A stretch of 64,000 bases of DNA from positions 2,432,001 to 2,496,000 of the forward strand of contig CAXXGO010000006.1 of assembly GCA_963666835.2 (NCBI GenBank), in the 5' to 3' direction. Positions 1 through 64,000 of the stretch are shown in pieces. The notes beneath the pieces were generated by a model. It was not told the origin of the DNA, made no database searches, and saw only the letters and a list, made by a program, of their open reading frames with translations. The first letter of the stretch is position 1. Each line of letters begins with the position of its first letter. This stretch comes from Phycisphaerae bacterium. Its GTDB lineage: Bacteria; Planctomycetota; Phycisphaerae; UBA1845. Made by a program: the position numbers and the translations under genes.

Positions 1-1
1 T

Positions 2-262
2 GGTGCCCACGAAGATCTTACCGCCGGCGACAACGGGCACCCCGTACGTCGTTGTTCCCAACGCGGTTGTCCATTTCACGTTCTTGCCGCTCTCAATGTC
101 CCACGTGACCGGCAGGCCGGTCTCGTCGGAGACCATGTTCCGGTCGGGGGCGCCGCCCCACATTGGCCACTCTCCGCGTTTGGGCTTGCCCGGCGTATCC
201 GCCCAACACGGTAGGGTTGCACTCAGCAGAACGACCGTCAGTGCCATCAGACATCGAGTCAT
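2..262 (-). CDS. PQQ-like/BamB-like beta-propeller protein, N-terminal part (runs off the left edge; not in ORF track)
   Basis: Manual translation from ATG 262 with GAGGA RBS: MTRCLMALTVVLLSATLPCWA (signal peptide)...EWPMWGGAPDRNMVSDETGLPVTWDIESGKNVKWTTALGTTTYGVPVVAGGKIFVGT, a typical propeller N-terminus. Confidence 0.85.
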   Translation of the reverse strand, partial: MTRCLMALTVVLLSATLPCWADTPGKPKRGEWPMWGGAPDRNMVSDETGLPVTWDIESGKNVKWTTALGTTTYGVPVVAGGKIFVGT

Positions 263-547
263 CAGTTCCTCGCTTTCGTACCCGTCAACAGCCGCTCGCG
301 GGTTCCTTTTGTCACCCCGTAATCCTCCTGCCGCCCGTTTCGCGCTCAGGCGGCAAGATTCTGCGCAAGCTCATTGTATTCTAGGGCAGGATCCGTCTGC
401 TGCGAGAGCGGCAGCGGCGTTTCACGGCGGGTCTGACATCTTCTGATAACTTCGTGAACGCCAGTTGCCCGGTTGTGCTCGGCACGTGGTCCCTTACCAT
501 GATCCGCCGGATGCGTCGTCCCCAGTCGGCTTGAGGATTGAGTGCCT

Positions 548-1231
548 ATGGCAGTCGGCTTACGTGCTGAGGCAGTTGAGAAGAGTTTTCCCGCTCGTAG
601 CGGAGATCTCGCGGTTCTGCGCGGAGCGTCCCTGTCGCTGGCGACCGGGGAGTCTGCGGCAATCATGGGTCCGTCCGGCTCGGGTAAGAGTACCCTGTTG
701 AACATCTTGGGTACGCTGGAAGTACCGACCGCCGGACGGGTCACTATTGACGATCGTGATCCGTTCCGCCTCGATGCACGTGAGCTGGCGCGGTTTCGCA
801 ACGAGCGGATCGGGTTCGTTTTCCAGGATCAACACCTCCTCGCGCAGTGCTGTGTGCTGGAGAACGTTCTTCTGCCGACTCTTGCGGTACCGGGTCGACC
901 CGACGCGTCGGATCGCGCGACCGCACTTCTCCAGCGCGTCGGTTTGGCGGATCGCCTGGACCATCTGCCGGCTGAACTCTCGGGGGGGGAGCGCCAGCGG
1001 GTCGCGATTGCTCGAGCTCTGATAAACCGGCCGGTGGTTCTTCTGGCCGATGAACCAACCGGGAACCTCGACCGGCGAACGGCCGAGAGCATCGCCGCGC
1101 TCCTCTGCGAGATCCACCGTGATGAAGGAGCCACGCTGGTAGTCGTAACCCACAGCCCCGAGTTAGCCGGCCGGTTTAGCCGCAGGTTTGAAGTTGTTGA
1201 CGGGACTCTCGTCGAACGTCAGGGGGCGTAA
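548..1231 (+). CDS. ABC transporter ATP-binding protein, LolD/MacB-like
   Basis: Walker A GPSGSGKS, signature LSGGERQR, Walker B LLADEPTGNLD, H-loop VVTH. Confidence 0.95.
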   Translation: MAVGLRAEAVEKSFPARSGDLAVLRGASLSLATGESAAIMGPSGSGKSTLLNILGTLEVPTAGRVTIDDRDPFRLDARELARFRNERIGFVFQDQHLLAQCCVLENVLLPTLAVPGRPDASDRATALLQRVGLADRLDHLPAELSGGERQRVAIARALINRPVVLLADEPTGNLDRRTAESIAALLCEIHRDEGATLVVVTHSPELAGRFSRRFEVVDGTLVERQGA

Positions 1232-1232
1232 G

Positions 1233-4200
1233 GTGCGGCTGACGACCTACATTCGTCGCAGCCTGGGCTACTACTGGCGGTCGCACCTTGCCGTTGCCCT
1301 CGGGGTGCTCACGGCCACGGGGACGTTGACCGGGGCGTTGCTCGTGGGTGATTCCATGCGGGCAAGCTTACGCGCTGAAGCGCTTGCTGGTCTGGGCAAG
1401 GTCGATTACGCGGTCACCGCTACCACGTTCTTCAACCAGCGCATGGTCCAGGGGCTCGTCGATGAGGCTGCGTCCGGAGTGGAGGTCATCCAGGCCTGTC
1501 CGGCCATTCGCGTGCGTGGCGGAATCTCTCACGCGCAGACTGGTGCCCGCGTGAACCGAGTTGGAATCCTCGGCGTAACCGACGATATCTGGGAGTTGGT
1601 TGCCTCGAACAACGGCGATCCGCCGGTCTTGGCTCAGGGAAGGGCGGTTCTGTTGAGTCGGCGTCTTGCCGAGCAACTGGGGGCGCGAGTCGGCGGTGAT
1701 GTACTGCTGCGGCTCGGTACGGTGAGCCCGATTTCGACCGAGACACTGCTTGGTCGCCGAGATGACACATCCCTGACACTTCGTGTGACGGTTCAGGGTA
1801 TTGTCTCTGAGGCGCAAGGCGGCGATTTCACGCTGGAGCCGAGACGCACGGCGCCCTACAACGCCTGGGTACCTCTTTCGGTTCTTCAGCGAGCGCTGGA
1901 CCGCCCCGATCGAGTGAACACCGTCTTGGTGAAGACTCGCACCCAGCTCAGTCCGACGGACGTCGTTGCGGAACTGCAGAACCGGCTCAGGAAGCACCTG
2001 CAGTTAAGTGATCTGGGGTTGTCACTACGAGACGACCAGGATCGCGGCTACCTTGCCTTTGAGAGCGAGGCTGTCTTGCTCGATCCGGCCGTCGAACGCG
2101 CGGCCCTGGCTACCGCCGAGGCGGTGGGGGTCACGGCCGCACCGGTGCTCACTTACTTGGCTAACAGCATTGCTGCGGTTCCCGCGGACGTGGCCTCTGC
2201 CGGCGATGGCGATTTCGGGCGACCGGGGAAGCCGGTGCTAACCGGGGCGCGTTCGATTCCATACTCGACGGTGGCGGCGTTGGATCCGACGGCGATCGGG
2301 CTATCCGGGCTAACGCTGGTTGACGGATCTCCGGCAGCGCGATTAGAGGCGGGGGACATCCTGCTGAACGAGTGGGCGGCCGGTGATCTTGGTGTGGAAG
2401 TCGGTGACCGAATTGCTCTCGATTATTACGTGAATGAACCTATGGGGCGGTTGGAATCGCGCCGTAGCGTCTTCAGGCTTCGCGGGGTCGTTCGCATGGA
2501 CCGGCTTGCGGCGGATGCGGGATTCGCGCCGTCGTATCCGGGGATTACCGACACGGCCAATCTCGGAGAGTGGGATCCGCCGTTTCCGATAGACCTTGAG
2601 CGCGTACGCGACCGGGACGAGGATTACTGGGACAAGTACAACGCGGCTCCGAAGGCGTTCATCTGTCTGAGCGATGGGCGTACGCTGTGGGCCGAAGGGA
2701 GAGAACGACTCGGTCGCGCAACGTCGATCAGGTTCGCTATTCCCCGTGCCCGAGGTTCGAGCGAGTATGCCGAGGCATTGCAGAGTGAGCTGTGCCGACG
2801 TCTTGATCCCGCTGAATTGGGTGTCACGGTTGATGCGGTAAGAGACCGGGCGCTGAAGGCCGGCGCCGGATCGACCGATTTCGGAGTGTTGTTCCTCTCG
2901 TTCAGCTTCTTCTTGATAGCGTCCGCGGCGATGTTGGTGGCTCTGTTGTTCGGCCTGGGCGCCGAACGCCGCGCCCCTGACTCCGGATTGCTGCTGGCGA
3001 CGGGATTCTCCCCACAAACGGTGGGGCGGCTGCTCGTGGCCGAGGGTGCCGTTGTTGCCGCGTTTGGGGCGGTGCTCGGGTTGGGGGCGGCGGTGGGGTA
3101 CGCGTGGCTGATGTTGGCCGGGCTGAAGTCCTGGTGGGCCGGGGCGGTCAACGCCCCATTCCTGCAACTCCACGTTTCGATTCCATCGTTGGCGATCGGT
3201 CTGGTGGCCGGCGTTATCATCGCGGTGTTCTCGATTGCGTGGTCCGTGCGCCGGTTGGTCCGACGGACTCCGTATGCTCTTCTGATGAGGGCGACCGCAT
3301 CGGATCAGCCTGTCGTTCACCGCGGGCAATCGCGTACCACCGCAGTGATCGGCGTGGTAATCTCGGTTGCGGCGGTCGGTTTGATCGGGCTGGCCGCTAC
3401 GACGGAGGTGGTATCGCCGGTTGCCGGTTTCTTCGGCGGGGGAGCTGCTCTGGTGGCTTCCGCGTTGTGCTTCTTCCGGGTCTGGCTCAGCCGGGGTTCT
3501 CGAACGCTGTTCGTACGGCCGGGATATGGCGCGGTCTTGTGGCTTGGGGTCAGGAATGCTCCACGCAATCCGGGGCGGAGTGTTCTGGTTTCCGGGCTGA
3601 TCGCCTCGGCGTCGTTTGTGATTGCTGCCATCGGGGCGATGCATGTGGAACCCGATACAGATGCGACGAGCCGGTATTCATCCACCGGTGGGTTTGCGTT
3701 GGTGGCCGAGTCCGCCATTCCGTTGCCTCAAGATCTCAATACACCGGAGGGACGCGAGGACCTGGGTCTTACCGGGGCGGACGAGATTATCTCACGTGGT
3801 GTCAGGTTCATGCCATTTCGATTGCGTCCGGGAGACGAAGCCGGGTGCCGTGGGCTCTACCGACCGACCGACCCGCGGATCATCGGGGCGACAAATGAGA
3901 TGATCACGCGCGGCGGGTTCAGCTTTGTTGCTTCGCTTGCTCGGACCGATGAAGAGAAACGCAATCCCTGGACCCTGCTGAACCGCAGCTTCGCCGACGG
4001 TGCCGTCCCGGTGATCGGCGAGGAGAACGCCGTCAAATGGCAACTTCACCTGGGGCTTGGCGAGGATCTCGTTATCACCAACGATGCGGGCGAGGATACG
4101 CGTTTGCGGTTTGTGGCGTTGCTGGCGCGCAGCCCTCTCCAGGATGAGCTGATCATCTCGGAGACAGCTTTTGTCCGAGAGTTTCCTTCGATCAACGGTT

Positions 4201-4718
4201 ACGGGTTCGTTCTTGTAGAAGCGCCGGATTCCACCGCTCCCCAACTGGCGCGCGTATTGGAAGAGGAGCTTGGGGCGTTCGCGCTGGATGTCACGACGAC
4301 GAGTCAGAGGCTGCAGGATTACTCTACCGTGCAGAACACCTACCTGCGGACGTTCCAGACGCTCGGCGGGTTCGGATTGGCGCTCGGGACGGTGGGGCTG
4401 GCCGTGGTGCTGTTGCGCAACCTTGTGGAACGCCGGGGCGAATTGGCCTTGATGACCGCATTGGGTTTCTCCCGCTCGGCGGTGCGACGAATGGTGCTGG
4501 CCGAGAACACGGTGCTGGTCGTGGCGGGTCTGCTGATGGGTGTATTGCCCGCAATGGTCGCGATATCGCCTCAGTTGATGGGACGCTCTGAGCACGTGCC
4601 GTGGCTATCCCTGGCAATCACGTTTCTCGCCGTATTCGCAACCGGAATCGGAGCGGGCTGGTTGGCGTGCGGCTGGGCGTTGCGCGGTCCGCTTCTGCCC
4701 GCCCTACGTAGCGAGTGA
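1233..4718 (+). CDS. Large FtsX/MacB-family ABC permease with two TM modules and large periplasmic domains
   Basis: GTG start 1 nt after the ATPase stop; repeated FtsX-like segments (ERRAPDSGLLLATGFS and ERRGELALMTALGFS) with flanking hydrophobic helices. Confidence 0.9.
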   Translation: MRLTTYIRRSLGYYWRSHLAVALGVLTATGTLTGALLVGDSMRASLRAEALAGLGKVDYAVTATTFFNQRMVQGLVDEAASGVEVIQACPAIRVRGGISHAQTGARVNRVGILGVTDDIWELVASNNGDPPVLAQGRAVLLSRRLAEQLGARVGGDVLLRLGTVSPISTETLLGRRDDTSLTLRVTVQGIVSEAQGGDFTLEPRRTAPYNAWVPLSVLQRALDRPDRVNTVLVKTRTQLSPTDVVAELQNRLRKHLQLSDLGLSLRDDQDRGYLAFESEAVLLDPAVERAALATAEAVGVTAAPVLTYLANSIAAVPADVASAGDGDFGRPGKPVLTGARSIPYSTVAALDPTAIGLSGLTLVDGSPAARLEAGDILLNEWAAGDLGVEVGDRIALDYYVNEPMGRLESRRSVFRLRGVVRMDRLAADAGFAPSYPGITDTANLGEWDPPFPIDLERVRDRDEDYWDKYNAAPKAFICLSDGRTLWAEGRERLGRATSIRFAIPRARGSSEYAEALQSELCRRLDPAELGVTVDAVRDRALKAGAGSTDFGVLFLSFSFFLIASAAMLVALLFGLGAERRAPDSGLLLATGFSPQTVGRLLVAEGAVVAAFGAVLGLGAAVGYAWLMLAGLKSWWAGAVNAPFLQLHVSIPSLAIGLVAGVIIAVFSIAWSVRRLVRRTPYALLMRATASDQPVVHRGQSRTTAVIGVVISVAAVGLIGLAATTEVVSPVAGFFGGGAALVASALCFFRVWLSRGSRTLFVRPGYGAVLWLGVRNAPRNPGRSVLVSGLIASASFVIAAIGAMHVEPDTDATSRYSSTGGFALVAESAIPLPQDLNTPEGREDLGLTGADEIISRGVRFMPFRLRPGDEAGCRGLYRPTDPRIIGATNEMITRGGFSFVASLARTDEEKRNPWTLLNRSFADGAVPVIGEENAVKWQLHLGLGEDLVITNDAGEDTRLRFVALLARSPLQDELIISETAFVREFPSINGYGFVLVEAPDSTAPQLARVLEEELGAFALDVTTTSQRLQDYSTVQNTYLRTFQTLGGFGLALGTVGLAVVLLRNLVERRGELALMTALGFSRSAVRRMVLAENTVLVVAGLLMGVLPAMVAISPQLMGRSEHVPWLSLAITFLAVFATGIGAGWLACGWALRGPLLPALRSE

Positions 4719-4939
4719 CGCGCTGAAGGTCTGGTCGATGCGTGTCGAACCGGCACGCCGGCCAATCCGGCCTTCCGGCTACGCTGCCACGTGTTGCGAT
4801 GTCTTTCCATGTAAATGTTTGTCCTCATTGTCATGGCGTCTGGCAAAGGCTTGCCGGACTGTGCATACTGACAAACCTGGCGATCGACGACGGGGTCCCA
4901 GGCTGGCTTTAGGCAACCGTCGATATAAGGAAACGACAG

Positions 4940-5962
4940 ATGGCCAATCAGGGGATTACCGGATGGGCGACGGTACTGACGGGCACGCTGCTTCTGGCCT
5001 TCACGGCGGAGACGGTTGGCGGCGAGAAGGTGTTGCTGAAACGCAAATATGTGGATGGCCGCAGGGTCTACATCGAGCGTAAGCTCGATACCCATCGTGC
5101 GATCACCGGTCTTCCCATCGGAGACGTTGACCAACTGGCCACGGAACTGACCGGGGTCTGGTCGGAAACGTCTTCACTGGATGACGGGGGTGTCCGACTC
5201 GAGCTTGTCTTTGATCGAATGGCGAGAAGTCTGCGCGACGTCGATGACGGGGGCCTCGAATACGACACGGACGATCCAGAGAACGACGAGGCGGCGCCGC
5301 AGTTCAAGGCCATTCTTGAGCCGATGATCGGTATGCCGGTGAGCATGGAGATCGACAAGGACGGCAAAGTCACCGCGTTCACGGGGTTGGACGCGATCAA
5401 CGAAAAAGTATCGCAGACGGCCACCGTAAGCATGCACTGGCAACAGATGCAGCGCGATTTCACGGATGAGCGGGGCCGCAAGACGTGGGGCGAAGACCCC
5501 TTGCTGATCTACCCGGATAAGGAGGTCGAAGTCGGCGACGTCTGGGAGGCGTCAGCATCGTCCGATTCTCCGGATCTTGGTACGATCGCGCGGGAGCATC
5601 GCTTCAAGGCCGAGAAGATCGGCGTTACGAATGGACGGAAGATGCTCCACATTTCGTCAAGCACGAAGGTCTCGCGAGTTGACAGCCCCGAGGATGGTGA
5701 CGGACAGAAGCCGATTGTCGAGGGCACCTTCACCGGGAAAGCCGTCTTTGACGTGGAGCTGGGGATGGTTGTCAAGCGGACCAGCACCGGCAAGCTGAGG
5801 GTCGAGCGGCCGTTCCCGTTCGGCTCCACGGTCATGAAGGCGGCGCTCGAGATGACCAGTTCCGTCTCCGTTCTGAAAGAGGCTGATCGCCGCCGGCAAC
5901 AGCTCGAAGCCCGCAAGAAGACGGAGCAGAGACGCCGCGAGCTTGAAGAGGACGATGGCTGA
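4940..5962 (+). CDS. Exported hypothetical protein, possibly DUF6263-like
   Basis: AAGGAA RBS, signal peptide, motifs LEYDTDDP / YPDKEVEVGDVW / VFDVELG; family assignment is from recall only. Confidence 0.7.
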   Translation: MANQGITGWATVLTGTLLLAFTAETVGGEKVLLKRKYVDGRRVYIERKLDTHRAITGLPIGDVDQLATELTGVWSETSSLDDGGVRLELVFDRMARSLRDVDDGGLEYDTDDPENDEAAPQFKAILEPMIGMPVSMEIDKDGKVTAFTGLDAINEKVSQTATVSMHWQQMQRDFTDERGRKTWGEDPLLIYPDKEVEVGDVWEASASSDSPDLGTIAREHRFKAEKIGVTNGRKMLHISSSTKVSRVDSPEDGDGQKPIVEGTFTGKAVFDVELGMVVKRTSTGKLRVERPFPFGSTVMKAALEMTSSVSVLKEADRRRQQLEARKKTEQRRRELEEDDG

Positions 5963-6057
5963 TTGAGCGAGAGTGACCCGCCGGCGGACCGGATGCACCG
6001 GCGCATGTCCCCGGCGGCGGCTCCGATGGTTTCACGAGACGATGTTCCCCCGAAGGG

Positions 6058-7401
6058 ATGAATTCTGCAATGAAGAGACTTATTAACGGAAGGGCCGGGC
6101 GGATTGCGGTTGTCTGTGGGCTTGCCGCGTCGGGTTGGATCGTCGCGGCTTCGGCTTCGGCGGGCGAAGACTGGAAGAAGTGGGGCGGGCCGAACGCCGA
6201 TTTCACAGTCGATGTGAAGGGATTGGCGAAGAAGTGGCCGCAAGAAGGGGCCCCTAAACTGTGGGAACGGGAGCTGGGCGACGGCTACTCCTCGATTACC
6301 AGCGACGGCCGGACTCTGTATACGATGTATTGGGCACCGGACGAATCCGCCGCGGATGCGGAGGGAAAGGACGAAGAGGCCGCAAAGCGCGCAGGCAGCG
6401 AGGTCGTCGTTGCCCTCGATGCCGCGACAGGTAAGACGGTATGGGAATATCGCTATCCGGCCTCGTGGTCGGCCGACATGGACTTGCGGTTCGGCCCCGG
6501 TCCGAACTCGACGCCGCTGATCGTGGGCGATCGCCTTTTCACCGTTGGGGCGACGGCGAAAATGGCCTGCCTGGATCGCCAGACCGGACGGAAGATCTGG
6601 GAACACGATCTGGTCAAGGAGCTCGGCGCCGCAACGATGCACTATGGCTATGGTGCCAGCCATGTGTCATACAAGGACAAGGTTATCCTCCCAATTGGTG
6701 GTGAAGGGAGGGGTCTCGTGGCTTTCAGGATGAGCGACGGCGAGGTGGCCTGGAAGAGGCACGACTTCGCCCCTGCTTGGGCGACTCCGCTTCTGATCGA
6801 TCTTGACGGCGAGGACCAGTTGGTTGTGGTCCTGCAACACGGGGTGGCGGGGCTCAACCCCGATAACGGAGACCTGATCTGGCGCCACGACGGACACCAA
6901 GGCTCGTACATCAGCACTCCAATCTGGGGTGACGACAACATCCTTTTCGTCTCCGGAGCTTACGGGGTTGGTGCCCGGGGGATCAAGCTGACCAGAAGCG
7001 ACGGCAAGACGAACGCGGAGGAGCTGTGGTACAACCCGAAGATGAAGGTCATGCACGGCAGCGCCGTGCGGGTCGGGGATGTCGTGTACGGCTCCAGCGG
7101 AGATTTCGGCCCGACGTTCATCGGTGCTATCGACGTCAAGACCGGTGAGATGCTCTGGAGGAAGCGCGGCTTCTCGAAGGCCAACTGTATATGGACGGGC
7201 GAGAGACTGATCATCCTCGACGAAGACGGCAATCTCGCCCTGGCGAAGCCCACGCCGGATAAGCTCAAAGTCCGCTCCAAATGCGCCGTCTGTACGCGGA
7301 ACTCCTGGACTTCACCCACGTTGATCCGCGACCGGCTGTACCTCCGCGATCGCCGCAATATAATGGCCCTGGATTTGAGCGAGCCCAAAGACACGCCCTG
7401 A
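6058..7401 (+). CDS. PQQ-like beta-propeller repeat protein
   Basis: Signal peptide, DWKKWGGP, repeated ALDAATGKTVW-type blades, C-terminal LYLRD..IMALDL. Confidence 0.92.
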   Translation: MNSAMKRLINGRAGRIAVVCGLAASGWIVAASASAGEDWKKWGGPNADFTVDVKGLAKKWPQEGAPKLWERELGDGYSSITSDGRTLYTMYWAPDESAADAEGKDEEAAKRAGSEVVVALDAATGKTVWEYRYPASWSADMDLRFGPGPNSTPLIVGDRLFTVGATAKMACLDRQTGRKIWEHDLVKELGAATMHYGYGASHVSYKDKVILPIGGEGRGLVAFRMSDGEVAWKRHDFAPAWATPLLIDLDGEDQLVVVLQHGVAGLNPDNGDLIWRHDGHQGSYISTPIWGDDNILFVSGAYGVGARGIKLTRSDGKTNAEELWYNPKMKVMHGSAVRVGDVVYGSSGDFGPTFIGAIDVKTGEMLWRKRGFSKANCIWTGERLIILDEDGNLALAKPTPDKLKVRSKCAVCTRNSWTSPTLIRDRLYLRDRRNIMALDLSEPKDTP

Positions 7402-7529
7402 GTGTTACGGCGCGGCTCGTTACGTTCTGGTTATGACGTGTTATTGTCATGTAACGTGTGTTGTGGGGGTTGAACGGCCGGCGCGGGCTGCGGTGTCCTC
7501 GACGCTGGTACATTGCGGAGAACAAGATC

Positions 7530-7919
7530 ATGACGACGGATCGGCAAGAAGGCAACGCCGAAGGGGAGACGTTGATTTTTACTTGTGCGGGAGCGGCGCA
7601 CGCCGGCCAGGTGGCCAACCGTGCCGGGGTCCAACTCCGTCAGGAGCAGGCCGGGGCGCTCTTCTGTGTGGTCGCGGTAGCGGCGGACGTGCCGGACAAG
7701 GTCGAACGCACGCGCAAGGCTGCCCGCCGCGTAATAATCGATGGATGTGACGACCGTTGTTGCCGCAAGGTCATGGACAAGGCCGGCATGCCGGTCGATT
7801 TGGATGTGCTGGTCACGGATCTTGGAATCGAGAAACAGCCGGATCAGCCGAGCCTGATTAATGACTCCAAGAAGGTTGTGGAGCACGTGAAGGCTCGCCT
7901 GGGTGGTTCGGCGGCTTGA
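7530..7919 (+). CDS. DGC-domain putative zinc-binding protein
   Basis: FTCAGA..GQVAN, LFC and IDGCDDRCC motifs; GGAG RBS before ATG 7530. Confidence 0.85.
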   Translation: MTTDRQEGNAEGETLIFTCAGAAHAGQVANRAGVQLRQEQAGALFCVVAVAADVPDKVERTRKAARRVIIDGCDDRCCRKVMDKAGMPVDLDVLVTDLGIEKQPDQPSLINDSKKVVEHVKARLGGSAA

Positions 7920-8045
7920 CCGCGGTCAGCGCCGCTGGTCGTGCCCGGTTCGGCTTGGTCCCCTTGGCACGCTGCCTGACCGGCCGGTGGTAGGTTTGCG
8001 GAACTTGGTGATCCGCTCGGCCTTTGCATGTGGAGATTGGAAGCC

Positions 8046-9251
8046 ATGCCAGAAGCGAAACGAGATAACGCCTTGCTCGTTGTGTCTCTGATCGTGGGAT
8101 TGTGCTCGGGGGCGACGTTCGCGGATTGGCCCAACTTTCGCGGCGCTCGCCATGACGGCATAAGCCTGGAGAAGAACCTGAAAACCGCGTGGACCGCTGC
8201 GCCGTCGGCTGTGTGGGACAAGTCGGTCGGTTCCGCGTTCAGCTCCTTTGCATGCGTGGGTGACCGGGTTTTCACGTGTGGAACGGCAAAGGGACGCCAG
8301 GTTGCTCTTTGCCTCAATGCCGATACGGGAGAGACCATCTGGCAAGTGCCGATCGAGGAGGCGTATTCCGAGGACGCGGGAGGAGACGGGCCGCGAGCCA
8401 CGCCCACCATCGACCAAGACCGCGTTTACGTCCTCGGAGCTCTCGGAACGCTGCTTTGCCTCGGCAGCGACACCGGTGAGCAGGTCTGGAAGTCGCGTCT
8501 TACCAATCCGCCGCAATGGGGGTACAGCGGGTCGGTTCTGATTGAAGGCGATCTGGCGATCGCTACCGGAGGGCGCGGCGATGGAGCGTTGGTTGCCTTC
8601 GACAAGATGACCGGCAAGGTAGCCTGGCGCTGCGGCGACGACATTGCCGGGTATGCGACTCCGTACCCCTTCGTTTTCGGCGGGCAGAAGTACATCGTCG
8701 GTTTCACCGGTACGTCAGCGCTGATCGCGGAGGCGAAATCCGGTCGCGAGGTCTGGCGCATGCCCTGGAAGACCGATTGGGACGTCAACGCGGCCGCGCC
8801 GATCTTCTATGAAGGACACCTCTTCCTTTCATCCGGCTACGATACCGGGTGTGCGCTTTTCAAACTGAGCAAAGACGGAGAGCGCATCGCCGCGAAGGAG
8901 GTCTGGCGTAGCAAGGTGCTGATGAGCAAGTTCCAGTCGTGCATTCTGCATGACGGCAGACTCTACGCGAGCGATCAGAAGGCCCTGGTCTGCGTGGACT
9001 TCATGACCGGCAAGGAGAACTGGAGGATCCGGCGAATCAAACACGGTACCGTGGTCCTCGCCGACGGCCACCTGTTCGTACTTACTGAGAAGGGACGGCT
9101 TCAGATTGCCAAGGTCGATCCCGCCGGTTTCCAACCGACCGCCGACGTGCCGATTCTCGACGGACGTTGTTGGACCGTTCCTGTTCTTCATCGCGGAAAG
9201 CTGTATGCGCGCAACCTCGAGCGTGTGGTCTGCCTGGACCTGAGCCGGTGA
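8046..9251 (+). CDS. PQQ-like beta-propeller repeat protein
   Basis: Signal peptide, ADWPNFRG, GPRATP, repeated CLNADTGETIW-type blades. Confidence 0.92.
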   Translation: MPEAKRDNALLVVSLIVGLCSGATFADWPNFRGARHDGISLEKNLKTAWTAAPSAVWDKSVGSAFSSFACVGDRVFTCGTAKGRQVALCLNADTGETIWQVPIEEAYSEDAGGDGPRATPTIDQDRVYVLGALGTLLCLGSDTGEQVWKSRLTNPPQWGYSGSVLIEGDLAIATGGRGDGALVAFDKMTGKVAWRCGDDIAGYATPYPFVFGGQKYIVGFTGTSALIAEAKSGREVWRMPWKTDWDVNAAAPIFYEGHLFLSSGYDTGCALFKLSKDGERIAAKEVWRSKVLMSKFQSCILHDGRLYASDQKALVCVDFMTGKENWRIRRIKHGTVVLADGHLFVLTEKGRLQIAKVDPAGFQPTADVPILDGRCWTVPVLHRGKLYARNLERVVCLDLSR

Positions 9252-9446
9252 TCGCAGACGGGTTGGAAACCGCGCAGCGCCAAGCCCGGATGCTCCGGAC
9301 AAGTTCTGACATGCGTGCCGGTTGATAGTGCGGTTAGCGGTGCGAAATCGAGTATGGTGTCCGGCGAGGTTTCTGTGCGCGCGGGTCGGCACCGATTGCT
9401 GTACTGAACGAGAGAACGAAGGAGCTATTGGGAGGGAAGCACTTTG

Positions 9447-10802
9447 ATGTCAACGCGAAACGGCGTTCTTGCGGTAGTCGCTATTGTTGGTCTTGCCGCG
9501 CTTTCGCAGAGCCTGACTGCGGCGCCGCCGAACTGGCCGCAGTTCCGCGGTCCCGGCGCCTCTGGGATCGCCGATGGCACTGACGCTCCGGTGACCTGGA
9601 ACGCGGAGAAAGGGACCAACATCCGCTGGAAGACACCCATTCCCGGCCTGGCCCACTCGTCACCGATCGTTTGGGGTGATCGAGTGTTCGTTACCTCGGC
9701 CGTCAGCAGCGACCCGGACCCATACCTGCGTACGGGGCTCTATGGAGAGAGTCCGGAGCATCCGGAACAGCTTATTCACGATTTCCGGGTGTATTGTCTC
9801 GATAGATCAACGGGAAAGATCATCTGGGACAAAGTAGCCCACAGTGGCATTCCGCAGGTCAAACGACATGTCAAGTCCAGCCATGCCAACAGCACTCCAG
9901 CCACTGATGGCAAGCATGTGGTCGCGTTTTTCGGGTCGGAGGGGCTGTATTGCTACGATATGGACGGCAATCTGATCTGGAAGAAGGACCTCGGCTATCT
10001 GGACGCCGGGGCGTTCAATGCGCCTTCTATTCAGTGGGCTTTCGGCAGCTCGCCGATCGTCCATAACGGTCAGGTCATCGTGCAGTGCGATGTGAACAAC
10101 CAGTCGTTTATTGCCGCCTTTGACGTCAACACCGGCGCAGAGAAATGGCGCACGTTGCGCGATAGCTCCCCGAGCTGGGCAACGCCGACCGTTCACGAAA
10201 GCGCTGGGGGCAGCCAGGTTATCGTGAACGGCTATACCCACATGGGCGGCTACGATCTGAAGACCGGGGCGGAGCTGTGGCAACTTTCCGGCGGCGGCGA
10301 TATCCCCATACCTACGCCCTATGTTGCTCACGGGTTGGTCTACATCACCAACGCGCACGGGCCCGCCTCGCCGGTTCTCGCGATTCGCGTGGGAGCCCGC
10401 GGCGACATCTCGTTGAAGGCCGGCGAGAAGTCCAACGAGTTCGTGGCCTGGAGCCTGCCCAAGCGGGGGGCGTACCTGCCGACGACTATCGTGTACGGCG
10501 ACCTGCTATACGTAGGAAACGACCGCGGTATTCTGTCCTGCTATGATGCGCAGTCAGGCGAGAAGGTCTACCGGGAGCGCTTGGCCGGGGCGCGGAGCGC
10601 TTACTCCGCCTCTCCCGTAGGTGCCGGTGGAAAGCTGTATTTCACGAGCGAAGACGGGGATATCCATGTGGTCAAGGCCGGTCCCGAATACGACCTTCTC
10701 GCGTCGAACCCGATAGGCGAGCCGTGTCTGGCCACCCCCGCTATTGCCGACGGCATGATCTTTGTACGATCGGCTAAGCATCTGTACGGTATCGGCGGCT
10801 GA
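9447..10802 (+). CDS. PQQ-like beta-propeller repeat protein
   Basis: Signal peptide, NWPQFRGP, HSSPIVWGDRVF, ATPAIADGMIFVR. Confidence 0.92.
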   Translation: MSTRNGVLAVVAIVGLAALSQSLTAAPPNWPQFRGPGASGIADGTDAPVTWNAEKGTNIRWKTPIPGLAHSSPIVWGDRVFVTSAVSSDPDPYLRTGLYGESPEHPEQLIHDFRVYCLDRSTGKIIWDKVAHSGIPQVKRHVKSSHANSTPATDGKHVVAFFGSEGLYCYDMDGNLIWKKDLGYLDAGAFNAPSIQWAFGSSPIVHNGQVIVQCDVNNQSFIAAFDVNTGAEKWRTLRDSSPSWATPTVHESAGGSQVIVNGYTHMGGYDLKTGAELWQLSGGGDIPIPTPYVAHGLVYITNAHGPASPVLAIRVGARGDISLKAGEKSNEFVAWSLPKRGAYLPTTIVYGDLLYVGNDRGILSCYDAQSGEKVYRERLAGARSAYSASPVGAGGKLYFTSEDGDIHVVKAGPEYDLLASNPIGEPCLATPAIADGMIFVRSAKHLYGIGG

Positions 10803-11135
10803 TGTGATCCGCGATGCGGATACATCGGCCGGCGAGTCCGGCGTTGTTTTGATGAGAGCTCCGCGTTTAAGGACTTGTCGTAGCGCCGGTGACGGATCGC
10901 GACAAGTTTCGACAATGCACCTAAAGAGGATGATCGAGAAAGTACCTTAAAATAGGCGTTTTCCCGAGGCGGGGACCTGCGCACCGTTGACTCTGCCGGT
11001 GCGGGGTTTCGCCCTTTGATTTCGGATTGTTGTTACGGAGGATCCACTTGCGGATCTGGTGAGGCGAGTCGACTGACTCGGAACAACCTTGATGACTCGT
11101 TCCGCGTTCTGCGGAGCTTGCGAGGAGAAACGGTG

Positions 11136-11888
11136 ATGAGATATGTGGTCTGTATTCTGTTGAGTCTGGCGTTCGTGTCGGCGACGGCCTACGCCGGGGA
11201 CGCAAAGCCCGGTGAGCTGACCGACCCAACCGAGATTCTCAAGCGTGCCGATGCCGCCTGTAAGGCGGTCAAAACCGTCAAGTATGACCTGGCCTTCGAG
11301 GTGCTCGGAGCGGATGCGGCCCGGTCTCCCAAGACCGCGGCAACCGTACTCGTCTCGGGGTTTGCCTATAACAGTCCCGAGAAGTTCTACATTGACATGA
11401 AGATTACCGAGCCGGGAGCCTCCGAGCGACCTTGGTTCACCGCGGGCGGCGATGGCGACATGTTCTTCGCGGTCGACCACGATGCTAAGAAGGCCTACGA
11501 GGACATCGACCCACAGGTAGTCGGGTCGTTCGGGGACCGGATTCGGCGGTTTGCGCTAATGGTCGAGTTCCTTGTGGGTGAGCCATTCAGAGACGAGATC
11601 AACGGCAAGTCCCGGGAGTTTACGGGCAGTGAGGTCATAAACGGCGAGGATTGCTACGTGGTCCACGTGGTTTACGCCACGGAACGCGAGCAGTCCGCAG
11701 TCTGGTATTTCTCGAAAAAGGACTTCCTCCCCCGGCGTCGCGTCGACGAATACCCCCGTCCCAACGCTCAGCCGTTCAGGCAACAGAAGACGGTTGCCAA
11801 CTTGGACGTTCATCCGAAGCTCGACGAGGATGCCTTCAAGCTGAAACTGCCGGAGGGGTACGCGAAGACGGATGATTTCGCCCCCTGA
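11136..11888 (+). CDS. Exported protein, possible LolA-like fold
   Basis: GAGGAG RBS, signal peptide, EILKRAD N-terminal helix, GSEVINGEDCYVV, WYFSKKDFLP, LDEDAFKLKLPEG ending typical of LolA-like proteins. Confidence 0.65.
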   Translation: MRYVVCILLSLAFVSATAYAGDAKPGELTDPTEILKRADAACKAVKTVKYDLAFEVLGADAARSPKTAATVLVSGFAYNSPEKFYIDMKITEPGASERPWFTAGGDGDMFFAVDHDAKKAYEDIDPQVVGSFGDRIRRFALMVEFLVGEPFRDEINGKSREFTGSEVINGEDCYVVHVVYATEREQSAVWYFSKKDFLPRRRVDEYPRPNAQPFRQQKTVANLDVHPKLDEDAFKLKLPEGYAKTDDFAP

Positions 11889-12322
11889 CAATGAGAACCA
11901 CGGTCGGCGGCGGCGGTCTTTCCTTCTCCCGTGCGCCGTCGACCGCGGACCTCTTTCCACTTCTTCTTTCAGACCGAACATGCATCACCCGGCCGTGTAG
12001 ATAGGGCTTGGCGACGGTGGGTGATGCATGCTCGGTCGTATTGTTCCGTTGTGCGCCGCGGCGAGCGGTTTCGACATGCAAAGGACGGTCGGCGCATATC
12101 GGACCATCAGCCGGGTGTGCCCAATGCGGTGTGCTTACGAGCGCATATTCCGCGCGACCGCTGTATTCTCTTGTGGCGCACCCGTATCTTCCCCTACAAT
12201 AGTAGTGTACTCGTGACTACAATGGCTCACGGTACAGGAATGCGGCGGCCCAAGAGCGGTTGCTCATGGATTGGCAGGGGGCATGAGTGGCTCCGCGGGC
12301 TGAATCTACCGGTGGGGGGTGT

Positions 12323-12901
12323 ATGCCGGGCGACCAAGACAAGCCGGTTACTCGCGCGCTATACGCGGCTCTTCATGGCGATCCGAGGGCCGCGGAGAGA
12401 CTTCTGCCTTTGGTCTACGACGAGCTGAGGGCACTCGCCCGGGCAAGGCTCAAGAAGATCCCTCCAGGCCAGACCCTTCAGCCTACCGCTTTGGTCCATG
12501 AAGCCTACCTCCGTGTAGTTGGAAGTGAGGATCCCGGTTGGGACGGACGAGGTCATTTCTTTGCCGCTGCGGCGCGGGCGATGCGCGATATTCTCGTGGA
12601 GCATGCCCGCCGAAAGACAGCCAAAAAACGCGGGGGAGACCGTCAACGAGTTTCCGCAGAACAAGTGGAGCCGACCATGGAACCACCCTCTGAAGACATT
12701 TTAGCCGTCGATGAAGCAGTGAAACGCTTGGAGCGGGATGACCCCCGCAAGGGGCAGATCGTCAACCTCCGATACTTCGCCAGGCTGACCACCGCGGAGA
12801 CGGCCGAAGCCCTGGGCGTGTCCGTCGGCACGGTTGAACGCGAGTGGCGATATATTCGGGCGTGGCTACAGCGGGAATTGACGTGTGACGATCCTGGTTA
12901 G
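12323..12901 (+). CDS. ECF sigma factor, planctomycete TIGR02999-like (kinase-associated)
   Basis: LLPLVYDELRALA, TLQPTALVHEAYLR, HFFAAAARAMRDILV, VNLRYF, C-terminal HTH ending in AWL. Confidence 0.95.
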   Translation: MPGDQDKPVTRALYAALHGDPRAAERLLPLVYDELRALARARLKKIPPGQTLQPTALVHEAYLRVVGSEDPGWDGRGHFFAAAARAMRDILVEHARRKTAKKRGGDRQRVSAEQVEPTMEPPSEDILAVDEAVKRLERDDPRKGQIVNLRYFARLTTAETAEALGVSVGTVEREWRYIRAWLQRELTCDDPG

Positions 12902-13059
12902 AGGCTTAGGCGGTCGGGCGGTGCTTCCAAGTCTCTACGCTGGGGAATCCGAACAACGTGCAGGGATCACGACGCTGATCTCGGATTGGATAATGGGCGG
13001 ATTGTGCGCGTTGCGACCGAATGGGAAGTCCGCATGTCGTTGCGCCTTGGAGTAGCCGG

Positions 13060-16953
<3,894 letters not shown>

Positions 16954-17141
16954 AGACCGGCGGGTCCGGCTTCTTCCGGGAATTTGAACATCAGGACGGC
17001 TCGGGCGACCTATCGGACGGCGGTTGCAGAACTCTCGGCATCCCGCGAGGAGTCCGCACGAGGAGCGCACTTCAGCCGCCTCCGACGTGGCGCAGTCGTT
17101 ACACCAAAGACGCCGGCAGCAACAATGCTGACGGCGGTGCG

Positions 17142-17597
17142 TCAGCTTTGGTAACGTTCAATGGCGGCGAAGAGTTCGTCCGCGGTTGTCGCCTGGGCCA
17201 TCGCCACTCGGAATCCGTTGGTCTGCCAGAGGCGACTGACGTGGGCCAGCGCCTGAATGTGCGGGCCCGTCTGGTCCGCCGGACTGGCCAGCATCGCCAC
17301 CACGGTTACCGGACGCCCGTCAGCGCTGTCGAACTCGATCGGTTCGGCCGCCTTACCCAGCGCCATTACGAGATTACGACAAGAGGCCGGTTTCCCGTGC
17401 GGCACGGCTAAGCCAAGCCCGATTCCGGTTGAGCGGGTCTGCTCGCGGGCGAGGATGGTCTGCAGGAAGTCCTCGCGGTCCGCAGCGTGGCCGGCTTCAC
17501 AAAGCACATCGACCAGCTCCGCGATGACCGCGTTCTTCTCGGTCGCCTTCAGGGGGACCCGTACACACTGCCGTTCGAGTATCTCCGTTATCTTCAT
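17142..17597 (-). CDS. PTS IIA-like protein (Fru/Ntr family)
   Basis: RE..RSTGIGLGLAVPHG phospho-His motif; IEFDSADGRPV. Confidence 0.92.
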   Translation of the reverse strand: MKITEILERQCVRVPLKATEKNAVIAELVDVLCEAGHAADREDFLQTILAREQTRSTGIGLGLAVPHGKPASCRNLVMALGKAAEPIEFDSADGRPVTVVAMLASPADQTGPHIQALAHVSRLWQTNGFRVAMAQATTADELFAAIERYQS

Positions 17598-17752
17598 CGA
17601 GGTTGCTTCGTCTCGCTGGAGGAGCAGGTCAAACAGAAAAGTCCATTCTCGGCGACCATCGCCGAATCTCATTCTCCGCGTAGAGTAGTCGCCGGACCGC
17701 AGCTCCGCAATGCGATCCAACACCGCTTGGCCAAGCCGGGTTTCCTCGGGTT

Positions 17753-18634
<882 letters not shown>

Positions 18635-18733
18635 TGTCCGACAGCCCCCCGTAGTGTGCTCAGTGACACCCGACATCACCGCTCGGTGCCTCCACCTTGA
18701 TAATAGCCTCCAGTCGAGCCGGGGCCAACCGGA

Positions 18734-21616
18734 CTACGGCAAATACAGGTTCCCCAGAGATGCCGGGGTGTACGCGTTGCGGACGGCGCCGGACCACGTA
18801 CTGAATTCCTGATTCTCCAGATCGAAGCGGGTGATGTTCAATCCCCAGAAGTCTCGGCTTGGGATTCCCGCTTCGAAGGCGGATAACGGGATGCGCAGCT
18901 CAACCGTCCATTGGTCCGGATGCGCCCGCGTCGCTACCTCGATGTCCGCCGGCCAGGGCTCGCGCATACCGCAAGGCGGTGAGAAACGGATGCCCTTCTC
19001 CGTCAGATCGCTCCCGGTCCGCTTAACCACGATATGGAAAAGATCCGCGGGAGACCGCGTGCCGGTATTGTACGGGTCCAACAGGATCTCGACGAGTTCC
19101 TCACCCATGGGGATCAGATCGTCGTAACGGACGGTCTTCCGCGCCGCCGTAGGGGCGGAGTTTCCGCGGGGCGTGCTGCAGTTCACCGCCAGGTACAGAT
19201 GCTCCGCGTCGCTCATGACCAGCCCCACGGTTGCACTACGCGGACGCGCGTCCGCCGCCGTGATCGGGTCACCTGAGATCGGTATGAATTCGGCGGCGAC
19301 GTTGGTTACCCCGGCCGGCCAGTCTTGAAGATCTCCGTCGACTCGAATCGGTGATTCGATTGGGCGGCTGTGGACACAACAGACCCGCAAGAAGAAGCGA
19401 TGGTTCTCTCCGCGATCGGTGTCGAGCTCCAATGGCAATGCGACGGAGCCGGCTGCCGCCGCTGGGATTGTGTCGGTCTCAGCCTGCAGCCTCAGCCGTC
19501 GGGTCTGTCCGGGAGCCAGTCCCGAGAACGACTGTTCGGAGACCACGCCTCTCCAGCCGTCCGGAAGGTCCCTGAACCGAATACTCCCGCTTATCACTTG
19601 GTCGGTACGATTCACCAGGGTCAGCACGCCCTCGACTTCAGTCGTCGGGGACTGATACGATCCGGATGACCTGATTCTCGCCCCGTCCACGTAAACGCGC
19701 AGCCTCTGGGTATCGTTAGCAAATCGCCGCGATAACGCCGTGCGAACGAGGATTTCGGACCTGCTGAGCGGTTCACCGCGATACGCCGCGTCGAGAAGAG
19801 CCTGAGCCATGATCCGGCGCGCGGCTTCGAAAACGCTCGGATCATCCGGCCAGCCGATAGGTCGGCCGTCGGCGAAGTGGTTTCTCGCCGCGGCCGAACC
19901 GGAGTAACGAACCAGAGACTCGCGGACTATGCGGACCGTGTCTTCAAGGCCGTGCCGGTTCAACAGATCACCATAGGCAGCATCCTGGAGGCTGCGACGA
20001 AGGTACTTCAGACGGACCGACGCAACCGGCTGGGCCAGGCCGAAAGGCCGACCGGGGTAAAGCAGCACGCCCGGATCGAAACGTACGCAGTCGTTCGGAT
20101 CGGGAGCTTCTTCCGCATCGGGCCAGTGGTTGACGGGCCCGACAAATGCCGCGTCGGCCTCCAGTGCTGCCACTTGCTGGCCAAGGACTCGAATGGATGA
20201 CGGGCCGGCATGGATTGCGGTGGATCCGCTGAACGGGGGACGGTCTATTGTCACCCAGGTACGTCGTCCCGCCGCCCGCTCCGCGGCCATGATCTCGGCA
20301 TCAAAGAACTGCGCCGGGGGCATCCAGATCCCCACCGCTTCACGGTAGAGCGGTTGTTCGTAGCCGATCCAGCCGAGCGGAACGAGGTCTTGAGGACAAC
20401 GTCGTGATACCAGGGGGATGCCCTCGGCGGCACGTCTGAGCAAGCCGACCAGTTCAGCGTCGTGCGGAGAGCCTTGCTTGCCCGGAGGCGGTTCCGCGGG
20501 GAGTATCAGATAACTGCGGTCCGACCAGCCCATATCTGCGAAATGGCGGCTGCATTGCCTCAGGTAGTCACCCACAAACTCCGTTGGCGCAGGTCCGAGC
20601 CTTGCCGCCTCTGACTTGTCGGCCGTCCGCATCGGTTCCGCGGGGATGGGCCAATACTGAAGCGGAATCCGGTTAACGAAGCGCTGCCCGTTCAGGCAGG
20701 GTTCCACGATCCGGTCGAATCCCCCCCAGTCGAGCACCAGATCACCTTGCGCCTCAATCCTCATCCGGGGTGTCAGCGTCGGCAGAACCGGATTCAGCCG
20801 ATGATTGCGCAGAAGGCGGATCGTCGAATCGACCAGCAGTTCGATGTTGTCTCGCTGGGCTTGGTCTTGCCAGTCGTTGACGGTAAGTCGAAGGGGGTGG
20901 CCCCGACTTTGCAGATGGTGGCTGCACAGTGCCAGGTGGTCGACTTCGGCGATGAACGCCCGATCCGTCGTTTCCGGCAACACGAACGGCCAGACCGTCA
21001 GTTCGACATTCACTGTGCCCACGGGTTTGCCCCGCGAGGTCAGCTCTACGCCCCCCACATAAGCGCCGGCAGGGACTCCCTTGGGCACGGTTAAGTCGGC
21101 CCAGAAGTAGTAGGTTTCCTCGGGCTTCAGAGCCGCCGGCAGCCCGCCGATCGGGGCGTGCAGGGGGACGAGGGCGTCGAGCGGGGCGTCGACGCGCGCT
21201 TCCGCCGCAAGCGTACGAACGTGCCATCCCGGCCAGTCTTCGATTCGGACTCGGTGCAGGCGAAACAACTGCACCCCGGCGGGGTCTATCGCCGAATCGG
21301 ATGATCGAAGCGGAGTGATGCGAATGTCCGGTTGCTTGAGCTCTGCCCCACCGGATCGCCATGCAAACCGAAAGCTGAGCACTTCCCCGATGGCACCGGC
21401 CAGCCGGACTCGGTTAGTAGTCCAACCAGCGGCGTCATGCACGTCGGGCGCGGACTCGGGCAGCACCCAGACCTTAGCGGCCGGACCTACTACCTGACAA
21501 CCGCCCAATACTGCGATGGCAGCCAATCCGACCGCCAGTCGCATCGGGATAATCGCACGAACGTGTCGGGCGTAAACCCGAACCTGCTCAGCAACGAGCC
21601 GCAAAACTTTGCTCAC
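18734..21616 (-). CDS. Large putative lipoprotein with DUF4091/GH123-like region and C-terminal CBM9-like domain
   Basis: Lipobox-like LGGC; LLYPG..SVRLKYLRRSLQD; VDGDLQDW..HLYLAV..WTVELRIP..WGLNITR. Confidence 0.7.
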   Translation of the reverse strand: MSKVLRLVAEQVRVYARHVRAIIPMRLAVGLAAIAVLGGCQVVGPAAKVWVLPESAPDVHDAAGWTTNRVRLAGAIGEVLSFRFAWRSGGAELKQPDIRITPLRSSDSAIDPAGVQLFRLHRVRIEDWPGWHVRTLAAEARVDAPLDALVPLHAPIGGLPAALKPEETYYFWADLTVPKGVPAGAYVGGVELTSRGKPVGTVNVELTVWPFVLPETTDRAFIAEVDHLALCSHHLQSRGHPLRLTVNDWQDQAQRDNIELLVDSTIRLLRNHRLNPVLPTLTPRMRIEAQGDLVLDWGGFDRIVEPCLNGQRFVNRIPLQYWPIPAEPMRTADKSEAARLGPAPTEFVGDYLRQCSRHFADMGWSDRSYLILPAEPPPGKQGSPHDAELVGLLRRAAEGIPLVSRRCPQDLVPLGWIGYEQPLYREAVGIWMPPAQFFDAEIMAAERAAGRRTWVTIDRPPFSGSTAIHAGPSSIRVLGQQVAALEADAAFVGPVNHWPDAEEAPDPNDCVRFDPGVLLYPGRPFGLAQPVASVRLKYLRRSLQDAAYGDLLNRHGLEDTVRIVRESLVRYSGSAAARNHFADGRPIGWPDDPSVFEAARRIMAQALLDAAYRGEPLSRSEILVRTALSRRFANDTQRLRVYVDGARIRSSGSYQSPTTEVEGVLTLVNRTDQVISGSIRFRDLPDGWRGVVSEQSFSGLAPGQTRRLRLQAETDTIPAAAAGSVALPLELDTDRGENHRFFLRVCCVHSRPIESPIRVDGDLQDWPAGVTNVAAEFIPISGDPITAADARPRSATVGLVMSDAEHLYLAVNCSTPRGNSAPTAARKTVRYDDLIPMGEELVEILLDPYNTGTRSPADLFHIVVKRTGSDLTEKGIRFSPPCGMREPWPADIEVATRAHPDQWTVELRIPLSAFEAGIPSRDFWGLNITRFDLENQEFSTWSGAVRNAYTPASLGNLYLP

Positions 21617-21628
21617 GGAGGTTGAAGA

Positions 21629-22447
21629 CTAAGAAGGATCCTCGACGTCCTCGGTCTCGCCCTCATCGGGATTGACGACCTCGATGGTGCCATCTTCCTT
21701 GGCCCGCACTTTTCTGAGTATCGCCGGAGGCACCTGATCTTCCGAAATCGGCACGGGCGTAATCATCGCCGGGACGTCATCCAAAGAGCTCTCGGTTACT
21801 TCCTCCTCCGGAGGCGCCGAGACGAACCGCACTACCGTGAAAACCTCATCAAGCCGGGCGATACGGTCTTTGGCGAGCTGATAGTACGGCACACCGTTCA
21901 AGGCCGTGTTGTCCAACACAGCCTTGAGGTGCCGACGCGCCGTCTCTTTGTGCTCGGCCTTGCCGTCCCGTGCAAACTCGTTTTCTGCTACCGTAGCGAG
22001 ACCACAGTGGGCTGCACCGAATGCGATCGGGTTGTTGGCGAACCGAGTGAGTAGCGCGTTGAAGGCCTCTCCGGCCTTCTTGTTCCATTCCGCGCTCGGC
22101 GGATCATCTACTTCGCGCGCCAGACGTAGAGCTTGTGCTCCCTGATCGACCAGCGAAGTCAGGACGAAATGTCGATCAGTCGCGTCACTGGTCAGCCGGC
22201 TGAGGCGATCAAGCGACGCCGTGCTGTTCTCCACGGTATCGTACTTGAGCTCGGCCTTCTGCTGCCACAGGTCTTCCAAGGCTACGGCGCGAGACCGTGC
22301 CGTCATGCCCGCGATTATTATTACCACGACCACGACCAGGGCGATCATTAAGATCTTCGTGCCGTGTTCGTTTAGATACGTTTTGGCGACCTCCAGCATG
22401 TGGGACAGGTCGTTTTCCTTCAACTCGTGACGTCGTTCCGATTTCAT
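21629..22447 (-). CDS. Membrane-anchored helical hypothetical protein (YfgM/TPR-like)
   Basis: MKSERRHELKENDL N-terminus, single TM helix, helical body, acidic tail. Confidence 0.75.
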   Translation of the reverse strand: MKSERRHELKENDLSHMLEVAKTYLNEHGTKILMIALVVVVVIIIAGMTARSRAVALEDLWQQKAELKYDTVENSTASLDRLSRLTSDATDRHFVLTSLVDQGAQALRLAREVDDPPSAEWNKKAGEAFNALLTRFANNPIAFGAAHCGLATVAENEFARDGKAEHKETARRHLKAVLDNTALNGVPYYQLAKDRIARLDEVFTVVRFVSAPPEEEVTESSLDDVPAMITPVPISEDQVPPAILRKVRAKEDGTIEVVNPDEGETEDVEDPS

Positions 22448-22482
22448 ATTACTGTCTTCTTCGCTGATTCCGCTCCGACCGC

Positions 22483-22965
22483 CTACGGTGCGATCGGCGT
22501 GATGATTACATCAACTGTCACTCGACCGAACATCCCGGGCGGTCGACCTTGGATCGTGATGGTACACGATTCCGCCCCGCGCTCAAACTTCATTGTATAT
22601 CGCCCATGCACATTGCTGTCACTGGTCTCGACCCACCGCACCAATGGCATCTGCTCGCGGTAAAACTGCCGCGTACGCGACTTATCGGCCTTTCCCGTGT
22701 AGCGGTGACGCACATAACGGATCGAGCCCGACGCCCAATCCTCGCTAGACTGATCGACCAAACGGAACCCAACTGGTAACGGAATATCCGCCGTTACCGG
22801 ATGCGGCGAGGCCACCATGCCGCCAGCTTGGTCTCTTACGCCCGAACCTACGCATCCGCAAGTTGCGATGAGCACCCCGGCCGCCAGGGTTTGGGTTATG
22901 CGAATAATCCTGTGTGACACTGCCAGCCCTCGATGTGCGGGCCCCCAACGCTTTGCGGCCCGCAC
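22483..22965 (-). CDS. Putative lipoprotein, hypothetical (start uncertain)
   Basis: Hydrophobic stretch ending LIATCGC; DIPLPVGF, FYREQMP..RW; same orientation as the downstream genes. Confidence 0.7.
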   Translation of the reverse strand: MRAAKRWGPAHRGLAVSHRIIRITQTLAAGVLIATCGCVGSGVRDQAGGMVASPHPVTADIPLPVGFRLVDQSSEDWASGSIRYVRHRYTGKADKSRTRQFYREQMPLVRWVETSDSNVHGRYTMKFERGAESCTITIQGRPPGMFGRVTVDVIITPIAP

Positions 22966-23205
22966 GCAACTGCACGGTGAGAAAGGAGCTTACGACTCGC
23001 CACCGTTCTCGTCAACGACGTGTGCCGTTCCGCGGTATCTCCGCCGGAGACGAGGGGAGTTTATTGCCCCTGGCGAGGTTGAACTACGGTTGTTTTCGGC
23101 CGTACTAACGATAGACTGTTCCGGTCGTTAATCACGCGGTCTCTTCGCGAGGCTCTTTCCGCCCAATTGGGCGCCGGCAACCTTTTCTTATGGAGGCAAG
23201 CAGAC

Positions 23206-23841
23206 ATGGCCGCCGACTCGTCAGAATCAACCGGATCCGCCGATTCGCCCCGGCCGAAGCGACCGTTCATCAGCGCTCGATTGATCATCCTGGTGGTGGT
23301 TGGAGCAGCGATGGCCACCTATTGGGCGACCAGGGAACCCGTGGTGTTCGACCCGAACGATGCCGGAGACCGGGACCAGATCGTCGCCGATGACCTGTCG
23401 GCAGTGGAGGTTGGCCAACAACTTGTTTGGCAACAGCCCTGTGAGGGCGAAGGACCCCCCGAGGACGCCCCGGTCGAACTGTCGATCGATGTCTGGGTAG
23501 ATCCGGCCGACACCAAGAACAGGCTACATTTCAGTATCACTGAGGCGCATGGGTACTACGTTGATACTCCCAGCATGCTGTTCTGGTATCAGGAAGCCGG
23601 TGAGGATATTGGTCCCGAAGAGTCTGGCCTCGTGCTCCGCCAGACGATGTTCAACAACCTGGTGCCGGCCAACGGTGAGATGCGAGATTGTCTTGAGGTG
23701 GTCGCGGCGGAGCTGGAGCTGGTCGGCGGGGACATCGGAACCACCGAGAACTGGCAAGCCGAAGTCATTGATTACCACAGGGCGCGGATCGAAAACTGTG
23801 ATCCACTGCCCACCGTGACGAAGAGGGTCAAGTGCGATTGA
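23206..23841 (+). CDS. Membrane-anchored hypothetical protein, paralogue A
   Basis: GGAGG RBS, N-terminal TM helix; clear similarity to the next gene (KNRL..I.EAHGYYVDT, DPLP, terminal CD). Confidence 0.85.
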   Translation: MAADSSESTGSADSPRPKRPFISARLIILVVVGAAMATYWATREPVVFDPNDAGDRDQIVADDLSAVEVGQQLVWQQPCEGEGPPEDAPVELSIDVWVDPADTKNRLHFSITEAHGYYVDTPSMLFWYQEAGEDIGPEESGLVLRQTMFNNLVPANGEMRDCLEVVAAELELVGGDIGTTENWQAEVIDYHRARIENCDPLPTVTKRVKCD

Positions 23842-23917
23842 TGGCCGGCGAACCGGCGCGGGTGTTACTTCGGGGGACGCGTTTCGGCTGCCCTGTCACG
23901 TACTCCTCGGTGGTGTC

Positions 23918-24481
23918 GTGAAAGCGCGGCTGGTCGTATTCGCGGTGCTCGGGGTATCTCTACTGGTCTATCACGTCGTCACGAATGACGATCTCAGGCC
24001 GCAGGTGCCGACACTCGGTCGGGTGTTGCCGGGAGAACCTCCGCATGAAGTGGTTGAGATTCGTAAGCAACTTGTGCGAGAGCAGAAGATCGGCGGGGAA
24101 GAGCCGCCGGAGCCTGTTGATCTCACCGTTCGGGTCTGGACGGATCCCACTGATGGCAAGAACCGGCTCTACTACGAGATATCCGAGGCTCACGGTTACT
24201 ACGTGGACACCTTCAGGCTGCAGTTCTGGTTTGCCGGTGGTGAGGGAATCACCGGGCCACGCAGTTCTCCCCTCGTCGTTCCTGTGTTTTTGAATGATTA
24301 CCTAACCGCCGGCGATGTGCTGCGGAGCTGTGTCGACGTGACGCCGATCGAGCTTCGTGGGGTTGGCGGGAGCCTCGGGTCAAGCGAGGACTGGGCGGCG
24401 CGGGTTGTTAGCTATTACCGGGCGCGCGCCGCCAATCCGGATCCTCTGCCTGAAGCCCCCGTGGGGATTCGATGTGACTAA
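23918..24481 (+). CDS. Membrane-anchored hypothetical protein, paralogue B
   Basis: GTG start, N-terminal TM helix, shared motifs with 23206..23841. Confidence 0.85.
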   Translation: MKARLVVFAVLGVSLLVYHVVTNDDLRPQVPTLGRVLPGEPPHEVVEIRKQLVREQKIGGEEPPEPVDLTVRVWTDPTDGKNRLYYEISEAHGYYVDTFRLQFWFAGGEGITGPRSSPLVVPVFLNDYLTAGDVLRSCVDVTPIELRGVGGSLGSSEDWAARVVSYYRARAANPDPLPEAPVGIRCD

Positions 24482-24543
24482 GCCCGGAAGACTCATCCAA
24501 CCGAAGTACAGGGTGGGGGTCAATTCCGCTTCTGCGGCTGCTG

Positions 24544-25791
24544 TCAGGTGAGTAGCTGGAGGATGTTGAACAGCACCGAGAGCAGCAGGATCACACCCAA
24601 AGCGAGAACGAGTTGGCTTGATACCCCGGTGGTGCCTGCAACGACCTCGTCCTCATCGGGGTCCTTCTCGATTGCCTTGCCTTTCGTGGCCAGCGACTGG
24701 AGCAGTGCATGGTCATACTTCTGCCGGGCTAGGAGCGGGGGTTCTCCTTTGGCGACCGCTTCGATATCGGCAATAGCCTCCTCGGCCGACGGATAACGGT
24801 CGTTAGGGTCCTTCGCCATCATTACTTCGATGATCTCGCCCACGCCGGAGGAGAGCGCTTCGTTCACATGGTCCGGGGGCACCAGCGGCTCTTTGAGGTG
24901 CTTGTGCATCACCGCCGACGGCGTCGCCCCGTCAAACGGGACCTTGCCGGTTACCATGTGGTAGAAGGTGGCCCCGAGTGCATACAGGTCGGCCCGGCAG
25001 TCGATGTCGATATCGCCGCGAATCTGCTCCGGACTGATGTAATACGGTGTGCCGTACGCCCGCCCGGCCTCTGCGGCCGCCGTTGCGTAATCGCCGATCT
25101 CCCTGGCCAAGCCCATATCAGCCAACTTAACCATGCCTTCTTTGGTGAGCATGATGTTCTTCGGTTTGACATCGCGGTGGATCAGATCCATAGAATGGGC
25201 GTGTTGCAGGGCCTGCGCGGTCTGTAGGATGATCCGCAGAGCCTCTGCTTCGGCCATGCACCGACCGTCGGTCAGATGTTCGTAGATCGTGTCGCCGTCG
25301 ATGAACTCCATCACGAAGTAGTGGTAGCCGCTTGACTCGCCCACGTCGAAGGCCTGGACGATGTGCGCGTGGTTAAGCCGCGCGGCAGCCCGACCCTCTC
25401 GATAGAATCGCTCCACGAACTCCGGGTTCTCGCTCAGCCGCTTCGGTAGCACCTTGATGGCCACTATCCGGTCCAGACTCAACTGCTTGGCCTTGAACAC
25501 CACGGCCATAGCGCCCTGCCCGATCTTGCTGATGATCTGAAACCCCGGAATCTGCTGGGCCGGACGGTACATCGAGTCCTCGTCCAGCGACAGATTCAGT
25601 CGTTTGACCTGGGAGTGGGTGGCGTAACCGCGTTGGATGAGAAGCTCAGGCAGGGGGATCTCGGTTCCCTTTTTGGCGAGGGCTTTCTTCTCAGTAAGCA
25701 CGAGATCCACCTCGCTGGCCGTGCATAGCTTCCGTTCGACCACCAAACGGGCGAACTGAGATTCGTCGAGTGTTGACATATTTGAGTCCAT
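24544..25791 (-). CDS. Ser/Thr protein kinase with C-terminal TM helix (start 25791 or 25779)
   Basis: GQGAMAVV, VAIK, HRDVKPKN, DMG, GTPYYISPE. Confidence 0.95.
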   Translation of the reverse strand: MDSNMSTLDESQFARLVVERKLCTASEVDLVLTEKKALAKKGTEIPLPELLIQRGYATHSQVKRLNLSLDEDSMYRPAQQIPGFQIISKIGQGAMAVVFKAKQLSLDRIVAIKVLPKRLSENPEFVERFYREGRAAARLNHAHIVQAFDVGESSGYHYFVMEFIDGDTIYEHLTDGRCMAEAEALRIILQTAQALQHAHSMDLIHRDVKPKNIMLTKEGMVKLADMGLAREIGDYATAAAEAGRAYGTPYYISPEQIRGDIDIDCRADLYALGATFYHMVTGKVPFDGATPSAVMHKHLKEPLVPPDHVNEALSSGVGEIIEVMMAKDPNDRYPSAEEAIADIEAVAKGEPPLLARQKYDHALLQSLATKGKAIEKDPDEDEVVAGTTGVSSQLVLALGVILLLSVLFNILQLLT

Positions 25792-25962
25792 CAAGACGGG
25801 GGTGGCTGTCAGCACCGCCGCCAACATGCCGCCGGTACACGATCCACCCCACAATACGGTAGGCGCAGATCCGCGATAGATCGACCGGTCGGCGATATAC
25901 GCGGACGCCTATGCGGAGATCCCCTACAGGTCCTTTCTGCGCTTGGACCCGTGAATCGCGTG

Positions 25963-27177
25963 CTACGTACGAGCTGTGCGCCCGAGGCCGACGCCAATGG
26001 GCTGAGCTCCGATAAGCTCCCGCGCTATGACAACCGTAGCGGCATTCGGTCGCCGGTCAAGTAAACAACGCAGGGCTTGGGCTACCAATGAGTGCTGCCG
26101 CCCTGTGAAAAGGTAAGGGGACCTGTCCGCGATGCGATCGCTCCCCAGGTATGTCGCGATGCGTGTGGTGAGTTCGCCGATACCGGCCCCGGTCTCGGCG
26201 GATATCCAGAGTCCTTGCTTGGGTACGACCCACTCTGGCCGGGCCGCCCCCCGATCGGCTTTGTTTAGCACGATCAGAGTACCGGCGGAGTTTTCCTCGG
26301 CGTCCACGCACGCCTCGATTGTCTTGGTCTCCGAGATGGAAACGCCATCAAGAACGAGAATCCGCAAATCGGCCGCGTTGGCTTCGTTGCACCCCGATTC
26401 GACGGCCAGGCTCTCCAGGTCGTCATCCGGGAGTCGTCGCCCGGCAGTGTCGACGAGGGTTGCGGGGATCCCGTCGAACTCCGTCGAGGCGGTTACCCAA
26501 TCACGAGTTGTGCCCGCCCGGGGAGCTACCATCGCTGCGTTCCGGCCGACGAGACGATTGAACAAGGTCGATTTCCCGCTGTTGGGAGGTCCGACCAGCA
26601 CAACCTTCGCCCCGTGAAGCAGGCGTCGGGCGTCGTCGTACCCTTGCAGCAGACTCTCCAGCTCGGCACGGACCCCCTCCGGATCCGTTGCACACCGCCC
26701 TGCAACCCGCCGCAGGCTGTCGGCGAGATTCTCGCGCTGCCATGACAGGAACCTGACGGCACGGGCGGTTTTCGCCTGAACCAGTGCGTCGAGCGCCTCG
26801 GCCTCGATCCTTCCGGTTGCCGACCACACGTCGCTTGCGGCAGGGGGCGTTTCTACGATTTCCGCCCCATGCTCTGCCAGGCTGCTCAATACGCGTTGCA
26901 GAACCCGGATTCCGCCGTGAGCGGCAATGTCGATCGTGGGAATACCGCTTACGATTGCCAGGCTAACCACTGCGTCGTCGATGCTCTCGGTTTCATCGTG
27001 AATGCTTCCGTACCGGAGCCGGTCGACGTCGGCCTCCGCAAGAACCCGACCTGACCGGCTCTCGAAGACCCGGTTGAGGATGCTCAACGCGCCTTCACCT
27101 ACAACCCGAACGATGCCCAGTGCTCCCATGCCGGCCGGAGTGGTTACGAAGCAGCGCGCCACGTTATCACCGTTCAT
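25963..27177 (-). CDS. MnmE/TrmE-like GTPase lacking the C-terminal FCxGK motif
   Basis: TrmE N-domain (GALGIVRV, HGG), G1 GPPNSGKS, G2 GTTRD, G3 DTAG, G4 NKAD, G5 SAETG. Confidence 0.85.
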   Translation of the reverse strand: MNGDNVARCFVTTPAGMGALGIVRVVGEGALSILNRVFESRSGRVLAEADVDRLRYGSIHDETESIDDAVVSLAIVSGIPTIDIAAHGGIRVLQRVLSSLAEHGAEIVETPPAASDVWSATGRIEAEALDALVQAKTARAVRFLSWQRENLADSLRRVAGRCATDPEGVRAELESLLQGYDDARRLLHGAKVVLVGPPNSGKSTLFNRLVGRNAAMVAPRAGTTRDWVTASTEFDGIPATLVDTAGRRLPDDDLESLAVESGCNEANAADLRILVLDGVSISETKTIEACVDAEENSAGTLIVLNKADRGAARPEWVVPKQGLWISAETGAGIGELTTRIATYLGSDRIADRSPYLFTGRQHSLVAQALRCLLDRRPNAATVVIARELIGAQPIGVGLGRTART

Positions 27178-27974
27178 ACGCCTCTGTCGGAAAGGTATCT
27201 CGCATACGCCAACCCGACACCTTGAAGAGTGAGATTAGCGACGGCGGAGTCGATGAAATCGCATTGGGGGGCCAACAGCTCCAGGCTCCCGCCGGTGGCG
27301 ACGACGTGTGGCCAGGAGCCCAGCTTCGTCGCGTAGGCCTCGACCAAGCCACGCACGGCTCCGGCTACGCCGCGACACACGCCGGTTTGCATTGCTTCTG
27401 CGGTGTTGCGTCCGTAGGGCAGTTCCGGAATCGCGGGCATGACTTTGGGTAGTGCCGCAGTGTGCTCATTTAGTGAGCGCAGTTGTAGTTCGAGCCCCGG
27501 CAGGATCGCTCCGCCTTGCAGGACGCCCTCGTCGTCAACGAGATCGACCGTAACCGCGGTGCCGAAATCCACGATCGTGCATGCCGTATTAAGTTCGCAG
27601 GCTGCGGCGGCGGCGGCGCAGACGCGGTCCACCCCGATTGCTCTAGGATCCTCGACCGCCACGTCGATTGGCAAGGGGATAGTGTCACCGACGATCAGAG
27701 CTCGTTGGCCCAGCTCGACCTGGACCACCTCCGCAATCCGGGCACACGCGGCCGGTACCACTGCTCCGATTATCACGGCGACGGGGCGTTTCTTCGGGAA
27801 AGCCTCGCGATGGGCGGCGAAGGCCTCGGCAAAGGCCTCGTCATCTCCGGTGGCGATGGTCACCGGAGACTTCACCCGGCCCTCGTGCCAGGTTGCGATG
27901 CTCGTGTTTGTATTGCCGACATCGATCGCGAGAGCGGGGGCCAGCGGGTCATATTCGCGAGGTATCTGCGTCAT
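27174..27974 (-). CDS. coaX: Type III pantothenate kinase
   Basis: IDVGNTN, GVDR, VDFGTAVT, GGAILPG, ATGG motifs. Confidence 0.95.
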   Translation of the reverse strand: MTQIPREYDPLAPALAIDVGNTNTSIATWHEGRVKSPVTIATGDDEAFAEAFAAHREAFPKKRPVAVIIGAVVPAACARIAEVVQVELGQRALIVGDTIPLPIDVAVEDPRAIGVDRVCAAAAAACELNTACTIVDFGTAVTVDLVDDEGVLQGGAILPGLELQLRSLNEHTAALPKVMPAIPELPYGRNTAEAMQTGVCRGVAGAVRGLVEAYATKLGSWPHVVATGGSLELLAPQCDFIDSAVANLTLQGVGLAYARYLSDRGV

Positions 27975-29032
27975 GGGTTCTTCCGGTGGGGGGGCTGGGG
28001 GAGTTCGGGCCCCACTTCTGGGGCCTCTTCCCGGGTCTTGAACTCCTGCACTTGCGACCAGAGCCGTTCGGCGAGTTGCGCGACCCCTTCACCAGTAACG
28101 GCGCTGATGGGCAGAACTTCGCAGCCGATTCCCTCCGAGAGTTCTCTGACCGTTTCGCCCGTATCGCCGATCAGATCGATCTTGTTCGCTGCCACAACTT
28201 CGTCCTTCCCGGCCAATTCCTCGCTGTACTTGCGGAGTTCCCGGCGTATCGCCCGGTACGATTCGAGCGGTGACAGATCGGAGTATTCCGAACCGACGTT
28301 CACAAGGTGCAGGATTATGCGGGTTCGCTCAACATGTCGAAGGAAGGCGTCGCCGAGACCCGCGCCCTCGTGGGCTCCTTCAATCAGCCCCGGGATGTCG
28401 GCCATGACGAACCGACGATGCCCGGAGAGTTCAATAATCCCGAGTTGCGGTTTGAGCGTCGTGAAGGGGTAGTCGGCGATCTTGGGCCGTGCTCGTGAAA
28501 GTCGCGCCAGCAACGTGCTCTTGCCCGCATTGGGAAGGCCGACGATTCCGACGTCGGCCATCAGCTTCAAATCCAGGCGCAGCCAACGCTCCTGTCCGGG
28601 TGATCCCGGTTCGGTCTCTCGCGGGATCTGGTGAGTTGCGGTGGCGAAATGCACGTTTCCGCGGCCGCCCTTTCCGCCCTGCGCGATGCAGACCGGCTTT
28701 CCCGGCTCCGAGAGGTCCTTGATAAGTATACCCGTGTCTCTGTCATGCAGCAGGGTGCCGACGGGAAGCTCGAGCACCAGGTCCTCGCCGGACATCCCGG
28801 TCATGTTCTTGCCAAGTCCCGGCTGGCCATTCTTGGCGATCCAGTGATGCCGGCTCGCGAAATCCAACAAGGTTTCGACGTTCGGTGCGGCAACCGCGTA
28901 AACACTGCCGCCGTCGCCGCCGTCGCCGCCGTCCGGACCCCCTTTGGGGATGAACTTCTCACGCCGGAAGCTCAGGCAGCCGTCTCCACCCTTACCCGCT
29001 CGCACGTAGATTTCGGCCTGGTCGGCGAACAT
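27971..29032 (-). CDS. obgE: GTPase Obg/CgtA
   Basis: Gly-rich Obg fold FRREKFIPKGGPDGGDGG, GLPNAGKS, YPFTT, DIPG, NKID. Confidence 0.97.
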   Translation of the reverse strand: MFADQAEIYVRAGKGGDGCLSFRREKFIPKGGPDGGDGGDGGSVYAVAAPNVETLLDFASRHHWIAKNGQPGLGKNMTGMSGEDLVLELPVGTLLHDRDTGILIKDLSEPGKPVCIAQGGKGGRGNVHFATATHQIPRETEPGSPGQERWLRLDLKLMADVGIVGLPNAGKSTLLARLSRARPKIADYPFTTLKPQLGIIELSGHRRFVMADIPGLIEGAHEGAGLGDAFLRHVERTRIILHLVNVGSEYSDLSPLESYRAIRRELRKYSEELAGKDEVVAANKIDLIGDTGETVRELSEGIGCEVLPISAVTGEGVAQLAERLWSQVQEFKTREEAPEVGPELPQPPHRKNP

Positions 29033-29070
29033 GATGATCCAGTCATTGGGGCACGATTACGACGCCGCAC

Positions 29071-29101
29071 AAAAAAAGAGGATGGTCCGAAAACCATCCT
29101 C
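29071..29101 (-). terminator. Intrinsic terminator downstream of rpmA
   Basis: Minus strand GAGGATGGT-TTTCGG-ACCATCCTC (9-bp stem) followed by T7. Confidence 0.8.
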
Positions 29102-29128
29102 AGTATCGACTTATTCACACCCGGCGGA

Positions 29129-29374
29129 CTACATGCGCTCGGGTAGCACATCCACCTTGCGGCCGCGGAACCGGACATAGCCGTCCGCCAGGGCGAAAAG
29201 AGTGTCGTCCTTGCCGCGCCCTACGTTGTGCCCGGGTAGGTGCGGGGTGCCGCACTGACGCAGGATGATAGTACCGACCGTTACCTCCTGACCGGCATAT
29301 CGCTTGATGCCCCGAAACTGCGGGTTGCTGTCGCGACCGTTCCGCGAGGAGCCTTGCCCTTTCTTATGTGCCAT
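29129..29374 (-). CDS. rpmA: 50S ribosomal protein L27
   Basis: [16 protein letters not shown]...[11 protein letters not shown]. Confidence 0.98.
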
Positions 29375-29446
29375 AAACGTTCACTCCCTGTTCTCGCGCC
29401 CGCTGGGTCCGGGGCGGCTTATCACTCTCAATCGTGGGACTTAGCC

Positions 29447-30094
29447 TCAACGCATTACCCACTCGCGGCTCCGGCGAACGGGCACGGCGCGAGCACGCGT
29501 CGTAACATCGCCGGGAAGATCGTAACGGACGGCCAACGTTCTGCGGAAGAGGAAGACCCGGGCGTTTTGCTCCGACTCCTTCTCGTCCGGCCTGAAGGTC
29601 GGGTTGCCTACTCGCTCAATATCCCCGGAAAGCCCGCTGAAATACACCGTGAAGCTGCTGGCCTCGCTGTCGAACATCCGAAAGACCGCTACGGTTGTCC
29701 GAGCGTTTTCCCGTCCTTGGAGCAACGGCCCCGATGCCTTCGATGGCGGACTGAAAAACGGGTATTCCTTGTTGTGCCTAGCGGCAATTGCGTCGTACAC
29801 GCGGGGGCTGATCATGTCCCCAGCGCGAACGGTCTCAAGCGTATCCGTAACCAGCTCCACACTCGGATAGAAACCCACCTCTTGCCGGCTGTTGTTCGTT
29901 ACCCGGTATAGCACGTACCAGTACATCGTGGGTTCCGTATCTCCCGGCAGAACCACCGAAATCCGCTGGGGATCGTGGAATTCGACGTCCAACTGCCAAG
30001 ACGAGCTAATCAGATCCGCCTCCGGCGCTCCGGCAACCGGACGGGTCACCACGCCGACGACCAATGCGCACAATAACACTACCACTGTTCTCAT
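29447..30094 (-). CDS. Exported conserved hypothetical protein
   Basis: Signal peptide from ATG 30094; WQLDVEF..YWYVLYRVTN..EWVMR. Confidence 0.8.
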   Translation of the reverse strand: MRTVVVLLCALVVGVVTRPVAGAPEADLISSSWQLDVEFHDPQRISVVLPGDTEPTMYWYVLYRVTNNSRQEVGFYPSVELVTDTLETVRAGDMISPRVYDAIAARHNKEYPFFSPPSKASGPLLQGRENARTTVAVFRMFDSEASSFTVYFSGLSGDIERVGNPTFRPDEKESEQNARVFLFRRTLAVRYDLPGDVTTRARAVPVRRSREWVMR

Positions 30095-30101
30095 GGCCGG
30101 T

Positions 30102-30129
30102 ATGCTAGTCGATTTTCGGCGGCCGTCAA
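30102..30129 (-). promoter_or_regulatory. Putative sigma70-type promoter TTGACG-N16-TAGCAT
   Basis: Read directly on the minus strand; the -10 box ends 7 nt before ATG 30094. Confidence 0.5.
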
Positions 30130-30234
30130 CCGTCAAGCCGTCGTCAACTCGGTCTATCTGCAAGACTGTACGCGGCTGCCGTGACGGGCCACAATGGGCG
30201 CGGCAAGCTAAACCAGCGGAAGGAGGGACGAGAT

Positions 30235-31035
30235 ATGACTTCCGACGAAAAACCGATACTAGTTGCAAACAAAGAAGGTGTTCGGACTCTCACGCTGAAC
30301 CGGCCGGCGGTACTCAACGCCGTGGATCTAGACCTTATTGACGCCCTCAACCGCGCGATTGCTGCGGCCGGGGCCGATAAGAACATCCGCTGTCTGGTGA
30401 TCACCGGGGCGGGGCGGGCCTTCTGTGCAGGGCAGGATCTGGGCGTGCTGGCCGAGGGGCACCGGGCCAAGAACCCGGTTGATCTCGGGGCGCTGATCAG
30501 AGACCACTATAACCCTGCCATAACCAAGCTGAGAGCCCTGGAGAAGCCGGTGATCGCTGCGGTGAACGGGGCAGCGGCCGGGGCGGGATGCAGCTTGGCT
30601 TTGGCATGTGACTTCCGGATCGTGGCCGAGTCCGCCAGCTTCATCCAGGCCTTCGTAAAGGTCGGCCTGCTCCCTGACGTAGGGAGTACGTGGATGCTCC
30701 CGCGGCTGGTTGGCGAGGCCAAGGCCCTGGAAATGGCCCTCACCGGACGTAAGGTCGGGGCTAAGGAAGCGCTGGAGATCGGCTTAGCTACTCAGGTCGT
30801 TACTGATGCCCAGCTATCCTCAACGGTTGAGGATCTGGCTCGCCGGCTTGCTGATCTTCCGACCAAGGCCATCGGCTTGGCCAAACGTGCGATCCACAAG
30901 GCGTGGACTTCGGAGTTTGGGGATCAGCTTGCTCTCGAGGCCGCTCTGCAGACCGAGGCCGGGCGAAGCCAGGATCACCGCGAGGGTGTAGCGGCGTTCG
31001 TCGAGAAGCGTAAACCTGTCTTCAAAGGGCGCTGA
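30235..31035 (+). CDS. Enoyl-CoA hydratase/isomerase, PaaG-like
   Basis: LNRP..LNA, RAFCAGQDL, NGAAAGAG, GLLPDVG, AFVEKRKPVFKG. Confidence 0.9.
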   Translation: MTSDEKPILVANKEGVRTLTLNRPAVLNAVDLDLIDALNRAIAAAGADKNIRCLVITGAGRAFCAGQDLGVLAEGHRAKNPVDLGALIRDHYNPAITKLRALEKPVIAAVNGAAAGAGCSLALACDFRIVAESASFIQAFVKVGLLPDVGSTWMLPRLVGEAKALEMALTGRKVGAKEALEIGLATQVVTDAQLSSTVEDLARRLADLPTKAIGLAKRAIHKAWTSEFGDQLALEAALQTEAGRSQDHREGVAAFVEKRKPVFKGR

Positions 31036-31259
31036 CCTGTCGGTCCGCGCCGACGGGACGACTCGGCGAAGGGCCGGGGAGCGTCATCCATGCCCTCGCG
31101 GGCTCCATGGCGGTTCTGTGGTTTTCCCAGGAGTCACAGTTACGCAAGGGGATAGGGTCTCGTGATGCCGGCGGCAAAGGCTTGACCGTTCGGGCACGAC
31201 GGCTAATCTGCGGGCGAACTTCACCGATTTCCCTGGTCCTACCAACCCTGGAGTATTTC

Positions 31260-33240
31260 ATGACTCGTTTAGATGCCACGATCGGACACGAAGGCTCCAA
31301 CTTCACTGCGAGCGCCGCGCACGCCAAGGCGGTCGAGCTGGGCAAGGCGGTTGTGCGGATGACCACGGCGTCCGGGTCAGGCCATCCGTCGACGGCCCTG
31401 GCTTTGGCCCATGTCATCGTCGAACTGATGTACCGGCAAATGCGCTGGGATCCGTCTGATCCTTGGAACGCCGGCAATGATCGCCTCGTTCTATCGGTCG
31501 GACATGCCGTGCCGATAGTCTACGCCGCCTATGCCGATCTCGGTGGAGCGGTGGGGGTGGACCCCGCCCAAGCGAAGCCGTTGCGGGTCGAGGACTTGGC
31601 GGCTCTTCGTGAGCAGGAGAGCGTTCTTGACGGGCACCCGAACCCGGCCGAGGGCTTCCCGTTCTTCGATGCGGCGACGGGATCGCTTGGTCAGGGGCTG
31701 TCGGTCGCGGCGGGGTTGGCGCTCGCGGCCCGCCGGGACGGAATCGAAAAACGCATCTTCGCGATTGTCGGCGACGGTGAGTCCCGGGAAGGGCAGATCT
31801 GGGAGGCGGCCGATTTCATCGTGGACCACCGGCTGCACAACGTCGGGCTGATCGTCAGTGCCAACGGTCATGGACAGGCGGCCCCGGTCTCAACGCAGCA
31901 GTCTGCGGGCCGGATTTCGGCGAAACTTGTGGCGTTCGGCTGGCGCGTCGTCGAAGTGGACGGCCACGATCCCGCCGCGCTGTCCGAGGTGCTGTCGTCC
32001 GTCGGAACCGGGGATCGCCCGACGGCGGTGATTGCCCGGACGATCAAGGGGTGGGGGATCGACTCGATTCAGAACCGGAACTTCCACGGAAAGCCCATCG
32101 CCGCCGCGGATCTGGAGAGCGTCTGCCGGGAATTGGATGAGACCGGGAAAGCGGCGGGGGCGGCTCCCGGAGACGGGATGGGCCCCGCTTTGCCGGCGCG
32201 CCGAGCCGCGGAGGTTCCGCTGCCGGCGGCGGTACTTCCGCCGTTTGGCGATTCCCTTTCGCGCGTGGGGTTGGCCCAGGCCATGGACAGCCGGAAGCTC
32301 GCTACGCGCAATGCCTATGGTGTGGCGCTTGTTGCCCTCGGGGATGCGGATGCACGAGTCGTGGCTTTGGATGCCGATGTCAGCAACTCGACGTTCGCCA
32401 ACTTCTTTGCGAAGGAGCATCCGGACCGGTTCTTCGAGTGCAAGATCGCTGAACAGAACATGATTACGGTGGCTGCGGGGCTGGCCGCCGGTGGCAAGAT
32501 TCCCTTCGCCAGCAGTTTCGCGAAGTTCTTGGCGCGGGCGGTCGACCAGATCGACATGGCCGCGATTTCCAGAGCCAACATCAAGATAGTGGGCTCGCAC
32601 GCCGGCGTTTCTCTCGGGGCGGACGGTCCCTCGCAAATGTCCGTGTCGGACATGGCCTATTTCCGCAGCATGACCAAGGTGGACACGGGGCTGGGGCACG
32701 TGGCCTGTCGTGTCTTTCACCCGGCCGATGCCATCTGCGCGTACCGGTGCGTGGAGCTGATGGCGGCTACCAAGGGCATGTGCTACCTCCGGACGCATCG
32801 CCCGGCCGCACCGTTCCTCTATGCTCTGGAAGAGCGGTTCGAACTAGATGGCTGCAAGCGGTTGCGGGAGGGTGGGGATCTGACCCTCGTCAGCAGTGGC
32901 TACATGGTCCACCCGATTCTGACAATCGCCGATAGCCTGCGGGTCGACGGTATTGAGTGCAATGTGTTCGACGCCTATACGCTGCCGCTCGATCCTACAC
33001 CGATTCTTCAGTCCGCACGCGAGGCCGGCGGGGTGATCTTGACGGTCGAGGATAATTATGCCGGCGGACTTCATGCCGAACTGGCCGAAGCCGCTGCTGA
33101 AGCGGGCGACGTTCGGGTGATCGGGATGACGGCCCGGCGGATTCCGAAGTCGGCGAAGTCGGCGGCGGAGGTTTTTCTCGCACGTTGGTGTGGGAGCGAC
33201 GTATATACTCCGGAAGGCCAAGGAGATTGTGAAGCGTTGA
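31260..33240 (+). CDS. tkt: Transketolase (single chain, mammalian-TKT-like) with an apparent +1 insertion near the 3' end
   Basis: SGHPS, DGHPNP, GDGESREG ThDP motif, IAEQNM, SHAGVSLGADGPSQM. Removing one T from the T5 run at 33172-33176 gives EVFSHVGVGATYILRKAKEIVKR* ending at 33240. Confidence 0.88.
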
Positions 33241-33334
33241 GCCGTGTTCCAGTGTCCGGGGGAGGGCGCACTTTTCGGTTGCGTCATCCCCGGAGCGATG
33301 GGCGAAGGACGCGGTCTGACTGAGGAGTGTGTTT

Positions 33335-33943
33335 ATGTTGGGGTCGAGGGCGATTCGCCGCGGTGTGATTGGGTTGGTCGTTCCTGCCGTTGTGGGGTTT
33401 TCGGCGGCTATTGCAGGGTCGAAGTCCGACTTTCCGAACCCCCAGGTTGCCCGGCTTGAGATGTTCAGCGGTCCCTGGGAGGTTTCAGAGCACCACTACG
33501 ACGCCGAGGGCGATCGGGTAGCTACGTTTGAGGGCAAGGAAACGAATACGTGGATTCTGGAAGATCATGCGATCAGGCGCAGCTACCAATCCGGGGATGA
33601 GTCGCGGGTCTACCGAGCGGAAGGGCATCTGACCTGGAACGAGGCGGAGAAGAAGTACCACGGCGTATGGTTCGACAACGTTTCGTCCACCGGCCCGTCC
33701 ACGGTGAAAGGCGAATGGCTCGAGTCCGAGAACACATTCGTGTTCTTCGTGCAATCGAAGACGATGGAGGGTGTGACGCTTACTCACAAGGTCATGGACC
33801 ACTTCCGTGATGAACGGACCAGGGTCGCGACCACCTACGCCGTTAACGGTGACGCGCTGACGAAGCGGATCGAAGTGCATTATAAGCGAGATATCTCCTG
33901 CCCGGGAGCCCAGCAACGTTTCAGTACGATCCCGCGAGGCTAG
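33335..33943 (+). CDS. Exported hypothetical protein, DUF1579-like
   Basis: Signal peptide; LEMFSGPW, WNEAEKKYHGVWFDN. Confidence 0.75.
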   Translation: MLGSRAIRRGVIGLVVPAVVGFSAAIAGSKSDFPNPQVARLEMFSGPWEVSEHHYDAEGDRVATFEGKETNTWILEDHAIRRSYQSGDESRVYRAEGHLTWNEAEKKYHGVWFDNVSSTGPSTVKGEWLESENTFVFFVQSKTMEGVTLTHKVMDHFRDERTRVATTYAVNGDALTKRIEVHYKRDISCPGAQQRFSTIPRG

Positions 33944-34103
33944 GGCTACGTCACACCCAGCTTCTGGGTCTGCCACTGCTTCTGAGCAGCGTAGGGACGA
34001 AATGCGGCGTGGATTGAATTCGGACCTTCACGTGTGACGAAGCGGTAGTTCGGTCTCCGGGAAGTCTGCTGGAGTGTTCCTTTCAGGTTTGGGAGTGTTG
34101 GGC

Positions 34104-34655
34104 ATGGAAGTATTTGAGGCTATCGCCAAACGGCACAGCTATCGCGCGTCGTTCGAGGAGACTCCGATTCCGCGGGCGGATCTTCAGCAGATTGTCCAGG
34201 CGGGTATTCAGGCTCCGTCGGGGAAGAACGGGCAGACCACCAGCTTCGTAATCCTGGATGATCTTGAGTTGGTTCGGAAGATCGGGGCGATGCCTTCAGC
34301 CAACCGGGCTATGCGCCAAGCTGCCGCTATGATTGCGTGTGTGATCGACGTACAGCCGGAACCGGTCTACGAAGGACATTCCTTCGCCATCGAGGATTGC
34401 GCGGCGGCGGTTGAGAACATGTTGCTGGCGGTTACGGCTTTGGGCTATGCCACGGTATGGATCGACGGCTGGCTCCGCCTGGAGCAGCGCGCCGAGACCA
34501 TCGGGGACCTCCTGGGTGTGCCCGACGGCAAGATTATTAGAGTGATGCTCCCGATCGGTATTCCGGTGGAGAACCGGCAACAGATGGAGAAGTTCCCCTT
34601 TCAGCAACGGGCGTGGTTCAACCGGTACGGGGCGTCTACTGACGCCCCCTCCTGA
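34104..34655 (+). CDS. Nitroreductase family protein
   Basis: AIAKRHSYR, APSGKNGQ, DCAAAVENMLLAVTALGYATVW. Confidence 0.93.
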   Translation: MEVFEAIAKRHSYRASFEETPIPRADLQQIVQAGIQAPSGKNGQTTSFVILDDLELVRKIGAMPSANRAMRQAAAMIACVIDVQPEPVYEGHSFAIEDCAAAVENMLLAVTALGYATVWIDGWLRLEQRAETIGDLLGVPDGKIIRVMLPIGIPVENRQQMEKFPFQQRAWFNRYGASTDAPS

Positions 34656-34694
34656 ACGCCTGAGTCCCTTTTCTCTAAAATACTGGAGCAAGAT

Positions 34695-35274
34695 ATGAAC
34701 TTGTCTAACAAGATCTTGACAACGAGGATGCTGGTGGGGGCGGCGCTTTCCCTGGGCCTCGCCGTCGCCCCCCCTGGCCTGCGGGTCGTTTTAATCCGCC
34801 TCTTGATGTGGTACAGAACGTCGAGTTGGATCGTTATGGCGGGAAGGTGGTACGAGATTGCCCGTTATCCGAACTCGTTTGAACGCGGCCTGCGTGGGGG
34901 TGACTGCGGATTACACACCTCGCGATGACGGCCGCATCGACGTAGTCAACACTTGCGTCGAGTCGTCCCTTGATGGGCCGTCGCGTGATATCCAAGGAAC
35001 GGCTCGTGTCGTTGACACCGCTACTAACGCAAAGCTGAAGGTCAGTTTCTTCTGGCCGTTCGAGGGGGACTATTGGATCATCGGCCTTGCCGAGGATTAT
35101 TTCGTACGCGGTGGATTGGATCCCCGGACCGCCGGTTCCTCTGGATTCTCAGCCGGACCCCGACAATGGACGAAGAGCTCTACCAGCAGATTCTGGACAA
35201 CCCTGCCGGAGAAAGGATTCGATCCCGATTCACTGTCGATTGTGCCCCAATCCGACTCAGACTCGCAAGATTAG
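34695..35274 (+). pseudogene. blc: Blc-like lipocalin lipoprotein split by seven single-base insertions (probably sequencing error)
   Basis: Fragments in all three frames join into ..GCGSFNPPLDVVQNVELDRYAGRWYEIARYP..CVGVTADY..AKLKVSFFWPFEGDYWII..SYAVIGSPDRRFLWILSRTP..KGFDPDSL. Confidence 0.85.
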
Positions 35275-35302
35275 GGTTTTCAGTGTCCCATGAGCCACGG
35301 AG

Positions 35303-35811
35303 ATGACGGTCTTTAGTTTCTCCAATCAGTCAGACGCTTGCTGCTGGCCGGCGACCAACGACGGCGTAATGGGAGGCATCTCCCAGGGCCAATCGGAGAT
35401 CACTTCCGAAGGGACCCTGCGTTTCTTCGGTTGCGTTTCGCTGGAGAACAACGGCGGCTTTTCGTCGATTCGCTCTCGTGAAGAAGCGAAGGACCTATCG
35501 GCATACAACGGTATTCTGATACGAGTCCGCGGTGACGGAAAACCGGTACGCCCTTACTCTCCGGACGGACGTGAGGATCCGGGCCGGCTCTTACCGCGTG
35601 AAGTTCGATACGGAAGCGAATGAGTGGTTGGAGTTGTTCCTGCCCTTTGCGAGCTTTCGGCCGACGTCTTTTGGCGTCGAAACAGGCGCATGTTCCGCCG
35701 TTGGACCCCCGGAAGATCCGGTCTTTCGGTTTCGTGATTTCGGACAAACAGGCCGGGCTTTTCAGCCTGGAAGTGGATTGGATTAAGGCGGTGAATCGAC
35801 AGCGGTCCTGA
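35303..35811 (+). pseudogene. CIA30-family protein split by two single-base insertions
   Basis: NDGVMGG.S, VSLENNGGFSSIR, RVRGDG, then RYALTLRT..FLPFASFRPT in the next frame, then ISDKQAGLFSLEVDWI in the third. Confidence 0.85.
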
Positions 35812-35922
35812 CAGAGACAGCCCGCCTACCTGAGCCTGCCGCTCGCTTTGAGACCGCGAGTCGCTTTTCCGGAAGGTCGTAGAGGAGAAGCGTAGAGGTC
35901 GGGCTGGTCGGACCGGGCTAAG

Positions 35923-38094
35923 CTACCGGCCGAAGCTGTGGGTATCGACGTTGAAGACTTCGTCGGTTGCGGGTAAGCGTGCCTCGAAGGTGTCATACTG
36001 GATGGTGTATTGTCCCAGACGCGGATCTGCGTAGCTGCCCGTGATCCGGAACGGAATCCGCACGCCGTCGACGTCGCGATAGTCTTCGTAGCTGACCGCC
36101 AATCCGACGGGTCCGCTGCCGGGGACCTTGGGAATGGAGATCGTCTTAAGAACCAGCCCGGTGGCGACGTCGACGAAATGCGTCATGGGCGCGGCGGCGA
36201 ACGGGGTTCCCCGCACGAGGTAGACATCCCGGCCGCCTACGGTGGTTCGACGGACCACCCGCAGCTCGCGGTAGAGGTCTTGCCAGTCACCGATCGCAGC
36301 CGGCACGGTGCGAAGCCTGGCTTGCTCGCGTTCGGCGTTGTCGAGTTCGGTCAAACCGGAGACCGGCGAGACCCGCCAGGCTCGGTCTTCGCCTACGACG
36401 GTGGTCTGGGCTTCCATCCCGCTGAACTGGACGGTCTCGCGCGAGCGCCGGCCGTCGGTGACCAGGGTGTTGCGGCCGCTGAGGCGGTGGACCGCGATGT
36501 TCATCGTTCCGGTCATGCGGAACGCGCCGAGTCTGTTCAGTTGTTCGAGCCCGTGTGCTTCTGAGTGCAACGCGAGCAACTCGTCGATCGATGGCAAGCT
36601 GTCGTCCGGCTCGATCCGCGGATTGTGGCTGTCCTGCGTGAACGCCGGAGGCGTCATCCCCGTGATCTTGCCGGCGCTGTTTCGCACAAAGTGGATACGC
36701 CCTTCGGGCGGGCCGACCAGCTCCCAAACGTCGGCAACATCGGTGGGAATCAGCTCGAATTCGGCCACCCCGGGAATCTCGATCGCCAGTTTGTCGCCGT
36801 TGCCCGTGACCGCCCGGAACATGTTGTCTCTTTCAGACCAATACAAACCGCAATACGGCTCATACTTGGACGGAACCGCCCGCGTCACATTCGTCGGTTC
36901 GATAAGGAGCTCATTGATAGCCCGCTCAATCTGGATGCCGGTGGGGTTGCCGCGAGATTGGGTAAAATAGAGGATCATCAGATCGCGGTCGGGCCAGACC
37001 CAACAATGCGTTCCTTCTGAGCCGTCGTGCCCCCAAATGGCCGACGTCATTTCCGACTCGTCTTGGACATTGTAGTACAACATCCAGTCCTGCCCGTAGT
37101 ACACGTCACGTCCGGGAAAACCGGTGGAGAAATCGGTCAGGGAGACGGGGGTAAGCCCGCGCTGGATGGCGGCGGTGGAAAGCAGGCGCTGTCGGCGTTG
37201 GCCGACCACCCCGCCGTCCATCCACAAGGTCAGGAAGCGGGCATAGTCCATAGGCGTGCCGAGCAACCCCTGCGCGCCACGGAGGAACGCGGCGTCTTCC
37301 GGTTGGCCGGGTTGCCAGTAGGACTCCCATTGACCATCGCGGATGACATACCGGCTGGCACACCGGTCCTGCGGGATAGCCCTCTTGCCGTTCGGCGCGA
37401 ACGTGTCATTCATTCCGAGCGGAGCCAGGATGCGCTCCTCCACGAGATTATCCAAGCTCGTATTGCTCGCTTCAGAGAGAATGGCGCCGAGGCTGTTCGC
37501 GCCGCCGTCGCTATACTGGAAGCCCGTGCCGGGGAGGAACTCCTCCGGACCGCGGCGGCCCCAGTAGTCGGCAATGTCCTTGAGCGTCTCGTTCTTGCCC
37601 GGGGCATGGTACTCCCAGGCGAGCCCGCTTCGGTGCGTCAGAAGGTCGCCCACGGTTATCGTTCGGGATCTGTCGTTATTGAACGAAAGGAGGTACGCGG
37701 CCGCGGGGGTGTCTGGGGAAAGCACGCCGTCGTCGATCAACATCTGTGCGGCCGTACCGATAATCGGTTTGGTCATCGAGCGTAGATTGAAGATCGTATG
37801 GAGCTGCATTCGGACCGACTGATCGCGATCCTGCCAGCCGATGCCCTCGTGGAGCACGGTTCTGCGGTTCTTGATGACCAGCAGTTCCGCCCCCACGATT
37901 TTCTCGTCGTTGACGAATCCGTGAACGGTGTCACTTAGCCTGCCGAGTGCGTCGGATGAGATGCCCTGGCTTTCGGGGGTGGCGATGGGAAACGCGATTC
38001 GGCCTTCGGAATCTGCCCGGGCGGTGAGGCAGGGCAGAACGGTGGCCGTAAGCAAAATGGCTAAACCACCAGCGCACCAAAAGCGCGAGCGCAT
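35923..38094 (-). CDS. Exported serine hydrolase (beta-lactamase class C/PBP-like) with extra C-terminal domains
   Basis: Signal peptide; FNLRSMTK (SxxK), LLTHRSGL, FQYSD, WGHDG. Confidence 0.9.
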   Translation of the reverse strand: MRSRFWCAGGLAILLTATVLPCLTARADSEGRIAFPIATPESQGISSDALGRLSDTVHGFVNDEKIVGAELLVIKNRRTVLHEGIGWQDRDQSVRMQLHTIFNLRSMTKPIIGTAAQMLIDDGVLSPDTPAAAYLLSFNNDRSRTITVGDLLTHRSGLAWEYHAPGKNETLKDIADYWGRRGPEEFLPGTGFQYSDGGANSLGAILSEASNTSLDNLVEERILAPLGMNDTFAPNGKRAIPQDRCASRYVIRDGQWESYWQPGQPEDAAFLRGAQGLLGTPMDYARFLTLWMDGGVVGQRRQRLLSTAAIQRGLTPVSLTDFSTGFPGRDVYYGQDWMLYYNVQDESEMTSAIWGHDGSEGTHCWVWPDRDLMILYFTQSRGNPTGIQIERAINELLIEPTNVTRAVPSKYEPYCGLYWSERDNMFRAVTGNGDKLAIEIPGVAEFELIPTDVADVWELVGPPEGRIHFVRNSAGKITGMTPPAFTQDSHNPRIEPDDSLPSIDELLALHSEAHGLEQLNRLGAFRMTGTMNIAVHRLSGRNTLVTDGRRSRETVQFSGMEAQTTVVGEDRAWRVSPVSGLTELDNAEREQARLRTVPAAIGDWQDLYRELRVVRRTTVGGRDVYLVRGTPFAAAPMTHFVDVATGLVLKTISIPKVPGSGPVGLAVSYEDYRDVDGVRIPFRITGSYADPRLGQYTIQYDTFEARLPATDEVFNVDTHSFGR

Positions 38095-38484
38095 CTCGGG
38101 TAATCCCCCTACAGCATTCCCCATGTTGGGCGGGCCGACCGCAAACCGGACGCAGACAACTTCTTCACTCGTGCGGGTCTGCGCCCCACGGTCGGCCTAT
38201 TCTACTACATAGCATGCGTCTTTGTCCCGCTTGGCGCCTCACGGCGGACAAGATCTGACAAACCAGCGACGGGTTGCGTTCGATCCGCGGCGAGACGTCG
38301 CGCTGTCTGCCCCGGTGACTTGGGCTCAGGGCACCTTGCCGTCGTGCATCAAAGACCATCCCTGCTTTGTTAAGCACTTGGCCGGAGCGTTGCGGCAGGG
38401 TTGCGGTGTAGTTATCGCTCTTGCCGACTTACCGTCAGGGAGTGGATCGGTTGCACCGACGGGGCGCCGTGCTCGGCCAAAGGC

Positions 38485-38543
38485 GGGTCGCTCACGCTCG
38501 CCGTTCCGATTGCGGTGGGTCGCTCACGCTTGCCGTGCCGATT
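38485..38543 (+). repeat. Second short repeat family (two direct copies; a third at about 39171-39190)
   Basis: GGGTCGCTCACGCT(C/T)GCCGT(T/G)CCGATT twice; GGTCGCTTACGCTCGCCGTA at 39171. Confidence 0.65.
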
Positions 38544-38576
38544 ACGCGGGTTTCCTCGGAGGCGCCCCCGGCGGGT

Positions 38577-39031
38577 GTAGGGCAGGTCGAGGAACGAGAC
38601 CTGCCGTGGTCTTCGCGCGATGTGCACCATCGTGGCAGGTCTCGTACCTCGACCGTGCCCTACAGGGGGTGACAATCGGGTGGCATGGGTCAACTTGTTG
38701 ACCCGTGCAGCTTGGCGAGCCGCAGGCATCACGGGCAAGCTGGAACGGTCCATGACCCTAACGCGAGATCGAGTGACGACCGGTACTTCGCTGCGCAAAT
38801 CGGCGACGCTTGCCCATGGCACCCAGGACGGCAGGTCTCGTACCTCGACCGTGCCCTACGAGGTCTTCGCGCGATGTGCACCATCGTGGCAGGTCTCGTA
38901 CCTCGACCGTGCCCTACGAGGTCTTCGCGCGATGTGCACCATCGTGGCAGGTCTCGTACCTCGACCGTGCCCTACGGAATCTCCGCGCGATACGCCGTCG
39001 TGGCAGGTCTCGTACCTCGACCGTGCCCTAC
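38577..39031. repeat. GTAG-type REP cluster: one REP on + and five identical inverted 30-nt copies
   Basis: GTAGGGCAGGTCGAGGAACGAGACCTGCC at 38577-38605; GGCAGGTCTCGTACCTCGACCGTGCCCTAC at 38634, 38830, 38888, 38946, 39002. Confidence 0.88.
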
Positions 39032-39211
39032 GCAGGATGACAACTTGATGGCATGGGGAAACTCGTTGTCCTGTGGAGCAAATGCGGTCCGCACAGCGTA
39101 CCCTACTTGCCTTGGGACGCCAGGTTCTGTAAGGCCAAGGCGTGCGGCTGGAGGATTGTCGGTTGTGGCAGGTCGCTTACGCTCGCCGTACTTGTGGAAG
39201 CGGTCTGTTGC

Positions 39212-39775
39212 TCAGGCCGGGCCGGAGTCGTTCAACTCGTGGCGAAGCCACAGGCGCGCTTGGGCCCAATAGCGGTCGGCGGTTGCCCGGGAGATGCCCA
39301 GCACTTCGCCGGCCTTTTCCACGGTGAGGCCTTCGAAGAAGCGGAGTCGCACGAGTTCGGCTTTGGTCGGGTCAGTCGCCGAGAGCCGCGCCAGCGCTTC
39401 GTTGAGGGCCTCGACGTTGTCCGGTTCACGCCGGCACGGCAGGTCTCCGTCGTCCAGCGACAATCGTCGACGGTTGCCCCCACGTTTCAAACGCGAGCGA
39501 CGCCTCGCTTGGTCGATGAGGATCCGACGCATAGCCTCTCCGGCGGCGGTGAAGAAATGCGCACGGTTGTCGAAGGTGAAGTTCTCGGCGCCGCCGAGTC
39601 GAATGAAGGCCTCGTGAACCAAGCCGGTGGCGTCCAGAGGTTGGTCGGGCGGCTCCTGGGCGATTCTCTGCTCAGCGAGCCTTCGAAGTTCTTCGTACAC
39701 CGCTGTTACCAGACGGTCCGCGGCTTCTTGGTCTCCGGCTTTGATAGCAGTCAGGATGCGCGTTACTTCTCCCAT
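39212..39775 (-). CDS. ECF sigma factor, TIGR02999-like, without an adjacent kinase
   Basis: VTRIL..GD..AADRL..VYEELRRLA, LDATGLVHEAFIRL, HFFTAAGEAMRRILID, VRLRFF, ARLWL. Confidence 0.95.
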   Translation of the reverse strand: MGEVTRILTAIKAGDQEAADRLVTAVYEELRRLAEQRIAQEPPDQPLDATGLVHEAFIRLGGAENFTFDNRAHFFTAAGEAMRRILIDQARRRSRLKRGGNRRRLSLDDGDLPCRREPDNVEALNEALARLSATDPTKAELVRLRFFEGLTVEKAGEVLGISRATADRYWAQARLWLRHELNDSGPA

Positions 39776-39956
39776 GCTATTCCCATGCGGTATGTTGAGA
39801 CTATCCCCCCAGAGTAGACCCGCTCCTTCGGTTGACCATCGCGTTCTAGTCTCGCGATACGCCGTGGCAGAGGCAAGCCCGTCTTACGTTTCCTTACAAT
39901 TGCAGGTGGTGCAGGGTGGGCACGTATTCGCCCTGCTACTTGCGCTTAGGTCGGGC

Positions 39957-41201
39957 TTATCGGTCTGATGTGTCAGCGCCGGTCACCGACGGCGCGACAG
40001 GTCGCGCGAACGCGGCTTGTTGAGACCAGATGCCCGGGATCTCGGCTCCGCAGTTCGGGCACTTGCCGTCCGCGATTACGTTGGCGCGCACGTTAAACCC
40101 GATTCGGCTGATCAGCTCGTGACGGCACTGATGGCAGTAGGTGTTCTCACCGGGGTGCATGCGCACGTTGCCCACGTATGCATAATGCACGCCTTCCTCG
40201 AGCGCGATCTCCCGAGCCCGCTCGATTGTCGACACGGGAGTCCGCGGCAAGTTCATCATGCGGTACGTGGGGTGGAAGCGTGTGAAATGCATGGGGACGT
40301 TGGGCCCGAGCTGCCGGACGACCCACCGGCACATCTGTTTGATCTCGTCCGCCGAATCGTTGAGCGTGGGGATGATCAGAATCACGAGTTCGAACCAGAT
40401 TCCGATGCCCTTGAGCGTCTCGAGCGTAGCCAAGACCGGCTTCAACTCGCCGGCGCACGTATCACGATAGAACTTCTCGGTAAACGCTTTGAGATCTATC
40501 TTCACCCCCGTCAATTGCCGGCATAGCTGGCGAAGCGGTTTCTCTTGAATGTAGCCGTTGGAGATCATCACACTGCCGATCCCGGCGCCACGGGCCAACG
40601 CGGCCGTGTCGTGCATGTACTCGTAGAACACGACCGGCTCGGAGTAGGTGTAGGCGATGGTCTGGGCCCGCCGGGCTTTGCACACCTCGATCAGACGTTC
40701 CGGAGTTACAATGGTGCTATTCTCGAGCTGCTCCGGTCGGAACTGGCTGATCTGCCAGTTCTGGCAGAACTTGCACTCGATATTGCAGCCGGCCGTGGCG
40801 ATGGAGAATGCCGCGGTGCCCGGCAGGTAATGGAATAGCGGCTTCTTCTCGATCGGGTCGAGGTTGGCCGAGCACAATGCGCCATAGACGAGTGTTTGGT
40901 ACTTTCCGTCGCGGTTCTCGCGGACTCCGCAATATCCTCGCTCGACGTCCGCGACTTCGCATTCCCTCGGACAAAGCGTGCAGCGCAGACGCTGGTCGGA
41001 CGTCGGCTCCCAGTGCATCGCATCGTGGCGATTGATGCCGTTCAGATGCGGGCCCGGGAGTGTTCCGGTGCCGGCGACGTCTTGTCCGGCCGCCGGCGCC
41101 AGGCGGAGCGAGCCGAGCGCGCCGGCGGCTCCGCACACCATACCCCAACGCAGAATGTCGCGGCGGGTGGGTTCGTTGAAGAAATTGTGTCGGCAGTCCA
41201 C
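39957..41201 (-). CDS. amrS: AmmeMemoRadiSam-system radical SAM enzyme with Tat-like leader
   Basis: CNIECKFC (CxxxCxxC), CTLCPREC, DPIEKKPLFH, YTYSEP, HFTRFHP, CHQC..CPNC; N-terminal TRRDIL plus hydrophobic stretch. Confidence 0.92.
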   Translation of the reverse strand: MDCRHNFFNEPTRRDILRWGMVCGAAGALGSLRLAPAAGQDVAGTGTLPGPHLNGINRHDAMHWEPTSDQRLRCTLCPRECEVADVERGYCGVRENRDGKYQTLVYGALCSANLDPIEKKPLFHYLPGTAAFSIATAGCNIECKFCQNWQISQFRPEQLENSTIVTPERLIEVCKARRAQTIAYTYSEPVVFYEYMHDTAALARGAGIGSVMISNGYIQEKPLRQLCRQLTGVKIDLKAFTEKFYRDTCAGELKPVLATLETLKGIGIWFELVILIIPTLNDSADEIKQMCRWVVRQLGPNVPMHFTRFHPTYRMMNLPRTPVSTIERAREIALEEGVHYAYVGNVRMHPGENTYCHQCRHELISRIGFNVRANVIADGKCPNCGAEIPGIWSQQAAFARPVAPSVTGADTSDR

Positions 41202-41202
41202 G

Positions 41203-42246
41203 TCACACCTCGATTACTTCGATCCGGTCCATTCTGGCGATTCCCAGTCCGCGAGCCCCGGCCGTGGCGATGTGCCGGGGTGGGCGGCCTTCCTCTGCCA
41301 GGCTTCGAAGTCCCGCTTCGGCCCGCTTGGACTCGAGAAGCGCGGCCGCCACTGCGTCAGTTGCGACGAAGTCCGATCCGACGATCAAACCGCAGAAGTG
41401 CCACGCAAAGCCAGGATGTCGGCCGGGTCCGGCATGGTACTGTGCGCGAGTGCCGTCGCACACGGTCAGGCGCCACTTGGGCGCGATGAACCGGTGAGAG
41501 ACAACATCTGCGACGAAGGGGTCGCAGTTGCTCGCGTGGTATTTGTTGGGGTTGTGGATAGCCCCGAAGAAATTCTTCATTCCAAGAGATACGCCGGCTA
41601 AGTTGTGGTCTTTAAGAACCGGCACACAGATGAGCGTGTCCACCTGCTCGGCAACGATACGCGAGAAGCACGAGCCGATCTGTCCGGAGCTTTCGATTTC
41701 CCGCTGGTATCCACTTCCGATGGCGTCTGCGTCGGTGCCGAAGCACCGTGATCCACCGGTCGACTTGTTCAGCCGGAAGCCGGCGTTGAGGAGTTCCACA
41801 TCGAAGCGATCCCAGATGATGATGTTCTCGGCGCGTACGTCCGCGCTTCGTAAGCCGGCGACAATTGCATCCACCACCGCGGGCTGAGTCGAGAGGCCCA
41901 GCGTGTTTACCTTGATTCCGATGCGATTGGTCGGCTGGAAGAACTTTCGCCATGCGGTGCGGGGGTCGGAAGTTGCGGCGAGACGCTGCATGCCTGCGTC
42001 AAGGAGGCCGCGAAGCACTCCGCGGTGCTCCGATACCACGCCCTTGGTTAGTGCGTCATCTCGGGCAACCACGACTCGTGCAGAGGGTTCTGCTCCATGG
42101 CTCTGACCGAAGGCTACGGCTGGGTATGCGGCAAGTGCGGCTCCCGTTCGGGAGATGAACTCACGGCGAGTCAACTTCCTGAGCCCGGACGATTCCCCGT
42201 CCGGGCGAGCGTACGTTGCGCAGGTGGAGCCCATTGCCACGATCAA
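41203..42246 (-). CDS. DUF362-domain protein with Tat-like leader (start 42246 or 42234)
   Basis: TRREFI + AALAAYPAVAFG; IGIKVN, VPVLKDH..AGVSLGMKNFFG, DFVATD. Confidence 0.88.
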   Translation of the reverse strand: MIVAMGSTCATYARPDGESSGLRKLTRREFISRTGAALAAYPAVAFGQSHGAEPSARVVVARDDALTKGVVSEHRGVLRGLLDAGMQRLAATSDPRTAWRKFFQPTNRIGIKVNTLGLSTQPAVVDAIVAGLRSADVRAENIIIWDRFDVELLNAGFRLNKSTGGSRCFGTDADAIGSGYQREIESSGQIGSCFSRIVAEQVDTLICVPVLKDHNLAGVSLGMKNFFGAIHNPNKYHASNCDPFVADVVSHRFIAPKWRLTVCDGTRAQYHAGPGRHPGFAWHFCGLIVGSDFVATDAVAAALLESKRAEAGLRSLAEEGRPPRHIATAGARGLGIARMDRIEVIEV

Positions 42247-43745
42247 TGCTCACCGAACACTTCCGCCTCGAAACACTCGATTCGTGCGCGAGCGTCCTTC
42301 CATGCGTCCGGCGGCAGCCCCGCCTTACGGCAGGTGTGTTCCAGGAACTCCTCGCGCGACCAACCTCGTTCGTACGCAACCTGTGGAAGCAGAACGCCAC
42401 GGTTATATCCCAGAGTGATTAACAGGCCGTGACGCCCGACAATGATGTCGTTGGGATCGTCCACCGGCTTCATCGGAGTCAGGTAGCTGATTTCGATATC
42501 CAACTCGTCCAGCTCTGTCGCTGTTACCGGGTCTGTAATGAACCGGCGGTCTTGGCAGGCGGATACGGCGTTATGTACGACCGCGTCGACGAGGGGGCCG
42601 GTTGCCTCCATGTTTCCGATGCAGCCCCGCAGCCGACCGTGATTCTGCAGCGTCACAAAGCAAGCACCGTCGCGCTGAACCACGGCCGGGAGGTCCTCGG
42701 GGATAACATCGGGCGTTGTCTTGTTGGTCAGGTAGGAAGTGACCGTCTGCCGGGCAAGCCGAAGGAGGGCCTTGCGTTCATTGTTTCCCAACGTTCCGGG
42801 TCTTCTGGTGAACACGATAGAATAGTAACTTACGCTGTTACTCCAGTCTCCGGTCATCTGGCCGGACGTGTCGAACGCTGCCTTAACGCCTTCGGCACCG
42901 CCACCCAACGAGAGAATCCGCAAGAGCAACAGAATCGCGTTGCGTCCGCAGACGGTGTCGCCCGTCTCGTCCAAATGAGCGGTGAAGCCGTCGAAATCGG
43001 CAAGAAGGAGCGGCTTTGCCGCCTTGTCGGCCAGCTCTCGCAGTTTGGCGGGGATGTTCTCATGGAACGGCTGATAGCCGAACCGCGGGCCGAAATGAGT
43101 GAAATCGCTGCTGGCAACCAGAAGGGTATCGTCGTTCACGAGGGGGGCGATTGCCTTGGCCGCGGCGGTGTAACTCTCGGGCGTCATCCTCCCAACCAAT
43201 AGCGGGACAAGTTGAAACTCGCCCAACGTCCGCTGCAAAAAGGGCAGTTGCAATTCGAGGGAGTGCTCTCCGCGTTCCGCTTCCGGCTTGGAAAGGAACT
43301 CGCGATTCGCCAGGAGCAGGTCGCAAGCCTTCCGGTCGATCGGGACAATCCCGAGAGGTGTCTCGTAACCGGTCAGTGCCTGCGGCACTTCCACTCCATC
43401 GTATCGACTGGCGTATTGATGGCTTAAGGCCAGCACTATTACCCGGCGATACTCGTGCCCGCGAAGGTATCGGTAGCCATGTGCCGCTACCGGGGCACTA
43501 AACCGATATCCGGCATGGGGTGAGATAACGGCCACCGGTTTTGCCGCAGTGGATGGGCCTGATGAGTCGTGCAGAAGCTCGTCCACTTGTTTGGCCAGGT
43601 TCTCGCGATCGCCGGGGTACCAGCTCCCCGCGCATTGGGCGGGTCTGGTGGTGGCGTTTTCTCCTGCGATACCGATTTGTTCCGAAGCAGCCATGGCGGT
43701 TGTTATTCCGATAACGGCTGGCCAGAAATATCTGCCCGATCTCAT
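42243..43745 (-). CDS. MEMO1-like (AmrB) and AMMECR1-like (AmrA) fusion protein
   Basis: AGSWYP, PHAGY, EHSLE, SSDFTH, VCG in the N-part; ACFVTL..LRGCIG, GVLLPQVA..W, KAGL in the C-part. Confidence 0.92.
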   Translation of the reverse strand: MRSGRYFWPAVIGITTAMAASEQIGIAGENATTRPAQCAGSWYPGDRENLAKQVDELLHDSSGPSTAAKPVAVISPHAGYRFSAPVAAHGYRYLRGHEYRRVIVLALSHQYASRYDGVEVPQALTGYETPLGIVPIDRKACDLLLANREFLSKPEAERGEHSLELQLPFLQRTLGEFQLVPLLVGRMTPESYTAAAKAIAPLVNDDTLLVASSDFTHFGPRFGYQPFHENIPAKLRELADKAAKPLLLADFDGFTAHLDETGDTVCGRNAILLLLRILSLGGGAEGVKAAFDTSGQMTGDWSNSVSYYSIVFTRRPGTLGNNERKALLRLARQTVTSYLTNKTTPDVIPEDLPAVVQRDGACFVTLQNHGRLRGCIGNMEATGPLVDAVVHNAVSACQDRRFITDPVTATELDELDIEISYLTPMKPVDDPNDIIVGRHGLLITLGYNRGVLLPQVAYERGWSREEFLEHTCRKAGLPPDAWKDARARIECFEAEVFGEH

Positions 43746-44045
43746 TTCGGCACCTCGCGTGGGACGCTTTGGAGTATACAGGAATCTCTCTGCATGACGA
43801 CTATGATGCCCATATCTTACTGAGAGCCCGGTGGTTCCGCGAGTGGCCGCCGGTTCTTCCGTGGGCGCTGTTCGGCTTTTAACGGGCGGCGCATGTTGCG
43901 TCTCTGGCCCGATTGGCAGCGGCTAGATGCGCGGATGCCGTGCCCAAAGACTCCGGTCATCTGTTTCATCCTCCGGAGAGAACCGGAGGATGGGGCTACT
44001 GCGGGGGTGAACCGGCCGTGCCGGTCGGGTCGGTTGCAGCTTCGG

Positions 44046-44074
44046 TTGAAGTGTCCGACCTTCCTCACTAGAAT
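44046..44074 (+). promoter_or_regulatory. Putative sigma70 promoter of the pil operon
   Basis: TTGAAG-N17-TAGAAT about 100 nt upstream of the first pilB. Confidence 0.6.
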
Positions 44075-44173
44075 CTCAGGCTGCTCGCGCCTCGCCCCCG
44101 GGGCTTGGCTGGTGTCGGCCCGTGTCGACACGACGCGGGGGAGGCTGGTGCCCAACGGCGGACTGAAGTCTGT

Positions 44174-45883
44174 ATGGCTAAGAAGAGGAAGAAAATCGGC
44201 GAGATCCTGGTCGGTTGGAATATCGTTGACGAAGAAGCGGTTACGGAAGCGCTGGCTTACGGCATGGAGCACAACAAGCGCATTGGTGAGGCGCTGGTTG
44301 AGCTGGAGCGGTGCAGCGAAGACGATGTCGCCAAGGCGCTCGGGGTTCAGTTTGGGCTGGAATATGTCGACCTTGAGAAGGAGCGCATTGGCCGCGACAT
44401 TGTAAGCCTCATTCCGTCGAAGATCATCGAAGACTACTCGGTCTTGCCCTTGGCTGAAGAGGGCGGGCAACTGAAGGTAATCATCACTGATCCACTTGAC
44501 CTGGAGACTCTGGATCTGCTGCGTTTCCGCCTGAATCGCGAGATCGTTCCGGTTCTGGCCGCCCCCGCCAAGGTTAAACGTTTCATCGAGAAATTCGTCA
44601 ATCTTGATGGTGATGTGCTGTCGCAAACGATGGCCAGCATCGACCAGGAGGCACCGGAAGAAGACGCGGAGGTGATCGGCGACGTCAAGGACGAGGACTC
44701 GGATGCTCCGATTATTCGGCTGGTTAACCTGCTTATTACCGAGGCTGTTCATGGGCGCGCCAGCGATATTCACATTGAGCCTATGAGTGATCGGGTGCGG
44801 GTCCGCTACCGTATCGACGGGGTCTGCCAGGTCCGCGACGACATTCCCAAGAACATGCAGGCGGCGGTCATTACTCGTTTCAAGATTATGGCGGGGATCG
44901 ATATTGCGGAGCGGCGTATTCCGCAAGACGGTCGAATCAAGATGCGGATCGGAGGCGGTCAGATTGACTTCCGGGTGAGCTCCTGCCCCGCCTACCACGG
45001 CGAGAGTATCGTATTGCGTATTCTCCGTCCGGAATCGGCGGCGACCGGTATTCCGGCATTGGGGTTTGCCGAAGACGACTACAAGCGTTTTACCGAGATC
45101 ATCCGGCGTCCCACCGGGATTTTCCTGGTGACCGGACCGACCGGTTCCGGGAAGACGACGACTCTGTACGCGGCGCTGCAGGAGTTGAACCGCCCGGACG
45201 TTAAGATCATCACCGCCGAGGATCCGGTTGAGTACAACTTCACCGGTATGAACCAGTGCCAGGTCCGCGAGGAGATTAATCTGACCTTTGCGAGGATTCT
45301 CCGGGCGATGTTGCGTCAGGCGCCCAATATCATTCTCGTGGGAGAGATTCGAGACCGTGAGGTGGGCGATGTTGCCATTCAGGCGGCACTCACTGGTCAC
45401 TTGGTGTTCAGCACTCTGCACACTAACGATGCTCCTTCGGCCATCACCCGCTTGATCGACATGGGGGTCAAGCCGTTTCTGATCGCCAGCGCGATTCAGG
45501 CGGTTATGGCTCAGCGTTTGATTCGTGTGATATGTCCCGAATGTAAGGTCGTGGACCCGAACCCGGACCCGCGGACGTTGAAGCTGCTTGACTTCACGGA
45601 AGAGGAGCTGGCCGGACAGACCATCTACAAGGGGGCCGGCTGTAAGCGCTGTCGCGGCACGGGTTATCGCGGACGTCTGGGCATCTTTGAGATGTTCACG
45701 ATGAACAACGAGCTTCGCGATTTGGCGTTCCGCAAGGCCACGGCGAGCGAGTTGCGGGTAGCGGCCAGGGCTTCGGGGATGCGCACGCTCCTGGCGGACG
45801 GAAAGCTCAAGATCCTCAAAGGGATTACCACCCCGGATGACCTTCTCCGGGTGACGCAGGCGGAAGGGCTAGCACTGGATTAG
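44174..45883 (+). CDS. pilB: PilB/GspE assembly ATPase 1
   Basis: MshEN-like N-terminus, ASDIHIEP, GPTGSGKTT, EDPVE, LRQAPN, CPEC..CKRC. Confidence 0.93.
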   Translation: MAKKRKKIGEILVGWNIVDEEAVTEALAYGMEHNKRIGEALVELERCSEDDVAKALGVQFGLEYVDLEKERIGRDIVSLIPSKIIEDYSVLPLAEEGGQLKVIITDPLDLETLDLLRFRLNREIVPVLAAPAKVKRFIEKFVNLDGDVLSQTMASIDQEAPEEDAEVIGDVKDEDSDAPIIRLVNLLITEAVHGRASDIHIEPMSDRVRVRYRIDGVCQVRDDIPKNMQAAVITRFKIMAGIDIAERRIPQDGRIKMRIGGGQIDFRVSSCPAYHGESIVLRILRPESAATGIPALGFAEDDYKRFTEIIRRPTGIFLVTGPTGSGKTTTLYAALQELNRPDVKIITAEDPVEYNFTGMNQCQVREEINLTFARILRAMLRQAPNIILVGEIRDREVGDVAIQAALTGHLVFSTLHTNDAPSAITRLIDMGVKPFLIASAIQAVMAQRLIRVICPECKVVDPNPDPRTLKLLDFTEEELAGQTIYKGAGCKRCRGTGYRGRLGIFEMFTMNNELRDLAFRKATASELRVAARASGMRTLLADGKLKILKGITTPDDLLRVTQAEGLALD

Positions 45884-45986
45884 GCGTATTGTGGTTCGAA
45901 TGCCGACCGGCGGTTGGGTCGACTAGGCGTCGGTGGCATGGTTTTTGGGGCACTCCGAACGGTAGGGGGGGCCGGGAAACGATTTA

Positions 45987-47114
45987 ATGGCGACACTACA
46001 CATTGACCGTTTGTTGGAGACGGTGGTCAAGCAGGGGGCGTCGGATTTGCACCTGACCGTGGGACGCCCGCCGGTTCTCCGGCTGTCTCACCATCTTCGC
46101 TCGCTGGAGACCAAGGTTCTCACTCCGGAAGACACCGTGGCGCTTATGAAGGCGATTACTCCGGAGCGGAACCAGCAGGAACTCCAGGAAGAGGGGGGAA
46201 CCGACTTCGGCTTTGCCTTCGGCGACGCCGGTCGTTTTCGAGTGGCGATCTTCAAGCAGAAGGGCAACATAGCGATCGTGCTTCGTCTTCTTCCTTCGAA
46301 GTTCATGTCGTTTGAGGAAATCGGTTTGCCGCCGGTGTGCCGGGGTCTATGCCGCCGACCTCGCGGTATCTTCCTGGTGACGGGGCCGACCGGGTCGGGG
46401 AAGACCACGACTCTGGCGACGATGATCGATTACATCAACAAGGAGCTCGACCGCCATATCGTGACGATCGAGGATCCGATCGAGTACTATCACTCGCATC
46501 AGAAATCACTGATTAACCAACGATCCGTCGGCGTGGATGTGCCCAGCTTCGAGGAGGCTTTGCGTCGTTCCTTGCGGCAGGATCCGGATGTCATTTTCGT
46601 CGGTGAGCTGCGTGACTTGGAGACGATTGAGTCGGCGATTCGCGCTGCGGAAACCGGCCACTTGGTGTTCAGCACGCTGCACACCACGGGGTGTCAGGGT
46701 ACGATCACCCGAGTTGCAGACGCGTTTCCTCCCAACCAGCAGGAGCAGATTCGGGTCCAGCTTTCGACGAACCTGATCGCAACCATCTCCCAGGTGTTGT
46801 TGCCCAGAATCCCCAAGGGCATGGTGGCGGCGTACGAGTTCATGGTAACGACCCCGGCTATTGCCAACCTGATCCGCGAGAACAAGGTTTATCGAATCGA
46901 CTCGGCGATTCAGACCGGAAAGAAGTTCGGCATGCAGTTGCTGGACGACCACTTGTGGGAGCTTTTCGAAAAAGGTCTGATCTCGGACGAAGACGCGGTC
47001 GACTGCTCGAAGAACGCCGGCCGAATGCAGGATCGGATCGATTCCCATCGCCGCGGCAAAGATACCGGCAAGATTGGCGATGACGAGGAACGGTCAGTTT
47101 TGAGGACATCATGA
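45987..47114 (+). CDS. pilT: Type IV pilus retraction ATPase
   Basis: ASDLHL, GPTGSGKTT, LRQDPD, AAETGH, AIANLIRE (AIRNLIRE motif), GMQ. Confidence 0.95.
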   Translation: MATLHIDRLLETVVKQGASDLHLTVGRPPVLRLSHHLRSLETKVLTPEDTVALMKAITPERNQQELQEEGGTDFGFAFGDAGRFRVAIFKQKGNIAIVLRLLPSKFMSFEEIGLPPVCRGLCRRPRGIFLVTGPTGSGKTTTLATMIDYINKELDRHIVTIEDPIEYYHSHQKSLINQRSVGVDVPSFEEALRRSLRQDPDVIFVGELRDLETIESAIRAAETGHLVFSTLHTTGCQGTITRVADAFPPNQQEQIRVQLSTNLIATISQVLLPRIPKGMVAAYEFMVTTPAIANLIRENKVYRIDSAIQTGKKFGMQLLDDHLWELFEKGLISDEDAVDCSKNAGRMQDRIDSHRRGKDTGKIGDDEERSVLRTS

Positions 47115-48895
47115 GCGAACCGAAAGCCAGTACGCCGAAAGCGGGCGGGACCCGCAAGGCACCGTCGATTGAGCAGCTTCGCGGACGCCAGATCGGACGC
47201 ATTCTGATCAAGATGGGCAAGCTCAAGCGAACCCAGGTTCACGAGGCGCTCGAGATCCAGAAAGAGCAACGGGGTCCGCTCGGCGCGATTCTCGTCGAGT
47301 TGGGATATATCACCGAGGAGGATCTGACCCACGCCCTCGCGGCCCAAAGCGGGATGGAGTTCGTGGACGTTGCGAAGATGGACATCCCGGAAGACGTCAT
47401 TGCGCTGATGAACGTGCAGATGGCGATGACCTATCGGGTAGTCCCGTTCAACCGCGATCCGGAGACGAATGAGGTCTCGATCGTGATGGACAGCGCGGAC
47501 AACTTCCTGGCCGCAGACGATTTGCAGACTTTGCTGGGTTGTCGGATCAAGTGTTTTCTCAGCAGTCCCGCCGATCTGCAGAAAGCGCTTGACCGGTACT
47601 ATCCGGAAGGAGATCAGGAGTCGATTACCGGGCTGATCGGCGAATTGACCGAAGACAGCGATCTCGCCAAGTTCGAGGGCCGCGGCGACAGTATCGACTT
47701 AGCCGAGCTTAAGGAGATGGCCGATCTTAACCCGGTCAAGAAGCTGCTTAACCTTGTGCTCCTGCAGGCGATCAAGGACAAGGCCAGCGATATCCACTTT
47801 GAGCCGTTCGAAGACGAGTTCAAGATGCGCTATCGTATCGACGGCGTATTGTACGAGATGGTGCCCCCTCCACGGTACATTGCTCTGGCGATTTCGTCCC
47901 GCGTTAAGGTCATGGCGAACCTGGATATCGCGGAGCGGCGTTTGCCTCAGGACGGTCGTATTGAGCTGCAGCTCAAGGGGGCGCCGATCGACTTGCGTGT
48001 GGCGGTATTGCCGACCATGTTCGGGGAGAGCGTCGTATTGCGAGTGCTCGACCGTTCCAACGTGCAGTTGCGGCTCGATCGCCTGGGTCTGCGGGACGAC
48101 GAGCTGAACGCGTTCCGGCAGCTAATGCGTAAACCGAACGGGATTATCGTTAACACCGGGCCCACCGGGTCGGGGAAGACGACTACTCTTTACGCGGCTT
48201 TGCAGGAGCTTAACGATCCCGAAGTGAAGATCCTGACCGCCGAAGACCCGGTGGAGTACGATATTGACGGCTTGGTTCAGGTACAGATTCGGACGGAAGT
48301 CGGTTTGACCTTCGCTCGGGCGTTGCGCAGTTTCTTGCGTCAGGACCCGGATATTATTCTGGTCGGAGAGATCCGAGACCTGGAGACCGCGCAGATCAGC
48401 GTGCAGGCATCGTTGACCGGACACCTGGTATTCACGACGCTCCACACGAACGACGCGCCTTCGTCTGTGGCTCGTTTGGTGGATTTGGGGCTTGAGACCT
48501 TCCTTCTTACAGCGACAGTGGAGGCTATCATCGCTCAGCGGCTGGTCCGAAGGGTGTGTACGAACTGCAAGAAGGAGTACAAGCCGACGGAAGACCAATT
48601 GATGCAGCTCAACCTCCGCCCGGAGGACGTCGGTGATCGGTACTTCTGCTACGGCGAGGGGTGCGAGTACTGCAACAACACAGGCTATCGCGGCCGAACG
48701 GGGTTGTACGAGTGCATGGTCATGACCGACCCTCTACGCGAGCTCATCATGAAGGACGCGTCTACTGCGGTTCTTCGTCGAGAGGCGGTCAAGAATGGCA
48801 TGCGGCAACTTCGCGATGCGGGTCTGTTGGCCATTTTTGACGGGATCACCTCGCTGGACGAAGTGGTCAAGGAAACGGTTATGGAAGAGGCGTAG
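47111..48895 (+). CDS. pilB: PilB/GspE assembly ATPase 2
   Basis: MshEN-like N-terminus, ASDIHFEP, GPTGSGKTT, LRQDPD, CTNC..CEYC. Confidence 0.93.
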   Translation: MSEPKASTPKAGGTRKAPSIEQLRGRQIGRILIKMGKLKRTQVHEALEIQKEQRGPLGAILVELGYITEEDLTHALAAQSGMEFVDVAKMDIPEDVIALMNVQMAMTYRVVPFNRDPETNEVSIVMDSADNFLAADDLQTLLGCRIKCFLSSPADLQKALDRYYPEGDQESITGLIGELTEDSDLAKFEGRGDSIDLAELKEMADLNPVKKLLNLVLLQAIKDKASDIHFEPFEDEFKMRYRIDGVLYEMVPPPRYIALAISSRVKVMANLDIAERRLPQDGRIELQLKGAPIDLRVAVLPTMFGESVVLRVLDRSNVQLRLDRLGLRDDELNAFRQLMRKPNGIIVNTGPTGSGKTTTLYAALQELNDPEVKILTAEDPVEYDIDGLVQVQIRTEVGLTFARALRSFLRQDPDIILVGEIRDLETAQISVQASLTGHLVFTTLHTNDAPSSVARLVDLGLETFLLTATVEAIIAQRLVRRVCTNCKKEYKPTEDQLMQLNLRPEDVGDRYFCYGEGCEYCNNTGYRGRTGLYECMVMTDPLRELIMKDASTAVLRREAVKNGMRQLRDAGLLAIFDGITSLDEVVKETVMEEA

Positions 48896-48986
48896 AGGGC
48901 TGGACTTTTCGGTCGCGTTGCCGACCGAACCAGCCGAGTTCTCGTGCTGCCGCAGCGGATGGCAGAAGTCTTGAAGGGGTTTTTAC

Positions 48987-50234
48987 GTGGCAACATTCGC
49001 ATACGAGGCGATGAACCAGGCCGGCCAGGAGGTCAAGGACGAGATCGAAGCGATCTCGACCGAAGACGCTCTGGCGAAGATTCGCGGTCTGGGGTATTTC
49101 CCCACGCGTATTCGGGAGAAGGGTGCCGCCAAGGCCAAGGCGGCAACCGGCAAGAAGAAGTCCGGCGGGTTCTCGATCGGCCGGGTCTCTGCAAAGGCCT
49201 GCACCCAGTTCACCCGTCAGCTTTCCACCTTGCAGGATGCCGGGTTGCCGATTCTGCGGAGCTTGACCATCCTCGAGGAGCAGCAGAAGCCGGGAATCCT
49301 CAAGAACACCCTGCGGTCGGTGGCGGAGGACATCGAAGGTGGTTCGACGTTGTCGGAGGCTTTTGCCAAGCACCCGAAGGCTTTTGACCGCCTGTATGTG
49401 AACATGGTGGCGGCCGGCGAGAGCGGTGGTGTTTTGGACACCATCCTTTTGCGGCTGGCGGACTTCATGGAGAAGGGGCAGAAGCTGAAGCGGAAGATCG
49501 TCGGGGCGATGATCTATCCCGCGGCCATTATGACCTTCGCGGTCGGTATCGTGTCCGGTATCATGATATTCGTCATCCCGAAGTTCAAGGAGATCTTCCT
49601 GGACTTCGATACGGCTCTTCCGGCTATTACGATGGTGTTGCTGAATTTCGCGGACTGGTTCACGGGCGGGATGCCGCCGGGCTGGGCGGTGTTGATCTTC
49701 GGCCCTTTGGGGATCTGGTTCCTTTTCAAGTTGATACGCTCGTCGAAAGGGGGACGCTACGCGGTGGATTATGTCTCCGTCAAAATCCCCGGATTGGGCA
49801 CCCTTGTGCAGAAGACGACTATCGCCAGGTTCACTCGTACCCTTGGGACGCTGGTGGCTGCGGGTGTGCCTATTCTCGAGGCGATCAACATCACGAAGGA
49901 AACGTCCGGCAACGAAGTGTATGCCCGGGCTCTGGAGGCGGTGCACAACTCCATCCGGGAGGGTGAGAGTTTTGCGGCACCCTTGCGAGCTGCCGGCGTA
50001 TGCGATGCCCTGGTGGTCAATATGATCGACGTCGGGGAAGAGACCGGAGAGCTGGACAAAATGCTCCTTAAGATCGCGGACAACTACGAGGAGGAGGTCG
50101 ACGTCGCCGTTGGCGGCTTGGTATCTCTGCTCGAACCGTTGATGGTCATCGGGCTTGGAAGTGTGGTCGGCTTCATTGTCATGGCGTTATTCATGCCGCT
50201 GGTGTCGCTGATGCAGGGTGTGGGAGGCGGATAG
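48987..50234 (+). CDS. pilC: PilC/GspF inner-membrane platform protein
   Basis: FTRQLSTL.DAGLP, AGESGG.LD, GEETGELD..LLEP, three TM helices. Confidence 0.95.
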   Translation: MATFAYEAMNQAGQEVKDEIEAISTEDALAKIRGLGYFPTRIREKGAAKAKAATGKKKSGGFSIGRVSAKACTQFTRQLSTLQDAGLPILRSLTILEEQQKPGILKNTLRSVAEDIEGGSTLSEAFAKHPKAFDRLYVNMVAAGESGGVLDTILLRLADFMEKGQKLKRKIVGAMIYPAAIMTFAVGIVSGIMIFVIPKFKEIFLDFDTALPAITMVLLNFADWFTGGMPPGWAVLIFGPLGIWFLFKLIRSSKGGRYAVDYVSVKIPGLGTLVQKTTIARFTRTLGTLVAAGVPILEAINITKETSGNEVYARALEAVHNSIREGESFAAPLRAAGVCDALVVNMIDVGEETGELDKMLLKIADNYEEEVDVAVGGLVSLLEPLMVIGLGSVVGFIVMALFMPLVSLMQGVGGG

Positions 50235-50429
50235 GCCGCGAGATCGGGATTGATGAGACTTGCGTAAGGCGGTTCCGGATTGCCGGCCGGGATCGGGGGG
50301 GATTCTCAGGTTGCCGGCGCCGGTCGTGAGTTGCGGTGCCTATAATCAACGGGATGTAACCCGGAAAACTGCATTGGGCGAATCAGGCGGAGTTCACCAT
50401 CGGGCGTCCGGCGAGGAGTAAACGGTGTT

Positions 50430-51530
50430 ATGAGAGTCTCCAACGTTCTTTGTGGCGGGCGTGTTACGAATCACCGCGGTTCGACGGCGTTCACGCTGAT
50501 CGAGCTGCTTACGGTCGTCTTCATTATTACCTTGCTGATCGGGATTCTGGTGCCGGCGTTGAACGGGGCGCGCAACATGGCGAAGAAGACCTCAACGAAG
50601 GCGACCATCAGCGCGATCGGCACTTCTCTCGATCTGTTCCGCGGTGACAACGAGCGTGAGTTTGCGGCGACTAATGGCTATCCGCCCTCGTTTTCCCACC
50701 CACGCATGTTGGATTCGTCCGGTAGCGACCTGTTCGACAGGTTCAAGGGGGAATGCCCGTTCATCAAGGATAAGCCGGTCATTTCCGGAGCGCACTGGCT
50801 GCCCATGATGCTGATGGGGTTGGACCAGGAGGGATACGTGAAGCGCAGTACGGTTCCCCGGAAGGACGACATGCGGGACAAGCCGTGGCTCTGGTACGAC
50901 CCGGATGCGCTCGGGACGGGTAAAAGGCTGGATCGCCAGCCGTTCTATGCCGATCCGGGGAACCTCAAGACGAAACAGACGAAGGACATTGGCGGTCATC
51001 GTAACGACGCCTTGTTCGAGGAGAATGTGTGGACTGCTGTTAAGAACCTCCCGGTGATTATTGACGCGTTCGGTACTCCGATTCTGTACTTCGCCGCTAA
51101 CGCCAACGGCACGACCAACAATATGTTGGAGGACGAGCGGGACGAGAATAACGAGTATACCGGAGGCGTGCAGCAGGAAGGCCCGCCGGTGTACTTCCAC
51201 CAAGACAACCACATGTTCACCGGCACCAAGAATGAGAAGGGCTGGGATTTTGACGGCCCGCATGTCATTGCCGCATGCGGATCGGAACGTAATGCTGATG
51301 AGCTCAGTGACCCGGACAATCTGGAGGCGGCCAACACGTTCGCCCGTTACATCCTCGACCGCACGTTGTTGCGTACCTTACGGACCAAACGTGAGGCTGG
51401 TGAGACGATTTCGGAATCGACCCCGTTGCGTCCGGTGAATGCGGATTCGTATTTGTTGATGAGCCCCGGGGTCGATGGAGTCTGGGGCACGCGGGATGAC
51501 GTTACTAATTTCACGCTGGAACTCGAGTAG
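50430..51530 (+). CDS. Large type IV pilin/GspG-like pseudopilin 1
   Basis: AFTLIELL; DAFGTPI; DSYLLMSPGVDGVWGTRDDVTNF; AGGAG RBS, TATAAT at 50341. Confidence 0.9.
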   Translation: MRVSNVLCGGRVTNHRGSTAFTLIELLTVVFIITLLIGILVPALNGARNMAKKTSTKATISAIGTSLDLFRGDNEREFAATNGYPPSFSHPRMLDSSGSDLFDRFKGECPFIKDKPVISGAHWLPMMLMGLDQEGYVKRSTVPRKDDMRDKPWLWYDPDALGTGKRLDRQPFYADPGNLKTKQTKDIGGHRNDALFEENVWTAVKNLPVIIDAFGTPILYFAANANGTTNNMLEDERDENNEYTGGVQQEGPPVYFHQDNHMFTGTKNEKGWDFDGPHVIAACGSERNADELSDPDNLEAANTFARYILDRTLLRTLRTKREAGETISESTPLRPVNADSYLLMSPGVDGVWGTRDDVTNFTLELE

Positions 51531-51558
51531 CACGAGCCGCCTTCAGGGCAAGACAAGG

Positions 51559-52593
51559 ATGCGGATTATGAGCATGCGTAAACCGGGCAACTGCGGCCTT
51601 GGCTTCACCTTGGTCGAGCTGTTGGTGGTGATAACGATCATCGGGCTTCTGATCGCGGTGTTGTTGCCGTCAATGTCGCGCATTCGCGTAAAGGCGAAGA
51701 ACACCCAGACGACGGCGCAGCTCAATGCGATTGAGCAAGGTCTGGAGATGTACCGCGGCGAGAACGCGTTGGGAGGTAGTTATCCGCCTTCATGTGGTGA
51801 CGTCGGGGAGAATCTGGCGGATCGGCGGAAGATCGCGAATCCGCTCGAAGAGAACGCGGAGCCGGATACGGCGATTACCGGGGCGCACCTGCTCGTGAAC
51901 GCTCTTATCGGGGCGGACATGCTGGGGACGCCCGGGCTGCGGGATATGGACCGGGACGGATTCTGGGCCGACGATACGCACTCGGGTGACGGCGGGGCGT
52001 ACGAGGTTACCGACGACGAAGGTGTCGAGGTCCAACCGCGGTACGGTGGAACCGGGTACGTCGATGACAAGATGAAGGAAGAGAGCGTGACGACCTTGGG
52101 GAAACTCGAGGACGAGGGGAAGATCTTCGTTTGGACCGACGCGGTTTCCTCTACGCCCACGCGCCATCAGTTGGTTTTCGTCGATCCGTGGAGCCGGCCG
52201 ATTCTCTACTACAAGGCCAATCCGGTAGGGCGCCGTATGGTCGGCAGTTCAACCGATCCCGGGATCTACTGGCAGGACGACAACGGCCTGATTACCGGGT
52301 CGGTTAACGGCCTGACCGATTACGACGGCATCGATTTCGGTGCGGGTAAGGTGGATGGCTACTACCATCGAATCGCCGATGCTAAGTGCCCGCCTCCCAA
52401 GCCGGTTATCGATGTAGACATGGAGGCGGATTACGAGCACTCGTTGGCTCTGTTCATTTTCGATCCTGCGGTCAAGGCCCGCAACACTCCGGTTCGCAAG
52501 GACAGCTATCTGCTGATAACTGCAGGGGCGGATTCGATCTACGGAACCGACGACGACGTGTTGAACTGGACGAAGAAGGAACGGGAGCAGTAG
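51559..52593 (+). CDS. Large type IV pilin/GspG-like pseudopilin 2
   Basis: GFTLVELL; DPWSRPI; DSYLLITAGADSIYGTDDDVLNW. Confidence 0.9.
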   Translation: MRIMSMRKPGNCGLGFTLVELLVVITIIGLLIAVLLPSMSRIRVKAKNTQTTAQLNAIEQGLEMYRGENALGGSYPPSCGDVGENLADRRKIANPLEENAEPDTAITGAHLLVNALIGADMLGTPGLRDMDRDGFWADDTHSGDGGAYEVTDDEGVEVQPRYGGTGYVDDKMKEESVTTLGKLEDEGKIFVWTDAVSSTPTRHQLVFVDPWSRPILYYKANPVGRRMVGSSTDPGIYWQDDNGLITGSVNGLTDYDGIDFGAGKVDGYYHRIADAKCPPPKPVIDVDMEADYEHSLALFIFDPAVKARNTPVRKDSYLLITAGADSIYGTDDDVLNWTKKEREQ

Positions 52594-53595
52594 ATGCCGC
52601 GGGGACTCTCTTACAGAGAAAGGCCATCAACGCGGTCGCTTCGCGCGTTTACGCTCATCGAGCTGCTGGTGGTCTTTGTGATTATCGCCGTGTTGGTAAG
52701 CTCGGTACTTGTTGGCGGTACCGTGCTGATTAACAAGGCCAGAACCCGCGATACCCAGGTTGTCCTGCAGCTTGTGCGGGACGCCGTCGATGAGTTTCAG
52801 CGGGATAAGCCCGCGATCATAGAGGTCAGCCAGAAACGCTCGACCGGCAGAATCCGTTACATGAACCGGTACGGACAGTACCCGGCCGATGAACTGGAGA
52901 TGTTCAGCAAGCAGGGTCTACCCGGCAGTATCGCACCACCGAGTAACCGGTCGTTGGCCGTGGGTAAGGCCGAGATAGTCCCGGCGCCGGGGGCGTCGAA
53001 GTATCCGTCGATGGTCTTCTACAAGGTCGGCAACCCGGCTCCGGAGTACGAACACCGTGATGTAGCGGCGTTGGTGTTGTCGATCGAGACTTACAGCGCC
53101 CCGGCGGCGCTGATTCTGAGCAAGATTCCCGAAGATAACCGGCAGATTGCGTGCGTGGACGCAGCCGGCAATCCGAAACAGTTTCTGGATCGCGACTCTT
53201 CCAAGAACGGTACGTGGGATGACGACACCGATACGCCGGTCCGTTTGATCGTGGATAGTTGGGGCGTGCCGTTGGGGTACTTTGCTCAGCGCGACTACGA
53301 TCCCGACGGCGGAGCGTCGGCGGCGGCTTTGACGGAATCGCGAAACTGTGCGGATTGGAATCAGGCCTCGACCGAGTTCATTCGGATTAACGGCGGTAAG
53401 CCGGTCATTTTCTCGTACGGGCCTAACGGACGCGACCAGCTTAGCAAAGACGTGCAAACTGCTGACAATACTGCGTCACTCGTGGGTGACTGGATGGACT
53501 CGACCGATTCGTCGCCGCGGATCAACAACCCGTATAACACCGACAACATTTACGCCGATCCCGGTTTGGCGGAGAAACTTTCCGCAGGATCGTGA
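52594..53595 (+). CDS. Large type IV pilin/GspG-like pseudopilin 3
   Basis: AFTLIELL; DSWGVPL; IFSYGPNG; DNIY. Confidence 0.88.
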   Translation: MPRGLSYRERPSTRSLRAFTLIELLVVFVIIAVLVSSVLVGGTVLINKARTRDTQVVLQLVRDAVDEFQRDKPAIIEVSQKRSTGRIRYMNRYGQYPADELEMFSKQGLPGSIAPPSNRSLAVGKAEIVPAPGASKYPSMVFYKVGNPAPEYEHRDVAALVLSIETYSAPAALILSKIPEDNRQIACVDAAGNPKQFLDRDSSKNGTWDDDTDTPVRLIVDSWGVPLGYFAQRDYDPDGGASAAALTESRNCADWNQASTEFIRINGGKPVIFSYGPNGRDQLSKDVQTADNTASLVGDWMDSTDSSPRINNPYNTDNIYADPGLAEKLSAGS

Positions 53596-54554
53596 ACATG
53601 ACCGAACGCACTGCGACAGATCGGGCCTGGTTCACTGACGCCTCCCGGCGCCGCGGAGGGTTCACCCTTATCGAGATGATCGTGGTCCTCGCGATCGTGT
53701 TGGTTTTGTTGGGGCTGATCCTTCCGGCGGCCAGCGAGATGTGGGAAGAGCGCAAACTCGCCGACGTGGAGACCATCACTCAGGGGATGCTGATGACCAC
53801 CCGGGCGAACGCGCTGCGCGCCAGCGGGGTGGATACCGGGCTGCTGTTCGTCGTCGATGCTCGCGGCACCCAGCGGATCTTCCCGATCGAGCAGGATTCG
53901 GACCACCCCGGCAACGTGGCCTGGGATAACGTGTTCAAGGTTACTCAGGGGCGGGCGTACTCGTTGCCGGCTCCCATTCGGGTGGTCCCGCGCTATGTTG
54001 TGGACGAAGAGGTGGAGAATTCGGACGGACCGCGCGTCTTCACCGAAGCGGAACTGGCCAACGATAACTTCGTTATCCCGCCGCCAGATTCCGATATCGG
54101 ACAGCGTCACCGCAACTTCTTCACCATGGTCTTTTCGAGCGAGGGGCAGTTGCAGGTGCGCCGAGACGTTCTGATTCAGGATGTCGACGTTGCGGGCGAC
54201 GGCATCGGTGACACGACGGGAATGCCGGTCGGGAAAGGGCCGGATCCCGATGACGCCAATGTCGGCCAGTACTACACGCAGGATTCGAGCAGCAGCCCCA
54301 AAGCCATTGATCCGCGGGCCTCGCATCTGGCCGAGGACATCCCGTACCTGGTCAATGATCAGAGCAGCGGGTCGACCGCCGAGATAGCGATCAACTTCCC
54401 GTCGGTTGACGGGCTGTTAGTCTACGACGATTCATTATTCAGAGGGCTGGACGACATCACGCAGAAACGGTCCTTTCTGCTGGAGACGGGACGGCCATTC
54501 TACGTGAATCGCAATACCGGGGCGGTCATTCAAGGCCCGGTCGGAGAGAATTGA
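53592..54554 (+). CDS. Minor pilin (FimT/GspH-like position)
   Basis: RRGGFTLIEMIVVLAI; start overlaps the previous stop. Confidence 0.85.
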   Translation: MNMTERTATDRAWFTDASRRRGGFTLIEMIVVLAIVLVLLGLILPAASEMWEERKLADVETITQGMLMTTRANALRASGVDTGLLFVVDARGTQRIFPIEQDSDHPGNVAWDNVFKVTQGRAYSLPAPIRVVPRYVVDEEVENSDGPRVFTEAELANDNFVIPPPDSDIGQRHRNFFTMVFSSEGQLQVRRDVLIQDVDVAGDGIGDTTGMPVGKGPDPDDANVGQYYTQDSSSSPKAIDPRASHLAEDIPYLVNDQSSGSTAEIAINFPSVDGLLVYDDSLFRGLDDITQKRSFLLETGRPFYVNRNTGAVIQGPVGEN

Positions 54555-55969
54555 ACACCGTGAATGCCGTCAAAGTCAACCCGGTGAATGGATGCGGCGT
54601 TAAGCCGTTGCGGCGCACGGATTGCGTCCGTGGTTTCTCGCTCATCGAGTTGATGGTGGCGATGACCATTCTCGGGTTCGGCTTGGTAATGGTGGCCACG
54701 GTCTTTCCCATTGCCCTGGGTAGAGCGCGTGATCTTTCCGAGGTAACGACGCAGGTGGCCGTTACGGATGCCGCGGAGATGACCGTTCGGCTGCTCGTGC
54801 ACAATTCCGGGCTGGACCCGACTGATAACGCGTCCAGCTTCGCCGGCGATGTGATTTACGACGACGGTTTTCCCAGCAGCAAACTGTACGCGAAGCCGGA
54901 CGCCGGGCCGCCGCGCGTACATGCCCTCTATATGGAGAACCTGCTGGTGAGCCCGCGGGCGTATACGCCCGACTGGGAGAACCCGCAGCTTAGCGAAGGG
55001 GCTCCGTGGGAGCTCGAGCTGATGCCCGTGACCGAGCAGTTCAGCGTGCATCCGGACATGCTCCCTGCGGGCCATTATTTCCTTACCGTCGGCTTCGGCA
55101 GCCCGCAGGTGCGTCTCGGAGATCGCGTGTATCCGCCGATAAGGCGGCGAAACCGCGATTCTGTCGATGCCAACGGCGTTTTCAGGCTGAGTGTTCCGGA
55201 CGATCAGTGGGATGACGCCCTGGATACACGCCGGTATGCGTGGGCCGTGTTTCATCGATTGACCGAGCCGGAGTTTGATATGGACGCGACGGCGGAGCAG
55301 TGGGCCGCCGCGGCTGAGGACGAACGCGTCTTCGACATCTACTACGTGACTCTGCGGCGGGCCCGGTCGAATCTTCGTTTCGCCCAGCAGGATCCGGATC
55401 CCGATAAGGCGCCCGTCCCCGTGTTCGATGCCTCAGGGACGTCGGGCCAACGAGGGGATCTGCATGTTCCGGAGGCACTTCCTCCGGCCAACGACGTAGC
55501 TTTCCCGGTGCCCTGGCGGGTGCAGGTGGAGTTTCCGGATACGCTTGCCCTGGAGGGCGATGACACCAACCCGCCCACGGGAGCTCCGACGGAGATCGAA
55601 GTCGAGTATCCGGGCGAAGCCTGGATCCTCGATATGTTCACTCCGGGCACTCCCCTCATTGATGAGGTCAGCGGCAACGTGTACCGGATCGCCAAACGGC
55701 GGATAGTCGGGGCGAATGACGATCGAGCGGTGCTCACTCTCGATGACGAAGTGCTGATCAACGACGTCGACGATGGCAGGTGGGACTCGATTGACACCGT
55801 CAACCATTACGACAGCGATACGCTCGACGACGATGAGCTTATCAGGACGGTCTGGGTGTTCCCGCCGCCGGTGGAGGCGACGCGTCTTTCCGGTGGTGAA
55901 CCGGTGTTCAATGGGAAACAGCCGGTCGTCGGTATCACAATCCGCTCGCTGACCGTCGTTCCCAGGTAG
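54551..55969 (+). CDS. Minor pilin (PilV/GspI-like position)
   Basis: RGFSLIELMVAMTILGFGL..VATVFP. Confidence 0.85.
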   Translation: MNTVNAVKVNPVNGCGVKPLRRTDCVRGFSLIELMVAMTILGFGLVMVATVFPIALGRARDLSEVTTQVAVTDAAEMTVRLLVHNSGLDPTDNASSFAGDVIYDDGFPSSKLYAKPDAGPPRVHALYMENLLVSPRAYTPDWENPQLSEGAPWELELMPVTEQFSVHPDMLPAGHYFLTVGFGSPQVRLGDRVYPPIRRRNRDSVDANGVFRLSVPDDQWDDALDTRRYAWAVFHRLTEPEFDMDATAEQWAAAAEDERVFDIYYVTLRRARSNLRFAQQDPDPDKAPVPVFDASGTSGQRGDLHVPEALPPANDVAFPVPWRVQVEFPDTLALEGDDTNPPTGAPTEIEVEYPGEAWILDMFTPGTPLIDEVSGNVYRIAKRRIVGANDDRAVLTLDDEVLINDVDDGRWDSIDTVNHYDSDTLDDDELIRTVWVFPPPVEATRLSGGEPVFNGKQPVVGITIRSLTVVPR

Positions 55970-56178
55970 GTCGGCGTCAATGGCCTTCTCGTCGAGTCCG
56001 GCTTCACTACCTGATTCGATCCCATTCCGATCGCGGCGGCGTTGTCGATCCTCCTTTTGGTTTGTGGTGTTGAGGATCCCTCCGAGGGTGCTGGACCGAC
56101 ACTTGACTGTAGTAATAATGGGGGCAATACCGGCTGTCCCGGATGGCGGCCGATAACCTGCATGACGGGTTGAACAGC

Positions 56179-57723
56179 ATGCGAAGGCCAAGGTTTGACA
56201 AACAGTTACGGTTGAATGCGGCCGGTGGCAGTGTGAGGCGAACGGGTTTCACCCTCGCCGAGCTGATCGTCTCGATGGGCATTCTGTTGCTTATGCTCAC
56301 CATGGCGGGGCAGGTTATGAGCCTGACCGTGCGGGCGACCGGGCAGGCCAAGGCCTTTACGGAAGTCCACCGCTCCGCGCGGATCATCGAGCGGGCGTTG
56401 CGGGAGGATCTCCGGCACGTCAAGTTCGGTAACACGATCATGGTTATCCAGGGCAATCCTATCAACGCCTACTGGACCCAAGAAGGTAAGGAGGCCGACC
56501 TCGATGGAGATCCGAGCAACGGCTACCTGCACATAAGGGACCCCGAGCGGGAGGCGGAGGACGGCTCCACGGACATGGCCGCTCCCCGCGCCGATGTGTT
56601 GATGTTCTTCACCACTCGCGAGGCCACGAATTACGTTCAATACAACTACACCAACGTCGCTCCGGATCAGGAGCAGGCGATTCGGTCGGGAGTGCAGCAG
56701 GTGGTTTACGGCCACGCTGATCTGATTGAGTTTGACTCCGATGGGGACCCTACGCCGGACGACGAGATCGAGCGGTTTCCGTCGGATCCCACGGTGTACT
56801 ACTCGCTTCCGGCGGAAGGATGGCACTTGGCCCGGCGGGTGGTCCATCTGCTGAGCGCCGATTCACCACCGCCGGCTTCGGTGCCGAAGTGGGCCGATGC
56901 CACTACGCGGAATCTGGATGAAGACGACGGGCATCCCCACATCGACTTGCTGGGGAACCCGGCGATTCTCATGGGTAAGACGGACGTAATGGCTGAGTTC
57001 GACTATGAGCAGTGGGTCATTACGCCGATGGACGTGGACAGCAACATTACGACTAGTGAATGGCGTTACTCCTGGCCGGAAGTGCTCAACGTGCCGGACC
57101 CGCCGGGTGCGGCGGTGTCTCCGTTTGCCCGGAGTATGTTGGACCCGAGTCCCCCGGCCCGTCTGGCGGATCGGCTGGGGCATTACTTCATGCCGAACTG
57201 CGCGTCGTTCAAGGTGGAGTGGGCTTTGGATCCGGCCAGCGATTTTGTGGGCGGCCGGCTCGAAAGCAGCGGTGACCCTGACGGTCGGCGGCAGGTCTTC
57301 TGGTTTGATCCGGGAGCCGAGAGGCCGCTTGCGACCCTCGAAGACTTCTTCCTGGGAGCGCATACGTCCCAATACACCGAGCTGCGGGAGCTGTTTGAAG
57401 ACGCCCTGGGTGGGGACTACGACTTCAACGGCGGCGGGGCAATCAACACGAACCAGACTTACAGTCTGAAAGACCGGTTCGGGGGCGGATCCAACTACGA
57501 CTCGTTGTGGCACAGCGACCCCTTTAGCAGTCCGGGGCGCCCGAACGTGGCGGTGTTCGCGGCGCAGCGGCGCCGGGCGGCGGCATCGGGGAGTACTCCG
57601 GGTGAGCCGATGCCGGAGGACGTCTTCCCGATAGCCTTGCGGATTACGGTGGATTTGTTCGACAACTTGCAGCGGCTCGAACGTCCGATCCGGCATGTGA
57701 TGATTCTGCCGGTCGGCGGGTAG
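56179..57723 (+). CDS. Minor pilin (PilW/GspJ-like position)
   Basis: TGFTLAELIVSMGIL..LREDL; C-terminal PIALRITVDLFD. Confidence 0.85.
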   Translation: MRRPRFDKQLRLNAAGGSVRRTGFTLAELIVSMGILLLMLTMAGQVMSLTVRATGQAKAFTEVHRSARIIERALREDLRHVKFGNTIMVIQGNPINAYWTQEGKEADLDGDPSNGYLHIRDPEREAEDGSTDMAAPRADVLMFFTTREATNYVQYNYTNVAPDQEQAIRSGVQQVVYGHADLIEFDSDGDPTPDDEIERFPSDPTVYYSLPAEGWHLARRVVHLLSADSPPPASVPKWADATTRNLDEDDGHPHIDLLGNPAILMGKTDVMAEFDYEQWVITPMDVDSNITTSEWRYSWPEVLNVPDPPGAAVSPFARSMLDPSPPARLADRLGHYFMPNCASFKVEWALDPASDFVGGRLESSGDPDGRRQVFWFDPGAERPLATLEDFFLGAHTSQYTELRELFEDALGGDYDFNGGGAINTNQTYSLKDRFGGGSNYDSLWHSDPFSSPGRPNVAVFAAQRRRAAASGSTPGEPMPEDVFPIALRITVDLFDNLQRLERPIRHVMILPVGG

Positions 57724-57841
57724 CGTTTGCGGGACGAAACGCGCGGGCGTGGCCGGCGGTTTCGATAGAGGGTCCGGCGGGAGCCCGCCGGCGGATTGGA
57801 TTGCCGGGAGTAGCCCCGGTAGACGGTGGAAGCAAAGCGGA

Positions 57842-60800
57842 ATGGTCAGTTTCAGGTACAACAAGCGTCGCAGACTCGAAGCTGTGAGGGTGTCCTCGCG
57901 GCGTCGCCGGGGGTCCGTCCTCGTGTTTGTGATGACGATTCTGGGCGTGCTCTTCGTAACGGGCATGGCCTTTATGATGACGATGCGCTTCGAGGAGGAC
58001 ATGATCTCCGCTGAGCAAGAGCGCGACCACACTCAACCCGCCATAGCGGGCGTGGCCGAGGAGATCGGTAGCCTGCTGGTCGATAGCGTCGATGCTATCA
58101 GTGACCAGGGCGACGATGGGGGTTTGACTGACCTGCCGGCCGTCTCCTTTGCGGAATTGCCCGGTCTGTTCAACCTGGTCGCCCCGCTGGAGCCGAATGT
58201 AGCGCCGGTCCCGAACAGCATGGATCGGCCGCGAGTGTTTCCGTGGTTCACCAACGTCGAGGGGATCATGCTCGCGGCGGATGACTCCGACCGACCGAGT
58301 TACCGCGGGCTGACGGTAGACACGGCGTGGGTTAGCGGTGTCGATCCTGTCAACGTCAAACATCCGGTGTCGGGCATTTACGTTCCGTTTGCGTCAGTCT
58401 ATCCGAATCTGACTCCGGTCGATTCTGACGGCGACGGGGTGGTTGATGCTATGCAGGTGGATCTCGCCGAGGTGGGTATCAAGGGCCGGGCACTGGATGA
58501 GCTGGCGAAGGTTGTTAATCCTCCGTCGAAGCCTGACGGCCCCGTCTATCTCGGGTTGCGCGTGGTCTCCCACGGGGGCATGGTTAATCTGAACGATGCT
58601 CATCCGAACCTGATTCGGGGATTGGATGATCCGAACGCGACGTGGGTCATTCCGCAACGGCAGGTCGATCCGGGCGAATTCGTGCCGTACTCGCCGGAGA
58701 TTGAGGAGGCTTCGTTGCGGCGCCGCGGGGGTTTGTTGCCCCCGTATCACCTGCCGCCGACGCGGATTCAGGGTAACCCGTTGGAGCCCAACGCTACCTT
58801 GGGTTTGGGCGATTACACCTCGCTGGTCTTCCAGCCGGGGGAGACTCTTCTGGATTATCGGTACTGGCCTTTCGATCCGGCCGAGTATGACAAGACCGTC
58901 GACCCGAACGTCGTGCTGTGGGCGATCCGGATGGGTCCGGAGTTCGCGGACGCTAACCCGAATGACGATCACTACGACCGGCGTCATCTGGTTACGACGA
59001 TCAGCCACGACGATTTGTTCCGTCGTCCGACGCCGGGCAAGAAGCTCGACGCCGACAAGAAGCTCGAGCGTGAGTGGGACGACGCCCTCGAGTTGATGCG
59101 CGAAGTGAACGCGAACAAGGGTGAATTGGTCTTTGAATACGCGGATTATCCGACCGGTATTACCAATACATACCTGAAAGCCCAGTATTCGAACAAACCG
59201 AACGAGCCGCTGGTGAAGTTCAATCTGGAGGATTACTGGGAGTGCGTTGCGGATGATGCGTGCCAGTTCAATGTCCGCAAGGGTAACCTGCGTCTTAGCC
59301 TGCCATGGCTGGACGACAACTTCGATATCAACCACCCCGTGGAGAAGCTCACAGTCATCAAGTACGTTCAGGATGTGTTCACGTTGATGTTGCTCAACGC
59401 CCGCGGTTCCGAGTGGGGCGATTTGACGGACTACGATCGGAACGGAGATGATACTGTTGACGATCTCGATCTTTATTATGACAAGGATGGGGACGGGGAT
59501 TGGACTGCTGCCACAGCCACCGACCCCGCCGAGGAGACATACCCGCAGGTCTGGGTGCCAGATTTCGCCAAGATTGCAGAGACCGCGGCGGCGCTTACGG
59601 CCAACATGATCGACTTTGCCGACTCTGACGACGAGCCGACCGAGGTGCAGGTCCGTTCGGCGGACTACACCGATCTGAGCAATTTTGGCCAGCCGGTGAC
59701 CGGCAGTTTCGTTTACGGGCTGGAGCGGCAGCCGTTTATCACCGAGGTGACGGCGCAGGTGACGGACGACGGCACCGGTGCGGCGGACCCCGGGGCGTCG
59801 TTCTATGCCGTGGAGCTGTTCAATCCGTATGAAGACCATGGCCCCGGCGCCGACATCGATCTGGCTGACTACTCGCTCACTGTTACGGGGGGCACCGCTC
59901 CGATTGAATTAAACGGCATCCTTGGACCGGGGGAGTTCGCGGTTTTTCGCGACAGCGACATGAATACGATAGGCTCGCCGCCACTGGCAGACGGCCAGAT
60001 GCTCGGGGGGTCGGTAACCGGTGTGCCGGGCTTGGCTTTTGCGCCGGCGGGCACGCCCAGCACCATCAAGTTATGGCGGGATGTAGACGGTACGGCGGTT
60101 GTGGTAGACGAGTTCACGCTGGGGGCTACCGGCCAAGTGGGCGAACTGGAACAAAACGCGGTGGTCCGTTCGGAGTATCGGTATCTTTCGGTAGAGGAGG
60201 ATTGGTACGCCACGGTTCCGGATACCGATTCGACACCTACAGGAGGCGGTGCGCACGGGCTCGGTTCGAAGAACGCACCGAAGCCCAATGATTGGCAGCC
60301 GGTGCAGGTCAAGTTTGCCAACACCGGGTCGCTGGAAACGGCGTTTCCGACGACCGGGTCGCTGCTATTACTGATGCGGGTGGCTAATTCGACTACCGCT
60401 GCGTTCAATGTGGGACTTGCAGACGATCAGTTCCGAATCGATAACGGCCGTATGCCGGTTTTTGATCACACGTTCGACCACAGCATTGATCCGAGGCTCG
60501 ACCCGACAGTTTCGGTTTCGGCTTCGCTTCCAGACGAGGCCCGCGAGAATAAGGGCCGGGCCGGAGATGTGCATCACCTGCCGTGGGGCCAGCTTGTGTT
60601 CGATTACTTCACGGCGATTCCGCTGGACAACGATGGGCCCTATTCTGATCCCGATCACAACAACACCCATGCTCCCAGAGTCGACGAGGACGGAGCGCGG
60701 GTTCACGGACGGATCGACCTCAACACGGCTCCGTGGAGCGTCCTGAAGGGGCTGCCTTACGTTCCGATGAGTAGTATCCCAGTGCCTTTCCAGGCGGATT

Positions 60801-61426
60801 TCTGGGATTGTTATTATCCGGCCTCAACGGGGAATAAGGATGAGGCCGCTTCGATCGGGGAGGAATTGGCCAAGGGGATCGTAGCGTATCGCGATCAACG
60901 TTCCGTTCAGGCGTCGTCGCTTCCTTATAATGATCTTACCGGCGATTACGGGTATTACGGTAACCCGACCACCGATTATTGCCGGGGATGGACGTACGAT
61001 ACTCCGCAGGTGCGGCGCGGCATGGGCTACCTGACCGTGGGTGAGCTGGCCAATGTCCGCCATCCACTGGTGGATACCGACGGCTACCGGATCGACATGA
61101 ACGCGGTGGAATCGCGGACTGACCAAACATACAACGTGCCTTATCTCACTGTGATTGCGCCGCTGGTGTCGTTGGGGGATTGGGTTACGGTTCGATCGCA
61201 GGTGTTCACCGTGTACGGGGCGCTGCGGGGTGAGGTGGATGAGGCCATCGAGGATGACAGTCTTTCGGCGTACGAACTGGGCGTGATCCGGGCCAAGGAC
61301 GTGGATACGCGGGCCTTGCGGTTCCAGGAGACGGTGGACCGCTTGCCGACCGTTTTGGGAGAATCGGCTCCGGCTCGCGTGGGTGATCGAAAGGTAACGC
61401 GGTACCTCGACGTGCGCAACGATTAG
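57842..61426 (+). CDS. Giant PilX/GspK-like minor pilin (about 1194 aa)
   Basis: RRRRGSVLVFVMTILGVL (no Glu5), GMVNLN, GRIDLNTAPWSVLKGLP, TVRSQVFTVY, DxDxDG repeats. Confidence 0.82.
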   Translation: MVSFRYNKRRRLEAVRVSSRRRRGSVLVFVMTILGVLFVTGMAFMMTMRFEEDMISAEQERDHTQPAIAGVAEEIGSLLVDSVDAISDQGDDGGLTDLPAVSFAELPGLFNLVAPLEPNVAPVPNSMDRPRVFPWFTNVEGIMLAADDSDRPSYRGLTVDTAWVSGVDPVNVKHPVSGIYVPFASVYPNLTPVDSDGDGVVDAMQVDLAEVGIKGRALDELAKVVNPPSKPDGPVYLGLRVVSHGGMVNLNDAHPNLIRGLDDPNATWVIPQRQVDPGEFVPYSPEIEEASLRRRGGLLPPYHLPPTRIQGNPLEPNATLGLGDYTSLVFQPGETLLDYRYWPFDPAEYDKTVDPNVVLWAIRMGPEFADANPNDDHYDRRHLVTTISHDDLFRRPTPGKKLDADKKLEREWDDALELMREVNANKGELVFEYADYPTGITNTYLKAQYSNKPNEPLVKFNLEDYWECVADDACQFNVRKGNLRLSLPWLDDNFDINHPVEKLTVIKYVQDVFTLMLLNARGSEWGDLTDYDRNGDDTVDDLDLYYDKDGDGDWTAATATDPAEETYPQVWVPDFAKIAETAAALTANMIDFADSDDEPTEVQVRSADYTDLSNFGQPVTGSFVYGLERQPFITEVTAQVTDDGTGAADPGASFYAVELFNPYEDHGPGADIDLADYSLTVTGGTAPIELNGILGPGEFAVFRDSDMNTIGSPPLADGQMLGGSVTGVPGLAFAPAGTPSTIKLWRDVDGTAVVVDEFTLGATGQVGELEQNAVVRSEYRYLSVEEDWYATVPDTDSTPTGGGAHGLGSKNAPKPNDWQPVQVKFANTGSLETAFPTTGSLLLLMRVANSTTAAFNVGLADDQFRIDNGRMPVFDHTFDHSIDPRLDPTVSVSASLPDEARENKGRAGDVHHLPWGQLVFDYFTAIPLDNDGPYSDPDHNNTHAPRVDEDGARVHGRIDLNTAPWSVLKGLPYVPMSSIPVPFQADFWDCYYPASTGNKDEAASIGEELAKGIVAYRDQRSVQASSLPYNDLTGDYGYYGNPTTDYCRGWTYDTPQVRRGMGYLTVGELANVRHPLVDTDGYRIDMNAVESRTDQTYNVPYLTVIAPLVSLGDWVTVRSQVFTVYGALRGEVDEAIEDDSLSAYELGVIRAKDVDTRALRFQETVDRLPTVLGESAPARVGDRKVTRYLDVRND

Positions 61427-61530
61427 CGTTGTGCCGGATCCGCGCCGCGGCCGCGGATCGAATTCGCACACGCACGCATTCGGACGTATCGCGTCGGTCG
61501 GGGGGACTGAGGGGCGGACGCGCCGGGGAT

Positions 61531-61705
61531 ACGCTGGAAGGCTGCGTGACGGGGTCCGGCAAAGCAGTTTTCGGCAGGCTGGAAGCCTGCGTTACGGGAC
61601 GAGGGGAAGAAGCGTCCGCAAGTTTGCGCCGAAGGGCAGGGTGGGGCAGGCTGGAAGCCTGCGCTGGCGTTTGGCACTCGGCAGGCTGGAAGCCTGCGTT
61701 ACGGG
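61531..61705. repeat. REP-like palindrome cluster
   Basis: GCAGGCTGGAAGCCTGC at 61574, 61646, 61681 (two followed by GTTACGGG); degenerate copy at about 61531. Confidence 0.8.
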
Positions 61706-61859
61706 GGCTCGGCGTCCCATATCGTTGCGGCACCGCGGCGCACAGGCTCGATCCGGCGGGGTTTCTATCGGACCGACACGCGGTCAACCGGGGTTTTCCG
61801 TTACCGGGCGTAGTTCATCGCGAGAAAACGGGCGAATAGGAGGACTGGGGCGGCTGGGG

Positions 61860-61889
61860 TTGGTATCATGTTGGGTAGGTGGATATAAT
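61860..61889 (+). promoter_or_regulatory. Putative sigma70 promoter of the Cys-repeat gene
   Basis: TTGGTA-N18-TATAAT about 125 nt upstream of ATG 62015. Confidence 0.45.
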
Positions 61890-62014
61890 GTCGGGGGAAT
61901 CGCCGGGAGGGGACGGCTGCAGAAGCTGCGGTCGCAGAAGCCATGTGTCCGTGGTCGTGCCGCGTCACCGGTAGAGCATCGAAATCCCCGTACCAAAGCA
62001 TGGGAGCTGATAGG

Positions 62015-64000
62015 ATGCGTATTAGTCGAACAAGTTGTTACCTCGCGGTGTTCGTTTTGGGTTGGGTGGCGCTGATGCCCGTCCAGGCGGCGTTGAACGT
62101 GCCGGTTACGGCGTTTGTGCCTGACCTGCCCGTCGGTGGTGCGGAGGCCATTCAGACCAGTGCGCTTGCGACGGTCGTGCCGGAGGAGGGCTGCGAGGTC
62201 ATCGCCGAATCTACCGAGCTGGGCGGCAGCTCCTTCGCGAAATGGGCGATGTTCGACTTCTTCCATGTGGAATACCTCTCGAGGCTGGATGAGGTCAAGT
62301 TCGGGTTGATCTGCCAGGAGGGGACGATTTCCGAGTTGCGGTTCTCGGTCCATGAGCGCTGCCCGGCTGACAGCAAATGGGGACGCATTGCCGACGATCT
62401 GATCCTGCACGATGCGCAGTGCAATGAGGCCGGCGATTACGAGCCCCGCTACTATGAGAGCGGTTCGTTCAACTCGTTGCCGTTGCTCCCTGAATGCGAG
62501 TACGCGATAGGAGTGTCTTGGGACGAAGGTCAGGCGGTCATGGCCGTGTACGATCGTGACGTCACCTACCCGCAGGATTTCTCGTCCGGTTGGGTCATGG
62601 GCTCGTTCGGGATGCTGACGATGGGCTATCCGGTTCCCGACGAGTTTGCGATGGAGCCGTATACGGGCAGCGCCTATCTGATGCAGATCTGCCTTGATCC
62701 CGAGCCCGGGGCTTGTTGCCTGTCGGGCGGGGCCTGTGAGGACAGGACCGAGAAGGCCTGCCTGAACGCCGGCGGTGTCTTCTCTGCGCAGCGGGTGACC
62801 TGCGATGAACTGGAGTCGCAAGGTCTGGGTTGTCCGATGACCGATGGGGCTTGCTGCGTTGATGACGGTGAAGGCGGTTCGGATTGCGTGGTTACGGACA
62901 AGTTCTCCTGCGATGAAAACGAAGGAACCTGGCACGGCGGAGAGGATTGTACGTACCCCGATCCGTGCATCCCGCGCGGGGCGTGCTGCCTGGACTATGG
63001 CGTATGCTTGGAAACGACCGAGGATGAGTGCGTAGAGACCTACGGGGGTGTTTATCAAGGCGACGATGTTCTGTGCGATGCGATTGGGCCGAAGTGCAGT
63101 TTTGGGGCGTGCTGTGTCAATGACGCCTGTGTAGAGCTGTCCGAGGTGGCTTGTTATAACTCGGGCGGATTATGGCGCGGGCACGGAAGCGATTGCGATA
63201 CGGATATCTGTGCCGGTATACCGCCGGGAGCGTGCTGCCTGTCAGACTCGGTCGGCGTTTGCGTGGACGGGGACGAGGGCATGACCGAGGACGGCTGCGC
63301 GGAGCTGGGTGGTACTTACCAGGGCGACTGGTCGACGTGTGATACCCTGGCGGTGAGTTGTGGCCGGGGGGCTTGCTGTATGCCTGGGGAAGGCTGCAAA
63401 GAAGGAGCCAACGGCCTGACGGAGAACCAGTGTTCCAGGCTGGGGGGCACCTATCAGGGCAACGGGACCACCTGCGAGACGTTGGATCCGCAATGTCCCG
63501 GAGCCTGCTGCTGGGAGGGTATGTGCCTGGACGATTGGTCGCCGCGCGATTGTGAGGATCTTGGCGGCGCGGTCTTTGCGGGCTATGAGCTTGCGTGTCC
63601 AGCAGAGGCTGGCGACCCCGATCCGTGTGCGGCGGCGCTCCAGGGGTCATGTTGTTTGCCGGGCGGCTCCTGTGTAACCGTCGAGAGTTCGATTGTATGC
63701 ACCGCGCTAAGAGGGACGTGGGACGATACTAAGACGTGCGGTCCGGAGGTGTGCGAACCCACAATTAGGTTCGGAACATGTTGCCTGCCGGATGGGCGGT
63801 GTGCGGAGGTTGAGGCGTCAATATGTACGGATGAAAGCGGCGATTTTACCGAGGGCGCTGAGTGTTCGCCGGATACGTGCGCGGTGTGCTGCCGTGACGG
63901 CGGCACCTGCGATGAGAACGTTGCGTTCTGCGATCCGCAGGCCGGGGGGCATTACCATGCGGACCGAAACTGCACCGCCGGCGTGGGCTGTCCGAGTGTG
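62015..64000 (+). CDS. Secreted Cys-rich GACC-repeat protein, partial (runs off the right edge; not in ORF track)
   Basis: Manual translation open for 662 codons: signal peptide MRISRTSCYLAVFVLGWVALMPVQA, about 230-aa N-domain, then 10 repeats of type GACC-x-C-x-C-x3-GG-x-(W/Y/F)-x-G-x-C-x-C. Confidence 0.92.
   Translation, partial: MRISRTSCYLAVFVLGWVALMPVQAALNVPVTAFVPDLPVGGAEAIQTSALATVVPEEGCEVIAESTELGGSSFAKWAMFDFFHVEYLSRLDEVKFGLICQEGTISELRFSVHERCPADSKWGRIADDLILHDAQCNEAGDYEPRYYESGSFNSLPLLPECEYAIGVSWDEGQAVMAVYDRDVTYPQDFSSGWVMGSFGMLTMGYPVPDEFAMEPYTGSAYLMQICLDPEPGACCLSGGACEDRTEKACLNAGGVFSAQRVTCDELESQGLGCPMTDGACCVDDGEGGSDCVVTDKFSCDENEGTWHGGEDCTYPDPCIPRGACCLDYGVCLETTEDECVETYGGVYQGDDVLCDAIGPKCSFGACCVNDACVELSEVACYNSGGLWRGHGSDCDTDICAGIPPGACCLSDSVGVCVDGDEGMTEDGCAELGGTYQGDWSTCDTLAVSCGRGACCMPGEGCKEGANGLTENQCSRLGGTYQGNGTTCETLDPQCPGACCWEGMCLDDWSPRDCEDLGGAVFAGYELACPAEAGDPDPCAAALQGSCCLPGGSCVTVESSIVCTALRGTWDDTKTCGPEVCEPTIRFGTCCLPDGRCAEVEASICTDESGDFTEGAECSPDTCAVCCRDGGTCDENVAFCDPQAGGHYHADRNCTAGVGCPSV

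Follow-up and report, generated by a model that had tools for sequence, protein, structure and literature searches.

The 64,000-nucleotide stretch of Phycisphaerae DNA analysed here (the window) encodes, as three minus-strand open reading frames in series, an AmmeMemoRadiSam trio together with a DUF362 protein. Judged from their sequences, all three proteins of this operon bear conserved export signals, including AmrS, an Fe-S radical SAM enzyme of a normally cytoplasmic class. The system probably performs radical chemistry outside the cytoplasm, and we rather favour the view that the operon is the core of an extracytoplasmic AmmeMemoRadiSam version that would work in the five steps given below.

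The operon and its leaders

The initial annotation described an operon of this composition, and it is real: all family models score above their cut-offs. The gene amrB-A (42243..43745, minus strand; 500 aa) fuses Memo (AmrB) and AMMECR1 (AmrA) in one frame two genes upstream of amrS, and its product matches TIGR04336 (193, cut-off 26) and TIGR04335 (172.1, cut-off 99). The DUF362 gene (41203..42246, minus strand; 347 aa) matches PF04015 (70.2, cut-off 24), and amrS (39957..41201, minus strand; 414 aa) matches TIGR04337 (390.5 bits, cut-off 220) and the radical SAM superfamily PF04055 (61.6 bits, cut-off 29.5). In the Memo domain (42810..43646, minus strand) the residues His77, His109, Asp214, His217 and Cys266, which we take from MEMO1 to be metal ligands, show 97% or higher conservation across 53 fusions; the AMMECR1 domain (42255..42770, minus strand) has the conserved Arg373-Gly-Cys-Ile-Gly377 motif. 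The CxxxCxxC radical SAM cluster motif of AmrS (Cys139, 143 and 146; 40764..40787, minus strand) is invariant in 138 of 138 aligned cores.

Concerning the tight coupling claimed earlier, the 1-nt gap upstream of amrS stands, whereas the 4-nt overlap of amrB-A with the DUF362 gene hangs on the TTG at 42246 taken by the ORF finder. Two other starts are equally likely, the ATG at 42234 (8 nt past the amrB-A stop) and the TTG at 42174 just before the RR motif. The RR motif follows all three starts; the database gene call (P0004, 271 aa) begins downstream of it, and the homologues among the other 119 matches listed are mostly about 330 aa long, against 271 aa for P0004. For the GTG start of amrS, close homologues have Met at the same position, which backs a true start upstream of the RR motif here as well.

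The Tat-type leader of AmrS (41085..41201, minus strand) contains RR at 41165-41160, a 14-residue uncharged stretch and a basic residue followed by a predicted cleavage after Gly39. That of the DUF362 protein (42106..42174, minus strand) has RR at 42168-42163 and a predicted cleavage after Gly47, while the Sec-type signal peptide of AmrB-A (43689..43745, minus strand) has no RR and a predicted cleavage after Ala19. The N-terminal sequences cited earlier for the three proteins agree with the window, and TatC is encoded in the genome.

The RR motifs were scored in the 80 closest loci with a strict TatFind-like rule and with a looser RR rule. Of 81 AmrS leaders 79 score (56 strict, 23 loose) and the other two are cut by contig ends; for DUF362 the count is 54 of 57 (43 strict, 11 loose), with two cut by contig ends and one having KR. 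In the controls, the rules pick up 76 of 2000 random windows of 80 aa and, among AmrB-A proteins, 5 of 47. By the same TatFind-like rule, the RR consensus, uncharged stretch and cleavage motif are present in AmrS and the DUF362 protein and conserved in their relatives. Among the distinct AmrB-A fusions encoded at export loci, 50 of 53 have a hydrophobic leader stretch, versus 0 of 7 Memo proteins of other loci, which supports in silico the proposed Sec-like leader, as a Sec-type or lipoprotein one. The leaders of all three proteins are thus conserved.

The proposed export clade of AmrS

A tree of AmrS cores built without the leaders (138 sequences; 14 of 150 representatives were left out because they were fragmentary or gave split hits) contains a clade of 48 (FastTree 0.89) with 28 of 29 Tat-labelled and 13 of 13 Sec- or TM-labelled AmrS. 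In the phylum-sample tree a clade of 39 (0.906) contains all 31 leader-labelled AmrS, and 0 of 80 outside it have a leader. Both supports are SH-like and close to 0.9; the export clade is not cleanly recovered in the merged tree. One Tat-labelled AmrS (P0249) is placed outside the clade, and L139, L140, L148 and the representative P0163 are inside it without a leader. The catalytic residues are retained: the two clades have about 40 positions in common at 90% or more, including all Cys motifs, with three weak clade differences.

Some AmrS proteins are fused to other modules: TM-FMN_bind-AmrS with no helix between FMN_bind and AmrS (P0142, P0155), a signal peptide with a CBM11-like domain or a propeller (P0139, P0135), NapH-like and DsbD_2 modules (P0128, P0130, P0132, P0137, P0149), and triple fusions with a leader (P0150, P0168). 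The FMN-binding domains found in NapH-like proteins lie outside the cytosol according to PMC8238504. Going by their architectures, these fusions would be independent export routes. Where an Fe-S protein such as AmrS has a Sec-type leader, cluster assembly would have to follow export; we know of no general pathway for this.

It could be argued that the leaders stay uncleaved as anchors, or are vestigial, and that the enzymes act in the cytoplasm or at the cytoplasmic face of the membrane, where SAM and reductant are plentiful; our literature search found no known extracytoplasmic radical SAM enzyme. In the same direction, AmrS scores 20.1 with Pfam TAT_signal, just below the cut-off of 22.7, the DUF362 protein scanned with its extended start gives no match to this model, and leaderless members of the export clade exist. 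Furthermore, at least two Cys occur in 67 of 79 AmrS leaders versus 0 of 54 DUF362 leaders, an unusual richness that may indicate another role. However, this Cys excess is weaker in distant relatives (8 of 29), the RR and small-residue cleavage motifs are kept across the clade, some AmrS are joined directly to FMN-binding domains, and every partner bears export signals, of differing types. We consider such anchors or vestiges improbable.

Partner proteins

Radical SAM enzymes are held to be cytoplasmic because they need SAM and a low-potential reductant and have oxygen-sensitive clusters. The initial annotation noted that an exported version would need SAM and reductant outside the cytoplasm, and candidate partners matching both needs are encoded: a membrane SpeE-like protein and a NapH-NapG conduit. 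In several relatives all seven system genes adjoin one another; in the source genome the membrane partners are distant from the operon or on other contigs.

The membrane SpeE-like protein occurs in 26 of 38 genomes with exported AmrS versus 4 of 113 others (hand tally), and near AmrS in 19 of 53 export loci versus 1 of 63 other loci; in these tallies, as in those for DUF362 and AmrB-A below, related genomes count as separate entries. We assign it 7+7 helices (12 from a simple hydropathy script and two by eye) with a soluble SpeE-like domain between the two membrane halves, and the alternating positive-inside pattern predicts that this domain is outside, a difference from SpeE, PRK03612 and NF037959. 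The domain resembles spermidine synthase (E 8e-14 to solved structures) in its Gly-rich loop and acidic adenosyl-binding positions, but both aspartate positions of the aminopropyltransferase, presumably catalytic for aminopropyl transfer, are replaced among the matches listed. The protein scores 164.3 versus 472 for PRK03612, under the SpeE cut-offs, and 58.4 with NF037959 (fused MFS/spermidine synthase), above the cut-off of 40. In L139 it is fused to FMN_bind and NapH-like domains, and in L139 and L148 to the electron conduit. Given this co-occurrence and these motifs, there is in our estimate an even chance that it transports SAM or its by-products.

The NapH-NapG polyferredoxin (same genome, C3:503.7-505.6 kb) combines a membrane part resembling NapH with a Cys-rich NapG-like domain and has an internal RR ahead of its last helix; 3 of 3 distinct full-length close homologues have this RR as well. 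The predicted architecture is the same as that of PFD, a dual Sec/Tat-targeted NapH-NapG fusion (Tooke et al. 2017, PMC5449189). According to the extracts of that paper, fusions of the polyferredoxin-family membrane part are Tat-dependent in E. coli; the same extracts name no redox partner for PFD and say nothing of radical SAM.

Alternatively, AmrS could be exported with no SAM supply, a single SAM being carried out in the folded enzyme for one turnover or with SAM regeneration, or AmrS being an Fe-S sensor or carrier; the SpeE-like protein would then do something else, such as polyamine or nucleoside transport or sensing. Tat does export folded, ligand-bound proteins, SAM is a catalytic cofactor for some radical SAM enzymes, and NF037959, whose broad cut-off is passed, is a family of putative function. 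Nevertheless, the Sec- or TM-anchored members of the clade are unable to bring SAM out folded, and the SpeE-like subfamily closely tracks exported AmrS and is fused to the conduit in the two loci named above. This alternative also seems unlikely to us.

The DUF362 protein has the fold of the LarA cofactor-binding domain. His214 (aligned to LarA His174) and Lys224 (aligned to the cofactor-tethering Lys) are present in 70 of 70 sequences; the candidate Ni ligand His237 is invariant, 13 residues past Lys224, and is not aligned by hhalign with the Ni-ligating His200 of LarA (41536..41607, minus strand, for the three residues). The profile alignment has a gap at the second catalytic His108 of LarA, the C-terminal substrate-binding domain of LarA is absent from the mature protein of about 300 aa, and an NCBIfam scan including all LarA models gave no hits. 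Compared with the LarA superfamily (7s91, 9eia, 5huq), this protein has a Tat leader, and its binding of the nickel-pincer cofactor is a prediction. The genome encodes larB, larC and larE, which is not a specific sign (larC occurs in 131 of 151 phylum genomes). As stated in the Introduction of PMC11796402, larBCE occurs with no larA in about 15% of genomes, and non-LarA nickel-pincer proteins are expected; DUF362 is a concrete candidate for them.

DUF362 had been proposed as the substrate or redox partner. In the strongest form of the substrate idea, it would be a client whose pincer-type cofactor is finished, modified or repaired outside by exported AmrS and AmrB-A; among the 80 closest loci, 47 have its gene flanked by amrB-A and amrS, the fold with its Lys and His is conserved, and it occurs in 16 of 38 genomes with exported AmrS versus 5 of 113 others. 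Yet the query used here detected none in 22 of the 38, DUF362 lies within 6 kb of export AmrS in only 3 of 53 phylum-sample loci, and two genomes that lack exported AmrS, G081 and G171, encode it all the same (each on one contig, completeness 99-100%). Moreover, with larB, larC and larE encoded, ordinary cytoplasmic loading before Tat export would be enough. The client role is unlikely in our opinion. Of the initial reading, the exported subtype with conserved leaders is supported in silico, and the substrate or redox-partner role of DUF362 is weakened. As for AmrB-A, just 9-10 or so of the 53 phylum-sample export loci have it within 6 kb of AmrS.

Proposed pathway and comparison with the canonical system

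First, AmrS would fold and load its metal sites in the cytoplasm and exit via Tat, AmrB-A would exit via Sec and fold outside, and DUF362 would exit via Tat, probably with a nickel-pincer-type cofactor loaded beforehand; the leaders, motifs and folds make these routes quite likely. Second, the SpeE-like protein would deliver SAM or remove its by-products. Third, the polyferredoxin would reduce the catalytic cluster of AmrS from the membrane, FMN-binding, NapH-like or DsbD_2 modules fused to AmrS replacing it in other lineages; the architectures moderately favour this electron flow. Fourth, AmrS would make the 5'-deoxyadenosyl radical and, together with AmrB-A, perform chemistry shared with the cytoplasmic paralog. 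Fifth, in some lineages DUF362 would assist this pathway as an accessory enzyme of hydride transfer, and it would not be an obligatory substrate.

Our top single guess about the reaction, a tentative one, is that it is protein-directed, like that of glycyl-radical activases, and acts on the Sec-exported partner, AmrB-A; this would account for AmrS having to follow outside. The candidate modification site would be the AMMECR1 Gly-Cys motif. The activases PflA, YjjW and NrdG are the nearest other NCBIfam models to AmrS (E 3e-13 to 1e-11); however, these matches are weak, AmrS is far below their cut-offs and has extra N- and C-terminal Cys motifs, and a glycyl-radical enzyme is not among its recurrent neighbours. 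One export-AmrS subclade adjoins a different secreted helical protein (14 loci), and together with the sparse AmrB-A linkage this makes AmrB-A less convincing as a universal substrate. With about equal likelihood, the substrate could be a small metabolite of the envelope.

The proposal of a non-nucleic-acid substrate for the exported subtype is reasonable, and it may extend to the whole family because the conserved AmrS residues are identical in both clades. It is possible, though we would put it somewhat below even, that all of this holds jointly: a widespread lineage with multi-turnover radical SAM catalysis outside, a SAM exporter derived from a dead spermidine-synthase domain, an electron wire, a Tat-exported DUF362 as the sought non-LarA pincer protein and, the active site being equal to that of the cytoplasmic form, a whole Memo-AMMECR1-radical SAM family not directed at nucleic acids.

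If true, the cytoplasm-only rule for radical SAM enzymes would no longer hold, since an entire clade would be exported and supplied by partners of its own, and the SpeE-like protein would be the first SAM export route. The exported version would also offer a handle on the Memo/AMMECR1 system, which has human homologs for both its A and its B part; being soluble, it is open to purification and to comparison by periplasmic proteomics and metabolomics.

The canonical AmmeMemoRadiSam system (TIGR04335 AmrA, TIGR04336 AmrB, TIGR04337 AmrS) comprises the same families, with the conserved AmrS residues in common, adjoining genes and S-A-B fusions in both clades. The exported version differs in having leaders on every protein, the B-A order with fusion, and the added DUF362, membrane SpeE-like protein and polyferredoxin, while a leaderless set of AmrS, AmrA and AmrB is encoded in the same genome.

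The operon and its export leaders

The operon lies on the minus strand and encodes, in this order, a Memo-AMMECR1 fusion of 500 aa (AmrB-A, 43745-42243), a DUF362 protein (42246-41203) and the radical SAM enzyme AmrS of 414 aa (41201-39957), which pass the curated cut-offs of TIGR04336 and TIGR04335, the PF04015 cut-off and the TIGR04337 cut-off, respectively; database records of its nearest relatives name Phycisphaerae or Planctomycetota. The 4-nt overlap of the first two genes, reported in the initial annotation, depends on an uncertain TTG, with starts at 42234 or 42174 equally plausible; both are still upstream of the RR motif. Immediately 3' of amrS is an ECF sigma factor gene (TIGR02999, 39212-39775, minus strand), which is not a recurrent neighbour among relatives. 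Region 38576-39059 holds six copies, one inverted, of a 58-nt intergenic repeat; genome-wide its 30-nt core matches 668 sites, grouped into about 243 clusters (a REP-like family). Divergent from the operon (44105-54554, plus strand) is a Type IV pilus or type II secretion-like cluster, comprising, by eye, ATPases, a membrane platform and pilin-like ORFs.

The N-terminal leaders claimed for all three proteins are indeed present in the sequence. The twin-arginine counts refer to the best 80 loci of the homolog search; the strict rule is modelled on TatFind, not the program itself, and a looser RR rule was added. Under the strict or loose rule 79 of 81 AmrS and 54 of 57 DUF362 proteins pass (of those that fail, four are cut off by the end of a contig and the fifth carries KR), the background being 76 of 2000 random windows and 5 of 47 AmrB-A N-termini. 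A hydrophobic leader without RR, in some cases lipoprotein-like, is found in 50 of 53 distinct AmrB-A fusions and in 0 of 7 Memo proteins taken from other loci. The amrS GTG occupies a position that is Met in many close homologs. The Pfam TAT_signal score of AmrS is slightly below the cut-off, and the database gene call for the DUF362 protein begins downstream of its RR motif. The genome encodes TatC, as well as separate AmrS, AmrA and AmrB, all leaderless. We believe, at the bioinformatics level, that a conserved exported variant of the known AmmeMemoRadiSam system is real, and export of the operon proteins seems probable. At least two Cys occur in the AmrS leaders (41085-41201 and L001-L080, the relatives' loci) of 67 of 79 close relatives and 8 of 29 distant representatives, and in the DUF362 leaders of 0 of 54 close relatives.

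A clade of probably exported AmrS

AmrS trees were built from catalytic cores alone. The first tree combined 136 usable of 150 representatives at 50% identity with the AmrS of the window and the paralog of this enzyme; 28 of 29 Tat-labelled and 13 of 13 Sec/TM-labelled AmrS fall into one clade of 48 (support 0.89). In the phylum tree (118 distinct cores and the window AmrS, from an even sample of 151 genomes), a clade of 39 (0.906) holds all 31 leader-labelled AmrS, and 0 of 80 outside it have a leader. Matches from ten further loci, which did not fit the Cys pattern, and 16 that were weak or partial were classed by eye and with clade HMMs. The merged tree did not cleanly recover the clade under the rooting used.

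In some members an FMN-binding, CBM11-like or propeller domain immediately precedes AmrS in one polypeptide; others have AmrS joined behind NapH-like and DsbD_2 membrane modules. FMN-binding domains of NapH-like proteins are described as extracytosolic by Meheust et al. (PMC8238504), and such fusions independently point to a location outside the cytoplasm. The word "radical" is absent from the main text of that paper; the supplementary cluster table might list such clusters. Four members have no leader. Next to one of them, at locus L139, the membrane protein has at its C-terminus an RR motif, then a helix and a segment similar to strand one of AmrS; in our reading, the leaderless enzyme may be the product of a recent split. 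Anammox bacteria (Scalindua/Brocadiales, L047-L074) carry a Tat-leader AmrS adjoining the spermidine-synthase-like membrane protein; P0261 is a leaderless AmrS joined to flavodoxin, FAD- and NAD-binding domains, i.e., to a built-in cytoplasmic reductase.

In both clades, conservation reaches 90% or more at about 40 AmrS positions, among them the CxxxCxxC motif, a four-Cys motif near the N-terminus and Cys pairs near the C-terminus, with only three weak differences; hence the chemistry looks the same in exported and non-exported enzymes. Fusions joining S, A and B occur in both clades, and in AmrB-A the His/Asp/Cys set of Memo is retained together with the Gly-Cys motif of AMMECR1. A sequence comparison of AmrS with solved structures gave no match; glycyl-radical activases are the nearest other models, but far below the cut-off.

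The literature searched, which leaves most subscription papers outside, gave by title or abstract start nothing relevant on exported or periplasmic radical SAM enzymes, and the text available there links AMMECR1, radical SAM and Memo only by a citation of Burroughs et al. 2019. The variant is apparently undescribed, although that paper may mention it.

Partner genes and the role of DUF362

Of the best 80 loci, many of them short, 57 carry DUF362, 48 carry AmrB-A and 42 carry a membrane protein resembling spermidine synthase; DUF6599 is present in 9 and a NapH-like protein in 5. In the source genome, the gene for this membrane protein is grouped on contig C3 with those for a NapH-NapG fusion and for another DUF362 protein with a Tat leader; the DUF6599 gene is elsewhere on contig C6. 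By a hand tally of the phylum sample, where the majority of genomes are incomplete and related ones do not count as independent, export-clade AmrS occurs in 38 of 151 genomes; the membrane protein is present in 26 of these 38 (32 with HMM-found neighbours added) versus 4 of 113 others, and a close DUF362 homolog in 16 versus 5. Within 6 kb, the membrane protein accompanies 19 of 53 export loci versus 1 of 63 others; the respective counts are 3 versus 0 for DUF362 and 9 versus 3 for Memo. Two single-contig genomes have a Tat DUF362 and no exported AmrS.

DUF362 had been proposed as a substrate or redox partner; it is best read instead as an accessory enzyme of the nickel-pincer type. In one published study DUF362 serves as an outgroup for LarA. 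The source genome has seven DUF362 matches in all; in three further paralogs among them (L098:5813-6808, L101:6284-7429 and L096:8606-9700) the leader is again of the twin-arginine type and the Lys/His set is unchanged. It also has two LarA-family genes (L234:1477-3024 and L235:1450-2724), one of which is separated from the DUF6599 gene by about 3.5 kb. As to the substrate, we can only guess, with the Sec-exported partner AmrB-A slightly ahead. A secreted protein of ~320 aa with no Pfam match (L213:7228-8199, minus strand, and 13 other loci) is found beside one Tat-AmrS subclade and is a possible alternative substrate.

The membrane protein and a possible electron route

An alignment of 51 homologs gives the membrane protein seven helices, then a 326-aa soluble domain, then seven more helices (five scored and two inferred); from the alternation of basic residues the soluble domain is predicted to lie outside. 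This domain matches spermidine synthases, and both its Gly-rich loop and the acidic positions for adenosyl binding are kept; in the 17 alignment rows inspected both aspartates are missing at the positions that we take to be required by aminopropyltransferases. We read the protein as a putative carrier or presenter of SAM. At L139:336-4883 (minus strand) and L148:2068-6003 (plus strand), a single polypeptide combines the SpeE-like membrane protein with FMN-binding and NapH-like domains, and both polypeptides adjoin leaderless export-clade AmrS; at L148 an ApbE-like frame was seen by eye upstream of amrS.

An exported system with a SAM carrier and an electron wire is, we presume with some reserve, the best account. 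The candidate wire, the NapH-NapG protein of the source genome, has an internal RR motif ahead of its last helix and shares this architecture with the protein of Tooke et al. (PMC5449189), for which reporter fusions showed Tat dependence.
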